From: a virus
DNA length: 43,828 nt
Virus record (IMG/VR): IMGVR_UViG_3300031718_000141
Location: 1 to 43,828 of that record
Reading direction: 5' to 3' (one strand)
The notes under the pieces are model-generated. The model was given only the letters and a program-made list of their open reading frames with translations, was not told where the DNA came from and ran no database searches. Below are positions 1-43,828 of the stretch, one piece after another. The position numbers were made by a program, and so were the translations under genes. The stretch's first letter is position 1. The number at the start of each line of letters is the position of its first letter.

Positions 1-127
1 TTGCGCTGGGTCTCAAACCTCACCCGTAGTTCCAGCACATCTTGGAAGGCCGGACTCCATCCCCAATCGCCCTTCTTTGGCGGGTCCTTGGCCCATCCGG
101 TCGCAGCCGTCATGCATCCAGCCAACT
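1..127. repeat. Terminal direct repeat, copy A (identical to 43702..43828). Implies a circularly closed assembly with unit length 43701 bp.
   Basis: Read by eye: bases 1-127 (ttgcgctgggtctcaaacc...catgcatccagccaact) recur exactly at 43702-43828. Confidence 0.95.
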
Positions 128-164
128 GACACTCAAGCTGTTCTATCCTCTCTTGGTCGCTCAT
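1..164 (-). CDS. 5' part of a wrap-around hypothetical gene (MSDQERIEQLECQLAGCMTAATGW...). It continues at 43560..43701 and is 101 aa on the circle.
   Basis: ATG at 164-162 preceded by AGGAGG (174-169). The frame runs through the repeat into the 43560..43826 ORF. Confidence 0.6.
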   Translation of the reverse strand, partial: MSDQERIEQLECQLAGCMTAATGWAKDPPKKGDWGWSPAFQDVLELRVRFETQR

Positions 165-212
165 CGTTCCTCCTCGCACTAGCCATGCTTCCTCCGCCAA
201 CTCTCGGTTTGC

Positions 213-443
213 TCAGGTGCCGCGCCGCTCAGCCAGTGCTAGCTTTACGCCAGCTTCCATCTGCTCCCACGTCTCGCGCGGTAATCGGTACTTCATGGGT
301 AGCGCCAGCGAGCACAAGTCGATGAAGTACTTAGCCTCGCTCGGCTCCAACTTGCCGCCAAAACGGATGATGGCAAAACCTCGGATAGCCGTCTGTAAAG
401 CCTTATCTTTCTGGCTGACCGCTTCAATAAATTTAACGCTCAT
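213..443 (-). CDS. hypothetical protein, 76 aa
   Basis: ORF 213..521 trimmed to ATG 443. That ATG has a GGAGGGG SD and an ATGA overlap with the upstream stop. TGA stop. Confidence 0.55.
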   Translation of the reverse strand: MSVKFIEAVSQKDKALQTAIRGFAIIRFGGKLEPSEAKYFIDLCSLALPMKYRLPRETWEQMEAGVKLALAERRGT

Positions 444-979
444 TTCCCCTCCACCGTGCCTGGGAGCTTCTGAAGGGCCTCGCGCACCAGCACAGCACAG
501 GCCAACAAGTGCTGCCCGCAAACAGGGTCACACTTTGGATTCTTAGGGTCCTGCAACTCCGTGCCCCACTTTTCTATTCTGCTCACGGCCTCCGTCAGCT
601 TCGTCACGTCGGGCGCAGCTTTCGGCGGCCAATCATCTGGTGAAATAGGCTGGCGTCCTCCGTGACCCCATACTCCGCTTGTAGCCGTTGATCCTGACGT
701 GGCTGGTAGAAACGTCTGTGGCTCTCGGCTCATGTCGGGCGCAGCGGCGGCTAACGGTGCTATTGCGGCCTTGACATCAGTTAACAGGACGAATTCTCCA
801 AGAGGATTCTCTTCCATTTGGAATTCCCGGCCACTATTTGCCCATCGCCGCAAGCCTCGCAATGCATTGCCGAGCAACTTGACGTCGGGCGCAGCGAGGG
901 GTTGGGAGAGCGCCTCGCTAGGCCGCTCGCTGCACCCGCAGCCTACCCAATCTTCACGTTCTTTCTGCTTATCGCTCAT
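440..979 (-). CDS. hypothetical protein, 179 aa, with three AAPD(V/M) motifs
   Basis: ORF 440..982 (GTG) trimmed to the adjacent ATG 979. TGA stop overlaps the next start. Confidence 0.6.
   Translation of the reverse strand: MSDKQKEREDWVGCGCSERPSEALSQPLAAPDVKLLGNALRGLRRWANSGREFQMEENPLGEFVLLTDVKAAIAPLAAAAPDMSREPQTFLPATSGSTATSGVWGHGGRQPISPDDWPPKAAPDVTKLTEAVSRIEKWGTELQDPKNPKCDPVCGQHLLACAVLVREALQKLPGTVEGK
608..619. repeat. 12-nt exact repeat GTCGGGCGCAGC, copy 1 of 3
   Basis: Same 12-mer at 608, 734 and 884, all in phase inside CDS 440..979. Confidence 0.9.
734..745. repeat. 12-nt exact repeat GTCGGGCGCAGC, copy 2 of 3
   Basis: 126 nt from copy 1. Confidence 0.9.
884..895. repeat. 12-nt exact repeat GTCGGGCGCAGC, copy 3 of 3
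   Basis: 150 nt from copy 2. Copies 1 and 3 share the 14-mer ACGTCGGGCGCAGC. Confidence 0.9.
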
Positions 980-1003
980 CACCCAGCTCCTTCGGTCGGA
1001 CGC

Positions 1004-1180
1004 TCAGGCCCAACTGCCTCGTGCTATGGCTTTCTCGACTGCTTCCTTTGCCGTTGTAGCCTCAACTGTCGCTTCCAAGGGGTCCTGCTGCTTCTTGGTG
1101 AACCAATGCACCATCCAGTTCGGCCCGCCTACGTTGATCGCTCCATAAATTTCGCCGTCGATCGTGAATGTGTCGCTCAT
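1004..1180 (-). CDS. hypothetical small protein, 58 aa (MSDTFTIDGEIYGAINVGGPNWMVHWF...)
   Basis: Hand-translated; below the ORF-track size cut-off. ATGA overlap with the stop of 1177..1344. Fills an otherwise empty gap. Confidence 0.5.
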   Translation of the reverse strand: MSDTFTIDGEIYGAINVGGPNWMVHWFTKKQQDPLEATVEATTAKEAVEKAIARGSWA

Positions 1181-1344
1181 CGGCTCACCACCTTGGTCAG
1201 CCTCGCCAACTCCGCTTCCAGAAAAGCTACGCGCGTTCGCAGGTACTCTCGCTCTTCTTCCAAGGTCTTGATTCTGGCCTCGGCAAAGCCAGTCAAGTTT
1301 GCGATTTTAATAGCCACTTTAGCTGCTTCAAGCGTTGCGCTCAT
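1177..1344 (-). CDS. hypothetical coiled-coil protein, 55 aa
   Basis: ORF 1177..1374 trimmed to ATG 1344, which is preceded by AGGAGG. Confidence 0.55.
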   Translation of the reverse strand: MSATLEAAKVAIKIANLTGFAEARIKTLEEEREYLRTRVAFLEAELARLTKVVSR

Positions 1345-1363
1345 CGGCTCGTGCCCTCCTTGG

Positions 1364-1651
1364 TCAATCGCCAATTACTTCGTACCACCACCCATCGCGT
1401 GCGGGCAGCGTGCATTCCGCTAGAACAAGCAGTGACTCGACTTCCCGCTCGGAGACTTCCCTTATGATTCTGAATTTTGCTTTGACCATGCCCCCAACGA
1501 CTATTTTCCCTTTCGAGTGCTCCACATTCCGCGTGGCGACATCGCCGGGCCGGTAGTAATCGTTGAACACGGCGATGGACGAGCCGAAAGCGTCGTTAAT
1601 GCATGTCACCTTGCCGCTGTTGCGCCCGAAGTAAGCCTTGTACTGCTTCAC
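1364..1651 (-). CDS. hypothetical protein, 95 aa
   Basis: ORF track. Its start overlaps the upstream stop (ATGA). TGA stop. Confidence 0.6.
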   Translation of the reverse strand: MKQYKAYFGRNSGKVTCINDAFGSSIAVFNDYYRPGDVATRNVEHSKGKIVVGGMVKAKFRIIREVSEREVESLLVLAECTLPARDGWWYEVIGD

Positions 1652-2373
1652 GCTCCCTCCTTCGTTGGCGCTCCCGGTTGAGCCAGCCGCTCGCTAATTT
1701 GCTCCGACCGTGAAATAACTTCGCTCCATACCTTCTTTTGCTCCGTGGTCATTTGTTCATAACTGTGGAGCGTGTCAGCGTGAATCCAGAGATGTACGAG
1801 CAGCCCTTCTAACGCTGCCTCCCGCGTCCCCGGCGCTCCTTGGGCGGGAGGGGCAGCCGGTGGTCCACCATACCAATCCCAATCGTGGAATGCCTTACCC
1901 TTCCAGATTATTGCTACTACCTTACCGTCAGGACTGAATGCGACTGGTTGTGCAACTTCCGGCGTGCGCCCCGGCTCCCCGACAGGGGTAGTGGCCTGAC
2001 AATAAAGGCGGTACCCATTCAATTTAACTTGGGCGTCTTTCTGGGCCGCATCTAAGTCCGTCCACGCAGAATATGCTTCGGCATCCTTGCTGGGGCTGTG
2101 CTCAAATAATGTTTTGCCATCTTTTGTGCGCGCCAAGGATTTAATGGCAAAATGGAGCCTCTCTAATGAGCGAGCTAGGTTTAGACACATCCGGCCCTCG
2201 TGCGGCGACGCGACAGACGGAGTAGCGAGCGCCACGCGGAAGCGCGTAAGAATCAGCCGCAAATCGTTGCGCGCCTCGCACATTCGGCAATTGCTGCAGC
2301 AATGGTCGCCGCAACGCTCTCCTATCTTGTCTGCTAGTGCTTCCAGCGCCGCCCGCATCTCACTCGTCGTCAT
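1648..2373 (-). CDS. hypothetical protein, 241 aa (N-terminal Cys cluster CGDHCCSNCRMC)
   Basis: ORF track. ATGA overlap at both ends. Confidence 0.7.
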   Translation of the reverse strand: MTTSEMRAALEALADKIGERCGDHCCSNCRMCEARNDLRLILTRFRVALATPSVASPHEGRMCLNLARSLERLHFAIKSLARTKDGKTLFEHSPSKDAEAYSAWTDLDAAQKDAQVKLNGYRLYCQATTPVGEPGRTPEVAQPVAFSPDGKVVAIIWKGKAFHDWDWYGGPPAAPPAQGAPGTREAALEGLLVHLWIHADTLHSYEQMTTEQKKVWSEVISRSEQISERLAQPGAPTKEGA

Positions 2374-2543
2374 GCCCCGGCTCCTTTGCGCCGCTTCGTG
2401 GCTTTCCGTTTAGGTTTGTGCCGCAGCTTCAAAACTCCGTTACAGTGCAGCCCGCCATTGAGCTTTGAAATCCATACGCCTTCGCAACCGCAGTACCGCA
2501 ACGGATGGCCGCAATTTTTATTCGCGCATCGACTTTCGTTCAC
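2370..2543 (-). CDS. hypothetical Cys-rich small protein with a basic tail, 57 aa
   Basis: Hand-translated: VNESRCANKNCGHPLRYCGCEGVW...KPKRKATKRRKGAGA. GTGA overlap upstream and ATGA overlap downstream. Confidence 0.45.
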   Translation of the reverse strand: MNESRCANKNCGHPLRYCGCEGVWISKLNGGLHCNGVLKLRHKPKRKATKRRKGAGA

Positions 2544-2833
2544 TTCTCCGCTCCTTTGAGGAATGCTGCCTTAGCGGCGTTCCAGGCCGCCGATAATTTC
2601 CTCTGCTCAATGCAAAGTTCGCAACCAGCGCCATGGCACATCGTATGGTCCCAATGGCTGTGCCCATAGCCGCGCTTCATCGCATCCCCGGCTTCCACCA
2701 ACTCCGGAAGATGGGCCTCACGGAGCACGATGGCGATAACCGGCGTGGCTGCAAATACCGGCACGTCCAGCATGTTCTGCGACATCAGCTCGTTGGCTAT
2801 CGCTTCGCTGAGATTCAGTACCGCGTCCCTCAT
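2540..2833 (-). CDS. hypothetical protein, 97 aa
   Basis: ORF track. GAGGTG SD before ATG 2833. Confidence 0.65.
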   Translation of the reverse strand: MRDAVLNLSEAIANELMSQNMLDVPVFAATPVIAIVLREAHLPELVEAGDAMKRGYGHSHWDHTMCHGAGCELCIEQRKLSAAWNAAKAAFLKGAEK

Positions 2834-2900
2834 CCGGCACCTCGCTAAAAACTATGCAAAGACCTATAGCTAACGCCCGGCCAGTTCGTTACAGCGTGAA

Positions 2901-3071
2901 TCATTTCGGCGTCCCTTCCGGCAGCTTGATGCGTGCTCGGCGCAGCGGATACTTTTTGTCCAACTCCGCGTAAAAGGATTGCACAACATCCGGCCTGTTC
3001 TGCCGCAGCCAAAGGACGCACATCTGCCTGAAGTCGTTCTGCCTAAGTATTCCTTTTGATTGTTTCTTCAT
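2901..3071 (-). CDS. hypothetical small protein, 56 aa (MKKQSKGILRQNDFRQMCVLWLRQNRPDVV...), probably leaderless
   Basis: Hand-translated. The ATG lies 6 nt after a TAGAAA -10 box and has no SD. Confidence 0.5.
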   Translation of the reverse strand: MKKQSKGILRQNDFRQMCVLWLRQNRPDVVQSFYAELDKKYPLRRARIKLPEGTPK

Positions 3072-3077
3072 GGCTAC

Positions 3078-3106
3078 TTTCTACTATCAATGGAGATTGT
3101 TGTCAA
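3078..3106 (-). promoter_or_regulatory. sigma70-like promoter for a leaderless transcript: TTGACA - 17 nt - TAGAAA, then 6 nt to the ATG
   Basis: Minus strand: TTGACA 3106-3101, TAGAAA 3083-3078, ATG 3071-3069. Same geometry as the 41387..41415 promoter. Confidence 0.5.
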
Positions 3107-3109
3107 GCC

Positions 3110-3469
3110 CTATTTCTTTGTCCAGCGCGTTACCCTGCCATGTGCCGCTACGTGGCAACGGCGGCAGATGAACAGCGTCGATTCCGGTGAGTCATCCCCG
3201 CCTTGCGCCCGCGTTGGCGAATGGTGCAGCTCGCCGGTTTCTTCCGTGATGTTCCGCCCGCAGCGATGCCCGTTGAAGCCATGCACCGGAGCCTCGCAGA
3301 ACCCCCTGCTGCGCAGGAACACCGCGTGCCTCAGCGCCGCCATGTCCAAGCCGAAGAGAAACGTCTGTATCTCCCCGTCCTTCGAGCGCTTCTTGTAGGA
3401 GTTCTTGTCCAGAAACCCAGCCGCCAGCGTTGCAGCGTCATCTTTAAACATTGGCCTACGTCGCTTCAT
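3110..3469 (-). CDS. HNH endonuclease, 119 aa
   Basis: GELHHSPTRAQGGDDSPESTLFICRRCHVAAHG matches the HNH core (HH...GG...N-position...CxxCH..H). TAG stop. Confidence 0.75.
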   Translation of the reverse strand: MKRRRPMFKDDAATLAAGFLDKNSYKKRSKDGEIQTFLFGLDMAALRHAVFLRSRGFCEAPVHGFNGHRCGRNITEETGELHHSPTRAQGGDDSPESTLFICRRCHVAAHGRVTRWTKK

Positions 3470-3834
3470 GCGATAAACTCCGCAAGAAAGGCTTTTGCCC
3501 GCCCGTCCTTGACCTGCTCATTGGTAAACTGCAAGACCCGGTAGCCGTCCATTACAGCCCAATTCAGCTTGTTGTATTCGTCTTCCTGTGGAGAGTCCAC
3601 CTTGCCTGCTTTCGTGCGCCTGCGGGCTTCCTGTGCGCTCCAGTAGCCTCTCCTGTGACCACCTGAGAACTGTCCACCGCTTATTTCGATAGCCAGCCTT
3701 AGTTCTGGTACGTACACATCCAAGCGCCACTGCCTGCCATCGGCGAACTGAAACTCGGTCAGGATTTCCTCCTCGACGCCCAGTTCCGGCAGGATGTGGT
3801 CCACAAGCAACAACTGTGCCTCGCTTAGCTTCAC
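3466..3834 (-). CDS. Vsr/DUF559-like (PD-(D/E)xK fold) endonuclease-like protein, 122 aa
   Basis: WRLDVYVPELRLAIEISGG...H...EYNKLNWAVMDGYRVLQFTNEQV resembles the DUF559/Vsr pattern. GTG start in a GTGA overlap. Confidence 0.5.
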   Translation of the reverse strand: MKLSEAQLLLVDHILPELGVEEEILTEFQFADGRQWRLDVYVPELRLAIEISGGQFSGGHRRGYWSAQEARRRTKAGKVDSPQEDEYNKLNWAVMDGYRVLQFTNEQVKDGRAKAFLAEFIA

Positions 3835-4073
3835 TTGGCCCTCAATTCGCCCTCAAACAAGACGCCACGCTTGAACGTATCCACGAAATAGTGCACCGGC
3901 AGGTTGCCGTAGGCCGGGAATGCCGATGTGACTAGGCCTGAGCCTCTCGTTATAGCCCCGTTGCGCAAGGCCACTCGCCGAAACTTCACCTTGTCGCCAG
4001 TCTTGAACTTCGGCTTTGCTTTCTTCCCTGGATAGGAAGCCTTCAGGTATTTATCCACCTCGTCTCGCCGCAT
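3831..4073 (-). CDS. hypothetical basic protein, 80 aa
   Basis: ORF track. GGAAAGGAG SD upstream of ATG 4073. Confidence 0.6.
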   Translation of the reverse strand: MRRDEVDKYLKASYPGKKAKPKFKTGDKVKFRRVALRNGAITRGSGLVTSAFPAYGNLPVHYFVDTFKRGVLFEGELRAK

Positions 4074-4366
4074 CGCTTGAACTCCTTTCCGCCAGCCAAA
4101 TTAGCCACACGACCAACTTCCCTCACCTGGTGTGGACTTTGACTTTGCTGTGGCTGTTGCCTCTAAGGTTCTAAGCAAACTACAGAGTCGGCCAGCGGCA
4201 GCGACGGTTTTAAGTCCAGTCAGGCAAGCAAACTGTTTTCTAATGGCTCCGCGCGCCAGAGTTGTCCACTCACACGTCGGTCGTGGGCGTGTGTCACCGG
4301 GTAGGCCGTGGCTTTTCTTCCTGCGGAGTGAGGAATACATCGCGTCTTCTGCTGTTTCAAGGATGC

Positions 4367-4458
4367 TCTGTCGCACTGGATTCGAACCAATGTCTCCGAT
4401 GACCCGAGGCTGCAGCTCTCGGCGAGTCGGTGTCCTATCCGGCCTAGACGAACGACCA
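4367..4458 (-). ncRNA. tRNA-like element with tRNA-Glu-like D- and T-arms, an expanded 35-nt anticodon arm and no encoded CCA
   Basis: Hand fold. T-arm ATTGG/TTCGAAT/CCAGT. D-arm GTC/TAGGCCGGATAG/GAC. Acceptor TGGTCGT/GCGACAG has 1 mismatch and 2 GU pairs. Between the arms: CCGA/TCGG plus CCGAG/CTCGG helices and a 9-nt loop AGCUGCAGC. Confidence 0.45.
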
Positions 4459-4521
4459 AATCCCTTGCAAAGAATTTGTTGAGCACCCGTGAGGCAGCAG
4501 AAAACCGATTGACCGCAACTG

Positions 4522-4872
4522 TCATGCCGGGTCACCTGCGAGGCGCACCCTAGCAATTCTACCGTCTTCGGCAAGATGGCACGGCCTACAGAGCCAGAGA
4601 ACTTCCAAGGGCTTTGAGTAGTCGGGGTGATGTCCCTGTGGCTTACATTCTCGACCGCATCTTTCGCAGTGCGAGGGACGCACCAACTTCCCGCTATAAA
4701 GTGCCCAATGGAATTTGTTCCATGCGGCCATCTTCTCTGGATTTTTTTGCTTGCGACGGTGATATTTGCGTAGGTGGTACCCACTGTTTGAACGAGACTT
4801 CCGGGCAACCGCGTTGTAACCTTCTGCGTTGTCCTGACGCCATCGTTCTTGTGGTGTGCGAGTGTCAGACAT
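4522..4872 (-). CDS. HNH homing-type endonuclease, 116 aa
   Basis: HCERCGRECKPQGHHPDYSKPLEVLWLCRPCHLAEDG is a typical phage HNH signature. TGA stop. Confidence 0.8.
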   Translation of the reverse strand: MSDTRTPQERWRQDNAEGYNAVARKSRSNSGYHLRKYHRRKQKNPEKMAAWNKFHWALYSGKLVRPSHCERCGRECKPQGHHPDYSKPLEVLWLCRPCHLAEDGRIARVRLAGDPA

Positions 4873-5058
4873 GCTTTTGTGTTACACCCTTCATTGCACT
4901 GCGCAACGAGTGAAGGCCGTAGACGCCGGAAACGATATGGGATTGCATTTTGAACCGTAGCGCTTCTAACGGAAACAGCTGGTGCGGCCCGAAACGGGCT
5001 ACGGTTCAAAGGTAGGTACGCCTCGAACCGCACCGGAGAGCATGTTCCCGCTGCGGAA

Positions 5059-5087
5059 AATTTATCCTGCATCTCTTTTCCTGTCAA
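5059..5087 (-). promoter_or_regulatory. sigma70-like promoter TTGACA - 17 nt - TAAATT, upstream of a structured ~180-nt leader
   Basis: Minus strand: TTGACA 5087-5082, TAAATT 5064-5059. It sits in an otherwise non-coding gap. Confidence 0.45.
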
Positions 5088-5210
5088 GCCAAAGTTTTGA
5101 ACGTTTCAGAGAGCAGGCGCGGCACTCGCGCGTCCCATTTTTTCTTAGGTAGAGATTCTTGCCAGACAGCCGATGGCCTCTGGAGCACTTCTCACTTTTG
5201 AGAGCGCCCA

Positions 5211-5828
5211 TTAGACCAGCTTTCCGTCTGTCAGTTCAGCGAGAAACTCGCGTTGCAACGCGCCCATTTTGTCTTCTTGCTCGACAACCTTGCCAATCAT
5301 GGCGACTAGCCAAATGCGGTCGCCTTTCCACTTGTCAAGTCTGTAAGTGGCATGTAACGTTCCGGCACTACAGAGATTCAATGGGCCGGGAACGGTCTGG
5401 ACAAGACCAACATGGGCAGCGGTACCAGTTCCGCCATTCGCCGGTTTCCCGTCTTTGTCGGATTTCCAGTAGGCCAGCTTTGCGCCTTCGCGGAGCAGCT
5501 TTTTGGCTCTAGCTTTGCGTTCTTTCGGCAGCATGGCTAGGAAACAAACAGTAGCTTCCTTTAAGCCGTCGCCGTCGCCGTAGCCGTAGCCGGAGCCGTA
5601 GCCGTAGCCGGAGCCGGAGCCGTAGCCGTCGCCGTAGCCGTAGCCGTCGCCGTAGCCGTAGCCGTCGCCGTAGCCGTAGCCGGAGCCGGAGCCGTAGCCG
5701 GAGCCGTAGCCGTAGCCGTAGCCGGAGCCGGAGCCGTAGCCGTAGCCGTAGCCGGAGCCGTAGCCGTAGCCGTAGCCGGAGCCGGAGCCGTCGCCGTATG
5801 TCAGAGTGCCCAAGGGGACTTCTCCCAC
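5211..5828 (-). CDS. Gly-Tyr repeat protein, about 205 aa: N-terminal (X-Gly)39 array plus a C-terminal globular domain containing LCSAGTLHAT
   Basis: ORF track. Only non-ATG starts are available (GTG 5828, or TTG 5813 with a GGGAG SD). TAA stop. The repeat is in frame with a normal-looking C-terminal domain. Confidence 0.6.
   Translation of the reverse strand: MGEVPLGTLTYGDGSGSGYGYGYGSGYGYGYGSGSGYGYGYGSGYGSGSGYGYGDGYGYGDGYGYGDGYGSGSGYGYGSGYGYGDGDGLKEATVCFLAMLPKERKARAKKLLREGAKLAYWKSDKDGKPANGGTGTAAHVGLVQTVPGPLNLCSAGTLHATYRLDKWKGDRIWLVAMIGKVVEQEDKMGALQREFLAELTDGKLV
5565..5798 (-). repeat. Tandem 6-nt periodic repeat (GGC TAC / GGC TCC / GGC GAC units) encoding (X-Gly)39
   Basis: Plus strand reads gccgtagccgtagccggagcc... 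for about 234 nt. Confidence 0.95.
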
Positions 5829-6085
5829 TTCTCAGTAGCTTCTGCGGTGACTTCGGAAACAGAAGTTACATCCGTAAGGGTGAGCTTTGGAACCTTCGGG
5901 CCAATCTTGCATGAACTGGATGGGCCGTTCGCGGCAAGGCCAAGAAAGCCTTTCACGTCGGCAGACCAATACACACAATTGCGAGCATTGCTGATGGTGA
6001 TGGACTTGTCCTTTACGCCTACAGATGCGTAGCCGAAGAACACGCCTCGATGAACTGTTGTAACGAGCACTGCTTGTTCCTTCAT
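5801..6085 (-). CDS. conserved-looking phage hypothetical protein, 94 aa (MKEQAVLVTTVHRGVFFGYA...)
   Basis: ORF 5801..6184 trimmed to ATG 6085, which is preceded by AGGAGG. TGA stop. Confidence 0.7.
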   Translation of the reverse strand: MKEQAVLVTTVHRGVFFGYASVGVKDKSITISNARNCVYWSADVKGFLGLAANGPSSSCKIGPKVPKLTLTDVTSVSEVTAEATEKWEKSPWAL

Positions 6086-6107
6086 TGTGAGGGAACCTCC
6101 TGAGCAA

Positions 6108-6136
6108 ACCTTACGATAAATACGTTTTCGTGTCAA
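6108..6136 (-). promoter_or_regulatory. sigma70-like promoter TTGACA - 17 nt - TAAGGT
   Basis: Minus strand: TTGACA 6136-6131, TAAGGT 6113-6108. Followed by an AGGAGG SD and ATG 6085. Confidence 0.45.
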
Positions 6137-6223
6137 GCGAATAATTCGTTTAGTAGATTCTACAGCATCTCCCCGACTTGACATCTCGCTCGCCCGGCTG
6201 TGAAACTGGCCCCGCTATGCAGC

Positions 6224-6688
6224 CTAAGATTGTTTTGGTCGTTTGTTGCGGCCAGGTACACGTGTATTTCTGGATTGACAACGCCTTGGTGCGCGCTGAG
6301 GACCTCCCTTGCGAGTAGGCTTGAGAGTAGACAGGATTGCGACCAGCCGCATGATGTTTTCGTAATGTTCCTGCTCTTTACCACGAATCTCCGCCAAATC
6401 CAAGCCTAGCCCGTCCGCTATGCCCTTAAAACCTCCGTCGAGCCGCATCTGCAAACCATGCAAGAAGCCATTCATGTTGACTACCACTTCCGCTAAACTG
6501 TCCAGCCGCGCCGCCAGCCGCCCTTGAGATTCGAGCACGGTATCCAGCTTCTCGCGCAAGAGCTTCAACGAGAGCATTTCCTGCTCAGGGGCCTTAGCCT
6601 TGGCTGGCATTGGACCGGGGCATGAATGTTGCATAAAATCCACCGGGAATACACCGCCGCAAAACTGACAGGTATAAGCGCCAGCCAT
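6224..6688 (-). CDS. hypothetical protein, 154 aa: N-terminal CxxC...C zinc-ribbon-like motif, coiled coil, basic tail
   Basis: ORF 6224..6703 trimmed to ATG 6688 (TAATG overlap with the upstream small ORF). TAG stop. Confidence 0.6.
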   Translation of the reverse strand: MAGAYTCQFCGGVFPVDFMQHSCPGPMPAKAKAPEQEMLSLKLLREKLDTVLESQGRLAARLDSLAEVVVNMNGFLHGLQMRLDGGFKGIADGLGLDLAEIRGKEQEHYENIMRLVAILSTLKPTRKGGPQRAPRRCQSRNTRVPGRNKRPKQS

Positions 6689-6798
6689 TAGAGCACCCCG
6701 CAATACGCCAGAATCTTAATCAGTATCCAGACCGCGAGCACGGCACAGCACATGACCTGAAAGGCTTCACGAGCATTGGCTTGGCTTTGTGACTCCAT
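6688..6798 (-). CDS. small membrane protein, 36 aa (MESQSQANAREAFQVMCCAVLAVWILIKILAYCGVL)
   Basis: Hand-translated. TGATG overlap upstream and TAATG overlap downstream. Confidence 0.4.
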   Translation of the reverse strand: MESQSQANAREAFQVMCCAVLAVWILIKILAYCGVL

Positions 6799-7103
6799 CA
6801 GTCCTCCTTGGCGAGGCGCTGGATGCTGTCGTCGGACAGACCTTGCAGCACCTTGAGCATAAGCGAATAGGCGATTTGCGGATTACCTGTAAGCTCTTTG
6901 TAGCGTGCGAATTGGGCCGTGAACTCGGAATAAGTAGCAGGCGTGTCGAGTTGCACCACTAGCCGGGTCCTGCCTTCGACGTTCTTCACTCTCTTTTTGG
7001 CCTCGATGCGCGGGAAGATCAGCTTGCAACGTTCGTCGGGCCGGACCTTGCCTTCTTTCTTGAGCCACAGCATACGCGCAAGCTCTTCCTCGAAACTAGG
7101 CAT
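6798..7103 (-). CDS. hypothetical protein, 101 aa
   Basis: ORF track. Its ATG overlaps the ERF stop region by 8 nt. Confidence 0.7.
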   Translation of the reverse strand: MPSFEEELARMLWLKKEGKVRPDERCKLIFPRIEAKKRVKNVEGRTRLVVQLDTPATYSEFTAQFARYKELTGNPQIAYSLMLKVLQGLSDDSIQRLAKED

Positions 7104-7893
7104 TGGCTTCCAGTTTCTTGACGGTCAGGCCCATCTCGCCCACCAGCTTCTCAAGAAGCGCCTGCATTTCTCCTGATGGGACCAAAGCTGTCTCGTCCTT
7201 GGTCTTCTTGGCTTTGTGGGCTGAGAACACGAGCCGGAGCGAGTCTTCCATGTCCTGGTGCTGGCCGAGGTACTCGCGGATATTTAAGAACTCCGAGAAA
7301 TGGCCGTTGTGAGCAGGCGGGTCCAGATAGAACAGCGCATTAACTTGCGTTCCTTGCCCATTTGCAGGCGATTTCCCGGCCTTTTCTTTCATCTTGGCCA
7401 GTTTGGCCTCACCCACGGCTTTTGCAGCCTCAGAACTGCCTACCCCGCTGGCAGCATTGCCGTCGTCATCCTCTGGGGCAGTTCCGGTGATAGCCTGCCA
7501 GGCGATTCTGCGACCGTAAGTTACGGCGCTAGCCATAGTCTGAGGGTCGAATCGCCCCTGATTCCCCATTCCCGGCAGAGTCAGGTCGGATTCAACGAAC
7601 TGGCCGGACTCGTGGAATACAGTCGTGGTGATGATAGTTTCGTGGCTCTCTATGTTTCCTTGCGGGTGCTGCATGAGGAGCAGGCCGTGTTTGAGCATTG
7701 CCGCGTCGGTAGCCTCAATTACGGTGGCAAGGTCGGCATATTTACTGTAGCCCTGTCCGCGTTTATAAGCCTGATTCTCGACAGCCCTAATCACCGCGCC
7801 AAACTCTTTACGGGCGGCAATCATGGCCTTGAGCAATTCTTTGACATCTTCACTGCGGCGCACGCGCAATTTCACTTCTGGCTGGTCTGTCAT
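7096..7893 (-). CDS. erf: ERF-family single-strand annealing (recombination) protein, 265 aa
   Basis: SKYADLATV...LKHGL...HESGQ...AVTYGRRIAWQAITGTAPEDDDGN matches the Erf pattern I remember. GGAGG SD. TAG stop. Confidence 0.8.
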   Translation of the reverse strand: MTDQPEVKLRVRRSEDVKELLKAMIAARKEFGAVIRAVENQAYKRGQGYSKYADLATVIEATDAAMLKHGLLLMQHPQGNIESHETIITTTVFHESGQFVESDLTLPGMGNQGRFDPQTMASAVTYGRRIAWQAITGTAPEDDDGNAASGVGSSEAAKAVGEAKLAKMKEKAGKSPANGQGTQVNALFYLDPPAHNGHFSEFLNIREYLGQHQDMEDSLRLVFSAHKAKKTKDETALVPSGEMQALLEKLVGEMGLTVKKLEANA

Positions 7894-7905
7894 TTGGCCT
7901 CCGGT

Positions 7906-8160
7906 TTAATCGAATGGGGGACACTCATGGCTTTGCTCCTTTACGAGTTCGTATCCGGTGGCTCCAGGCTTCATGCGAGAGATGTTGATGCGCGTCTCGC
8001 GGTCGGTAATAGTCAGGCCATCAGCAGAACAGCGCTTTACAAAGGCAAACAGCCCGGCCTGCGAGATACGTACAACTCTTATAAAGCGCGGCATTAATTT
8101 ACCAGTTGGCTGGTAGCGCTTATCGCAATCGCGCCACACTTGTCCTACCTTGACGGTCAT
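7906..8160 (-). CDS. hypothetical protein, 84 aa
   Basis: ORF 7906..8250 trimmed to ATG 8160 (GAGAGG SD, ATGA overlap upstream). Confidence 0.6.
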   Translation of the reverse strand: MTVKVGQVWRDCDKRYQPTGKLMPRFIRVVRISQAGLFAFVKRCSADGLTITDRETRINISRMKPGATGYELVKEQSHECPPFD

Positions 8161-8321
8161 TTGGCCTCTCGGCTTAATTTCCAAAGATGGTCGCTGATAC
8201 GCTCCCTGAGCAATTCCAGTTCTTCCGTGGTAGCTGGCTCTTCGCGCCACATGCGCTTGAACGTCAGCGAGATAATATCGGCAATCTGTTCTCCGACTTC
8301 AGAGGGCTTAGGCAGGGCCAT
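8157..8321 (-). CDS. hypothetical small protein, 54 aa (MALPKPSEVGEQIADIISLTFKRMW...)
   Basis: Hand-translated. Its stop overlaps ATG 8160 (ATGA). Confidence 0.4.
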   Translation of the reverse strand: MALPKPSEVGEQIADIISLTFKRMWREEPATTEELELLRERISDHLWKLSREAK

Positions 8322-8505
8322 AATTCTGTCTCCTTCTGGTCAAGAGGGATTCGGGCAGAATGCCGAGCGCAAGCATGGCCCGTTCGCATTCTCTTTTAGC
8401 TCGTTCGCGGTCGATGCGCTCCAGCATTTCTGTCAGGAAGTCCGCCAAGGTGCTGTCACCGGCATCTATGGCTTGGTCGAGTTCTGCTTGCAAGTCGCGG
8501 CTCAT
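8308..8505 (-). CDS. hypothetical protein, 65 aa
   Basis: ORF track. ATGA overlap with the upstream stop. Confidence 0.55.
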   Translation of the reverse strand: MSRDLQAELDQAIDAGDSTLADFLTEMLERIDRERAKRECERAMLALGILPESLLTRRRQNYGPA

Positions 8506-8687
8506 TGCGCGATCTCCTTGCGCTCATAAATAGCTATGCGATATTTACGGTTGGGATTTGTCACGCGCCATTGGTCTATGCGGTCCGTAGCTCCTTCAAG
8601 CGTGCGGAAGGGCACGTCGCAAGGATTCCACTCTGAAAGTTCTGATTCGATGACATATACTTGCTTTGCCATATTCTTGTCGCTCAT
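8502..8687 (-). CDS. hypothetical protein, 61 aa
   Basis: ORF track. Coupled starts and stops. Confidence 0.6.
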   Translation of the reverse strand: MSDKNMAKQVYVIESELSEWNPCDVPFRTLEGATDRIDQWRVTNPNRKYRIAIYERKEIAQ

Positions 8688-8890
8688 GGCTTACCTTTCT
8701 TTGGCTCCAGTTCTTGCTCGGCGAATGCAATCAATTCGCGCACGTGCTCGACGCGCTCCACGGAATTACTCAACTCCTCGATAGTGGCTTTGGCATCATC
8801 ATCGATGTCGTCCCAAGAGTATTCAAGGGCGGCTTTAGCCTTGCGCCACACGTCAAGCAAAGCCTGTCTTTCTACTAACTTAGAGTCCAT
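8684..8890 (-). CDS. hypothetical acidic protein, 68 aa
   Basis: ORF track. Confidence 0.6.
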   Translation of the reverse strand: MDSKLVERQALLDVWRKAKAALEYSWDDIDDDAKATIEELSNSVERVEHVRELIAFAEQELEPKKGKP

Positions 8891-9095
8891 CTCGCTCTCC
8901 TGTACGCAACTCGTAGTCTAAAATGCGGGCCTGCTCGATGCGCTCGGCATGGGCTTTTTCGTAGCCTTCCATGCCCGTGACCCACGAGCCATCGCCCCAC
9001 TCTTTATCGCAGGCATTGCAGCGCACCACAGCGACGCGATACAGCCCGTTGTTATTGCCGCGCATATCGTAAATCTTCTCTGGAAAGTGGTTCAT
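8880..9095 (-). CDS. hypothetical protein, 71 aa
   Basis: ORF track. Confidence 0.6.
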   Translation of the reverse strand: MNHFPEKIYDMRGNNNGLYRVAVVRCNACDKEWGDGSWVTGMEGYEKAHAERIEQARILDYELRTGERDGL

Positions 9096-9307
9096 TGGCT
9101 CTCCTTTTCCGCTGCGGCGATGGCCGCGCGCAGGGCCTCACGGGCTGTACGCGCTTCAGTTAAACTCGAACTTGGCTGCGCAGCACCGCGCATGTGAGGT
9201 TCAGCGCCCTTGGCTGCGTCGAGCAACAGCTTATTCACTTGGCGGAGGCGGTCGCGCTCCATCTGGCATTGGGCCAATAACAGCCTGTCTTCAGCTTTGG
9301 TGCTCAT
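9092..9307 (-). CDS. hypothetical coiled-coil protein, 71 aa
   Basis: ORF 9092..9334 trimmed to ATG 9307 (GAGGGGAG SD). Confidence 0.55.
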   Translation of the reverse strand: MSTKAEDRLLLAQCQMERDRLRQVNKLLLDAAKGAEPHMRGAAQPSSSLTEARTAREALRAAIAAAEKESQ

Positions 9308-9330
9308 GGTTCGTTTCTCCCCTCTAGGTA

Positions 9331-9489
9331 TCAAACCTTCTTTGGTGCTGACCGCATGGCTAACGCAAGTTCACGGTCTGCGTGTCGCCGACAATACGGA
9401 ACACCATTCACTCGTTCGACCGCGTAGCACTTGCATTGCTCGCCGCTCGCCGTTATTCCTTCGCAGCGTGTTTGTTTTGCGATAGCCAT
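9331..9489 (-). CDS. hypothetical Cys-containing small protein, 52 aa. First gene of the minus-strand block.
   Basis: Hand-translated: MAIAKQTRCEGITASGEQCKCYAVERVNGVPYCRRHADRELALAMRSAPKKV. Confidence 0.45.
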   Translation of the reverse strand: MAIAKQTRCEGITASGEQCKCYAVERVNGVPYCRRHADRELALAMRSAPKKV

Positions 9490-9576
9490 GATGTTTTCAG
9501 CACCTCTTGTTTGCCCGGCTCCCCTCTATCGAAATCCTGCCACAAGGCCGAAAGCTTGTCAAGTGTTATTTTGCAC

Positions 9577-9605
9577 TTGATTTCACACTTTACGTATGCT
9601 ATAGG
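9577..9605 (+). promoter_or_regulatory. candidate promoter TTGATT - 17 nt - TATAGG, then 6 nt to ATG 9612 (leaderless geometry)
   Basis: Divergent intergenic region 9490-9611. No SD before ATG 9612. Confidence 0.4.
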
Positions 9606-9611
9606 TGTGCC

Positions 9612-9767
9612 ATGGCCTCAAGGCAGGCGGAATGGCAGAGAAGGCAGCTAGAGCGAGGGCGCTGCGTGAAGTGTGGCGGCAGGCTGAGCGCAAGGTCTAA
9701 GAGGTTATGTTATAAACACTTAGAAGCAGACAAGCTATATCCATCGCGCAAGAAAGTGGCCGCATGA
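9612..9767 (+). CDS. small zinc-ribbon-like protein, 51 aa
   Basis: ORF 9507..9767 trimmed to ATG 9612. Contains CVKCGG...CYKH. ATGA overlap with the next gene. Confidence 0.55.
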   Translation: MASRQAEWQRRQLERGRCVKCGGRLSARSKRLCYKHLEADKLYPSRKKVAA

Positions 9768-9967
9768 GCAGCACACCCAGAAGCCTACGGAGCGAGCCGT
9801 ATTTCCCTCAAGGCGTGGCAGGCGTGTTGACGACAAAGTGTGAGTGTGGCTGGGAGGTTGTAAGCATCATGCCGGAAGAGGCAGATGTGCTATTCGGACT
9901 GCTTTTTCATCACATGCAAGCCGCGCATGGCCTAAAGTTGCCTATTTTTACTTGCGAGCAGCTATGA
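9764..9967 (+). CDS. hypothetical protein, 67 aa
   Basis: ORF track. Confidence 0.6.
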   Translation: MSSTPRSLRSEPYFPQGVAGVLTTKCECGWEVVSIMPEEADVLFGLLFHHMQAAHGLKLPIFTCEQL

Positions 9968-10023
9968 ACCAGGCAAAAAAGCCTCTTGACGCCCCAGCAG
10001 CAAAAGGAGCATGATTAAGCGCG

Positions 10024-10566
10024 ATGTCTCGCAACATTCCATATGACGCTCCAAAGAGCCTGTGGGACGCGCTCTCACGACCGAGCGACACCTCTCCAGA
10101 TACCCTCCAGACCGATTCCAAGCCCACTTTCCCTCCAGACCGAGCCGTCAAGCCACGCAAGATTCGCAATGCCCCTGGTATCAAGACCAGCATCATCCAG
10201 CAAAGACTATCAGGCAAGTCTAAGCGTAGTATCGCTAACGAGTTGAAGATCGGCAGAAATACAGTCACAAAAGTCCTTCAGGACAGCAATGTGGAACAAG
10301 CTCTAAATGCGGGCTTACTTTCTTGCGCGCCGCTGATTCCTAAAGCAGTGCAAGCTCTTGAAAAGACGCTAGATAGAGGCGACGGTGCGTTAGGGTTAAA
10401 GTTCCTGAATGACATTGGAGTTTTAGGCGACCGCAAAGGAAATGCCGCGCCAGAATCACTTCATTTAACACAAGCTGTGTCCATCATGTTCAAGGCAAAA
10501 GACTTGCCGGAACAGCCTGTCATCGAAGTAAAGGCCTCAGAGCCGGCCCCGCCAGCAGGCAAATAA
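10024..10566 (+). CDS. helix-turn-helix DNA-binding protein, 180 aa. A small-terminase role is possible from position only.
   Basis: IIQQRLSGKSKRSIANELKIGRNTVTKVL is a resolvase/Tnp-type HTH. The gene lies upstream of the large terminase. Confidence 0.6.
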   Translation: MSRNIPYDAPKSLWDALSRPSDTSPDTLQTDSKPTFPPDRAVKPRKIRNAPGIKTSIIQQRLSGKSKRSIANELKIGRNTVTKVLQDSNVEQALNAGLLSCAPLIPKAVQALEKTLDRGDGALGLKFLNDIGVLGDRKGNAAPESLHLTQAVSIMFKAKDLPEQPVIEVKASEPAPPAGK

Positions 10567-10746
10567 GGTCATTGTGCCCCGGTATTGTGCAGTGATAAAG
10601 TAAGTCCTTTGCCATCAACACATTTCAGTTAACATAATAAGATAATATAAGACACGCGTCAAGTCTGACACAGCATCCAAGCAGCCAAAAACCCCCACCG
10701 GCATGATTTAGATTTAGAGTTTTCCCCAGAACTTTTGCGAAATCAC

Positions 10747-10776
10747 TTGACACACGTGTGCCCAATAGCGTAGAAC
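10747..10776 (+). promoter_or_regulatory. sigma70-like promoter TTGACA - 18 nt - TAGAAC, with the palindrome CACACGTGTG in the spacer
   Basis: TTGACA 10747-10752, TAGAAC 10771-10776, ATG 10786 9 nt later with no SD. Confidence 0.45.
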
Positions 10777-10785
10777 ATATGTGCT

Positions 10786-11187
10786 ATGAGAAAGCTATTT
10801 GCGGAGCGCCAACGCCTTGTGGTGTACTTGGAGCAAGCAGACGTGATTCGGATGACATCTCGGGCGCGCGAAGAGGGATTGACGTTAGTGGAGTGGGCGA
10901 GGGAGACGCTGCGTGGTGAACTCAAAATCAGTCGAGGTGAAGACCTGCCGCGGGCTAAAGCGGTACGTGTGGCACGACGGGGCACTAGCGGATCCGTGGA
11001 TGATGCCGCAACTGCTCAATCCGACGCACAGGCTCTCGCCGGAGACGTTGAGGGAGGCAGTGCGGGTAGTGAGAAGGATAATCAGCAGAAAAAGATACGC
11101 GGGAGCATAAGCTGCCCGCATGGATATGAGGTAGGCTGGCGGTGCACGCTTTGCGGTGGGAAGGTCACGCGGGAGATGTGCGCATGA
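10786..11187 (+). CDS. ribbon-helix-helix-like DNA-binding protein with a C-terminal Cys cluster, 133 aa
   Basis: The N-terminus RLVVYLEQADVIRMTSRAREEGLTLVEWARETL looks like an RHH (CopG/Arc-type) domain. Confidence 0.5.
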   Translation: MRKLFAERQRLVVYLEQADVIRMTSRAREEGLTLVEWARETLRGELKISRGEDLPRAKAVRVARRGTSGSVDDAATAQSDAQALAGDVEGGSAGSEKDNQQKKIRGSISCPHGYEVGWRCTLCGGKVTREMCA

Positions 11188-11354
11188 GGTTTTTGGGCCA
11201 GGTCGTCCTGATTTTTCTGCTTTGCGCGAGCGGGGCGTGGATACTAGCGGCTCTTTTGGCTTTTGCCTGGAACGTGCAGCCGGTGGATTTCAATTCACGG
11301 TTCATTACGTTTCTGTCGTGGATTGTTCCGCGTCCGAGGTATGCTAAGCGCTAA
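11184..11354 (+). CDS. small membrane protein, 56 aa
   Basis: ORF 11142..11354 trimmed to ATG 11184 (ATGA overlap). One TM helix. TAATG overlap with the terminase gene. Confidence 0.5.
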   Translation: MRFLGQVVLIFLLCASGAWILAALLAFAWNVQPVDFNSRFITFLSWIVPRPRYAKR

Positions 11355-12910
11355 TGGGCGTACGCAAGGGCGAACTCGACTTCAAAACCTTCATCGAGAA
11401 TCTGCCGCGCGCGCCCAAACAGCATAAATTTCTCGCCGCTGAAAACCGCATGGCCGCGATTGTCGGTGGCCGTGGCTCTGGAAAGTCCGTCGTTCTCTGC
11501 ATCTCTGCCCAAACCTTTGCCGCCAACGACCCAAACGGCATGTCCCTGATAGGCCGTCTCAACATGCCAGCGCTTGAAACCTCCACCATGCAGATTTTCC
11601 TGGAACTGGTAGAGGAAGGCTGGGGCGATTGGCAGGATTCCAAGAAGATTTTCCAGTGGAAGAACGGCCACCAGACGATTTTCAAGCATTTGGACATCAC
11701 CGACCCCAAAGTGGTGGGCCATATCAAGTCCATGAATCTGTCAGCAGCCTTTATTGATGAGGCGGTCGAGATTTCGGAGGAAATCTACTTCGTCATCCTC
11801 GGCGGAGTGCGCAGAAAGACCGCTCCCAGAAGAATTATCAGGCTAGCGTCGAATCCGGCAGGCCATGATTGGGTCTGGAGGCACTTTTTCGACCCGAACC
11901 GCAAAAAAGCGCTACAGGACAACCTCGGAATCACTATGTCGTCGATGGACAACGTGTTCTTGCCAGAGGAAACCATCGAAAACATGCTCAATACCTACCC
12001 TCCCGACTGGGCGGACCGGTTTATTTATGGCTCTTTCGCAGATTTCAGTGACTTAATCTTCAAAGAATTTAGCGAGGTGACGCATGTCTGGGACGAAACC
12101 AAGGAATACGACATCTTCGGAGGAACGCAAAACCCTCCTAACGATTGGCCGGTCATTGTCGGGATGGACATTGGAGGTGGTGAAGAAGGGGACCCTTGGG
12201 CCATACCAATCATCGCTGTGGCGCCAGATGGTCGCCTGTATCAGTACGACGAAGTTTACGGTTCCGGTCTCCGAATCAAACCAATCTCCGAGGAAATGCA
12301 CGCTAAAATTGGAAGTCACCCTATCGAGGGAATAGCCTATGACTACGCGCAAAGAGCCGCCGCGATGGAACTCGAAGAACACGGCATCTACGGCCAGCCC
12401 GCACTCAAGGAAGTCACTCCCGGCCTCTTCAAAACCGAGCAATATATGCACGTTGACCCTCGACTTGTCCACCCATTTAATCCCACGGTTAATGGCAGCC
12501 CTCGATACTTTATCTCTTCGCGGTGCCGACACACTCTCCGTGAGCTACCCGCTTACAAATGGGCAAAAGATAGGTCTGGCAACCCGAAGTTCGAGCCTGC
12601 CCATGAAAATTCCCACTGCCCATCCGCCATCCGGTACGCGATACATACTTTTAGACCGGAGCCAGAAAAGATTGCTCCCGCCAAAGCCTGGCAGAACCCC
12701 GCGCTCAATGAAATGAGTCGCCTCTACTGGTTCGAGCTGGCGAAGAAAGCGCAGTCACGCTATCCCGACAAAGGCCAGAAAATCATGACCGCGCAGGAGT
12801 GGGCGAACGTGCATGAAGTGGAAAACGCCGAACAACCCGTCATCCGCAACTTCCAGCGTTCAAGATTTACTAGATTTATCAAGCCTGCTGTGTTACGTTC
12901 GCGGCAGTAG
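11354..12910 (+). CDS. terL: terminase large subunit, 518 aa
   Basis: Walker A GGRGSGKS, Walker B-like AAFIDEAVE, C-terminal nuclease-type MDIGGGEEGDPWA. TAG stop embedded in TAGGAGGG. Confidence 0.9.
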   Translation: MGVRKGELDFKTFIENLPRAPKQHKFLAAENRMAAIVGGRGSGKSVVLCISAQTFAANDPNGMSLIGRLNMPALETSTMQIFLELVEEGWGDWQDSKKIFQWKNGHQTIFKHLDITDPKVVGHIKSMNLSAAFIDEAVEISEEIYFVILGGVRRKTAPRRIIRLASNPAGHDWVWRHFFDPNRKKALQDNLGITMSSMDNVFLPEETIENMLNTYPPDWADRFIYGSFADFSDLIFKEFSEVTHVWDETKEYDIFGGTQNPPNDWPVIVGMDIGGGEEGDPWAIPIIAVAPDGRLYQYDEVYGSGLRIKPISEEMHAKIGSHPIEGIAYDYAQRAAAMELEEHGIYGQPALKEVTPGLFKTEQYMHVDPRLVHPFNPTVNGSPRYFISSRCRHTLRELPAYKWAKDRSGNPKFEPAHENSHCPSAIRYAIHTFRPEPEKIAPAKAWQNPALNEMSRLYWFELAKKAQSRYPDKGQKIMTAQEWANVHEVENAEQPVIRNFQRSRFTRFIKPAVLRSRQ

Positions 12911-12921
12911 GAGGGAAGAAA

Positions 12922-13206
12922 ATGCTCCGTGACCTAAAAATCAGGGTTGCTCTTTGGCTTCTATCTGGACTAACACTGAGAGAGCGTGATGAGCTTCTCT
13001 CTGCGCCGCGCCAAGAACCGGTCTGCATCAATGTTAGCGGTCTACCTATCTGGTTTGTCGACGCCCAAAGGATAGATGTTTCTGAGTTCCCTAAAGGCAT
13101 TGGAGAAATCGTGGAAGTAAAAACTGGCGGGAGAACGGTAGGCGAGTGCTTTGCGGTAATTGGAATCCCCGACCATTTAGGAGAAGCAAATGCTCAACTT
13201 AGCTGA
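12922..13206 (+). CDS. hypothetical protein, 94 aa
   Basis: ORF track. AGGAGGG SD. Confidence 0.6.
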   Translation: MLRDLKIRVALWLLSGLTLRERDELLSAPRQEPVCINVSGLPIWFVDAQRIDVSEFPKGIGEIVEVKTGGRTVGECFAVIGIPDHLGEANAQLS

Positions 13207-13576
13207 AATCGGCTCCCGCGTGGACCGTGGCCAAGCCACACCCGCCGACATCCAGTCCATGCTCGCCGAACTCAAAAAGCTCTACGCCGACCCGAAACCA
13301 GCTTCTGAACTGGCTGCCGAGGCGGCCCAAGCCGCTTCTGACGCTGCCGCCGCATCTCTCACTCTCGCGCAAAAAGCGACTGTCGCCGCACAGGCCGAAG
13401 CCGCTGCTGCCGCTGAAAGAGCTGCTCACGCAAAGAAAGCTTCGGACGCCGCGCTTGCCGCAGCAAATGCCAGAACTGCCGAGCTGCAAGCCGCCGCAAA
13501 CAAGCAAAAGGCCGATGAGCTTCTCGCACAAAAGACCGCCGTCGCTACTTCTCTCAAAACGCAACTGGACGCCTGA
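13190..13576 (+). CDS. Ala-rich coiled-coil protein, 128 aa
   Basis: ORF track. The overlapping ORFs in other frames look like shadows of the Ala-rich coding sequence. Confidence 0.6.
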   Translation: MLNLAEIGSRVDRGQATPADIQSMLAELKKLYADPKPASELAAEAAQAASDAAAASLTLAQKATVAAQAEAAAAAERAAHAKKASDAALAAANARTAELQAAANKQKADELLAQKTAVATSLKTQLDA

Positions 13577-13830
13577 TGCTGACCGGCCAAGCGAAGTGGA
13601 AAGAAGTCATGCAAGGCCCCATCTCGCGCAATGAAGCGCAGATGATGGAAGACCGCATCTGCACGCATGTTCTTTCAACCGCCACGGCCATCGAAGCGCT
13701 CGATACGCTCCTGACCAAAAAAGGTATTCTCGCGGACAACGAACTCCTCAATGCGGTCGCCGAACTGCTCAAAACAAAATCTGAGCAGGTCAGTGCCGCA
13801 GCCGAATCCTCGAACATCGTAGGTGTCTAG
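13576..13830 (+). CDS. hypothetical protein, 84 aa
   Basis: ORF track. TGATG overlap. TAG stop. Confidence 0.6.
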   Translation: MLTGQAKWKEVMQGPISRNEAQMMEDRICTHVLSTATAIEALDTLLTKKGILADNELLNAVAELLKTKSEQVSAAAESSNIVGV

Positions 13831-14087
13831 TGGCAGTCAATATTCCAGCGGTTGCGGTAACCACCACCAAGCTGGCGGATGGCAACGTGCGCTTCGATTT
13901 CTACTCTTCGCTCGACGGCGTGAACGCCTATGCCGACTTGCGCTTCAGCGTGGTCATGTCGAGCGCAAACGTGACCAGCATCAATACCACCGTCAACGGC
14001 GGCTCGACCGGAGCAACGCTCACACAGGTCTACGCGCAGGACGCGAATCGCGGCGACTACGTGCCGGGCATGGCATTCGCAGCTTAG
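13830..14087 (+). CDS. hypothetical protein, 85 aa (GTG start)
   Basis: ORF track. TAGTG overlap. TAG stop within TAGGAG. Confidence 0.55.
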   Translation: MAVNIPAVAVTTTKLADGNVRFDFYSSLDGVNAYADLRFSVVMSSANVTSINTTVNGGSTGATLTQVYAQDANRGDYVPGMAFAA

Positions 14088-14095
14088 GAGAACTC

Positions 14096-14203
14096 ATGGG
14101 TGCAGGCGAACTGATGAAGCCCGTTACGGACGTGGCCAAGAAAGCCGCGACTGCGGGGAAGATTAAGAAAATTTCTTTGAAGATAAAAATGAAGGAGAAA
14201 TAG
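14096..14203 (+). CDS. small Lys-rich protein, 35 aa
   Basis: AGGAG lies 5 nt before ATG 14096. MGAGELMKPVTDVAKKAATAGKIKKISLKIKMKEK. TAG stop. Confidence 0.4.
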   Translation: MGAGELMKPVTDVAKKAATAGKIKKISLKIKMKEK

Positions 14204-14206
14204 CCG

Positions 14207-14602
14207 GTGACGAGAGACGAGCGGCTCGCATATGGCAAGTCGTACTATCGGAAAAATCGCACGGAAATGTTGGAGCGCGCCAAGTCTCGCTATGACCACG
14301 AGGAAAATCACGCCTATCAAATAAATCTGCGCTACGGCGTGACTAAGGAAGAATACGCCTCACTGCTAAAGGCGCAGGGCGAAGAATGTGCCATCTGTGA
14401 GAACAGGACCTCCAACAGGCGTACTAAGAAATTAAGCATAGACCACGACCATGAAACCAAGGAAACCAGAGGGCTGCTCTGCGCCAAGTGCAATTTGATT
14501 ATCGGCCTTTGTGGGGAAAACGCGGATATTCTAATCAATGCCGCTAATTACCTCGCCATCTGGAAAGAAGAGGGACGAATTATCAAAGAAGTGGCGGCAT
14601 GA
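14207..14602 (+). CDS. Endonuclease VII-type (T4 endoVII family) HNH nuclease, 131 aa
   Basis: CAICENRTSNRRTKKLSIDHDHETKETRGLLCAKCNLIIG matches the Endonuclease_7 signature. GTG start. Confidence 0.8.
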   Translation: MTRDERLAYGKSYYRKNRTEMLERAKSRYDHEENHAYQINLRYGVTKEEYASLLKAQGEECAICENRTSNRRTKKLSIDHDHETKETRGLLCAKCNLIIGLCGENADILINAANYLAIWKEEGRIIKEVAA

Positions 14603-15222
14603 TTGAAGGCTTCTACAAATACCGCGCCAAGCCAACGCTGGTGGAGAAAATCAACACCATCCGCATCGGCCAGTCCCGTCCCGATTTGTGCGGCACACCC
14701 ATCCTCGATGAAGGCTCCGTGCTATTTTCTTCTGCTGCCTCAGCGAATGACGAGCCAAGGTCCTGTTACAACTGCCCCTTTTTCAATTACGAGAAGTCTT
14801 GCAAGCTTCTCGACAAGGATTTGGAGATTCATAAGTTCACTTGGCCGAAAGAGCGTCGTGACGGAGCGAAACCGGTTGAATTTTGGCCGGTCTGCGGCTA
14901 CTGGATTCACGGCCAGCCAAACTACGGCCCGGAAGAACATTACGCGAATCTCGACCCGGAAGAAGCGGGACTAGGCTGGGTCAACGCGCCCGAGCCGGGG
15001 CTTTCTCTGTCGGGAACAAGCTGCGGCGGAGCGAATGGCGGCGACGATTGCGACCTGTGGATGATTGAAGGAGAAAAGGGCGACAAGCGCGCCGCTAAAT
15101 CCGGGTTCTGCCGGGTCATGCAGAAAACGACCGGGAATCTTGATTGTTGCGCGGCATGGGAAGACGACGATTGGCTGACCTGGCAGATGGTTGAGGAGCG
15201 CTTCCGTGAGTCCAAGCCCTGA
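14599..15222 (+). CDS. Cys-rich hypothetical protein, 207 aa
   Basis: ORF track. ATGA overlap. Confidence 0.7.
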   Translation: MIEGFYKYRAKPTLVEKINTIRIGQSRPDLCGTPILDEGSVLFSSAASANDEPRSCYNCPFFNYEKSCKLLDKDLEIHKFTWPKERRDGAKPVEFWPVCGYWIHGQPNYGPEEHYANLDPEEAGLGWVNAPEPGLSLSGTSCGGANGGDDCDLWMIEGEKGDKRAAKSGFCRVMQKTTGNLDCCAAWEDDDWLTWQMVEERFRESKP

Positions 15223-15226
15223 ACTA

Positions 15227-15406
15227 GTGAAGCAGGTGGCCGAGGAATACCGGCAGATTCTGAATGCGCCACCGATTGCCTACGGCCCCTCGATTCCCAC
15301 GTGTCACTTTTGCGGGAGTATCGTGAAAGAGCACGAGCGAGTATTAGTCGAAGTCGCCGGGCCGGACAAGACGGAGCGCTGGGCCGGGAGGTGCTGCCGT
15401 GGCTGA
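15227..15406 (+). CDS. hypothetical Cys-containing protein, 59 aa (GTG start; start uncertain)
   Basis: ORF 15191..15406 trimmed to the first start after the upstream stop. Confidence 0.5.
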   Translation: MKQVAEEYRQILNAPPIAYGPSIPTCHFCGSIVKEHERVLVEVAGPDKTERWAGRCCRG

Positions 15407-15432
15407 TATGCCCTTTGAATCGAGGTTCAAGT

Positions 15433-15726
15433 ATGGTCAGTTTGACGACGGTGTTGATGAGTTCGCTGATATGCTTTCTGGCCGGAAGCCTGCCGCTCGC
15501 GGCACTGCTCGCTCTCCAGTTGAAAATGCAGGCGGAGAGGGAGAGGGAGTGGACGAGAATTTTCTGCGTGAAGTCCTTAGAGATTCCGAGTCAAAGTATG
15601 GACGCTAATCCCGAACCGGTAGAAATGAAGGTCAAAAAGCCCGATACGCGCAAACGGCTTTCCTTTCCTCTGCCGGTTTCCGATTACGCCCGAGACGTAT
15701 ATCGCGCTGTGAAGAAAAGCTCTTAA
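15433..15726 (+). CDS. membrane-anchored hypothetical protein, 97 aa
   Basis: ORF 15301..15726 trimmed to ATG 15433 (GAGG SD 7 nt upstream). One TM helix. Ends directly before the portal start. Confidence 0.5.
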   Translation: MVSLTTVLMSSLICFLAGSLPLAALLALQLKMQAEREREWTRIFCVKSLEIPSQSMDANPEPVEMKVKKPDTRKRLSFPLPVSDYARDVYRAVKKSS

Positions 15727-18294
15727 TTGGCAGACGTTCCTCGTGGTGGACTGGCGGCGGGTTCTGGTTCGGACAGCATCGGAACCGGCGTCCCCAGCAA
15801 CGGAGCCACGACAAAGAAGGCTGGTGGCCCGCTACAATCGCTTATCTCGGGCATCGGCGGAAACATCAAGGACTTGTTCGGCAACCGCGACAAGCCCATC
15901 CACTCGGATACCGAAAAGCCGAAACCCCGCGACATCCAACCGCAGTACAAGTTTGACGAAAAGATAGACAAAAGGCTTCTGGGCCTGGCCGATTATTACT
16001 ACCGCGAAGGCTCGTTCGAGAAAATCCAATTTGCCCGTAAGTGGATGCGCAACGCCTTGATTTATCAGGGCTATCACGAACTCGAATGGAGCGAAATCAA
16101 CGTTGCTTGGGATATCATCCTGCAAGACTCCGGGGATTATGCTTTCCCGAATAATTATTACCGCTCGCTTATCCGGCAGGGAATCCGTGCCTATGTCCAG
16201 AATGAACCGCTCATGGAGCCGGTGCCGTCGAACGACGATGCCGAAGCGCAAGCCGCAGCCAAGGCCGCGCGAACCGCGCTCGAAATCATCAAAAAAGTCG
16301 TCAAGTACGACCAAATCCGGGTAGAAGAGGCGCTCAATCTTCGCCTGTTTGGCAATTCTTTTCGCTTCAATTACTTCTCGAAAGACCCGAGGCACGGTTA
16401 TGTCACAACGCCTGTGTATCAGGATGCGGACGTTCTGCTCTCCCCCGGCTCAAGCATGTGCGACCAGTGCGGACCTCTGGAAGGAAATTTCAGCCAGTGT
16501 CCCGGCTGTCAAGCCCCTATATCTAAAACTAACCCACCAGTCGTCTCCCGGCTCCCTTTCGTTGCAGGGAGTGTGCGTTATCCTAAAGGAGAAATCGTCA
16601 CCGAAGTCGTCAACCCGCTCGAAATCTATCTGAGGAGTTCCGCCTATGACCTCTTCCACGCGCCATTCCTGGTCAGAAACCGCGTGGTTGACCGGCTCGC
16701 GCTGCAATCGGCTTACCGCGACATCGCGCTTGCGCCGCGCGGAGATGAAGGCGGAGGCGAAGCCTACTCCACGGGCGGTGACCTGGGACTCATTTATCTT
16801 CAATCTCTGGCTGACCTGCCGGGAGACCCGGCCCAATATGCGGCTTGGTATGAGCGAGCTACGGCTGCTGCCAAAGCGCTACTTATTGAAGTTTGGCTGA
16901 GGCCCAGCATCTACTTTTTCGACAAGGAACTGCTCAGAAGGTTTCCCGATGGCCTTTACATTGGGAAAACCGGAGATGTTTTGCTTGAAGCGAGGAATGA
17001 AGCGATTGACGACCACTGGACGCAATACGTTTTCAACAAGGTTCCCGGAAGAATATGGGGAGATGGCGACGACGACCTGATTCCTCCGCAGTTGAAACTG
17101 GACGAAGTGGACCGGCTTTTCCAAAGGAATCAGGGTTACAACTCGGCACCGCTTCTCGTCATCGATAGCCAGCGCATCGACAAAAACGACATCATCAACG
17201 ACCCATCCACCATCATCGAATGCAAATCCGGTGGAAAGCCTATTCGGGATTCCTTCGCGGAAATCGACTCAAAACCGCTTTCTCCTGAGTCAATAAACTG
17301 GCGCAACATGCAGCTTCAGGACATGCAGTTCCACGCCCAGGTCAGTCCAGCCGCGATGGGCCAGCACGAAACAGGAACCAATACCTTTGGAGGACAGGAG
17401 TCTGCCGCCGCCAAGAGCGACAACGCCCTTCTCCCGAATCTGATGCTCTGGAAAGTGGCGGATGAGACGTGGGCCATGCAGGCGCTCAAAATTGTGGCTT
17501 CCAACTGGCTCGACCCGCGCGTAAAAGCAGTCAACGGCATTAATGGCCGGTGGGAGTTCCAGAAACTGCGCGGCGCGGCGCTCGACATGGACAAATTCAC
17601 CATTGAAACACGTATTTTACCTATCGACCCAGCGGAGCAGGAATCCTTCTCGCAAGCTGTAGCAGCGGGTGTTTTGAATCCACAAGACCCGCGCGTGGTG
17701 AGAAAGGCTCTAGACCTGTGGCACCTCGATTCCGAGCTTGACACCAGTTACGAAGACACCAAGAAACAATGGAAAGAAATCGAGCAGATGAAGCAGTCCG
17801 TCGCGCAATCGAACCCACAGGACTGGGCGAAGGCGCTAATGATGCGGCAAATGGGCCAGATGGTCAGCCAGAAAACCGGACAGCCTCCTCCCAATGTTCC
17901 TTTGCCCGGCCAGATTCAGCCGGTGCTTATCCGTGACAACGACATGGCGCATATTCAGGTTTGCAGGACGTGGATGAACTCAGACGAGGCCGACGACAGC
18001 CCGCAACTGATGCAGCTTGTTCTGGAACACGCCCAGTTGCACATGATGAACGCCGCGAAAAGTCAGATGATGATGGCCGCGATTCAATCTGCCGGTTCGG
18101 ACGCTCCCGGCGCACAACCACAAGCGGGCGGAGCGACGCAACCGGCGGGAACGGATAAAAAGCAGGAACATGGCGGACAGGTTCCTAAGAATCCAGTGAA
18201 GCGCCAGCAAAGAGCGGAAAAAGGTCAGGCCGCGAAGCCCAATAAACCCCAGCCAAGTTCCGGGAACCAGCACCACGTCAAGCGGTTGACATAA
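15727..18294 (+). CDS. portal protein (by position and size), 855 aa, TTG start
   Basis: Largest head gene, between terminase and scaffold/capsid. The coding-like N-terminus has no ATG for about 105 codons. Confidence 0.6.
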   Translation: MADVPRGGLAAGSGSDSIGTGVPSNGATTKKAGGPLQSLISGIGGNIKDLFGNRDKPIHSDTEKPKPRDIQPQYKFDEKIDKRLLGLADYYYREGSFEKIQFARKWMRNALIYQGYHELEWSEINVAWDIILQDSGDYAFPNNYYRSLIRQGIRAYVQNEPLMEPVPSNDDAEAQAAAKAARTALEIIKKVVKYDQIRVEEALNLRLFGNSFRFNYFSKDPRHGYVTTPVYQDADVLLSPGSSMCDQCGPLEGNFSQCPGCQAPISKTNPPVVSRLPFVAGSVRYPKGEIVTEVVNPLEIYLRSSAYDLFHAPFLVRNRVVDRLALQSAYRDIALAPRGDEGGGEAYSTGGDLGLIYLQSLADLPGDPAQYAAWYERATAAAKALLIEVWLRPSIYFFDKELLRRFPDGLYIGKTGDVLLEARNEAIDDHWTQYVFNKVPGRIWGDGDDDLIPPQLKLDEVDRLFQRNQGYNSAPLLVIDSQRIDKNDIINDPSTIIECKSGGKPIRDSFAEIDSKPLSPESINWRNMQLQDMQFHAQVSPAAMGQHETGTNTFGGQESAAAKSDNALLPNLMLWKVADETWAMQALKIVASNWLDPRVKAVNGINGRWEFQKLRGAALDMDKFTIETRILPIDPAEQESFSQAVAAGVLNPQDPRVVRKALDLWHLDSELDTSYEDTKKQWKEIEQMKQSVAQSNPQDWAKALMMRQMGQMVSQKTGQPPPNVPLPGQIQPVLIRDNDMAHIQVCRTWMNSDEADDSPQLMQLVLEHAQLHMMNAAKSQMMMAAIQSAGSDAPGAQPQAGGATQPAGTDKKQEHGGQVPKNPVKRQQRAEKGQAAKPNKPQPSSGNQHHVKRLT

Positions 18295-18348
18295 TGGAAT
18301 ACAGGAAAAACTTGACAACGGGTATAGAATGCTTTTGATGGAGGTTGC

Positions 18349-19206
18349 ATGTCCGAGGAAGCAACGCTCAGAGATGTAACGGCACCGCCGAATCCTGTGG
18401 AGTCTGCTGCGCCACCGGAACTAGCGGCACCTGCCAAGGACGCTCCTGTCGTGGTCTCCGACCCGGCGGAAGCGGATGCTCTTGAGATTGGAAGGATTCT
18501 TCTCAATAGCGGCTACAACAAATCGCAAATCAACACGCTGCTCGAAGCGCCCAACGCCTTGCAGTCGATTCGCAATTTGATTGAAACCGACCCGAAGCAG
18601 TTCACCAAACAACTTGCCTTGTCCAACCCCGCTGCCGCGAACAAACTTCGTGACGCGATTGCGGAGGAATATGTCGAACTCTTTGCGGACAAAGGCAAGG
18701 GAAAAGAAGCAGACGGAAAGTCCCAAGACTCCGAATTGATGCAGCAGGTACGTTCGCTCACCGAGCGGATTACCGGATTCGAGACGCAGGAACAAAGACG
18801 CCAGCAGGCCAGCGCCTTAGCCGCAACCGAGGCGCGCTATAAGGCCCGCATGGATGATTTCTTTGGGCAGGACGGCATCAAGAAGCTGGGCATGACCAGG
18901 ATGGACGAAAAAGGTATCCGGGCTTTGGTCAACAGCGAACTTGCCGCCGACCCGACCGCAGTCCAGCGCATCTCAAACGGTAATTTCGTGGATGTGGCCC
19001 CCGTATTCAAGCGCGTCATCGAAGATTGGGCAACCGACAAGAAATCCGCCGCCGAGGCGGAAAAGAGACAGCGCGATAACGTGCAGTCTGGCGCATCGTA
19101 CACCTTCCCTGGAGGCCCTCAGAATATCGAGGTGCCTGCGGCCATCAGCGAAAGCTGGGACGCTACCGAGGAAGGCTTCGCCAAGGCCCTGCAAAACGCG
19201 CGCTAG
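18349..19206 (+). CDS. scaffolding protein (by position), 285 aa
   Basis: Helical, charged protein between portal and capsid. GGAGG SD. TAG stop. Confidence 0.5.
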   Translation: MSEEATLRDVTAPPNPVESAAPPELAAPAKDAPVVVSDPAEADALEIGRILLNSGYNKSQINTLLEAPNALQSIRNLIETDPKQFTKQLALSNPAAANKLRDAIAEEYVELFADKGKGKEADGKSQDSELMQQVRSLTERITGFETQEQRRQQASALAATEARYKARMDDFFGQDGIKKLGMTRMDEKGIRALVNSELAADPTAVQRISNGNFVDVAPVFKRVIEDWATDKKSAAEAEKRQRDNVQSGASYTFPGGPQNIEVPAAISESWDATEEGFAKALQNAR

Positions 19207-19242
19207 CCAAGTAGGGTAACCATATAGCAGTATTCAACCTGT

Positions 19243-19259
19243 CAGCGGCAGCCCCGCTG
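19243..19259 (+). promoter_or_regulatory. hairpin CAGCGG-cagcc-CCGCTG abutting the capsid ATG
   Basis: 6-bp GC-rich stem. Its 3' arm ends 1 nt before ATG 19260. No SD in this interval. Confidence 0.4.
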
Positions 19260-20504
19260 ATGAAGATTTTCTTCAACCCGCGCATTTCAAAGCAATTCAA
19301 CTCCGCCGCTGTGCTCTGGAACCGTTACGCCGACGGCAAGGGCATCCCCATCTCGAATCGCGGCATGGAAATCCCGACGCACCTGAACCCCAACGCGAAC
19401 TTCGATTGGTTCTCGGATGGCGGCACTCTCCCAACGGGAGGTTCCGAAGGTCTGGCGTCGGCGCTGGTTTCGTTTTTCTCCTTTGTTGAAGCGGTGCAGT
19501 TGACCGGCGCGGCGCTCGATGCGGCTGGCAACGATGCGGTGACTTATGCCCGTGCGCTGGCGTTCAACATCAAGATGGCGACCATCAACGCCATCAAGTA
19601 CCTGAACATCTACGCTTTCCTCGACGGCACCGGTTCTCTTGCCACGCTGGGCACGGCGGTGCTTACCTCAACCACCGTCAACTCGACGCTCGTGGCTTCC
19701 GGGTCTATCGAAGGCACGCACTGGCTGCGGCCAGGCATGACCGTGGCTATCCATAACGGCAACTCTGCCACGGTGCGCGGAACAGGGACCATTGTTTCTC
19801 TGGCGGGCGCGATTGAAGACGCCACACAGACCAACTTCGTCATCGGCCCGACGAACGTAGCTTTCACGACCGCGAACGGAGACATTGTTACGGTCACGGC
19901 CACGGTAGGGGCTTCCGATTCCTACAACAACGTCATTTCCGGCCTCAAGTACATCATGGACAACGGGACGATTACCCCGGTGTTCCAGAACATCAACCGC
20001 TCGACGAACCCGCAATACAACGCCGGGTACATTTCGCTTGCCGGGTCTCCGGCGCTTGCCCGCGACCACCTGCGCCGCCTCTTGGCGACGGTCCAGATTC
20101 TACAGGGCCGCGTGTCGCCATCACTTGAACTCATCAGCCATCCGTCACAGCTTCACGCCTACATGGATATGGGCTGGACGCTCAAGCGCTTCAACGACGC
20201 CAACAAGAAGCTCGACCTGGGCTACACCGCTGTCGAGTGGGAAGGCTTCCCGTGGATTATCGACACGGATTGCCCGAAAGACCATATCTTCGGTGCGGAC
20301 CGCGACGTGCTGTTCAAAGTCGTGGCTCGGGAACTAAGCTTTGACGACCGGACCGGTTCGATTCTCCGCCAGGTGCCGTCCTCGACTGCAGGCCAGTACA
20401 CGGATGCGTTTGTGGCGTACCTAATTTTCCGCGGAAATTTGGGAACTTACGTTCCCAACGCTCATGTCAGAGAATTTGGGTTTTCTGTTCCAACGGGTTA
20501 CTAA
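19260..20504 (+). CDS. major capsid protein (HK97-fold expected; by position and size), 414 aa
   Basis: Follows the scaffold gene. Size and composition are typical. Confidence 0.6.
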   Translation: MKIFFNPRISKQFNSAAVLWNRYADGKGIPISNRGMEIPTHLNPNANFDWFSDGGTLPTGGSEGLASALVSFFSFVEAVQLTGAALDAAGNDAVTYARALAFNIKMATINAIKYLNIYAFLDGTGSLATLGTAVLTSTTVNSTLVASGSIEGTHWLRPGMTVAIHNGNSATVRGTGTIVSLAGAIEDATQTNFVIGPTNVAFTTANGDIVTVTATVGASDSYNNVISGLKYIMDNGTITPVFQNINRSTNPQYNAGYISLAGSPALARDHLRRLLATVQILQGRVSPSLELISHPSQLHAYMDMGWTLKRFNDANKKLDLGYTAVEWEGFPWIIDTDCPKDHIFGADRDVLFKVVARELSFDDRTGSILRQVPSSTAGQYTDAFVAYLIFRGNLGTYVPNAHVREFGFSVPTGY

Positions 20505-20522
20505 TTGAAGTAGAATCGCCCA

Positions 20523-20990
20523 ATGAAAACCTGCACACAATGCGGCAACAAGGTTCCTGCAACGACGGAGTTTTTCCATAAGGATTCTTCAAAATCCTGT
20601 GGCTTGGCTCCGTCTTGCAAAACTTGCAAAGTCGCAAAAACCATCGCGTGGGCGCGGCGTAATCCAGAGCGTGCGCGCGAAACGAATCGGCGTAATCGTG
20701 CTAAGCACGGACATACCTACGAACTCAGAAAACTCTACGGCATAGATTCTGAAATTTATCATGCCATGCTCAATACGCAAGGTGGCGTGTGTGCTATCTG
20801 CTCTGCTCCGCCCACCAAGAAGCGTCTCGCCGTGGATCACGACCACAAAACTGGAAAGAATCGCGGCCTCCTTTGCGCGATGTGCAACCACGCGCTAGAG
20901 CGCATGGAGTCCATTCCCGATTGGCACGAAAAAGCAATCGCCTATCTCGTGAAGTACGAAATCGCAAAACGCGAAAAGGAGTTCAAATGA
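20523..20990 (+). CDS. Endonuclease VII-type HNH nuclease with an N-terminal zinc finger, 155 aa
   Basis: CAICSAPPTKKRLAVDHDHKTGKNRGLLCAMCNHAL. Paralog of 14207..14602. Confidence 0.8.
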   Translation: MKTCTQCGNKVPATTEFFHKDSSKSCGLAPSCKTCKVAKTIAWARRNPERARETNRRNRAKHGHTYELRKLYGIDSEIYHAMLNTQGGVCAICSAPPTKKRLAVDHDHKTGKNRGLLCAMCNHALERMESIPDWHEKAIAYLVKYEIAKREKEFK

Positions 20991-21229
20991 AGCTGAATCC
21001 TGACATTTACGGTGGCGACCCGGTAGGCACCGCCGAATCCATTTCTGGCCGCATTCTTGGCATCCCTGACCCGACGCTCGACATTAACGGCGAGCGCGAC
21101 CCGCGCGCGGTAAGCGAGGGAAACATGGGCACTAAGGGTGGCGGGAAGAGCGACCAAGGCGAAAAATCCTCTGGCTCCGATTTGGGCGGTGGCGGCGCTG
21201 CCGACCAGAGCATGGATGGTGGCACCTAA
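20987..21229 (+). CDS. small acidic/Gly-rich protein, 80 aa (paralog of 21573..21887)
   Basis: ORF 20789..21229 trimmed to ATG 20987 (ATGA overlap). Confidence 0.55.
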   Translation: MKLNPDIYGGDPVGTAESISGRILGIPDPTLDINGERDPRAVSEGNMGTKGGGKSDQGEKSSGSDLGGGGAADQSMDGGT

Positions 21230-21570
21230 TGGCGCTGACCGTCACAAGACTTGCCGTCTATCGTGGCCAAGGACAGATGGACGAGTTTGTTTTTAAGCTC
21301 GTCACCGGAGCCGCCGACTACACGACTGGCGGCTATTCCATCACGCCAGCATTGCTCGGCATCAACGCTTTTGAGACGGACGGGCAGGGCACAGGGCTTC
21401 CGCCGGTAGCCGATTACTACAGCATTGACGGCGATGGTGTAGGTTCGGCCTTTGCTGGCATCAACCCCGCCAATGGCAACTTGCAGATGTACGTGACCAC
21501 CACGGGCGCGGAAGTCGCCAACAACGGCACTCCCGGCTGGACCGGTTTCATTCGCGTCTACGGACACTGA
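21229..21570 (+). CDS. hypothetical virion-module protein, 113 aa
   Basis: ORF track. TAATG overlap. Confidence 0.6.
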   Translation: MALTVTRLAVYRGQGQMDEFVFKLVTGAADYTTGGYSITPALLGINAFETDGQGTGLPPVADYYSIDGDGVGSAFAGINPANGNLQMYVTTTGAEVANNGTPGWTGFIRVYGH

Positions 21571-21572
21571 CA

Positions 21573-21887
21573 ATGGCGCGCAATCAGAATATCTACGGCG
21601 CTGACGACACGTCGATGGCGGAAAGCATCGCCTCGGACGCGCTCGGCAGCACTAAGGGAACCGAAGACATCTGGGGCACGGCGATGGACGCACGCGCGGA
21701 GTCCTACGACGGCACCAAAGACCCGCAGCCGGGCGATACGGAAATCATCACTAAGCTGAAGGCTGGGTCTGGAGACGACGGCAACATGGACTCCGACTTT
21801 AGCCGTAACTCTCCACGGCATAGGAAAGTGGCCATCAAGGGCGACGAATCAACCTTCACGCCGCCAGACAGGTTCTCAGGAAAATAA
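21573..21887 (+). CDS. small acidic protein, 104 aa (paralog of 20987..21229)
   Basis: Shared N-terminus N-x-(D/N)-IYG-x-D....AESI....LG. Confidence 0.6.
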   Translation: MARNQNIYGADDTSMAESIASDALGSTKGTEDIWGTAMDARAESYDGTKDPQPGDTEIITKLKAGSGDDGNMDSDFSRNSPRHRKVAIKGDESTFTPPDRFSGK

Positions 21888-22325
21888 ATGGCTTCCGCCA
21901 TAAAAAATCAGCCATCGGCTGCGAATGCCACAGTCGTAACAAGCCTCGTCACCAAACTGACGCGCGGGTTTCCAGCCAAGCTCGGGTCCGTAACGGCTTC
22001 TGGCGATGTGGTAGCCTTCGCTTTGCCGGAGCCTTCGCGGGACCATCAAGGTTTCCTGATTATTCAGGCGGTTGGTGGAACGACTCCAACGTTTGCTCTT
22101 GAAGTCAGTATCGATGGGGCGGCAACCTGGGCCGTCGTTCCGGTGGCGGCTGGGCCGGGAGCGGGAAGCATCACGCTTACCTTGACAGGACAACCTGGGG
22201 GAGATACGGCGGCTGCCTTCATGGCACAGTACAACGTATCTGGTTTTGGCGCTGGAGCGCAATTCCGTTTTGGCAGAACGGATGCCAATGGCGGCGCATC
22301 GGCAGTCTGGGCGCTCGTCGGATGA
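21888..22325 (+). CDS. hypothetical virion-module protein, 145 aa
   Basis: ORF track. Starts directly after a TAA stop. Confidence 0.6.
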   Translation: MASAIKNQPSAANATVVTSLVTKLTRGFPAKLGSVTASGDVVAFALPEPSRDHQGFLIIQAVGGTTPTFALEVSIDGAATWAVVPVAAGPGAGSITLTLTGQPGGDTAAAFMAQYNVSGFGAGAQFRFGRTDANGGASAVWALVG

Positions 22326-22582
22326 TTACCGGCTCAGAAGAGGGCTGGAAGGCGGCTTCCGACCCCAAAGACTCTCGGCACGCCGAGAAGCAGAAAGATA
22401 TAAAGAAACTTGTGGGTCGTTACGTCGAGAAGCAGAACGAGCACAAAGCGGCTATTGAGAAGAACATGGAAGAGGATTACTTCGACGCTGCTCTGACGGT
22501 AGCAAAGAAAATGCAGGGCGACACGCAGATTGGTTTTTCGCATATCCCACAGGAAAAATGGGATGCGATGTGGAGAGACTGA
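22322..22582 (+). CDS. hypothetical protein, 86 aa
   Basis: ORF track. ATGA overlap. Confidence 0.6.
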   Translation: MITGSEEGWKAASDPKDSRHAEKQKDIKKLVGRYVEKQNEHKAAIEKNMEEDYFDAALTVAKKMQGDTQIGFSHIPQEKWDAMWRD

Positions 22583-23178
22583 TGGCTTATTTCATCTATT
22601 CGAGCGAGACGCTGCCCAATCCGAAACTGATGGGAAAGCCCGGCTACACTCCCGACGCGGAGAGAATCGCTCACGCGGGATTCAGCATCGGCCAGCTCGA
22701 CGCCGGGAAATGGACGGCGCTTCCGAACTATATCAAGACCTTGCATCACCGGGACTGGCTCGATAAACGCGGCACAGAAGGCCGCGTGTACATGGACGAC
22801 GTAGCCAAGGCCATCAAGTCGAAGTTTGAAGGCCGGGGCGTGATGATTCTCGACCATGAGCCAACCGATGAGGAAAAGAAAGAAGTCGAGCGGCGCTCGC
22901 AGGAATTGAACCTGGCTTGGCGGATGCAGTGCGTCGAGTGGTACGAGAACCAGGTGCGCGAGAAAGAAGTCACCGGCAAGGGCCGTACTTCTCCGACGCC
23001 TTACGAAGACGAATGCTACACCATTTTGAAACTGACCAAGCCTTATTCCGTCGAGGCCATGCGCGCGCAGCGGCATCCCGGAGAGGCGGTTGGCGAGCAG
23101 ATGGTAGCGGCGCTTGAACGGCTGCTTGAACGCAAAGAGAAGGAAAAGACGGCAGAGAAGCCAGCGAAGGTCATCTGA
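22582..23178 (+). CDS. hypothetical protein, 198 aa
   Basis: ORF 22558..23178 trimmed to ATG 22582 (TGATG overlap). Confidence 0.65.
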   Translation: MAYFIYSSETLPNPKLMGKPGYTPDAERIAHAGFSIGQLDAGKWTALPNYIKTLHHRDWLDKRGTEGRVYMDDVAKAIKSKFEGRGVMILDHEPTDEEKKEVERRSQELNLAWRMQCVEWYENQVREKEVTGKGRTSPTPYEDECYTILKLTKPYSVEAMRAQRHPGEAVGEQMVAALERLLERKEKEKTAEKPAKVI

Positions 23179-23186
23179 GGGTATGA

Positions 23187-24206
23187 ATGCCTGTTGCTTC
23201 GACGGTTCCCGCGCTGGTCAGCCCGCCGACAAACATCTTCGGGCTTGTGCAGTACGTCGCCCAGCGAGTTCCGGGCTACGACTTCTCTGAATACCTCCGA
23301 GAACTGAACTCGGCCTATATCCACGTTTGGGAAGAAGTCTCGAAGCTCAAAAACAACTACTTCACAAATCTTAAGACCCTGACCGTAACGACTTCGGGCT
23401 ACAGCTTCGATTTGCTCTACAATACCTCGGCTCCGGGCGTTCTCTCCGCTCCTTTGTCCAATCGGCTCTACCAGGTTAGCCGTATTCGCGTACAGCCGCC
23501 TTCTGGCGGGCTTTTTCAGGCTACCCGGTCCATGAGCCTCACCGACCCGGATTTCATCTCCCTCAGCGCCAATGCGTCATCTTCGCCAACGCAGACCGGT
23601 CCCTACTACTGGGCACTGACCGGGCGCGGCACGATTCAATGGGGCTTGCCACTCGCGGCAGGCTCTACACTGGAGTTTTATTACACCTTTTGGCCGCTTG
23701 CGCTGTCATATCTTTTTTCAGGAATCGTCTCCTCGACGGGCACGGCGGTTACGGGAAACACCACAAATTTCACGCAGCTCTTGCAGCCCGACTTTCAAGG
23801 TGCGCAACCGGCCACCAACCAGCAGGAAGAATTGCAGGCGGAATTGGTTGTGGCTGGGGAGACGAACGGGCCAAACCAAATCTACCGCGTAGCCAGCATT
23901 GCTAGCGACACGGCCCTGACAACCCAGACAGCTATTTCTCCGGCGCTGGCGAACGGCTCAGCTTATGTCCTGGCGGCACTACCTGAGATTCCGCGCGAGC
24001 ATATCAGGGTCATCGCAGCCATCGCTCTCGCCAAAATGTACTCCGTGGCAGGCGACGATTCACGGGTGAATGAGTGGACGGCCATATCTCAGAGCAATAT
24101 TCAAATGATGAAGGACAGTTTACTAGAAAGGCAATCTAACAATCCTCCATCTAAACAGCGCTTTCCGTATGGAATCGGCAGGCGTAACAGGGCGTTCCTT
24201 CGCTAA
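23187..24206 (+). CDS. putative head-tail adaptor / tail tubular A-like protein (position only), 339 aa
   Basis: Gene order resembles the T7-like structural module. Confidence 0.4.
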   Translation: MPVASTVPALVSPPTNIFGLVQYVAQRVPGYDFSEYLRELNSAYIHVWEEVSKLKNNYFTNLKTLTVTTSGYSFDLLYNTSAPGVLSAPLSNRLYQVSRIRVQPPSGGLFQATRSMSLTDPDFISLSANASSSPTQTGPYYWALTGRGTIQWGLPLAAGSTLEFYYTFWPLALSYLFSGIVSSTGTAVTGNTTNFTQLLQPDFQGAQPATNQQEELQAELVVAGETNGPNQIYRVASIASDTALTTQTAISPALANGSAYVLAALPEIPREHIRVIAAIALAKMYSVAGDDSRVNEWTAISQSNIQMMKDSLLERQSNNPPSKQRFPYGIGRRNRAFLR

Positions 24207-27007
24207 TGCCGCAGAAATCTCCAATTAGAGCGCAACAATCCGCACCGGCGGAGATTCTTTCTTCGCTCAACCTGGGCGTGAACGATTACACCGACCCCAC
24301 CCTACAAACACCCCGGCAATGGGCGGTTGGTCAAAATGCCTACTCAGGGGCGTTCGGTTACGTGCAGCGCGCACGCTTTGCGAACATCGTTAAATATACG
24401 AACGGCGCGTCTTATAGCATCCAATCTATTAGTACCGTCGCTTCCGCGCTAGCTTCCTATACGAGTATCTCCATTACCACCGCTGCGGCAAATACGGCCA
24501 CCGTTGGTCAATTCATACAAATTTCAGGTGTCCCTATCCCAGGATACAACGGCTTGTTTGTGGTAAATGGGACATTCCCGCTGGCAAATATTATCACCTG
24601 TCTCGCTCCGGGTTCTTTTTCCTTGGCCCCATCAGCGAGCGGGATAGTAACCGTCCCGGCAGCCACCGGACTACCTTTCACGACGCTGAAATATTTTGCC
24701 ATACCCGGATTGAGCAATTATTTATTGGGAGACCTTGGTGGATTTTTGCTGTCGTACGACAGCGGAAACTCTTACGCTCAAACCTTTCGCATAAATCCCT
24801 ACGTGGACCCGCTGGGAGCTGGAGTGGCGTCGCTAAATGGCCCATGGTCACGCGAGGTGTTACAGAACATTATTTATGAAATGAACGGGCAGGTAAAGCA
24901 GGCTGGCAGGTTGGCGAATGGTTCCGGGGTTACTATGCCGTTCGTCGGCGCGACATCGACTACCTTCATTGAAGGTTTCGGCTTGGATGCTCCTGACGTT
25001 TCCCCACAAGTAGTTATCACGTCTGGAACAACGCAAAATATAACATCCATCACGCGGCTAAATGGAACAGTCACTGTCACGCTCTCGGCGGCATTGACCG
25101 TACCTGGAGGTAACGGCATTGGCATGGTGAACGTTGTAGGGGAGACGAACGACCCTACTTTCAACGGAACCTTCTTGGTATTGACCGGCTCCGGCACTGT
25201 GACTTTAACATGGGCGCAGCAGGGGCAGAACACAACTCCAACTGCGGCAGGGGCGGTCAATACCAGCATCACAAAATCGGTGGGACGCGGCTACGCGTAC
25301 GCATGGGAAAACGCGAACAAATCGCACGTAGGAGCGCCATCCCCGGCGACTCAATTTATCCTATACACCGCCCAGAATGGGCAGATACAGCTCATCGAAC
25401 AAGGCACTATTGGGATGATGAATAATTCCAATGTTGTGACCGGCACAGGAACTTCGTTTACATCGGCGTGGGTTGGCAGAAGTATCTATATGGCCGGAGC
25501 CAGCGGTTTCAGCAGTGTCATGTTTGCCAGGATTATCGCCGTGCAGTCCACGACTCAACTCACTCTGGACCTGAAGGCAAATGGCACGTTCTCCGGGTCC
25601 GTATTCCAGATTTTCGACCCCCAGGCTACGCATCTACGCCTTTATGCCACGGCGGATGGCGGAGCTACCTATTTCCGCGTTCAGCGTAATGTGTGGAATC
25701 CCAACAACTCCTTAACAACTTCCGGGCTGGTTTTTTTCGACAATGCAAATGCTGAGCCGCCGAATTTCCCATATACCACAGAAACCAGCCAACTCTACAA
25801 CGTTCCACCTCCGGTTGGAGCGTTTATCAAGGAATACCAAGGTAGGCTTCTGATTTATGGTGGCACCATTCCGGGCCAGACGTTTTTTTATACAAACATC
25901 GAATCCACCACGATTGGCTTGACGCAGGAATCTTGTGCACCACTAAACCAAGTCACGCTACCAATTCAGAACGCCAATATCTCAGGCATGGCGGATTTGC
26001 CGGGCGACCTCATCATTTGGAGCGACAAGCAGGATATGTTCCGCCTGACGGGCCTCCTTTCCGATAACACTCCTTTGGGACTTGGGACAGTGAACACGGC
26101 GGCGGGTAACGGGACGGCCATTACCGCATTACCTTACAACCTGGGCTGCGCTAATCCATTTGCCGTGGCGATTACCCCTCTTGGTGCTATTTGGGTAACC
26201 TCCAACCGGGAACTGTGGCTTTTTACCGATAAATACGCTCCGCGAAATATCGGCAGGCCGATTCAGAATATTTTAAGCAACATCCCAACGAACCAACTAA
26301 CCAATATTCGCACGACGTATTACCACTCGCTTAACCGGAACTGGGTGTCTATCGCGCTCTCGAACGGCGCGAGCAATAACGTGCTTGTGAATCTCGACCT
26401 CGACCTCCTGGCCTCGAATGGTGCGCCCTCCTTTTTCACTTTCGATATGGCTACGAACCATCCGGCGTTCTGGGTCTACAACATCAACTGCTCCGCGCTT
26501 GAAGTGGTCTATGAGACTGGCGGTCAGGTGCGGCTGGTGGTGGGTTCGACGGATTTGATTCAAGACCCGGATTACCAGACCGGTCTTTTCGGAACGGAAA
26601 CAGGCGTCACCGGCTACACCATTTTCCAGCCGTGGGGCAACGATTCCGCTTTTGTCATCAAGCGGCCAACGTGGATACGTTTCACTACCAATCAAGACCC
26701 GTCGCAACTGGCTTTGCAGGGCTGGAGCTTCGCGGCACTGGGGATAGACGACGACTATTACACCTTCAATTCTCCGCTCACGCTCACGCTTCAGCCGGGC
26801 GTCAACGACTCCTCCTCTCTATGTGGTAATCCCAATTTATCCGGCGGCGAACCTTTCCGGCACAGCCCGGAACTCTTCCGAATTGGTGGAGTAAACTTCG
26901 TCATGGGACGCCGCATTCAGTTTATTGTTAACTTTCCAACGGGAATAGGTGTAAATTACGCATTAAGAACGATTCAGTTAGGGTTCGGAGCCAGTCCGCC
27001 AAGGTAA
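24206..27007 (+). CDS. putative tail nozzle / tail tubular B-like protein (position and size only), 933 aa
   Basis: Largest structural gene. TAATG overlap with the preceding gene. Confidence 0.45.
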   Translation: MPQKSPIRAQQSAPAEILSSLNLGVNDYTDPTLQTPRQWAVGQNAYSGAFGYVQRARFANIVKYTNGASYSIQSISTVASALASYTSISITTAAANTATVGQFIQISGVPIPGYNGLFVVNGTFPLANIITCLAPGSFSLAPSASGIVTVPAATGLPFTTLKYFAIPGLSNYLLGDLGGFLLSYDSGNSYAQTFRINPYVDPLGAGVASLNGPWSREVLQNIIYEMNGQVKQAGRLANGSGVTMPFVGATSTTFIEGFGLDAPDVSPQVVITSGTTQNITSITRLNGTVTVTLSAALTVPGGNGIGMVNVVGETNDPTFNGTFLVLTGSGTVTLTWAQQGQNTTPTAAGAVNTSITKSVGRGYAYAWENANKSHVGAPSPATQFILYTAQNGQIQLIEQGTIGMMNNSNVVTGTGTSFTSAWVGRSIYMAGASGFSSVMFARIIAVQSTTQLTLDLKANGTFSGSVFQIFDPQATHLRLYATADGGATYFRVQRNVWNPNNSLTTSGLVFFDNANAEPPNFPYTTETSQLYNVPPPVGAFIKEYQGRLLIYGGTIPGQTFFYTNIESTTIGLTQESCAPLNQVTLPIQNANISGMADLPGDLIIWSDKQDMFRLTGLLSDNTPLGLGTVNTAAGNGTAITALPYNLGCANPFAVAITPLGAIWVTSNRELWLFTDKYAPRNIGRPIQNILSNIPTNQLTNIRTTYYHSLNRNWVSIALSNGASNNVLVNLDLDLLASNGAPSFFTFDMATNHPAFWVYNINCSALEVVYETGGQVRLVVGSTDLIQDPDYQTGLFGTETGVTGYTIFQPWGNDSAFVIKRPTWIRFTTNQDPSQLALQGWSFAALGIDDDYYTFNSPLTLTLQPGVNDSSSLCGNPNLSGGEPFRHSPELFRIGGVNFVMGRRIQFIVNFPTGIGVNYALRTIQLGFGASPPR

Positions 27008-27010
27008 ATT

Positions 27011-27367
27011 ATGGGAACAGAGCCGTTCGGAGAACTATTTCCAAGAAAGACAGACACGCCACCATTATGGGATGGTGGTTTAAGTGATTGGATTTGGGCC
27101 GCTGGAATTTATGAAGGAGAAGGGTCCGTTTCAAAAAACCATAAATCTCTCCAAGTGGTTATCGTGCAAAAGGACCCATTTATTCTTCATCGACTGAAAC
27201 AATTCTGCGGCGGAAGCATCGCCAAGAGGTGTAATAAAGGGTTTGAATGCTTTGCTTTGTACTTGTATGGCAAGGCTGCCATGCGCTTCTTAAGGAGAAC
27301 TAAAAAATACCTCTCCCCAAGAAGACGAGACCAGATTATAAGAGTATGGGCGCTAGAAGACCTTTGA
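27011..27367 (+). CDS. LAGLIDADG-type homing endonuclease-like protein, 118 aa
   Basis: WIWAAGIYEGEGSVS...LQVVIVQKDPFILHRLKQFCGGSI...ALYLYGKAAMRFLRRTKKYL fits a single-motif LAGLIDADG layout. Visibly AT-richer than the flanks. Confidence 0.6.
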   Translation: MGTEPFGELFPRKTDTPPLWDGGLSDWIWAAGIYEGEGSVSKNHKSLQVVIVQKDPFILHRLKQFCGGSIAKRCNKGFECFALYLYGKAAMRFLRRTKKYLSPRRRDQIIRVWALEDL

Positions 27368-27912
27368 TGGGGACAGCATATAATCCTCTACAGGTAATGA
27401 TGGGGAACCCTGGCAAGACGGGTGTGCCCTACACCGGCGTTACTCCTCCCGTAAAGTCCAAGGGTGCTCCTATTCTGCAAAACACGCCAGCCCCTGTGAA
27501 GTCTCCATCTCCACCATCTCCAGCGCCACAAGCGGCCCCTTCTGGGCCGCCTTCCGGCAGTGTCGTGGGGCCAGAAGCGGTGCGAGCGACAGGAACAGGG
27601 CCGTTTGATTCCGCTTACCGGCAAGACCTCGCCACTTATGCCGGAGGACTTTTTGCCAAGCCGGGAGGAAATCTTAGCTTTAATCCGACTAGTAATTCGC
27701 CTTTTGGCGGAGCGGCGACCGGCGGAGGCAATGCTCCGGTTCTCGGGATGCCCAATACACTTCTACAAAACGCGCTTGGCGGGAATCCGTTCAGCTACAC
27801 ACCACCAACACCGGCAGCCAACACGCTGACCGATCCGAATTTCTCGATGCAGCAGTGGATGAACCAATTTCTGACGCAGGGTGGGCTTAATACTAAGGCG
27901 GTCTATCAATGA
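27367..27912 (+). CDS. Pro/Gly-rich low-complexity virion protein (putative internal/ejection protein), 181 aa
   Basis: ORF 27346..27912. ATG 27367 is in a TGATG overlap. Confidence 0.55.
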   Translation: MGTAYNPLQVMMGNPGKTGVPYTGVTPPVKSKGAPILQNTPAPVKSPSPPSPAPQAAPSGPPSGSVVGPEAVRATGTGPFDSAYRQDLATYAGGLFAKPGGNLSFNPTSNSPFGGAATGGGNAPVLGMPNTLLQNALGGNPFSYTPPTPAANTLTDPNFSMQQWMNQFLTQGGLNTKAVYQ

Positions 27913-28670
27913 GTTCGATGCCCAATCCGCTCCAGGGCACCTCAAGCCAGAACCCATTAGGCTGGCCAGGAGCAACGGGAACGAATCAACCGACCGGAGC
28001 GCCTTCCGTACCCGGTATGCCGACCGTTGCTGGCGCACCTGCTCCCGCTCCAGGCGGAGCCACTACCCCATCTCCCGCCACTTCCAATCCTTTTGGCGGT
28101 ATCACGACACCGGCAAAAAGCCCTGTAGGCGGCGGCGCATTGGGCGCTAATTTAGCGCAGACTAACTACCAGACAGGAGCTTTGCGCAATCAGTTGCTGC
28201 CCATTTTCGCTCAGCTTTTTGGCGGAGCTACCGGCCCGGCACAGAATTTCTTCTCGCAACTCCTGAATCTCGGCTCGCCGTATTATCAGCAGCAGCAAGA
28301 AGCCAGCTTCAACACCGGAGTCAATGAAGCGCAGGACACGCAAGCCACCGCCAAGCAGCAGATTAACGCTTCCGGCTACGGAGCGGCCCCAAGCGGATTA
28401 GAAGCGGCGGAAGCGGGCGGAGCGGCAGTCGGGGAGACTCAGAATCTATCTCAGCTTTACCTGCAAAACCTGTTTCAGAATGAGAATATGCAGGCGCTGG
28501 GAGCACAGGGACTGGCTTCACTGGCACAACTCTTTAATCCTGCTCAGTTGATGAGCCAGACAAGTTCGAGCATCCAGCAGCCTGAAAACACCGCTGCGCA
28601 GATTATGAGTTCGATTGGGCAGATGGCGGGTGGAATCTTCGGGTCGAGCGGTATTCCGACAGGAAGTTAA
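27909..28670 (+). CDS. Gly/Pro/Gln/Asn-rich low-complexity virion protein, 253 aa
   Basis: ORF track. ATGA overlap. Confidence 0.6.
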   Translation: MSSMPNPLQGTSSQNPLGWPGATGTNQPTGAPSVPGMPTVAGAPAPAPGGATTPSPATSNPFGGITTPAKSPVGGGALGANLAQTNYQTGALRNQLLPIFAQLFGGATGPAQNFFSQLLNLGSPYYQQQQEASFNTGVNEAQDTQATAKQQINASGYGAAPSGLEAAEAGGAAVGETQNLSQLYLQNLFQNENMQALGAQGLASLAQLFNPAQLMSQTSSSIQQPENTAAQIMSSIGQMAGGIFGSSGIPTGS

Positions 28671-28674
28671 CAAA

Positions 28675-29685
28675 ATGGCTGATGATACTGGCGTAGGACA
28701 ACTACCAACACAGCTTTCCCCGCAGGTGCTTGCTAACCTGTCTGGCGGAGGTTCTCCGCTTGGGCCGACCAGTCCTATCGACCCGCAGCAAGTCGCTGCG
28801 CAGATGATGCAACGTGGCGGGCAGTTGACGGAACAGCAACTAGGTATTGCCAATCCAGCAGCGCAAAAAGCGACGGACTTGGCTTCCGCGCCTTATAAAA
28901 CCAACGACCCGGTATATGGCACGTGGAGCGGTAGAGCGCCTGGTTCAGCGCCTCCGCAACAGCAACCGGGATTCCTTCACACTATCGGCAGGGCGTTAAT
29001 TGCTCTTGGTGAAGCCACGGCTCCGGGAAGAACGATTCTCAATCAGCGTTACGCCTCTCAGACAACGGCCAGAGGCTCTGAGGCGAACGCCAGAGCAGAA
29101 GAGATTCAGGCGCTCCAGAAACAGTCCCAGTTGGCCGAGGAGCCAATCGCTTCAACGGCCCGCATGGGACCGGCCTATATGGGAGCTGCCGCGCGACAGG
29201 AATCAGCCGACGCTTCCGCATCTCGCGCTGAAACAGCGGCAGGAAACCTAAAAGAGCGGATTTCTAATGACGTTGTTTCGCAGAACGTTAAATGGAAAAC
29301 GCTTGACGTGAAGCAGCAGGCACTCGAATTAAAGAATACACTCTCTCGATTGGGGATGCAGGTTACGATGCGCGGCCAGGATATTAACTTCGGAACCCGC
29401 GAAGACGCCATTGCCGCTGTTTCTGCGGTTCAAGGTACAAAGATTTGGAATGAACTAGACGATTCTCTTAAATCCAAGCTGATGCAATATACGGGAATCT
29501 CGGACTTCGCCGTTCCTTCTGCACAATCTCCTGGGACAGTTATCCCTAAAGAAGGCGCTAGTCCTACGGATGTGGGTCGCTCCAAGCTCCCTCCTAAACC
29601 GGGCGAGAAGCCTGCCAAGCCGAAGGGTGGCGCGAACGAAATTCACTACGACAAGAACGGCAACCGGGTACAAGGGCCTGCCTGA
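28675..29685 (+). CDS. putative internal virion protein, 336 aa
   Basis: ORF 28615..29685 trimmed to ATG 28675 (AGGAAG SD). Confidence 0.6.
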   Translation: MADDTGVGQLPTQLSPQVLANLSGGGSPLGPTSPIDPQQVAAQMMQRGGQLTEQQLGIANPAAQKATDLASAPYKTNDPVYGTWSGRAPGSAPPQQQPGFLHTIGRALIALGEATAPGRTILNQRYASQTTARGSEANARAEEIQALQKQSQLAEEPIASTARMGPAYMGAAARQESADASASRAETAAGNLKERISNDVVSQNVKWKTLDVKQQALELKNTLSRLGMQVTMRGQDINFGTREDAIAAVSAVQGTKIWNELDDSLKSKLMQYTGISDFAVPSAQSPGTVIPKEGASPTDVGRSKLPPKPGEKPAKPKGGANEIHYDKNGNRVQGPA

Positions 29686-31580
29686 TGCCGGACATTACCG
29701 CCAACGCGCCTGACGGGACAAAGCACATCTTCCCTGACGGAACCGACCCGGCTGTAATTGACCGTGTAATGAAGCAGTACATTACTGGCAGCGCTCAACC
29801 GTCTACCCCTCAGCAACCGGGAACTGGCCGACCGGATGAGCCGGGAGCCTACCAAACCCGCAGGGGCGGTCCAATCCTCAATGCTAATAACTCCCCATTG
29901 CGAGAAGGTGCGCTTGCGGCGGAGCGTTCGCTCGGAATCAGCAATCCAACCTCGGCGGTAGATGCCTTGAAACAGGCTGGTGGTTCCGCTTGGGACTTTC
30001 TAAAGAAAAGCGCTGGCGAGCCTTTTGAGGGCATGACCGCGATGGATGCGCTCGACCCTGTGAATGTTGGTGTCAGGACGGCGGCGGTTGTTCCGAACGT
30101 AGTGGCTCGTGGTGTAGAAGGCATTGCTGGAGGAATTGAATCCGGCGGCAAGGACCTCTACCAGGGCCTGCAACGTGGCGATACACGTTCGGCGGCGGCG
30201 GGCATGGGCACGCTTCTCGCCACGCGCGCCATGACGCCGATGGACGAAGGTCTAAAGGCCAATGTCACAGAGGCCGGGAAAGCGATTCAAAGGCACTTAG
30301 CCATTGACCAAGGCAAGGTCCGGGTCGTGAACGACATGGTTCGCCAGCCACTTGCGAGGCTTGATGCGGCAGTGACGAACGAAATTGGAAAGAGCGTCCA
30401 GCAAGCCGTTCAGGCCGATGAAATGGACATGCAGACGAAGGGCACAAAGACCGGCATGGTGGATGTGTCCAAAGCGTCAGCGGCAGCCAGGGATAAGATA
30501 GGCCAGACAGCCAAAGAAGTCTCAAATCTTGGCGACACGCTGATTACGCGCGGGGAATCACAGCCGATGATGAACCTGCGAGACGCCAAGTCCTACACAA
30601 CGGATGTGGGTCGAGCGGCTGCCGCAGCGAGGCGGGCTGGGAACCTCCGCGAAGCGACGGCGCTCGATTCACTCTATGACGGGCTTCATAGCGCGACAAA
30701 GGACCGGGCTACCGACCTCGGCCAAGGCAAAATCTGGCAGCACTACATTGACGAAACGCGAAACTACAAAAACATGCAGGGAGGGCTGCTCGGGGAACTG
30801 ACGGATGAGCCTATCCACGCGAAAGCACTGAACAAACTGACAGACCCTGCCCGAGCGACGGAAGCGGCGGAAATCAGCAAGGCCCTCGACAAGTACGGCA
30901 TCGACCCGGCGCAGTTCGATAAGGCCAAATCGCTTGGCGTTGACCTGAACCGTTACTCGCAGGAAACCAAAGCCAACTTCATGGGCAAGATTAAGGCTAT
31001 TGTAAAGCATCCAATGCTTGCCGGTGGAGCAACGATTGGAGCCTCGGCAGTAGGCAGTGCTTCAGGGATTCCGGTAATGGGCCTTGTCCTGCCCATCATC
31101 GTTGCTGGCAAAGTAGCGAATATGTTGGACGCCAGCAGTCTCAAGGGTTTGCTTGCCGACATCCAGAAAGAGACTGGGCCTACTTCCGGGCAGGTGAACG
31201 CCCCGCTTGAAGGGCCAATGAAAGGCGGTGCCGAACCACCAAGGAATGTTCCACGTGGAACACCGCCATCCGGTAACCGCCGCGCGGCGGTGCGTGACGA
31301 GGTAAACCGTGGCATTCTCGACCAGCTTCATGGAGAACTGAGAAAGGCCACGGCACCTGAAGACAAGGCTCGCATACAGCGCAACATCAACGACCTGAAA
31401 GAGCAAGGCGTCACCGCCGAGGCGGACATTGCCGGTATGCTCAAGGACCAGTTCAAGTTTACGGACAACGCCGCAAAGCAGCTTGTCAGTTCCATCCGGG
31501 GCAAGTATCAGGGGCTTGACGAAGGGCTTAAAATGGCAATGGCCGAAGCTATCAAGCGCACGAAAGGAGCTAAAAAGTGA
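29685..31580 (+). CDS. putative internal virion/ejection protein, 631 aa
   Basis: TGATG overlap. Helical, Ala/Gly/Lys-rich, with one hydrophobic segment near residue 450. Confidence 0.6.
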   Translation: MPDITANAPDGTKHIFPDGTDPAVIDRVMKQYITGSAQPSTPQQPGTGRPDEPGAYQTRRGGPILNANNSPLREGALAAERSLGISNPTSAVDALKQAGGSAWDFLKKSAGEPFEGMTAMDALDPVNVGVRTAAVVPNVVARGVEGIAGGIESGGKDLYQGLQRGDTRSAAAGMGTLLATRAMTPMDEGLKANVTEAGKAIQRHLAIDQGKVRVVNDMVRQPLARLDAAVTNEIGKSVQQAVQADEMDMQTKGTKTGMVDVSKASAAARDKIGQTAKEVSNLGDTLITRGESQPMMNLRDAKSYTTDVGRAAAAARRAGNLREATALDSLYDGLHSATKDRATDLGQGKIWQHYIDETRNYKNMQGGLLGELTDEPIHAKALNKLTDPARATEAAEISKALDKYGIDPAQFDKAKSLGVDLNRYSQETKANFMGKIKAIVKHPMLAGGATIGASAVGSASGIPVMGLVLPIIVAGKVANMLDASSLKGLLADIQKETGPTSGQVNAPLEGPMKGGAEPPRNVPRGTPPSGNRRAAVRDEVNRGILDQLHGELRKATAPEDKARIQRNINDLKEQGVTAEADIAGMLKDQFKFTDNAAKQLVSSIRGKYQGLDEGLKMAMAEAIKRTKGAKK

Positions 31581-32062
31581 GTTTTATCCACGGCGATTCT
31601 CCCGACGTTGGAAGGACATCCTTGCACGTCCTTTGGGTAGCTATGCGAGCTAGATGCAGGATGAAGCCAACCAACCCTAGATATGAGAGCTACAAGCATG
31701 TTCGGTGCTGCCCCGAATGGGAAGATTACGTAACATTTAAGAATTGGGCCTTGGCGCATGGGTATGCCAAGGGGTTGATTTTGGACCGCAAAGATAACGC
31801 GTTGGGATATAACCGCGAGAACTGTCGGTTCGTTACGATGTCCGTGAGTAACAAAAATAAACGGTGGACGGCGGCCTGTCAGCGTCACATCCATGAATTG
31901 AGAAAGGCGAAGTGGCGTCCAATTTTCTGCGTAGAAGCGAGGCGTCAGTTCCTCAATCTAAAAGAGGCGGCTGCTTGGTGCAATGGAGATTCCAGCCTTA
32001 TACATAGAGCCGCAAGAACGGGATTTGCGCACAGGCAAATGCATTGGAGATTCACCGCATGA
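31577..32062 (+). CDS. HNH-family homing endonuclease-like protein with a C-terminal NUMOD-like DNA-binding motif, 161 aa
   Basis: LWVAMRARC...Y.....CPEWEDYVTFKNW....GLILDRKDNALGYNRENCRFVT matches a common phage HNH family. GTGA overlap. Confidence 0.65.
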   Translation: MSFIHGDSPDVGRTSLHVLWVAMRARCRMKPTNPRYESYKHVRCCPEWEDYVTFKNWALAHGYAKGLILDRKDNALGYNRENCRFVTMSVSNKNKRWTAACQRHIHELRKAKWRPIFCVEARRQFLNLKEAAAWCNGDSSLIHRAARTGFAHRQMHWRFTA

Positions 32063-32601
32063 GGGTATATTTCGTTCTTCCAGCAGAGACAATATACGAC
32101 GCCCAATCGAGAATCATGGGTCATCGCTCGACTCCGGCTCCGCGCGAGCAACTCAAGAAGCTCCGCGAGATAGCGCCGCGCCTCAAGGAATTGGGCGTCG
32201 AAAAAGTGATATGCTCGGACCTTGACGGGCAGAGCGGCTTCTTTCTGGCAAGGAATGTCGGCGTTCCGTGTGAGGAGTGGAAAAGCCTGCGGCGTTTTAA
32301 CGTTGGCAAGCACCATGGCCAGCACGCCGAGAAAGAGCAGCGGGTGCTCAAGGAATATCACGAGCGCTGGAAGACAAACCCGAACATTCCTTATTTCGGC
32401 GGGGATAGCTGGACTAGTTTCAAGAATCGGTTGGCAGCCTCGAAAGACAAACTCAAAAGAAACGGCGCGGTCTATGCGGTGGTGGCCGAGCGTTTCGTGA
32501 TTGAGCAAATGACGGGGCTTGCTGGAAAGCTGGAACGCGGACGTGTCTACCTTTGGGAAGACTCCGGCAGTATACCCAAGCCCCCTACGACGACGCACTA
32601 G
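32059..32601 (+). CDS. histidine-phosphatase (PGAM)-fold protein lacking the catalytic RHG and second His, 180 aa
   Basis: VYFVLPAET (where RHGET is expected), ICSDLDGQS, FGGDSWTSFKNRL, VYAVVAERFVIEQM (where vvSHG is expected). ATGA overlap. TAG stop. Confidence 0.5.
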   Translation: MRVYFVLPAETIYDAQSRIMGHRSTPAPREQLKKLREIAPRLKELGVEKVICSDLDGQSGFFLARNVGVPCEEWKSLRRFNVGKHHGQHAEKEQRVLKEYHERWKTNPNIPYFGGDSWTSFKNRLAASKDKLKRNGAVYAVVAERFVIEQMTGLAGKLERGRVYLWEDSGSIPKPPTTTH

Positions 32602-33188
32602 GCGACCAGACGAAGCAGTTTCTCGACTGGGTAACCACGAGCATAAACACGCTCGTAGGGCAAAATCTCACGTTACAGCAGGGATTTGCCGCGCTGAATC
32701 AGCCGACCGTTAACCCTTCTACGGCGCAACTGGTTTCCGCTGGCAGCCGACCGCAATCCATCACCACCGCTTTTACGTTCGTACCTACTTCTACCGGCGT
32801 TACTTTCTACTGGGATGGCACGAATGGCTCTCAACCGCTTTCCATCTACCGCGATGATGGAACGGTCGTCTCTCCGGTTGTGGGCAACCAGACTGTCTCC
32901 GGCCTAAGCCCAAGCACGACGTATTACTTCTATCCGTACTACGACGAAACTCTTGGCGCGGTGCGCTGGGCAGTCGTGTCGGGGGTTTCTATCGGCACAC
33001 CTGGATATGCTTTTATCACCAAAAACATTCTCGCCAATCAGCAGCAAATCATGCGGAATCATATCCCCTTGGCGAGCGGATTAGCCATTACCGGCGTGAC
33101 TACTACGGCATCCGGCACAGGTTCTCAGGGTAGCGGTGGAAATGGCGGTGGCGGAGGAGCGTTTGGGACAGGAGGGCGGCTGGTATGA
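32553..33188 (+). CDS. tail-fibre-associated protein with an FN3-like segment, 211 aa, TTG start
   Basis: ORF track. No ATG until residue ~170. TFYWDGTNGSQPLSIYRDDGTVVSPVVGNQTVSGLSPSTTYYFYPYY is FN3-like. Confidence 0.5.
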   Translation: MGRLRQYTQAPYDDALGDQTKQFLDWVTTSINTLVGQNLTLQQGFAALNQPTVNPSTAQLVSAGSRPQSITTAFTFVPTSTGVTFYWDGTNGSQPLSIYRDDGTVVSPVVGNQTVSGLSPSTTYYFYPYYDETLGAVRWAVVSGVSIGTPGYAFITKNILANQQQIMRNHIPLASGLAITGVTTTASGTGSQGSGGNGGGGGAFGTGGRLV

Positions 33189-34789
33189 AGAAATGGCTTG
33201 TTCCGTTACTGTTTTTTCTGCCTTCGCTTGCCGTAGCGCAGAGCGTTAGATACCAAAGCATTGCGCTTGGCCCGAAGGGTACGCCACTCTCTTTTCAAAA
33301 CGTTGCCGTATGTACTCAACCGGCCAATACAACGACTACGCCCTGCTCCCCTTTAGCTACACTGGCGACGAGCGCCAACACGACTAGCGGCGGAGCCAAC
33401 CCCACCACGACAGACATTAATGGAAATTTCTTTTTCTATGCCGCTCCAGGAGTCTACACGATACAAATTTATGGTCCTCAGATAGCTACGCCCTACGTTC
33501 AGCCGGATATTTCAGTAGGGGTAGCTCAAGGAGTCGCAACCGTCACATCTCTCAACAAAGTCGTCTTTGCGGACCAACAAAGCGGCACTACTGCCGATGC
33601 AAAAGTCTCTTCTTGTATCGCGGCTTTACCTTCTGGCGGGACATGCGACGCGCGCGGCTTCGGAGCCGGTAATCAGACATGGGCCGCGCAAGTCACCGTG
33701 CCGAGCCTCGTCAGTTTGAAGTTCGACCCGGCAACCCATTTCCAGCCTTCCGGGGCTTCTGTGAACGCTCTAAAGTTCGAGCCAAACAGCAACATCGACG
33801 GCTTCACTTTCGACTGCGGGGCGGTGAGCTATTCGGGAATTGTGATTCAGCCGGATAGCAGTCAGCAATACGGACTCGGCCAGAGTACGACGCTCTCTAA
33901 CATCACGATTGACAGCGCTTGTGCGGCAGTTACCACCGGAACGGCCGTTTCTCTTCCCTCGACATCCGTAGGCAGCAGCATCGCGTTCGTGAACTTCAAC
34001 AATTTCACGGTTGTGGGCCTTGCAAATGGTGTGCTTATTAACCCCAGTGGCAGCGGGTTCGTCAGCAGTAACCGCTTTGTCGGCCTGCAATGCACCACAA
34101 CCATAACCTGTATCCACATCACCGGCGGCGGCAGCAACGCTATCGGCAATCAGTTCATGGCCTTTTCCTCAGAGAAACTTCCCAGCGGTACGAATGCCGT
34201 CCTGATTGACGGCGCTGGTGGCTCCATCGTGGATAACGTGGTCATCGGCACCATGTTCGACTTCACGCACGGCGTAGCCATAACCAACACGACGGCGGCG
34301 CACAATCTCTTTATCGGCTATCAGGACGGCACGATTTCCGATGTTAACTCGCTAAATACATTCATCCCTTTAGGTTCGGCCAGCAGCCAGCCGGACGCTA
34401 TTTTGCAAAGCGCCAAGGTGATAGGAGCAATTCAGGTAGGTTCCACAAGCCTGACAAATCTATGGGAATCAAGCGCCGTTCCCACGATTGCCGGAGCTGG
34501 GTGCGGAGGGTCGGCAGCCAGCATCCCCGTGAATAACGGCACGGCGGCATTCAAAATCAATGTGGGCACCGCTCCAGGTTCGGCTTGCACGGTCACCATG
34601 CCAACCGCGACAACTGGATGGAGCTGTTCCGCAACTGACATTACCACAAATTCTACTAGCGTGTTTCTGCAAAAGCAGACCGGGGCGGAATCAACCACTT
34701 CCGTAATTATCACCAATTTTAGCGATGTGGCTGCGGCAACGGCGTTTGTCGCTAATGACATTGTAAAGGTGGCTTGCAGTGCAGATTAA
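33185..34789 (+). CDS. beta-helix tailspike/depolymerase-like protein with an N-terminal signal peptide, 534 aa
   Basis: MKKWLVPLLFFLPSLAVAQS, then repetitive N/G/T-rich beta-helix-like sequence. ATGA overlap. Confidence 0.6.
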   Translation: MKKWLVPLLFFLPSLAVAQSVRYQSIALGPKGTPLSFQNVAVCTQPANTTTTPCSPLATLATSANTTSGGANPTTTDINGNFFFYAAPGVYTIQIYGPQIATPYVQPDISVGVAQGVATVTSLNKVVFADQQSGTTADAKVSSCIAALPSGGTCDARGFGAGNQTWAAQVTVPSLVSLKFDPATHFQPSGASVNALKFEPNSNIDGFTFDCGAVSYSGIVIQPDSSQQYGLGQSTTLSNITIDSACAAVTTGTAVSLPSTSVGSSIAFVNFNNFTVVGLANGVLINPSGSGFVSSNRFVGLQCTTTITCIHITGGGSNAIGNQFMAFSSEKLPSGTNAVLIDGAGGSIVDNVVIGTMFDFTHGVAITNTTAAHNLFIGYQDGTISDVNSLNTFIPLGSASSQPDAILQSAKVIGAIQVGSTSLTNLWESSAVPTIAGAGCGGSAASIPVNNGTAAFKINVGTAPGSACTVTMPTATTGWSCSATDITTNSTSVFLQKQTGAESTTSVIITNFSDVAAATAFVANDIVKVACSAD

Positions 34790-35228
34790 ACTCTTGTTTC
34801 TCGCAGTAGTTTTATTGGCTTTGTGGCCGCAGAATCCCGGTACCACACATTCAAACGGGAGCGGCGCACCGGTAGGTTCGTGCATATCCGGCAGTTCCTA
34901 CGTAGACAGCGCGACCGGAAACCACTGGGCTTGCACCGGCTTAGCTTGGAAGCTTATGGCGTCAGGGGTGGCACTGAGTGGAACGACCGGTTCAATCGGC
35001 GGAGGATTGCTGACCGCTGGCGGGACTGCTTCAGGAACGGTCACTGTCACGGGGGCTACCGTAGGCATGGTTTGCACCGCACAGCCTAGCGATGGCACCA
35101 ACATCTACGCGTTAGGAGCAAATGTCGGTTGTACCGTAACGGCGACCAATACGGTTACGGTGAACGTGGTGGCCATAGTTGCTTTAACGCCTGTTGCAAA
35201 AACCTACGTAGTGAGGGTGATTCAATGA
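34779..35228 (+). CDS. secreted/anchored Gly-Thr-rich protein, 149 aa (GTG start)
   Basis: N-terminus MQIKLLFLAVVLLALWPQ. Confidence 0.55.
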   Translation: MQIKLLFLAVVLLALWPQNPGTTHSNGSGAPVGSCISGSSYVDSATGNHWACTGLAWKLMASGVALSGTTGSIGGGLLTAGGTASGTVTVTGATVGMVCTAQPSDGTNIYALGANVGCTVTATNTVTVNVVAIVALTPVAKTYVVRVIQ

Positions 35229-37246
35229 GACGACTATTTTTGTTTTTACTTTTGATTATGGCATGGCCGCATTCATCGCGCGCGCAAGGTGTCGTTATTG
35301 GAACATCCTGCCCAGCCGCAGGTCAGAACGCTATCTCGACGCAGGGCGTTCCTGTTGTTTGCACCGGCAGCCCGCTTGTCTGGACGAATCCCAATGGCTC
35401 CTCCTCCGGCTCCGGCAATGGGGTAGGGTCTGGAGCAGCGCCCATCATGGCTTACTATCTGTCGAACTCCTGCCCGATAGCGAACACCGGCTCCTGCTAT
35501 TTCACCTATGCCGATACGCTCATGGACAACACCTGTTCATGGACTTCTTCGACAGCTCAAGCGGTATGCTCGGACGGTCCTTTCAAATCGACGGACTGTG
35601 TAGGCGGAACCGGCTGCACCGGAACAGGAACAAGCAAGTCCCTGGCAGGATGGTCTAGTTGCCAAGCCGACCAAGTGGGCCTTCTCAGCACCTTCACCAA
35701 CGGCGCTATCAGCAACACCGCCAATGTAACCATCTCTTCATTTACAAGCTCTACGACGGTAGGACTATCCGCGACTCCGGCTAACGCGGTTGCTTCGGCG
35801 GGGTGTGTCTTCTTTGGGCACTTGGACGATACCGGAGCTGCTGCTTTCGATGCGGCTATCGCAGCCAGTACCCAATGCCCCAAGGGGATGCTAGCTGCCG
35901 CTTATTATCAGTACCAGAATCCCCATCACTACGCACAGCCAAACTCATGCTCCATCACTGAGCCGCTTGTCAACTTCGCCGGTCCCGGCTATGGCAATAC
36001 AACCCTTCCCGCCGGTCTCGAACTTGAAGGACGTGGCACCGGGCCTACCGTCGTCTTTCTAAACCCTTCTTTCCCGAATGGCGATGCCTGCACTAGAAAA
36101 GCCACCAGTTCCCAAACGACTGGCGGATGCTTCGCCATTCCCCTGCTTGGCAAGTGGGTTGACTTGCGTCTAAGCGGCGGCGGCAATTTCATCGCTTCAA
36201 ATATGTCGGGCAAGAACCTCATTACCATGGCCGTCGGCACGCTGATGAATTTCACCTGCACGAACTTCGGCGCAGGGCAGTCGAGCATGGCCGGAATCAA
36301 CATGGGGCAGTTCTCGCAACTGTATCAGGTGAACAATTCCGGTTGTGGCGGCTTGGGTATTGTTTCAGAAACAGGCTCTCTCAATAACGTCCTTTTCCGC
36401 ACGGTGGTGGAGAACTCCGGGACAAATGCGCTGCTTATCAATTCCGGCTCTCAGGTTTTCTGTTACTGGTGCGACTTCGCAGGACCAATCACTTCAACGG
36501 GCCTCGACATCATCAGCAACAACGGTGGCTCGCTTTCCGGTTTTGGAATGCAGGCGAAGATTGCCAACGCCACAAGCACTACGACTTCCGGCACAATTGT
36601 CTACCACGCTACGGCAACCGGAGCTAAGCTGTATGCCGACAACTCTTCTTTCATCGCCAATTACGGTTCAAATACAAACAATGGGGCGGTGTGGTGCGCC
36701 TTCACTCCATGTGTCGTATCGCTCGTCAATGGCAGTCAGTTGCTTGGCGGCTCAACCAGCTTTTCTTATGCCGATACGGCTGGCGGCACGCTCTACATCG
36801 ACCCCAGCACGCTGTTCAATCTACCGTTCTCGAACGGGAATATCAGTGGAACGATTGCGGCTGATGGTCACTCTTTCGGAGCGGGCTGTACTGGGACGGC
36901 GACAGCCTCTTCGACGCTCGGGCTTTACAACCCATTTGCCAATCCCACGACAACGGCTTCGGCTTGCTCCTCTACGACGATTGGCACAGGCTTTCCTATG
37001 CAGCGAGCGGCCACTATCTACGGGCTGCAATGCAAGTCCACCGCGACAACGGTTTCCGTAGCCTGCAAAATCGTTGTGAACGGAACACCGAACGCGACAG
37101 AAACTTGCACCATGACGGCGACGACGACTTGCAACGACTTTACGCATTCCATTTTAGTCAACAAGAACGACTTAATCACACCGGAGATAGTTACCGGCGC
37201 GGCGGAAACTGGCGCGAATATCACGCTCAGCTTTTTCTGGCAGTAG
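35225..37246 (+). CDS. Cys-rich beta-helix-like protein with a signal peptide, 673 aa
   Basis: ORF 35129..37246 trimmed to ATG 35225 (ATGA overlap). MRRLFLFLLLIMAWPHSSRAQG. TAG stop in TAGGAGAG. Confidence 0.65.
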   Translation: MRRLFLFLLLIMAWPHSSRAQGVVIGTSCPAAGQNAISTQGVPVVCTGSPLVWTNPNGSSSGSGNGVGSGAAPIMAYYLSNSCPIANTGSCYFTYADTLMDNTCSWTSSTAQAVCSDGPFKSTDCVGGTGCTGTGTSKSLAGWSSCQADQVGLLSTFTNGAISNTANVTISSFTSSTTVGLSATPANAVASAGCVFFGHLDDTGAAAFDAAIAASTQCPKGMLAAAYYQYQNPHHYAQPNSCSITEPLVNFAGPGYGNTTLPAGLELEGRGTGPTVVFLNPSFPNGDACTRKATSSQTTGGCFAIPLLGKWVDLRLSGGGNFIASNMSGKNLITMAVGTLMNFTCTNFGAGQSSMAGINMGQFSQLYQVNNSGCGGLGIVSETGSLNNVLFRTVVENSGTNALLINSGSQVFCYWCDFAGPITSTGLDIISNNGGSLSGFGMQAKIANATSTTTSGTIVYHATATGAKLYADNSSFIANYGSNTNNGAVWCAFTPCVVSLVNGSQLLGGSTSFSYADTAGGTLYIDPSTLFNLPFSNGNISGTIAADGHSFGAGCTGTATASSTLGLYNPFANPTTTASACSSTTIGTGFPMQRAATIYGLQCKSTATTVSVACKIVVNGTPNATETCTMTATTTCNDFTHSILVNKNDLITPEIVTGAAETGANITLSFFWQ

Positions 37247-37255
37247 GAGAGATGC

Positions 37256-37489
37256 ATGAAGAAAGCATTCGCAGCACTCGCTGTCTTGATTACGCTGGTA
37301 GGCTATAGCGCCTGGAATTGCCGCGTGCGCATCCCTTTGTCCAACATTTATGTGTGGACGATGTTCAAGCCCAAACCTCGGCTGTGGGGCAATGCTGTGG
37401 AGTTCGACCATCACGGCTGGCAGGAGATTTGCCTGGCTGAAAACGGCAAAGCAAAGTGCGTCCCGCTTGTAAAGGCGTCGCCGCAATGA
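37256..37489 (+). CDS. small secreted/membrane protein, 77 aa
   Basis: AGGAGA SD. N-terminus MKKAFAALAVLITLVGYSAWNC. Confidence 0.5.
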   Translation: MKKAFAALAVLITLVGYSAWNCRVRIPLSNIYVWTMFKPKPRLWGNAVEFDHHGWQEICLAENGKAKCVPLVKASPQ

Positions 37490-38337
37490 AAAAATGGCTT
37501 CGTGACCGCTGGCTATGGATGAAGTGGTTCTGCCTAACAATGGCACTGCTGATTGCTTTGCCGGTCGTCGCTCAAACGCCTATCACGGTTCAGAATCCGT
37601 CCTTTAGCGTTTCGCCCAGCGCGCCCAATGCAGGAGAAGGTGGGAATTGGGGCTACGCGCCAATCTCGGGCTGGACTGTTAGTGGCTCGATTGGCTTGTG
37701 GCAGCCTGACACCACAGGATGCGGCTTCTCCTCTGCTGCCGGTCAGACGCTTGCCTGGATAAATAGCGGGACACTCTCGCAGGACCTCACGGGGATCAGC
37801 GCGGTAGCCGGGCAAACTTACTCGCTGACGGTGCAGGTTGGCTTGCGAGGCTGTTTTGGCTCTGTCAACTACACCATCTCTCTCATGGCCGGTTCAAGCG
37901 TGCTCTGTACGATAAATGCTAACAACTCAGCGCTCAGTTCTGGGACGCTCGTTACACAGACGATTTCTTGCCCCGCTTCCTCGCCTGCACCTGTGGGAGA
38001 CTTGAACATCGTCATCACCGTTCCGCCGAATCAATCCGGCCAGCTTGAGATAGGCACCGTGGGACTTTCTCTGAGCGGCCCTCCCGCACCTTATGTCTTT
38101 CAGTTGCAGGGCGGCCCATCGATTCAATTCCCGATGTCTGCGCCTCCTGCTTGTGGGGCCTCGGACGGTACTTGCTCGATTCAGATACAAGTGGTTGTGC
38201 CCGCCAGTTCCTGCTCGACGGACCCGACCGGCCAGACAATGACTTGTACAGGCACGAGCGGGCAGATAAACCTGCTCAAGAACATCACGCTCCCTGTCCC
38301 ACAAACACAAACCATCCCCGTGGCGGTGACGCAATGA
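37486..38337 (+). CDS. secreted carbohydrate-binding-like protein, 283 aa
   Basis: ORF 37456..38337 trimmed to ATG 37486 (ATGA overlap). Signal-like LTMALLIALPVVAQT. NPSF...GW...SQDL...Y.L.V jelly-roll-like pattern. Confidence 0.6.
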   Translation: MKKWLRDRWLWMKWFCLTMALLIALPVVAQTPITVQNPSFSVSPSAPNAGEGGNWGYAPISGWTVSGSIGLWQPDTTGCGFSSAAGQTLAWINSGTLSQDLTGISAVAGQTYSLTVQVGLRGCFGSVNYTISLMAGSSVLCTINANNSALSSGTLVTQTISCPASSPAPVGDLNIVITVPPNQSGQLEIGTVGLSLSGPPAPYVFQLQGGPSIQFPMSAPPACGASDGTCSIQIQVVVPASSCSTDPTGQTMTCTGTSGQINLLKNITLPVPQTQTIPVAVTQ

Positions 38338-38555
38338 TGCTGCTCTTCGCGTTGTGCCTCTTTCACTGCAAGCACGTCGAGAAGTTCTCCGGCCAGATTC
38401 AGCCGAACGGCAGCTACTACCACCATTTCACAAAGCCTTTTGCCTCGCCAAGCGTCACCTGTAAGCTCTCTGGCGGGACTTTGGTGTTTGCTTCGCGGCA
38501 GGTGGTGCATGTAAAAGGTGAGCCGGGGACGACCGTGAGCGGAACGTGTCAGTGA
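38334..38555 (+). CDS. small protein with a hydrophobic N-terminus, 73 aa
   Basis: ATGATG at 38334, overlapping the upstream TGA. Confidence 0.45.
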   Translation: MMLLFALCLFHCKHVEKFSGQIQPNGSYYHHFTKPFASPSVTCKLSGGTLVFASRQVVHVKGEPGTTVSGTCQ

Positions 38556-38557
38556 AG

Positions 38558-38761
38558 ATGTGCAGCGCCTATTCCGAGCGGCAACTCGCGGAGTCCGTCG
38601 TTATGACACCTTGCCCAAGGAAAGCACGCAAGGGCAACAATCGATTCTGCCGCGAACACGAACGGGCTTACAGGGAGATTCTGACGGGAATCATTCTACT
38701 GGGGGTAAAAGATGACGCTACAGGCCACAGCACTACAAAATCTTATTATCGGCGGGCCTAA
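38558..38761 (+). CDS. hypothetical Cys-containing protein, 67 aa (start uncertain: 38546 GTG, 38552 GTG or 38558 ATG)
   Basis: ORF track 38546..38761. Its 3' end overlaps the next gene by 50 nt. Confidence 0.4.
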   Translation: MCSAYSERQLAESVVMTPCPRKARKGNNRFCREHERAYREILTGIILLGVKDDATGHSTTKSYYRRA

Positions 38762-39320
38762 CGGGAACGTAGGCTCGATTCGCTTTCCGGCCAAGACCAA
38801 GTATTCCCTACAGTCTCCGCTGGCGTCTTCATTGCTCTACTGGATTACCAATAAGCCCGGTTATAGCGCCGGTAGCGGCGGAATATTCGCCCATGAACTG
38901 CACAAGGACAACAACGGCCAGCCGGGAGACCTGATTTGCACGGCATGGATGGTTGTAGATCAGCCCACGGAGAACGGTATCGGCAAGTTCTCCCGCGCCT
39001 GCTTCGCGCCAGATGCCATGGTGACCGGGGACTACTACCACGAGGTTATCCGCAACATCGACGTAAGTCCGAAGACCAATTTCTCCTCGCTCGATTTCCT
39101 TACCAACCCTAAAATGGTCAACCAGACACCGGATATGCAGGTGCTCGTGCAGCAGGGCGGCGGGCTGTTCAAGCCTCTCGACGGCGGGATTGTGGTGGGG
39201 AGTCCGGTTTCCCTCGTCTACTTCGATGGCACCGTAGATGAGTATGATGGCTACGAGGTTGTGAACGGGGCGGTGCTGGCGGCTGGGCCGCAATACGGAT
39301 TCGTGGGAGGAGCGGCGTGA
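38712..39320 (+). CDS. hypothetical protein, 202 aa
   Basis: ORF track. GGGGG SD. Confidence 0.65.
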   Translation: MTLQATALQNLIIGGPNGNVGSIRFPAKTKYSLQSPLASSLLYWITNKPGYSAGSGGIFAHELHKDNNGQPGDLICTAWMVVDQPTENGIGKFSRACFAPDAMVTGDYYHEVIRNIDVSPKTNFSSLDFLTNPKMVNQTPDMQVLVQQGGGLFKPLDGGIVVGSPVSLVYFDGTVDEYDGYEVVNGAVLAAGPQYGFVGGAA

Positions 39321-39610
39321 CATTTGTTCAATTCCTTAGCCAGCACCAAATTGTAGTCACCGCGATTCTGACTTGGGCGGCGAACTCGGGCTTTACCATC
39401 TTCGCTACGTCATTGCCAGCGCCCACGGCGCAATCATCCACAAGCTATCAATTCTGGTTCAAGCTGCTCAACAATCTGGCTGCTAATCTATCTCGTGCCA
39501 AAAACACCGCTGTCGAGAGCAGCCCTAACTTTCAGGATGCTGTGAATCTGCACCTCGCTCAACAAGGGCAAAACAAAGTGGTCGTGACGATCCCTGAGAC
39601 AAAGCCTTGA
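39317..39610 (+). CDS. hypothetical membrane-associated protein, 97 aa (GTG start)
   Basis: GTGA overlap. Hydrophobic segment IVVTAILTWAANSGFTIFATSL. Confidence 0.5.
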   Translation: MTFVQFLSQHQIVVTAILTWAANSGFTIFATSLPAPTAQSSTSYQFWFKLLNNLAANLSRAKNTAVESSPNFQDAVNLHLAQQGQNKVVVTIPETKP

Positions 39611-39873
39611 GCGACTTCAACGGCAACGGCGGCGTGAACATGAAGTGGGCCCACCTGATTCTTTTACTGGGTGGGCAGCTTGTGTTTGCTGGCGCGGCCT
39701 ACGGGATACTGAAATTTGAGGTAGAGGACCATGCGCGGCGGCTGAACGAAATCGAGCGCAAACAGGACGCCAATTTCATCCCCCGTTCGGAGTATGACCG
39801 CAGGCATGACGACTTAATTAGGCAGATGCAGGAGTTGCGGGAGGAAGTCAGAGAACTGGAGCGGCACAGGTGA
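39607..39873 (+). CDS. N-terminal TM plus coiled-coil protein, 77-88 aa (TTG 39607 or ATG 39640)
   Basis: WAHLILLLGGQLVFAGAAYGIL followed by a charged helix. Confidence 0.55.
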   Translation: MSDFNGNGGVNMKWAHLILLLGGQLVFAGAAYGILKFEVEDHARRLNEIERKQDANFIPRSEYDRRHDDLIRQMQELREEVRELERHR

Positions 39874-40145
39874 GTCCCTGGTTCACAGTCATTTTCGCCA
39901 TGCTGGGCGTGCTGGGCAGTGCGACCATCAACCTGCTCATCGTGGGCTATTACATTGGGAAGTATCAGGGCGATTTGCGTGAGTGCCAGAAAGCCCTTGG
40001 AGAGATGAAAGAAGAGAACCGGGAGCGCGAGAAGGAATTGCGCGAGGACCAGCGCGATGATAGAGAGATGCTGTCCAAGATTCGTGAGCGGTTGAAAGGC
40101 ATAGAATCAAAAATCAACGGTACGGCGTGGAAAAGGGAGGCATAA
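39870..40145 (+). CDS. N-terminal TM plus coiled-coil protein, 91 aa (GTG start)
   Basis: GTGA overlap. WFTVIFAMLGVLGSATINLLIVGYYI followed by a charged helix. Confidence 0.55.
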   Translation: MSPWFTVIFAMLGVLGSATINLLIVGYYIGKYQGDLRECQKALGEMKEENREREKELREDQRDDREMLSKIRERLKGIESKINGTAWKREA

Positions 40146-40146
40146 A

Positions 40147-40362
40147 ATGGGCATCGGCCCGAGTCCGGGAACTACTTACAAGACACGTTGCACTGCAAAA
40201 TCGAGCCACACGGCGAGCTTCAACGGTGATATAAGCATCGCTATCTCTGGCACGAAAGAGCAGATTGAGTACTATGAGTTTGGCCGCACTTACATCTGGA
40301 ACGTTATGCCTGCTGACGGCGACAAGCCTGATGGCGGGGATACTCAAGCATCCACCAGCTAA
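40147..40362 (+). CDS. hypothetical protein, 71 aa
   Basis: GGGAGG SD 7 nt upstream of the ATG. Its 3' end overlaps the next ORF. Confidence 0.45.
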   Translation: MGIGPSPGTTYKTRCTAKSSHTASFNGDISIAISGTKEQIEYYEFGRTYIWNVMPADGDKPDGGDTQASTS

Positions 40363-40891
40363 TCTGGGCTGGTATCTCTGGGCGGAGCTTGTTTCTATCC
40401 CGTTCTTCCTGTGCTCGGCGTGGGCTTTCGGGGTCTACAGCGTGGCTTACGCGGTTGTCTATTGCCTGCTGACGGCGCTCATCTTCCTGACCATTGCCCG
40501 GCTGGCGTGGGATTGCCTTGAGTCACGAAGGTATCGTTTCAGGGCTTTAGGCGTGGCGCTGACTTTTTCCATCGTCCTGACCAGAATCGCGTTTATAGGC
40601 ATTTCCAAGCCCTTCTCCGGCTACTTGGTGATTTCACTGGTCGAGGGGCTTATTCTCGCGTGGGCGGGCATCCTAGCCGTGTTTACCGCCCCTTATACGC
40701 GACGGCCCGACCTGACTTTCCCACTAGGAGCTTTGTGGCTGGGGCAGGCGTGCTACCGGCTGGGATGGGCCTTGAACTTCAGCGTCTGGCAGGAGATTAA
40801 TTGGGTGATACCGCCGATGCTCGGACTCGCGTGTTATTCATTTCTAGCGTGGCGGCTGGGCCAAAGAGCCGCTGTCGAGCATCTAAGCTAG
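40274..40891 (+). CDS. polytopic membrane protein (about 6 TM), about 205 aa (start uncertain: 40265 TTG, 40274 ATG or 40331 ATG)
   Basis: ORF track. Last gene of the plus-strand block. TAG stop. Confidence 0.6.
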   Translation: MSLAALTSGTLCLLTATSLMAGILKHPPANLGWYLWAELVSIPFFLCSAWAFGVYSVAYAVVYCLLTALIFLTIARLAWDCLESRRYRFRALGVALTFSIVLTRIAFIGISKPFSGYLVISLVEGLILAWAGILAVFTAPYTRRPDLTFPLGALWLGQACYRLGWALNFSVWQEINWVIPPMLGLACYSFLAWRLGQRAAVEHLS

Positions 40892-40939
40892 AAAATTGGC
40901 GCGCCCGGTGGTACTTAAACCCGCACAGCGCTAGCAGCC

Positions 40940-40954
40940 GGGCGCATGGCGCCC
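40940..40954. terminator. GC hairpin GGGCGC-atg-GCGCCC between the convergent blocks; possible terminator (weak T tract)
   Basis: Perfect 6-bp stem read by eye. Lies between the two copies of ATTGGCGCGCC. Confidence 0.3.
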
Positions 40955-40963
40955 CGTTCTCAA

Positions 40964-41380
40964 TTAAGAGACTGATTGCTCAGCCGGGGCATTGGCGCGC
41001 CAAGAGGGAGTCGAACCCTCAACCTGCCCAGTTAGAGTGGGCCGCTCTGCCAGTTGAGCTACAGGCGCGTAAACTCGGTAATGCTTCAGTACTTCTCTCT
41101 GCTCGCCGCGAATCGGAGCCGTCGCAATCGCTGTAAATCCCAAGTCAAAATCAGGCTCCGTCCATTCGTAATGAGGGATGCCGTTGTCCCTCAGTTTCTT
41201 GGCGGTCTTGAGCAGTGAGCGCACGTTGGGCAAGCCAATCAGGACGATGTTCGGGCAGCCCGTCTCATGCCGAATCGAGACAAGCTGGTAGATGGCGTGA
41301 TTGGATTGGACGATTTGTTGCGCGAAAGTAATATCGGTGCGGACGAAAACGTAAACGTAGGAATCAGGAATCTATGACAT
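40964..41380 (-). CDS. PTH2-like (peptidyl-tRNA hydrolase 2 fold) protein. ATG-TCA-TAG opening with an in-frame amber at codon 3; the frame has no stop before the tRNA and only closes at TAA 40966-40964.
   Basis: Hand-translated. Domain codons 41371..41069 read IPDSYVYVFVRTDITFAQQIVQSNHA...PNIVLIGLPNVRSLLKTAKKLRDNGIP...FTAIATAP...VLKHYRVY. The ORF track sees only the TTG-started 3' part (40964..41233). Confidence 0.6.
40993..41068 (-). tRNA. tRNA with anticodon CUA (amber suppressor), 76 nt, CCA encoded
   Basis: Hand fold of GCGCCTG-TA-GCTC-AACTGGCA-GAGC-G-GCCCA-CTCTAAC-TGGGC-AGGTT-GAGGG-TTCGACT-CCCTC-TTGGCGC-G-CCA. All stems are Watson-Crick except U6.U67 and G7.U66. U8, A14, G18G19, A21, U33, A37 and the T-loop are conserved. 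The anticodon is at 41035-41033. Confidence 0.85.
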
Positions 41381-41386
41381 GTGCGC

Positions 41387-41415
41387 ATTCTAGAAAATCC
41401 CTCAAACACTGTCAA
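41387..41415 (-). promoter_or_regulatory. near-consensus sigma70-like promoter TTGACA - 17 nt - TAGAAT, then 6 nt to the ATG (leaderless)
   Basis: Minus strand: TTGACA 41415-41410, TAGAAT 41392-41387, ATG 41380-41378. Confidence 0.6.
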
Positions 41416-41425
41416 GCAAAATCCG

Positions 41426-41842
41426 CTAACCTTCCTCGACCGCTTGCTGCACGTTGTCGCCGTTATTGCTTGGCGGGTAGGTCTTGCCATGGCGCAACTG
41501 GAAGTGGAAGTGCTCGTTGTCCGTGCCCGCGTTCTCCAGCCAGCCGAAAAAGTAGTCCGTCACATAGCCGCCAGAGTTGACTATCGGCGTTCCAAAGTGA
41601 GCTAAAACCTTGTCCACGAAAACGGATTTAGTTACCTCGTCCATGTCATGCGAGCGCACGTCGTAGGCGCATCCGGCGTGGTGCGGGTCGAGGTTCCCGC
41701 TGTGCATCCCGTCCGTGCCCGAGGTGATTACTAGGTCGCGTCCCATCTCCTGTCCCGTCTCCCACAGAGCCGCCAGCAAAGCAAATCCTGAAGGAGCGAT
41801 GATTGAGAATTGCACACCCGGCGCTACCGTTATGACGTTCAT
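41426..41842 (-). CDS. endolysin, zinc peptidase M15 (VanY/L-Ala-D-Glu peptidase-like), 138 aa
   Basis: ITSGTDGMHSGNLDPHHAGCAYDV...EHFHFQL gives the H-x-D and H-x-H metal ligands. ATGA overlap with the holin. TAG stop. Confidence 0.65.
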   Translation of the reverse strand: MNVITVAPGVQFSIIAPSGFALLAALWETGQEMGRDLVITSGTDGMHSGNLDPHHAGCAYDVRSHDMDEVTKSVFVDKVLAHFGTPIVNSGGYVTDYFFGWLENAGTDNEHFHFQLRHGKTYPPSNNGDNVQQAVEEG

Positions 41843-42042
41843 ATACTCGCTTTCTTTTCAATCCGCCTGACGTACCAGCGTAGAGCGTCGTTCACCATGC
41901 ACAAGCCCGCGTGGACGCCCAGCAGCACTATGAGAATTGTAGCGCCCCATTTACAAACGGAGTCGTTCTCAGAGTGAAGCAGAAGGCAAAGCACGAGCGT
42001 GAATGTCCACCAAGGCACGTTTTTGTCATATCGGCTGTCCAT
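41839..42042 (-). CDS. holin (two TM helices, basic C-terminus), 67 aa
   Basis: WWTFTLVLCLLLH and GATILIVLLGVHAGLCMV, then RWYVRRIEKK. Sits immediately upstream of the endolysin. Confidence 0.6.
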   Translation of the reverse strand: MDSRYDKNVPWWTFTLVLCLLLHSENDSVCKWGATILIVLLGVHAGLCMVNDALRWYVRRIEKKASI

Positions 42043-42075
42043 TGTGGGTTCCTTTCGGAGGCGTGGGAACCGGGT

Positions 42076-42094
42076 AGCGCCAAGCTACAGGCGG
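42076..42094 (-). ncRNA. tRNA-derived minihelix-like sequence: positions 2-12 of the CUA tRNA fused to its 3' acceptor strand
   Basis: The minus strand reads CGCCTGTAGCT-TGGCGC. The tRNA has CGCCTGTAGCT at positions 2-12 and TTGGCGC at positions 66-72. Confidence 0.4.
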
Positions 42095-42179
42095 CTCCCA
42101 TGCCCGATTCGCGTTGCGTTTTTAGCTCAGACTTACACGCGCTTCCTTCTCTGCTGGCATCCGAACACCAGCAAGGCCG

Positions 42180-42617
42180 CTATGAAAGCTGGTTGATATT
42201 GCCGCCGGTGGCCGGTGTCGTCAGCAAGGGCACTGTGGCCGTCGCTGTGACTGCCGTGCCGTCCGAGGCTGTTCCTGCCACCGTCAAGGTGTAGCTCGTG
42301 AGCGTGTCCGCCACCGCATCCACCGCCGTCACCGTGTTCCCCGTGGGGTCCGATGCCAGAGGAGTCAGCGTCAGGCCGGGGTCACTCGAACTCCAGTTGA
42401 CCGCCGCGCCCGGTGTCATGCCGCCGTTCCACACCACCTGAAATACGCTCGTTCCGCCAATCTTCGTGCCGGTAATCGCCATCTGTTTTTCTCCTTGAAA
42501 GATTTTGCCGCCCGTTGCTGGCCTGCGAAGAAGAGAATGCGCCAAGGACACCAGTTCTTCAAGAGCATTTGCGATGCGTCCCAGGTCGAAATCGGCTAGT
42601 TTGTCCCATTCGCTCAT
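42180..42617 (-). CDS. Ig-like (Big_2-like) domain protein, 145 aa, with a strong internal start at 42482 (100-aa form)
   Basis: ORF track. AAGGAG lies 8 nt before the internal ATG. The Thr/Ala/Val-rich beta-sandwich-like C-terminal part is the Ig-like region. TAG stop. Confidence 0.6.
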   Translation of the reverse strand: MSEWDKLADFDLGRIANALEELVSLAHSLLRRPATGGKIFQGEKQMAITGTKIGGTSVFQVVWNGGMTPGAAVNWSSSDPGLTLTPLASDPTGNTVTAVDAVADTLTSYTLTVAGTASDGTAVTATATVPLLTTPATGGNINQLS

Positions 42618-42754
42618 GCTTTCCGCCTGTGCGTTACGCCGATGTAGAACAGCAAAATAGGCACACTGAACGGAGCCAGCAACTGCAAAAAGCCGTACAG
42701 GTACACAGCCAATGTCCCTGCCAGCCCCAGCCAGTCCTTGAGCGCGTGAAGCAT
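42614..42754 (-). CDS. small membrane protein, 46 aa (MLHALKDWLGLAGTLAVYLYGFLQLLAPFSVPILLFYIGVTHRRKA)
   Basis: Hand-translated. TAATG overlap upstream and ATGA overlap downstream. Confidence 0.4.
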   Translation of the reverse strand: MLHALKDWLGLAGTLAVYLYGFLQLLAPFSVPILLFYIGVTHRRKA

Positions 42755-42960
42755 TAGCTCTTAGGCGGATTCAGCGCGGCCATCATCGCCGTGTAAGCGG
42801 TATCGTTGCCCTGCGTCACAGTCTGAACCTGTGCAGCCAAGGCATCGTCAGTCAATCCGCTCTGCGAGCGCAAATTACCAATCCAGCCGAGCAGCGAATT
42901 TAGAAGCGTGAGTGCGAGGGTAATGTCTCCGGTTACGGGTCCTGCTGGTGTTGTTGCCAT
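42754..42960 (-). CDS. hypothetical protein, 68 aa
   Basis: ORF 42754..42963. ATG 42960 is in a TGATG overlap (or GTG 42963). Confidence 0.5.
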   Translation of the reverse strand: MATTPAGPVTGDITLALTLLNSLLGWIGNLRSQSGLTDDALAAQVQTVTQGNDTAYTAMMAALNPPKS

Positions 42961-43394
42961 CACTTTCCGCCTAGTCCCGTCAACAGGGCGCTGATTCCGG
43001 TGCTTACGCCTGTGACGATTGCTTGAATGTCGGCCTGCGCGTTAGGGTTGCTGACGTGAATGAGCGCTAGTTCCGTGGGGTTGGTGAGCGTGGCCTGAAA
43101 GGTCTGAGCGCACGCGGTATAGGCTCCGGCAGCGTTCCCGGCTGTATGGGCCGACTGAGCGCAAGAGGCAAAAGCCCCATTCCCGTCATTGGCAAATTTC
43201 AGCCAACCAAGAACGTTTGTCTCTTCCTGTACCGTGATGGTCCCATTTACCCGCAGAGCATCTACAGACTTCATGCCCGCCGCGATGCCGTTACCGATGT
43301 TGAGCGCGGCCTTCTCGCAAGCCCCGTAGTTGTCGGCGCACCCACCGAGCAGGAACGTCAGCACCGCAAAAATGGCCCATTTTCCTTTCTTCAT
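42960..43394 (-). CDS. lipoprotein, 144 aa
   Basis: MKKGKWAIFAVLTFLLGGC gives a signal peptide plus lipobox LGGC. GAGGTG SD. Confidence 0.65.
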   Translation of the reverse strand: MKKGKWAIFAVLTFLLGGCADNYGACEKAALNIGNGIAAGMKSVDALRVNGTITVQEETNVLGWLKFANDGNGAFASCAQSAHTAGNAAGAYTACAQTFQATLTNPTELALIHVSNPNAQADIQAIVTGVSTGISALLTGLGGK

Positions 43395-43441
43395 CAAGTC
43401 ACCTCACGTTGGATTTTACTCGTACTTTGGCCCTTGTCACG

Positions 43442-43531
43442 TTAATTCTTGAATATACCGCTCAGCCACCACCAGACAAACCCGCCTGCCAGCGCCAGCC
43501 CTGCCAGAAAGTATATGGCTCTGCGCCGCAT
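43442..43531 (-). CDS. very small membrane protein, 29 aa (MRRRAIYFLAGLALAGGFVWWWLSGIFKN)
   Basis: Hand-translated. AGGAGAGGG SD. Confidence 0.35.
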   Translation of the reverse strand: MRRRAIYFLAGLALAGGFVWWWLSGIFKN

Positions 43532-43559
43532 CGCCCTCTCCTATCGCTCCTCGGCCCCG

Positions 43560-43828
43560 CTACTGAACTTTCAGGTTCAACGTCCAATCTATTGCGCTCT
43601 TGGCCTCGGCAATCCATTTTTCCGCGTCTGCTCGCGTAGGACCGCCGTGGGATACGTGCGCGAAGGCCGACTCGACTAGGGCCAATCCGCTTTCCAATGC
43701 CTTGCGCTGGGTCTCAAACCTCACCCGTAGTTCCAGCACATCTTGGAAGGCCGGACTCCATCCCCAATCGCCCTTCTTTGGCGGGTCCTTGGCCCATCCG
43801 GTCGCAGCCGTCATGCATCCAGCCAACT
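43560..43828 (-). CDS. 3' part of the wrap-around hypothetical gene (see 1..164)
   Basis: ORF track 43560..43826. The true ATG lies at position 164 of the circle. TAG stop. Confidence 0.6.
   Translation of the reverse strand, partial: LAGCMTAATGWAKDPPKKGDWGWSPAFQDVLELRVRFETQRKALESGLALVESAFAHVSHGGPTRADAEKWIAEAKSAIDWTLNLKVQ
43702..43828. repeat. Terminal direct repeat, copy B (identical to 1..127).
   Basis: Exact 127-nt match to the start of the window. Confidence 0.95.

Follow-up and report, generated by a model that had tools for sequence, protein, structure and literature searches.

A candidate self-sensing translation-control cassette in phages: an amber-gated PTH2-like gene in frame with a CUA tRNA

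In prfB an in-frame UGA senses RF2, and in infC an AUU start codon senses IF3. The bar minigenes of phage lambda (AUG-AUA-UAA) are free-standing, act by peptidyl-tRNA drop-off, and are genetically tied to Pth. Non-stop mRNAs serve as templates for the rescue factors ArfA (E. coli) and BrfA (B. subtilis) (PMC10107115, PMC8012679). Code-change modules of recoded phages are themselves in the standard code (Borges et al., bioRxiv 10.1101/2021.08.26.457843), and PTH2 (PF01981) enzymes of jumbo phages have been noted (Iyer et al. 2021, PMC7824862). Several cultured jumbo phages are reported to carry suppressor tRNAs for which no target genes were identified: the authors of the XacN1 study sought target genes and found none (PMC5852040), and targets were only speculated on in the papers on RsoM2USA and Atu_ph07. 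An amber-gated PTH2-like gene would provide such tRNAs with a concrete, conserved target.

The DNA analysed here, referred to as the window, is the whole 43,828-nt stretch IMGVR_UViG_3300031718_000141, in which the cassette occupies the minus strand (Table 1). The original prediction had described a PTH2-like domain running without a stop codon into a tRNA; the junction was right, but it had been overlooked that the tRNA is a CUA suppressor and that a conserved in-frame UAG stands at codon 3 of the ORF. With these two features, the identity of the whole element changes. Also overlooked was the position of the TAA that ends the frame, in the loop of a conserved, CCA-ending tRNA-like mini-helix. 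Dozens of phages share the layout, which has the appearance of a self-sensing translation-control cassette; it was not described in the literature searched, coverage of which was incomplete.

Table 1. Features of the cassette in the window
Feature	Coordinates	Strand	Details
Sigma-70-type promoter	41387..41415	-	TTGACA 41415-41410, 17 nt, TAGAAT 41392-41387
Two-codon leader and amber gate	41372..41380	-	ATG 41380-41378, TCA, TAG 41374-41372, then ATT
PTH2-fold domain	41069..41371	-	101 codons, ATT to final TAC (Tyr), without own stop
Amber-suppressor tRNA (predicted)	40993..41068	-	ARAGORN; 76 nt, encoded CCA, discriminator G, in frame inside the ORF
Read-through tail (possible)	40964..41068	-	34 sense codons (41068-40967) and TAA 40966-40964
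tRNA-like mini-helix a	40947..40990	-	RNAfold, family covariation; TAA of the ORF in T-like loop
tRNA-like mini-helix b	40897..40945	-	8-bp closing stem GCGCCCGG/CCGGGCGC

Junction between coding frame and tRNA

When the minus strand was read directly, the junction was ...GTA CTG AAG CAT TAC CGA GTT TAC / GCG CCT GTA GCT..., whereby the final conserved codon, TAC (Tyr), occupies 41071-41069, nucleotide 1 of the tRNA is 41068, and the spacer is zero. The predicted boundary at 41069/41068 and the lack of a stop ahead of the tRNA were borne out by direct reading, ARAGORN, and Rfam; the frame was likewise read as open through the tRNA up to the TAA, and its translation across the tRNA is APVAQLAERPTLTGQVEGSTPSWRANAPAEQSVS. 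The end of the domain does not lie well away from 41069, as relatives that bear an ordinary stop (17 of 166 representatives of a family with about 900 members) terminate 0–5 residues past the same Y/W. With the codon-3 TAG decoded, the product would be 104 aa if it ends at 41069 or 138 aa if it ends before the TAA. The larger of the two product sizes originally predicted therefore stands, the shorter is 104 and not 103 aa, and a tRNA-encoded tail is possible but comprises 34 sense codons in place of the 35 aa proposed. The earlier label "tRNA-punctuated" is misleading because it implies the mitochondrial scheme, and no incomplete stop is available here for polyadenylation to complete: the codon at the junction, UAC, is complete, and relatives with a 3-nt gap end in AGA, UCC, and similar codons.

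The stop that might have been expected between gene and tRNA in relatives is absent from 52 of 68 non-redundant loci, at which a tRNA or CCA-ending tRNA-like element begins no more than 25 nt from where the domain ends, the frame being free of stops in between. This state is kept at 45–75% protein identity, and its recurrence in so many relatives indicates that the stop-less junction exceeds chance. Domain and RNA element adjoin with a gap of 0 in 11 loci (the window plus 10 relatives) and are 3 nt apart in 9 relatives; in 35 of the 52 the gap is divisible by 3. Pairing of nucleotide -1 with the discriminator was present in the few gap-0 loci inspected; as a tRNA-His-like 8-bp stem that would move the RNase P site it was rejected, the chance expectation being 3/4. 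Also rejected were short-tailed members that would end at the U8-A9-G10 of the tRNA, since the two checked have ordinary stops (L049, ...YRLWRA-TGA; L050, ...YRLYR-TAG).

Beyond the junction, fused tRNAs are open in the frame used by the ORF in 23 of 24 cases. For unfused tRNAs, the frame of nucleotide 1 is open in 41 of 114 (36%), and in 9 of 41 of those with a CUA anticodon. The frame that contains the tRNA's own stops, U8-A9-G10 and U35-A36-A37, is used by only 1 of the 24 ARAGORN-called fused tRNAs. Further downstream, the frame of the ORF takes in a T(G/A)A of the mini-helix loop at 23 of 29 loci (binomial p = 5e-7); at 22 of the 29 this is the first stop reached, and at 6 of the 29 the ORF does not end in the loop. 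These frame statistics treat related loci as independent, and the conservative figure is that obtained by counting distinct distances only (11 of 16, p = 0.004). The lengths of gap, tRNA, spacer, and stem vary among loci by non-multiples of 3, and yet the frame is preserved, the sums being divisible by 3 (0+76+2+24, 3+76+2+33, 4+75+1+31, 3+73+6+35); the order of elements also varies, with either the tRNA or a mini-helix first. The tRNA-encoded tail (about 35 residues) is predicted to be disordered (AlphaFold2 pLDDT 42–56). Tail peptides differ among relatives with different frames and show no conservation at the protein level, such that the C-terminal extensions of relatives are translated tRNAs and not a conserved peptide.

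Mini-helix a is composed of a 6-bp closing stem (GCCCCG/CGGGGC), a hairpin (CTGA-GCAA-TCAG), a T-like hairpin (CTC-TTAATT-GAG, 40970-40959), and G-CCA, and is predicted by RNAfold to fold at -19.8 kcal/mol (z = -3.1). Across the family, closing-stem cells are paired in 108 of 112 cases against a shuffle maximum of 88, hairpin 2 is paired in 48 of 48, and the stop inside the T-like loop is conserved. In mini-helix b the closing stem and T-like hairpin (GGT-TTAAGT-ACC) are intact and are followed by G-CCA and ATTTTCT; hairpin 1 is degenerate, being partly deleted relative to L017, and this copy alone gives z = -0.67. As the 5' strand of a mini-helix pairs with the 3'-terminal strand, which ends in NCCA, the structure is tRNA-like and not a nested double pseudoknot. 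Assignment to HDV-like or theta ribozymes (10.1101/2023.06.13.544163) was unsupported, and Rfam found only tRNA in the window.

Two fates had originally been proposed for the transcript, a non-stop message or read-through into the tRNA. Both are possible, but the comparative data favour read-through as the fate under selection, because neither the open frame nor the in-frame loop stop would be expected if ribosomes never crossed the junction. Under a non-stop design, RNase P would free the tRNA quickly, the mRNA would end on the Tyr codon, and ribosomes would stall; the PTH2-like protein would then be tmRNA-tagged and degraded, or released by ArfA/ArfB-type factors, and its level would report rescue load. 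Such a design is consistent with the zero spacer in the window and 10 other loci, and with the documented precedent of ArfA (PMC10107115, PMC8012679). It is also consistent with a subclade of relatives (L025, L033-L037, L041) in which permuted tmRNA genes lie ~1.5 kb upstream of the gene and in which proteins with their own stop end in ...EAA, ...VAA, or ...AAA, resembling the ssrA degron. However, these -AA tails come from just three distinct sequences, no tmRNA or rescue-factor gene was found in the window, and selection past the junction (open frame and loop stop) would be left unexplained. We regard the non-stop design as unlikely; a non-stop outcome may still be a real secondary fate, and need not exclude read-through.

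Promoter, amber gate, and suppressor tRNA

The promoter matches the consensus at 11 of 12 positions and is the sole promoter-like site within 40500-42000. Its -10 box ends 6 nt ahead of the ATG, a leaderless geometry. In 23 of 35 relatives a TTGAC box precedes the ATG by 34–39 nt, and a Shine-Dalgarno sequence is found in the others instead, so that the start position is fixed by one or the other. In the ORF read from this ATG, codon 3 is an in-frame TAG. Although homology begins directly after the TAG, no ATG, GTG, or TTG was found between it and TTG 41233. With no start codon other than the upstream ATG before the conserved domain, the protein would require decoding of UAG.

The comparison set comprised 70 non-redundant related loci, and gates were counted by script. 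An in-frame stop gate directly before the domain was found in 62 (61 TAG and 1 TGA), 52 of which have no alternative start codon; gates were recognized by eye in three further loci, L100 and L102 (GTG start) and the truncated L087. Terminal stops of the 62 gated ORFs are TGA (29), TAA (22), and TAG (9), with 2 lost at a contig end. The base 3' of the gate stop is A in 48 loci, G in 10, C in 4, and T in none, and C or G follows 14 of the 16 ordinary TAG stops in the window. Suppression of UAG is favoured by a purine at the next position. Within the window, no ATG-N-TAG-gated ORF other than the PTH2-like one was found.

Rfam RF00005 matched the tRNA at 41068-40996 with 60.8 bits (gathering score 29), and the anticodon, CTA at 41035-41033 (position 34 as called by ARAGORN), lies in the loop CU-CUA-AC. 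This is the only tRNA in the window, and the sole match when DNA of the region was compared with phage records. A CUA tRNA was called by ARAGORN in 45 of the 61 TAG-gated loci and a UCA tRNA in none of the 61; at L025, the one locus gated by TGA, the tRNA is UCA and a CUA tRNA is lacking. This covariation of gate codon and anticodon supports, indirectly, the presumed aminoacylation of the suppressor tRNA and its decoding of UAG. In the window the tRNA is on the same strand as the gate and 304 nt downstream of it (41372 to 41068), with one shared promoter and no terminator-like site between the two on that strand. Global recoding of TAG was rejected: TAG terminates 16 of 68 ORFs in the window, and read-through extensions of window ORFs are no longer past TAG than past TGA or TAA.

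AUG-NNN-UAG could also be taken for a minimal uORF, after which ribosomes would restart at the adjacent near-cognate codon (AUU here); the suppressor would then not be required, and the tRNA would merely be a neighbour from a tRNA cluster. The codon after the gate is a near-cognate or cognate start in 52 of 62 loci (ATT 27, ATC 14, ATG 4, ATA 3, CTG 3, GTG 1), and the two-codon bar minigenes, with their genetic link to Pth, offer a precedent. A start-stop device needs no amber codon, however, whereas the gate is TAG in 61 of 62 loci and terminal stops use all three codons; moreover, the sole TGA gate pairs with the sole UCA tRNA. In the other 10 loci the gate is followed by GGG, CCA, GTC, GTT, or GTA, none a plausible restart codon, and the purine after UAG also favours suppression. 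Re-initiation is, in our view, highly improbable. Very little likelihood attaches to a neutral accident, in which insertion or drift brought a tRNA or tRNA-like element to the 3' end of the gene, the stop was lost, and the arrangement was inherited without function: the disordered tail, a peptide not conserved across frames, the dense packing of phage tRNA clusters, and the ordinary stops of some members, which show that the protein can do without the stop-less state, all fit it, but it accounts neither for the persistence of that state at 52 of 68 loci over such divergence, nor for a frame that leads to a specific stop through elements of varying order, gap, and length, nor for the near absence of the easy short-tail frame that the tRNA's own stops provide.

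The PTH2-fold protein and its relatives

The predicted PTH2-like identity of the protein holds at the level of fold, by Foldseek, but its Pfam sequence score is under threshold. The AlphaFold2 model of residues 1–100 has a pLDDT of 92.6, and the top 14 Foldseek matches in the PDB were all of the PTH2 family (2zv3, 3erj, 1wn2, 1q7s, 1xty, 1rlk, and 2gax among them), with a TM of about 0.74, E values of 5e-5 to 6e-4, and TMq of 0.64–0.76, the next match being at E = 0.15. PF01981 scored 13.6–14.9 bits on the window protein, under the cut-off of 23, and matched 6 of 14 family members at E <= 1 (best 3.8e-4). Alignment of the family by hhalign with an approximate human PTRH2 sequence gave only 0.4% probability, which is uninformative. 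In Pfam, PHROGs, and PDB searches no homology to ArfA, BrfA, or ArfB was found, only PTH2-type or unknown families. Differences by codon position (416/281/696) indicate purifying selection on the ORF, and that it is a real gene.

In the Sulfolobus enzyme, the catalytic residues of PTH2 are the Lys of the G-K loop and the Asp and Thr of D-x-G-x-T. The Gly-Lys-rich loop that carries the catalytic Lys is shortened in the present family and the active-site loop is divergent; in a profile alignment to a solved PTH (24bt_A), Gln-Gln of the family stands opposite Lys-Lys. The catalytic Lys thus appears to be replaced by Gln, which makes hydrolase activity uncertain. The segment EPDFDLGFT holds D-L-G-F-T with the spacing of D-x-G-x-T; the Gly and Thr of this stretch are almost invariant, which does not apply to its Asp. 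Invariant instead are E72-P73-D74, an E-P-D motif specific to the family of the window protein.

The gate also occurs without tRNA fusion, in genes that have their own stop, in the cultured phages Arash, CBB, fHe-Yen9-04, ME3, and RsoM2USA. Its presence in unfused relatives suggests that gating serves the protein, and that the proposed feedback on tRNA maturation would be an add-on confined to the fused clade. GenBank records of cultured phages of Yersinia, Pectobacterium, Erwinia, Ralstonia, Acinetobacter, and Salmonella leave the gated gene without annotation or give it in truncated form; the picture seems no different for Cronobacter GAP32 and Serratia BF, as judged by BLAST match and annotation alone. 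In Salmonella phage Arash, where the gate reads M-L-*, the partner tRNA at 49173-49247 is annotated as tRNA-Phe, but its anticodon is actually CUA, so that the gate hypothesis could be put directly to the test in a model host. Gene callers systematically mis-handle such loci, giving truncated N-termini and false C-terminal tails that are translated tRNAs. When the ORFs neighbouring the cassette were searched against Pfam and PHROGs, only the large terminase (11354-12910) was identified; the candidate assignment of 41426-41842 as an endolysin found no support in either.

Proposed mechanism and comparison with known systems

From sequence we infer each step of the mechanism that follows: transcription, RNase P cleavage, suppression, and translation. 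One transcription unit, from ~41380 to 40890 on the minus strand, would carry in order a leaderless AUG, a sense codon, UAG, the 101-codon PTH2-fold, tRNA(CUA), and two CCA-ending mini-helices. The codon-3 UAG would act as the sensor, so that no protein is made unless RF1 is out-competed by the suppressor tRNA that the same transcript yields. If the gate is not passed, the tRNA would fold and be excised by RNase P and 3' processing, and the mRNA would be destroyed. If the gate is passed, ribosomes would translate the tRNA sequence, keep it unfolded, and terminate at the mini-helix stop, producing the PTH2-like domain with a disordered 34-aa tail. These two fates of each primary transcript would be mutually exclusive; ribosomes that come once RNase P has cut would run into a non-stop end, as a side fate and not the selected one. 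The loop would be self-limiting, in that a rise in suppressor would increase translation of the carrier ORF and, with it, the amount of PTH2-like protein, and would probably lower tRNA maturation. We hold it to be an even question whether the cassette is self-referential in this manner, the suppressor licensing its own carrier ORF and the transcript being either translated through the tRNA or processed.

The PTH2-like protein would most likely handle peptidyl-tRNA or stalled complexes arising from genome-wide UAG read-through. A further proposal, which we put forward tentatively and with some doubt, is that the cassette may be a homeostat for genetic-code alteration, in which ribosome transit against RNase P processing would determine how much UAG read-through occurs in the infected cell, with the PTH2-like enzyme and the mini-helices handling side effects. 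Were this so, a functional tRNA would be a translated part of a coding frame and selected for both roles. In the fused form a coding frame is maintained across a tRNA gene, predicted to be functional, as far as a stop inside a tRNA-like mini-helix; should translation and tRNA maturation be in competition for a single RNA, a new mode of tRNA regulation would result. If correct, the arrangement would lend itself naturally to tunable stop-codon suppression, with relevance to genetic-code engineering.

Several described systems share parts of this layout. As with lambda bar, a two-codon phage ORF ending in a stop is tied to peptidyl-tRNA hydrolase biology; here, however, the mini-leader is in frame with the hydrolase-like gene, stands immediately ahead of it, and ends specifically in amber. 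The protein shares with PTH2 its fold and length, a hydrophobic or aromatic C-terminal end, and a phage tRNA-gene neighbourhood, but differs in its sub-threshold Pfam similarity, the shortened Gly-Lys loop with Gln-Gln, and the family-specific E-P-D motif. In mitochondrial tRNA punctuation a coding frame likewise adjoins the tRNA 5' end without a spacer and excision would set the mRNA 3' end, whereas here the frame continues, conserved, through the tRNA. ArfA and BrfA are also quality-control proteins whose stop is lost by RNA processing or termination inside the ORF, with coupling to trans-translation capacity. They have no sequence or fold relation to the present protein, the cut presumed here would be made by RNase P in place of RNase III or a terminator, and the frame past the cut is conserved to a defined stop, for which ArfA logic has no need.

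In recoded phages, too, a phage-encoded suppressor tRNA licenses phage genes with in-frame stops. Unlike those phages (code 15-like), TAG remains an ordinary stop in the window and no other gene is recoded; the sole gated gene is the carrier of the tRNA itself, and not a late or lysis gene. With prfB and infC the cassette shares an early in-frame signal decoded in competition by the sensed factor, such that output would report the activity of that factor. Here the sensed factor would be a suppressor tRNA and not the protein product, and, in contrast to prfB, the event would be read-through and not +1 frameshifting, with the gene for the sensed tRNA lying inside the same ORF.

The gate, the suppressor and the protein between them

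In the window, the minus-strand frame of the PTH2-like ORF runs up to the tRNA as ...E V L K H Y R V Y, whereby the last Tyr codon (TAC, 41071-41069) directly adjoins G41068, nucleotide 1 of a tRNA gene with an encoded CCA. The junction coordinates of the original prediction were exact, and its claim that no stop separates the domain from the tRNA was borne out: the frame remains open for 34 further codons to TAA at 40966-40964. The tRNA, the only one called by ARAGORN in the 43.8-kb window, scores 60.8 bits against the Rfam tRNA model (gathering score 29). Its anticodon, which the prediction did not mention, is CTA (41035-41033), and for this reason the tRNA is predicted to be an amber suppressor.

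Also unnoticed was an ATG-TCA (41380-41375) immediately preceding an in-frame TAG (41374-41372), directly after which homology (YVYVFVRTDI...) starts. The first canonical start after the upstream stop of this ORF is TTG 41233, 46 codons inside the conserved protein. A near-consensus promoter lies upstream of the ATG (see table), at the spacing of a leaderless mRNA.

Related loci (105) were gathered from viral, genome and metagenome contigs, single-protein look-ups and three cultured-phage records; most derive from soil and peat, and a few from Chloroflexota and Gemmatimonadetes MAGs. With the window these total 106 loci, 70 of them non-redundant. A script count found that 62 of the 70 have an in-frame stop, here called the gate, a short way ahead of the domain, and it could also be recognised by eye in three more loci (L100 and L102, with a GTG start, and the truncated L087). 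No alternative start codon was present in 52 of the 62. Leader length, measured in 53 loci (the TGA gate and the 52 TAG gates that lack an alternative start), was exactly ATG plus one codon in 41. A TTGAC box lies 34-39 nt upstream of the start in 23 of 35 loci, and the start is anchored either by this box or by a Shine-Dalgarno sequence.

Judged from sequence, the stop at the gate is specifically the one that the neighbouring suppressor reads. It is TAG in 61 loci and TGA in one, and the terminal stops of the same 62 ORFs are TGA (29), TAA (22) and TAG (9), with 2 running past the contig end. The sole TGA-gated locus, L025, is also the sole locus with a UCA tRNA, and a CUA tRNA is absent there; ARAGORN called a CUA tRNA in 45 of the 61 TAG-gated loci, and several more were found by eye or with Rfam. 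Immediately 3' of the gate stop there is an A in 48 loci, a G in 10, a C in 4 and a T in none. For ordinary TAG stops in the window (all 16 ORFs) the base is C (8), G (6) or, rarely, A (2), never T, and the window gate is followed by A; these contexts, though small in number, are consistent with avoidance of a suppression-prone context at real stops. In three loci from Chloroflexota MAGs with a CUA tRNA upstream of the gene, short leaders with an amber codon follow that tRNA, which suggests further amber-gated ORFs.

The window sequence is that of a phage, one very distant from described phages: terminase aside, Pfam and PHROG searches with about 20 of its ORFs gave no above-threshold Pfam match and no PHROG of known function. 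TAG is the normal stop of 16 of its 68 ORFs, and reading on past TAG adds no more length than reading on past TGA or TAA. A second gated ORF was looked for in the window and none was found; the suppressor's only evident client within these 44 kb is the ORF that contains it. Several neighbouring ORFs in the window share a frame and are divided by nothing but a TAG (TAG-NN-NN-TAG for one of them). These might be joined by amber read-through, or may reflect chance, extensions after TAG being not unusual relative to TGA or TAA.

The 100-residue domain found 26 relatives in one search and 892 at E <= 0.001 in an exhaustive search. Differences from 12 relatives at codon positions 1/2/3 number 416/281/696, and the frame is therefore under purifying selection. 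The Pfam PTH2 match is sub-threshold (13.6-14.9 bits vs 23), the AlphaFold2 model of the domain is confident (pLDDT 92.6), and all 14 of its top PDB matches belong to the PTH2 family (TM ~0.74), the next match having E = 0.15. The PTH2 loop that holds the catalytic Lys is shorter here, with Gln-Gln opposite the Lys-Lys of a solved enzyme. For these reasons the name was kept to "PTH2-fold", as predicted from the model, with hydrolase activity putative.

Conservation of the reading frame across the tRNA

At 52 of 68 loci the ORF meets no stop before a tRNA or CCA-ending tRNA-like element that starts no more than 25 nt from the domain end, and for 35 of these 52 the gap is divisible by 3. The domain boundary of the original prediction holds, in that 17 of the 166 C-terminally complete family representatives stop 0-5 residues from the same Y/W; at the DNA level L049 (...YRLWRA-TGA) and L050 (...YRLYR-TAG) are ordinary genes. 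Tails of at least 25 residues are carried by 115 of the 166. In loci read at the DNA level these are translated tRNAs and tRNA-like RNAs, rather than the conserved extension unrelated to a tRNA that would have refuted the prediction; both of the refuting conditions that it had set thus came out in its favour. Tail sequences are wholly unlike between loci using different frames and thus are not conserved peptides; that of the window is predicted to be disordered (pLDDT 42-56).

A conserved tRNA-like element of 45-60 nt, the mini-helix, is found 3' of the tRNA in the window and many relatives; its position relative to the CUA tRNA varies (3' or 5'). Inside a closing stem of 7-8 bp lie a variable hairpin (loop UGCUAGU/UACUAGU or GGCA) and a second hairpin, of 3 bp, whose loop reads TTNANT; a single unpaired base and then CCA follow. 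The element has no counterpart in Rfam. Covariation is strong in both helices, with 108 of 112 cells paired in the closing stem (shuffle mean 69, maximum 88) and 48 of 48 in hairpin 2 (mean 27, maximum 39).

The TAA of the window ORF sits in the T-like loop of the first mini-helix (CTC-TTAATT-GAG). Of 29 loci having a mini-helix, 23 place the loop T(G/A)A in the frame of the PTH2-like ORF, and in 22 it is the first in-frame stop (binomial p = 5e-7 for in-frame placement, loci taken as independent; 11 of 16, p = 0.004, for distinct distances only). Distances from the domain end to the loop stop are 30, 42, 90, 102, 105, 108, 111, 114, 117, 120 and 210 nt; the lengths of the parts differ by non-multiples of 3 and the sums remain multiples of 3 (e.g. 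0+76+2+24, 3+76+2+33, 0+76+4+31, 4+75+1+31 and 3+73+6+35). Fused tRNAs are open in the frame of the ORF in 23 of 24 cases; for unfused tRNAs of the same loci, the nucleotide-1 frame is open in 41 of 114, and for unfused CUA tRNAs in 9 of 41. The frame with U8-A9-G10 and U35-A36-A37 is used by a single fused tRNA among the 24 called by ARAGORN. The frame is thus kept open across the tRNA as far as a fixed stop, and none of these features would be selected for if the junction were never crossed by ribosomes.

Cultured phages and neighbouring RNA genes

By tblastn the family was found in 35 phage records, with the gene unannotated or truncated in most. In six cultured phages read at the DNA level (see table), the amber gate, M-x(-x)-TAG, directly adjoins the conserved domain and a Shine-Dalgarno sequence lies upstream; the gene has its own stop, is unfused to a tRNA, and either lacks an annotation or has only that of a truncated fragment. 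For RsoM2USA, a single CUA tRNA with no known target is reported in the phage's paper. In Arash, an annotated tRNA-Phe about 1 kb downstream of the gated gene has the anticodon CTA by ARAGORN and is a predicted amber suppressor. In XacN1, Xoo-sp13 and RAS14 the domain is the ungated C-terminus of a larger ORF, and in RaK2 the gene has an ordinary start.

Many relatives, though not the window, have a second CUA tRNA 3' of the mini-helix with an unusually long variable arm (~30 nt); these score 55-62 bits with Rfam and are often mis-parsed by ARAGORN. In six loci, tRNA-like genes of 83-86 nt lie directly 3' of the PTH2-like gene, with anticodon stems of 8-9 bp, loops such as CCUCAAAAG, CGUCAAAAG and CCAUAAAG, and odd or 4-base anticodons by ARAGORN; they may be opal or other suppressors. 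One subclade encodes permuted (two-piece) tmRNAs ~1.5 kb upstream of the PTH2-like gene.

Features of the window, related loci and cultured phages
Feature	Locus or record	Coordinates	Strand	Remark
Large terminase	window	11354-12910
Promoter TTGACA-17 nt-TAGAAT	window	41415-41387	minus	near-consensus; ends 6 nt before ATG
tRNA with encoded CCA	window	41068-40993	minus	ARAGORN
Mini-helix, two copies	window	40990-40947; 40945-40897	minus
Mini-helix	L002; L003; L007; others	6301-6353; 6285-6335; 3382-3434
TAG-split ORFs	window	13823-14203 / 14207-14602	plus
TAG-split ORFs	window	34823-35089 / 35129-37246 / 37256-37489	plus
TAG-split ORFs	window	6224-6703 / 5801-6184	minus
Amber mini-leaders	L043; L044; L046	~2428-2436; ~2368-2376; ~2415-2423		ATG TTG TAG; ATG CTA TAG; TTG ACA TAG
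Long-variable-arm CUA tRNA	L002; L003; L007	6364-6463; 6344-6444; 3446-3541
Long-variable-arm CUA tRNA	L010; L014; L015	3440-3542; 3536-3632; 3505-3599
83-86-nt tRNA-like gene	L042; L073; L088	2687-2772; 654-736; 1139-1222
83-86-nt tRNA-like gene	L100; L102; L016	1504-1589; ~447-530; ~3368-3455
Permuted tmRNA	L025; L033; L034	2155-2544; 1479-1891; 1256-1649		Rfam RF04321, 59-101 bits
Permuted tmRNA	L035/36/37; L041	1220-1620; 1331-1650		Rfam RF04321, 59-101 bits
Gated gene	Yersinia fHe-Yen9-04, LT960551.1	289127-289432		M-S-H-stop
Gated gene	Pectobacterium CBB, KU574722.1	286024-286320		M-A-Q-stop
Gated gene	Erwinia Kaldavass, PQ464595.1	95845-96141		M-A-H-stop
Gated gene	Ralstonia RsoM2USA, MG752970.1	68883-69197		M-L-stop
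Gated gene	Acinetobacter ME3, KU935715.1	166613-166909		M-T-stop
Gated gene	Salmonella Arash, OQ632216.1	50260-50547		M-L-stop
tRNA annotated tRNA-Phe	Salmonella Arash, OQ632216.1 (L116)	49173-49247	minus	annotated at 49176-49247; anticodon CTA

Proposed mechanism and relation to known systems

The cassette architecture and its conservation are established at the level of sequence. We propose that the cassette's own tRNA competes with RF1 for the UAG gate and decodes it, and that protein output would thereby report suppressor activity. Translation through the tRNA and its folding and processing would be mutually exclusive on one RNA: ribosomes that pass the gate would yield domain plus tail and suppress tRNA maturation, and untranslated transcripts would yield tRNA. 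The PTH2-like protein may then cope with consequences of UAG read-through. Since unfused genes that end in a stop of their own also carry the gate, gating concerns the protein first; feedback on the tRNA would be specific to the fused clade.

The original prediction instead envisaged a non-stop message left by RNase P cleavage. This is likely a minor fate, of ribosomes arriving after the cut. In its favour are the phage permuted tmRNA genes near the PTH2-like gene in one subclade and, in that same subclade, proteins with their own stop (L034-L037 and L041) ending ...EAA, ...VAA or ...AAA, which resemble the ssrA degron.

PTH2 genes in jumbo phages (PMC7824862), phage suppressor tRNAs and recoding (10.1101/2021.08.26.457843) and non-stop regulation of ArfA (PMC10107115) are each already known. 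Neither an amber-gated PTH2-like gene, nor an ORF kept in frame through a functional tRNA gene, nor a stop-holding CCA-ending mini-helix was found described in the literature searched, coverage of which is incomplete. The proposed gating resembles prfB/RF2, in that the level of a gene product reports the activity of a decoding factor, here a suppressor tRNA. The cassette is akin to recoding sensors and to phage code-change modules, with one unprecedented feature.
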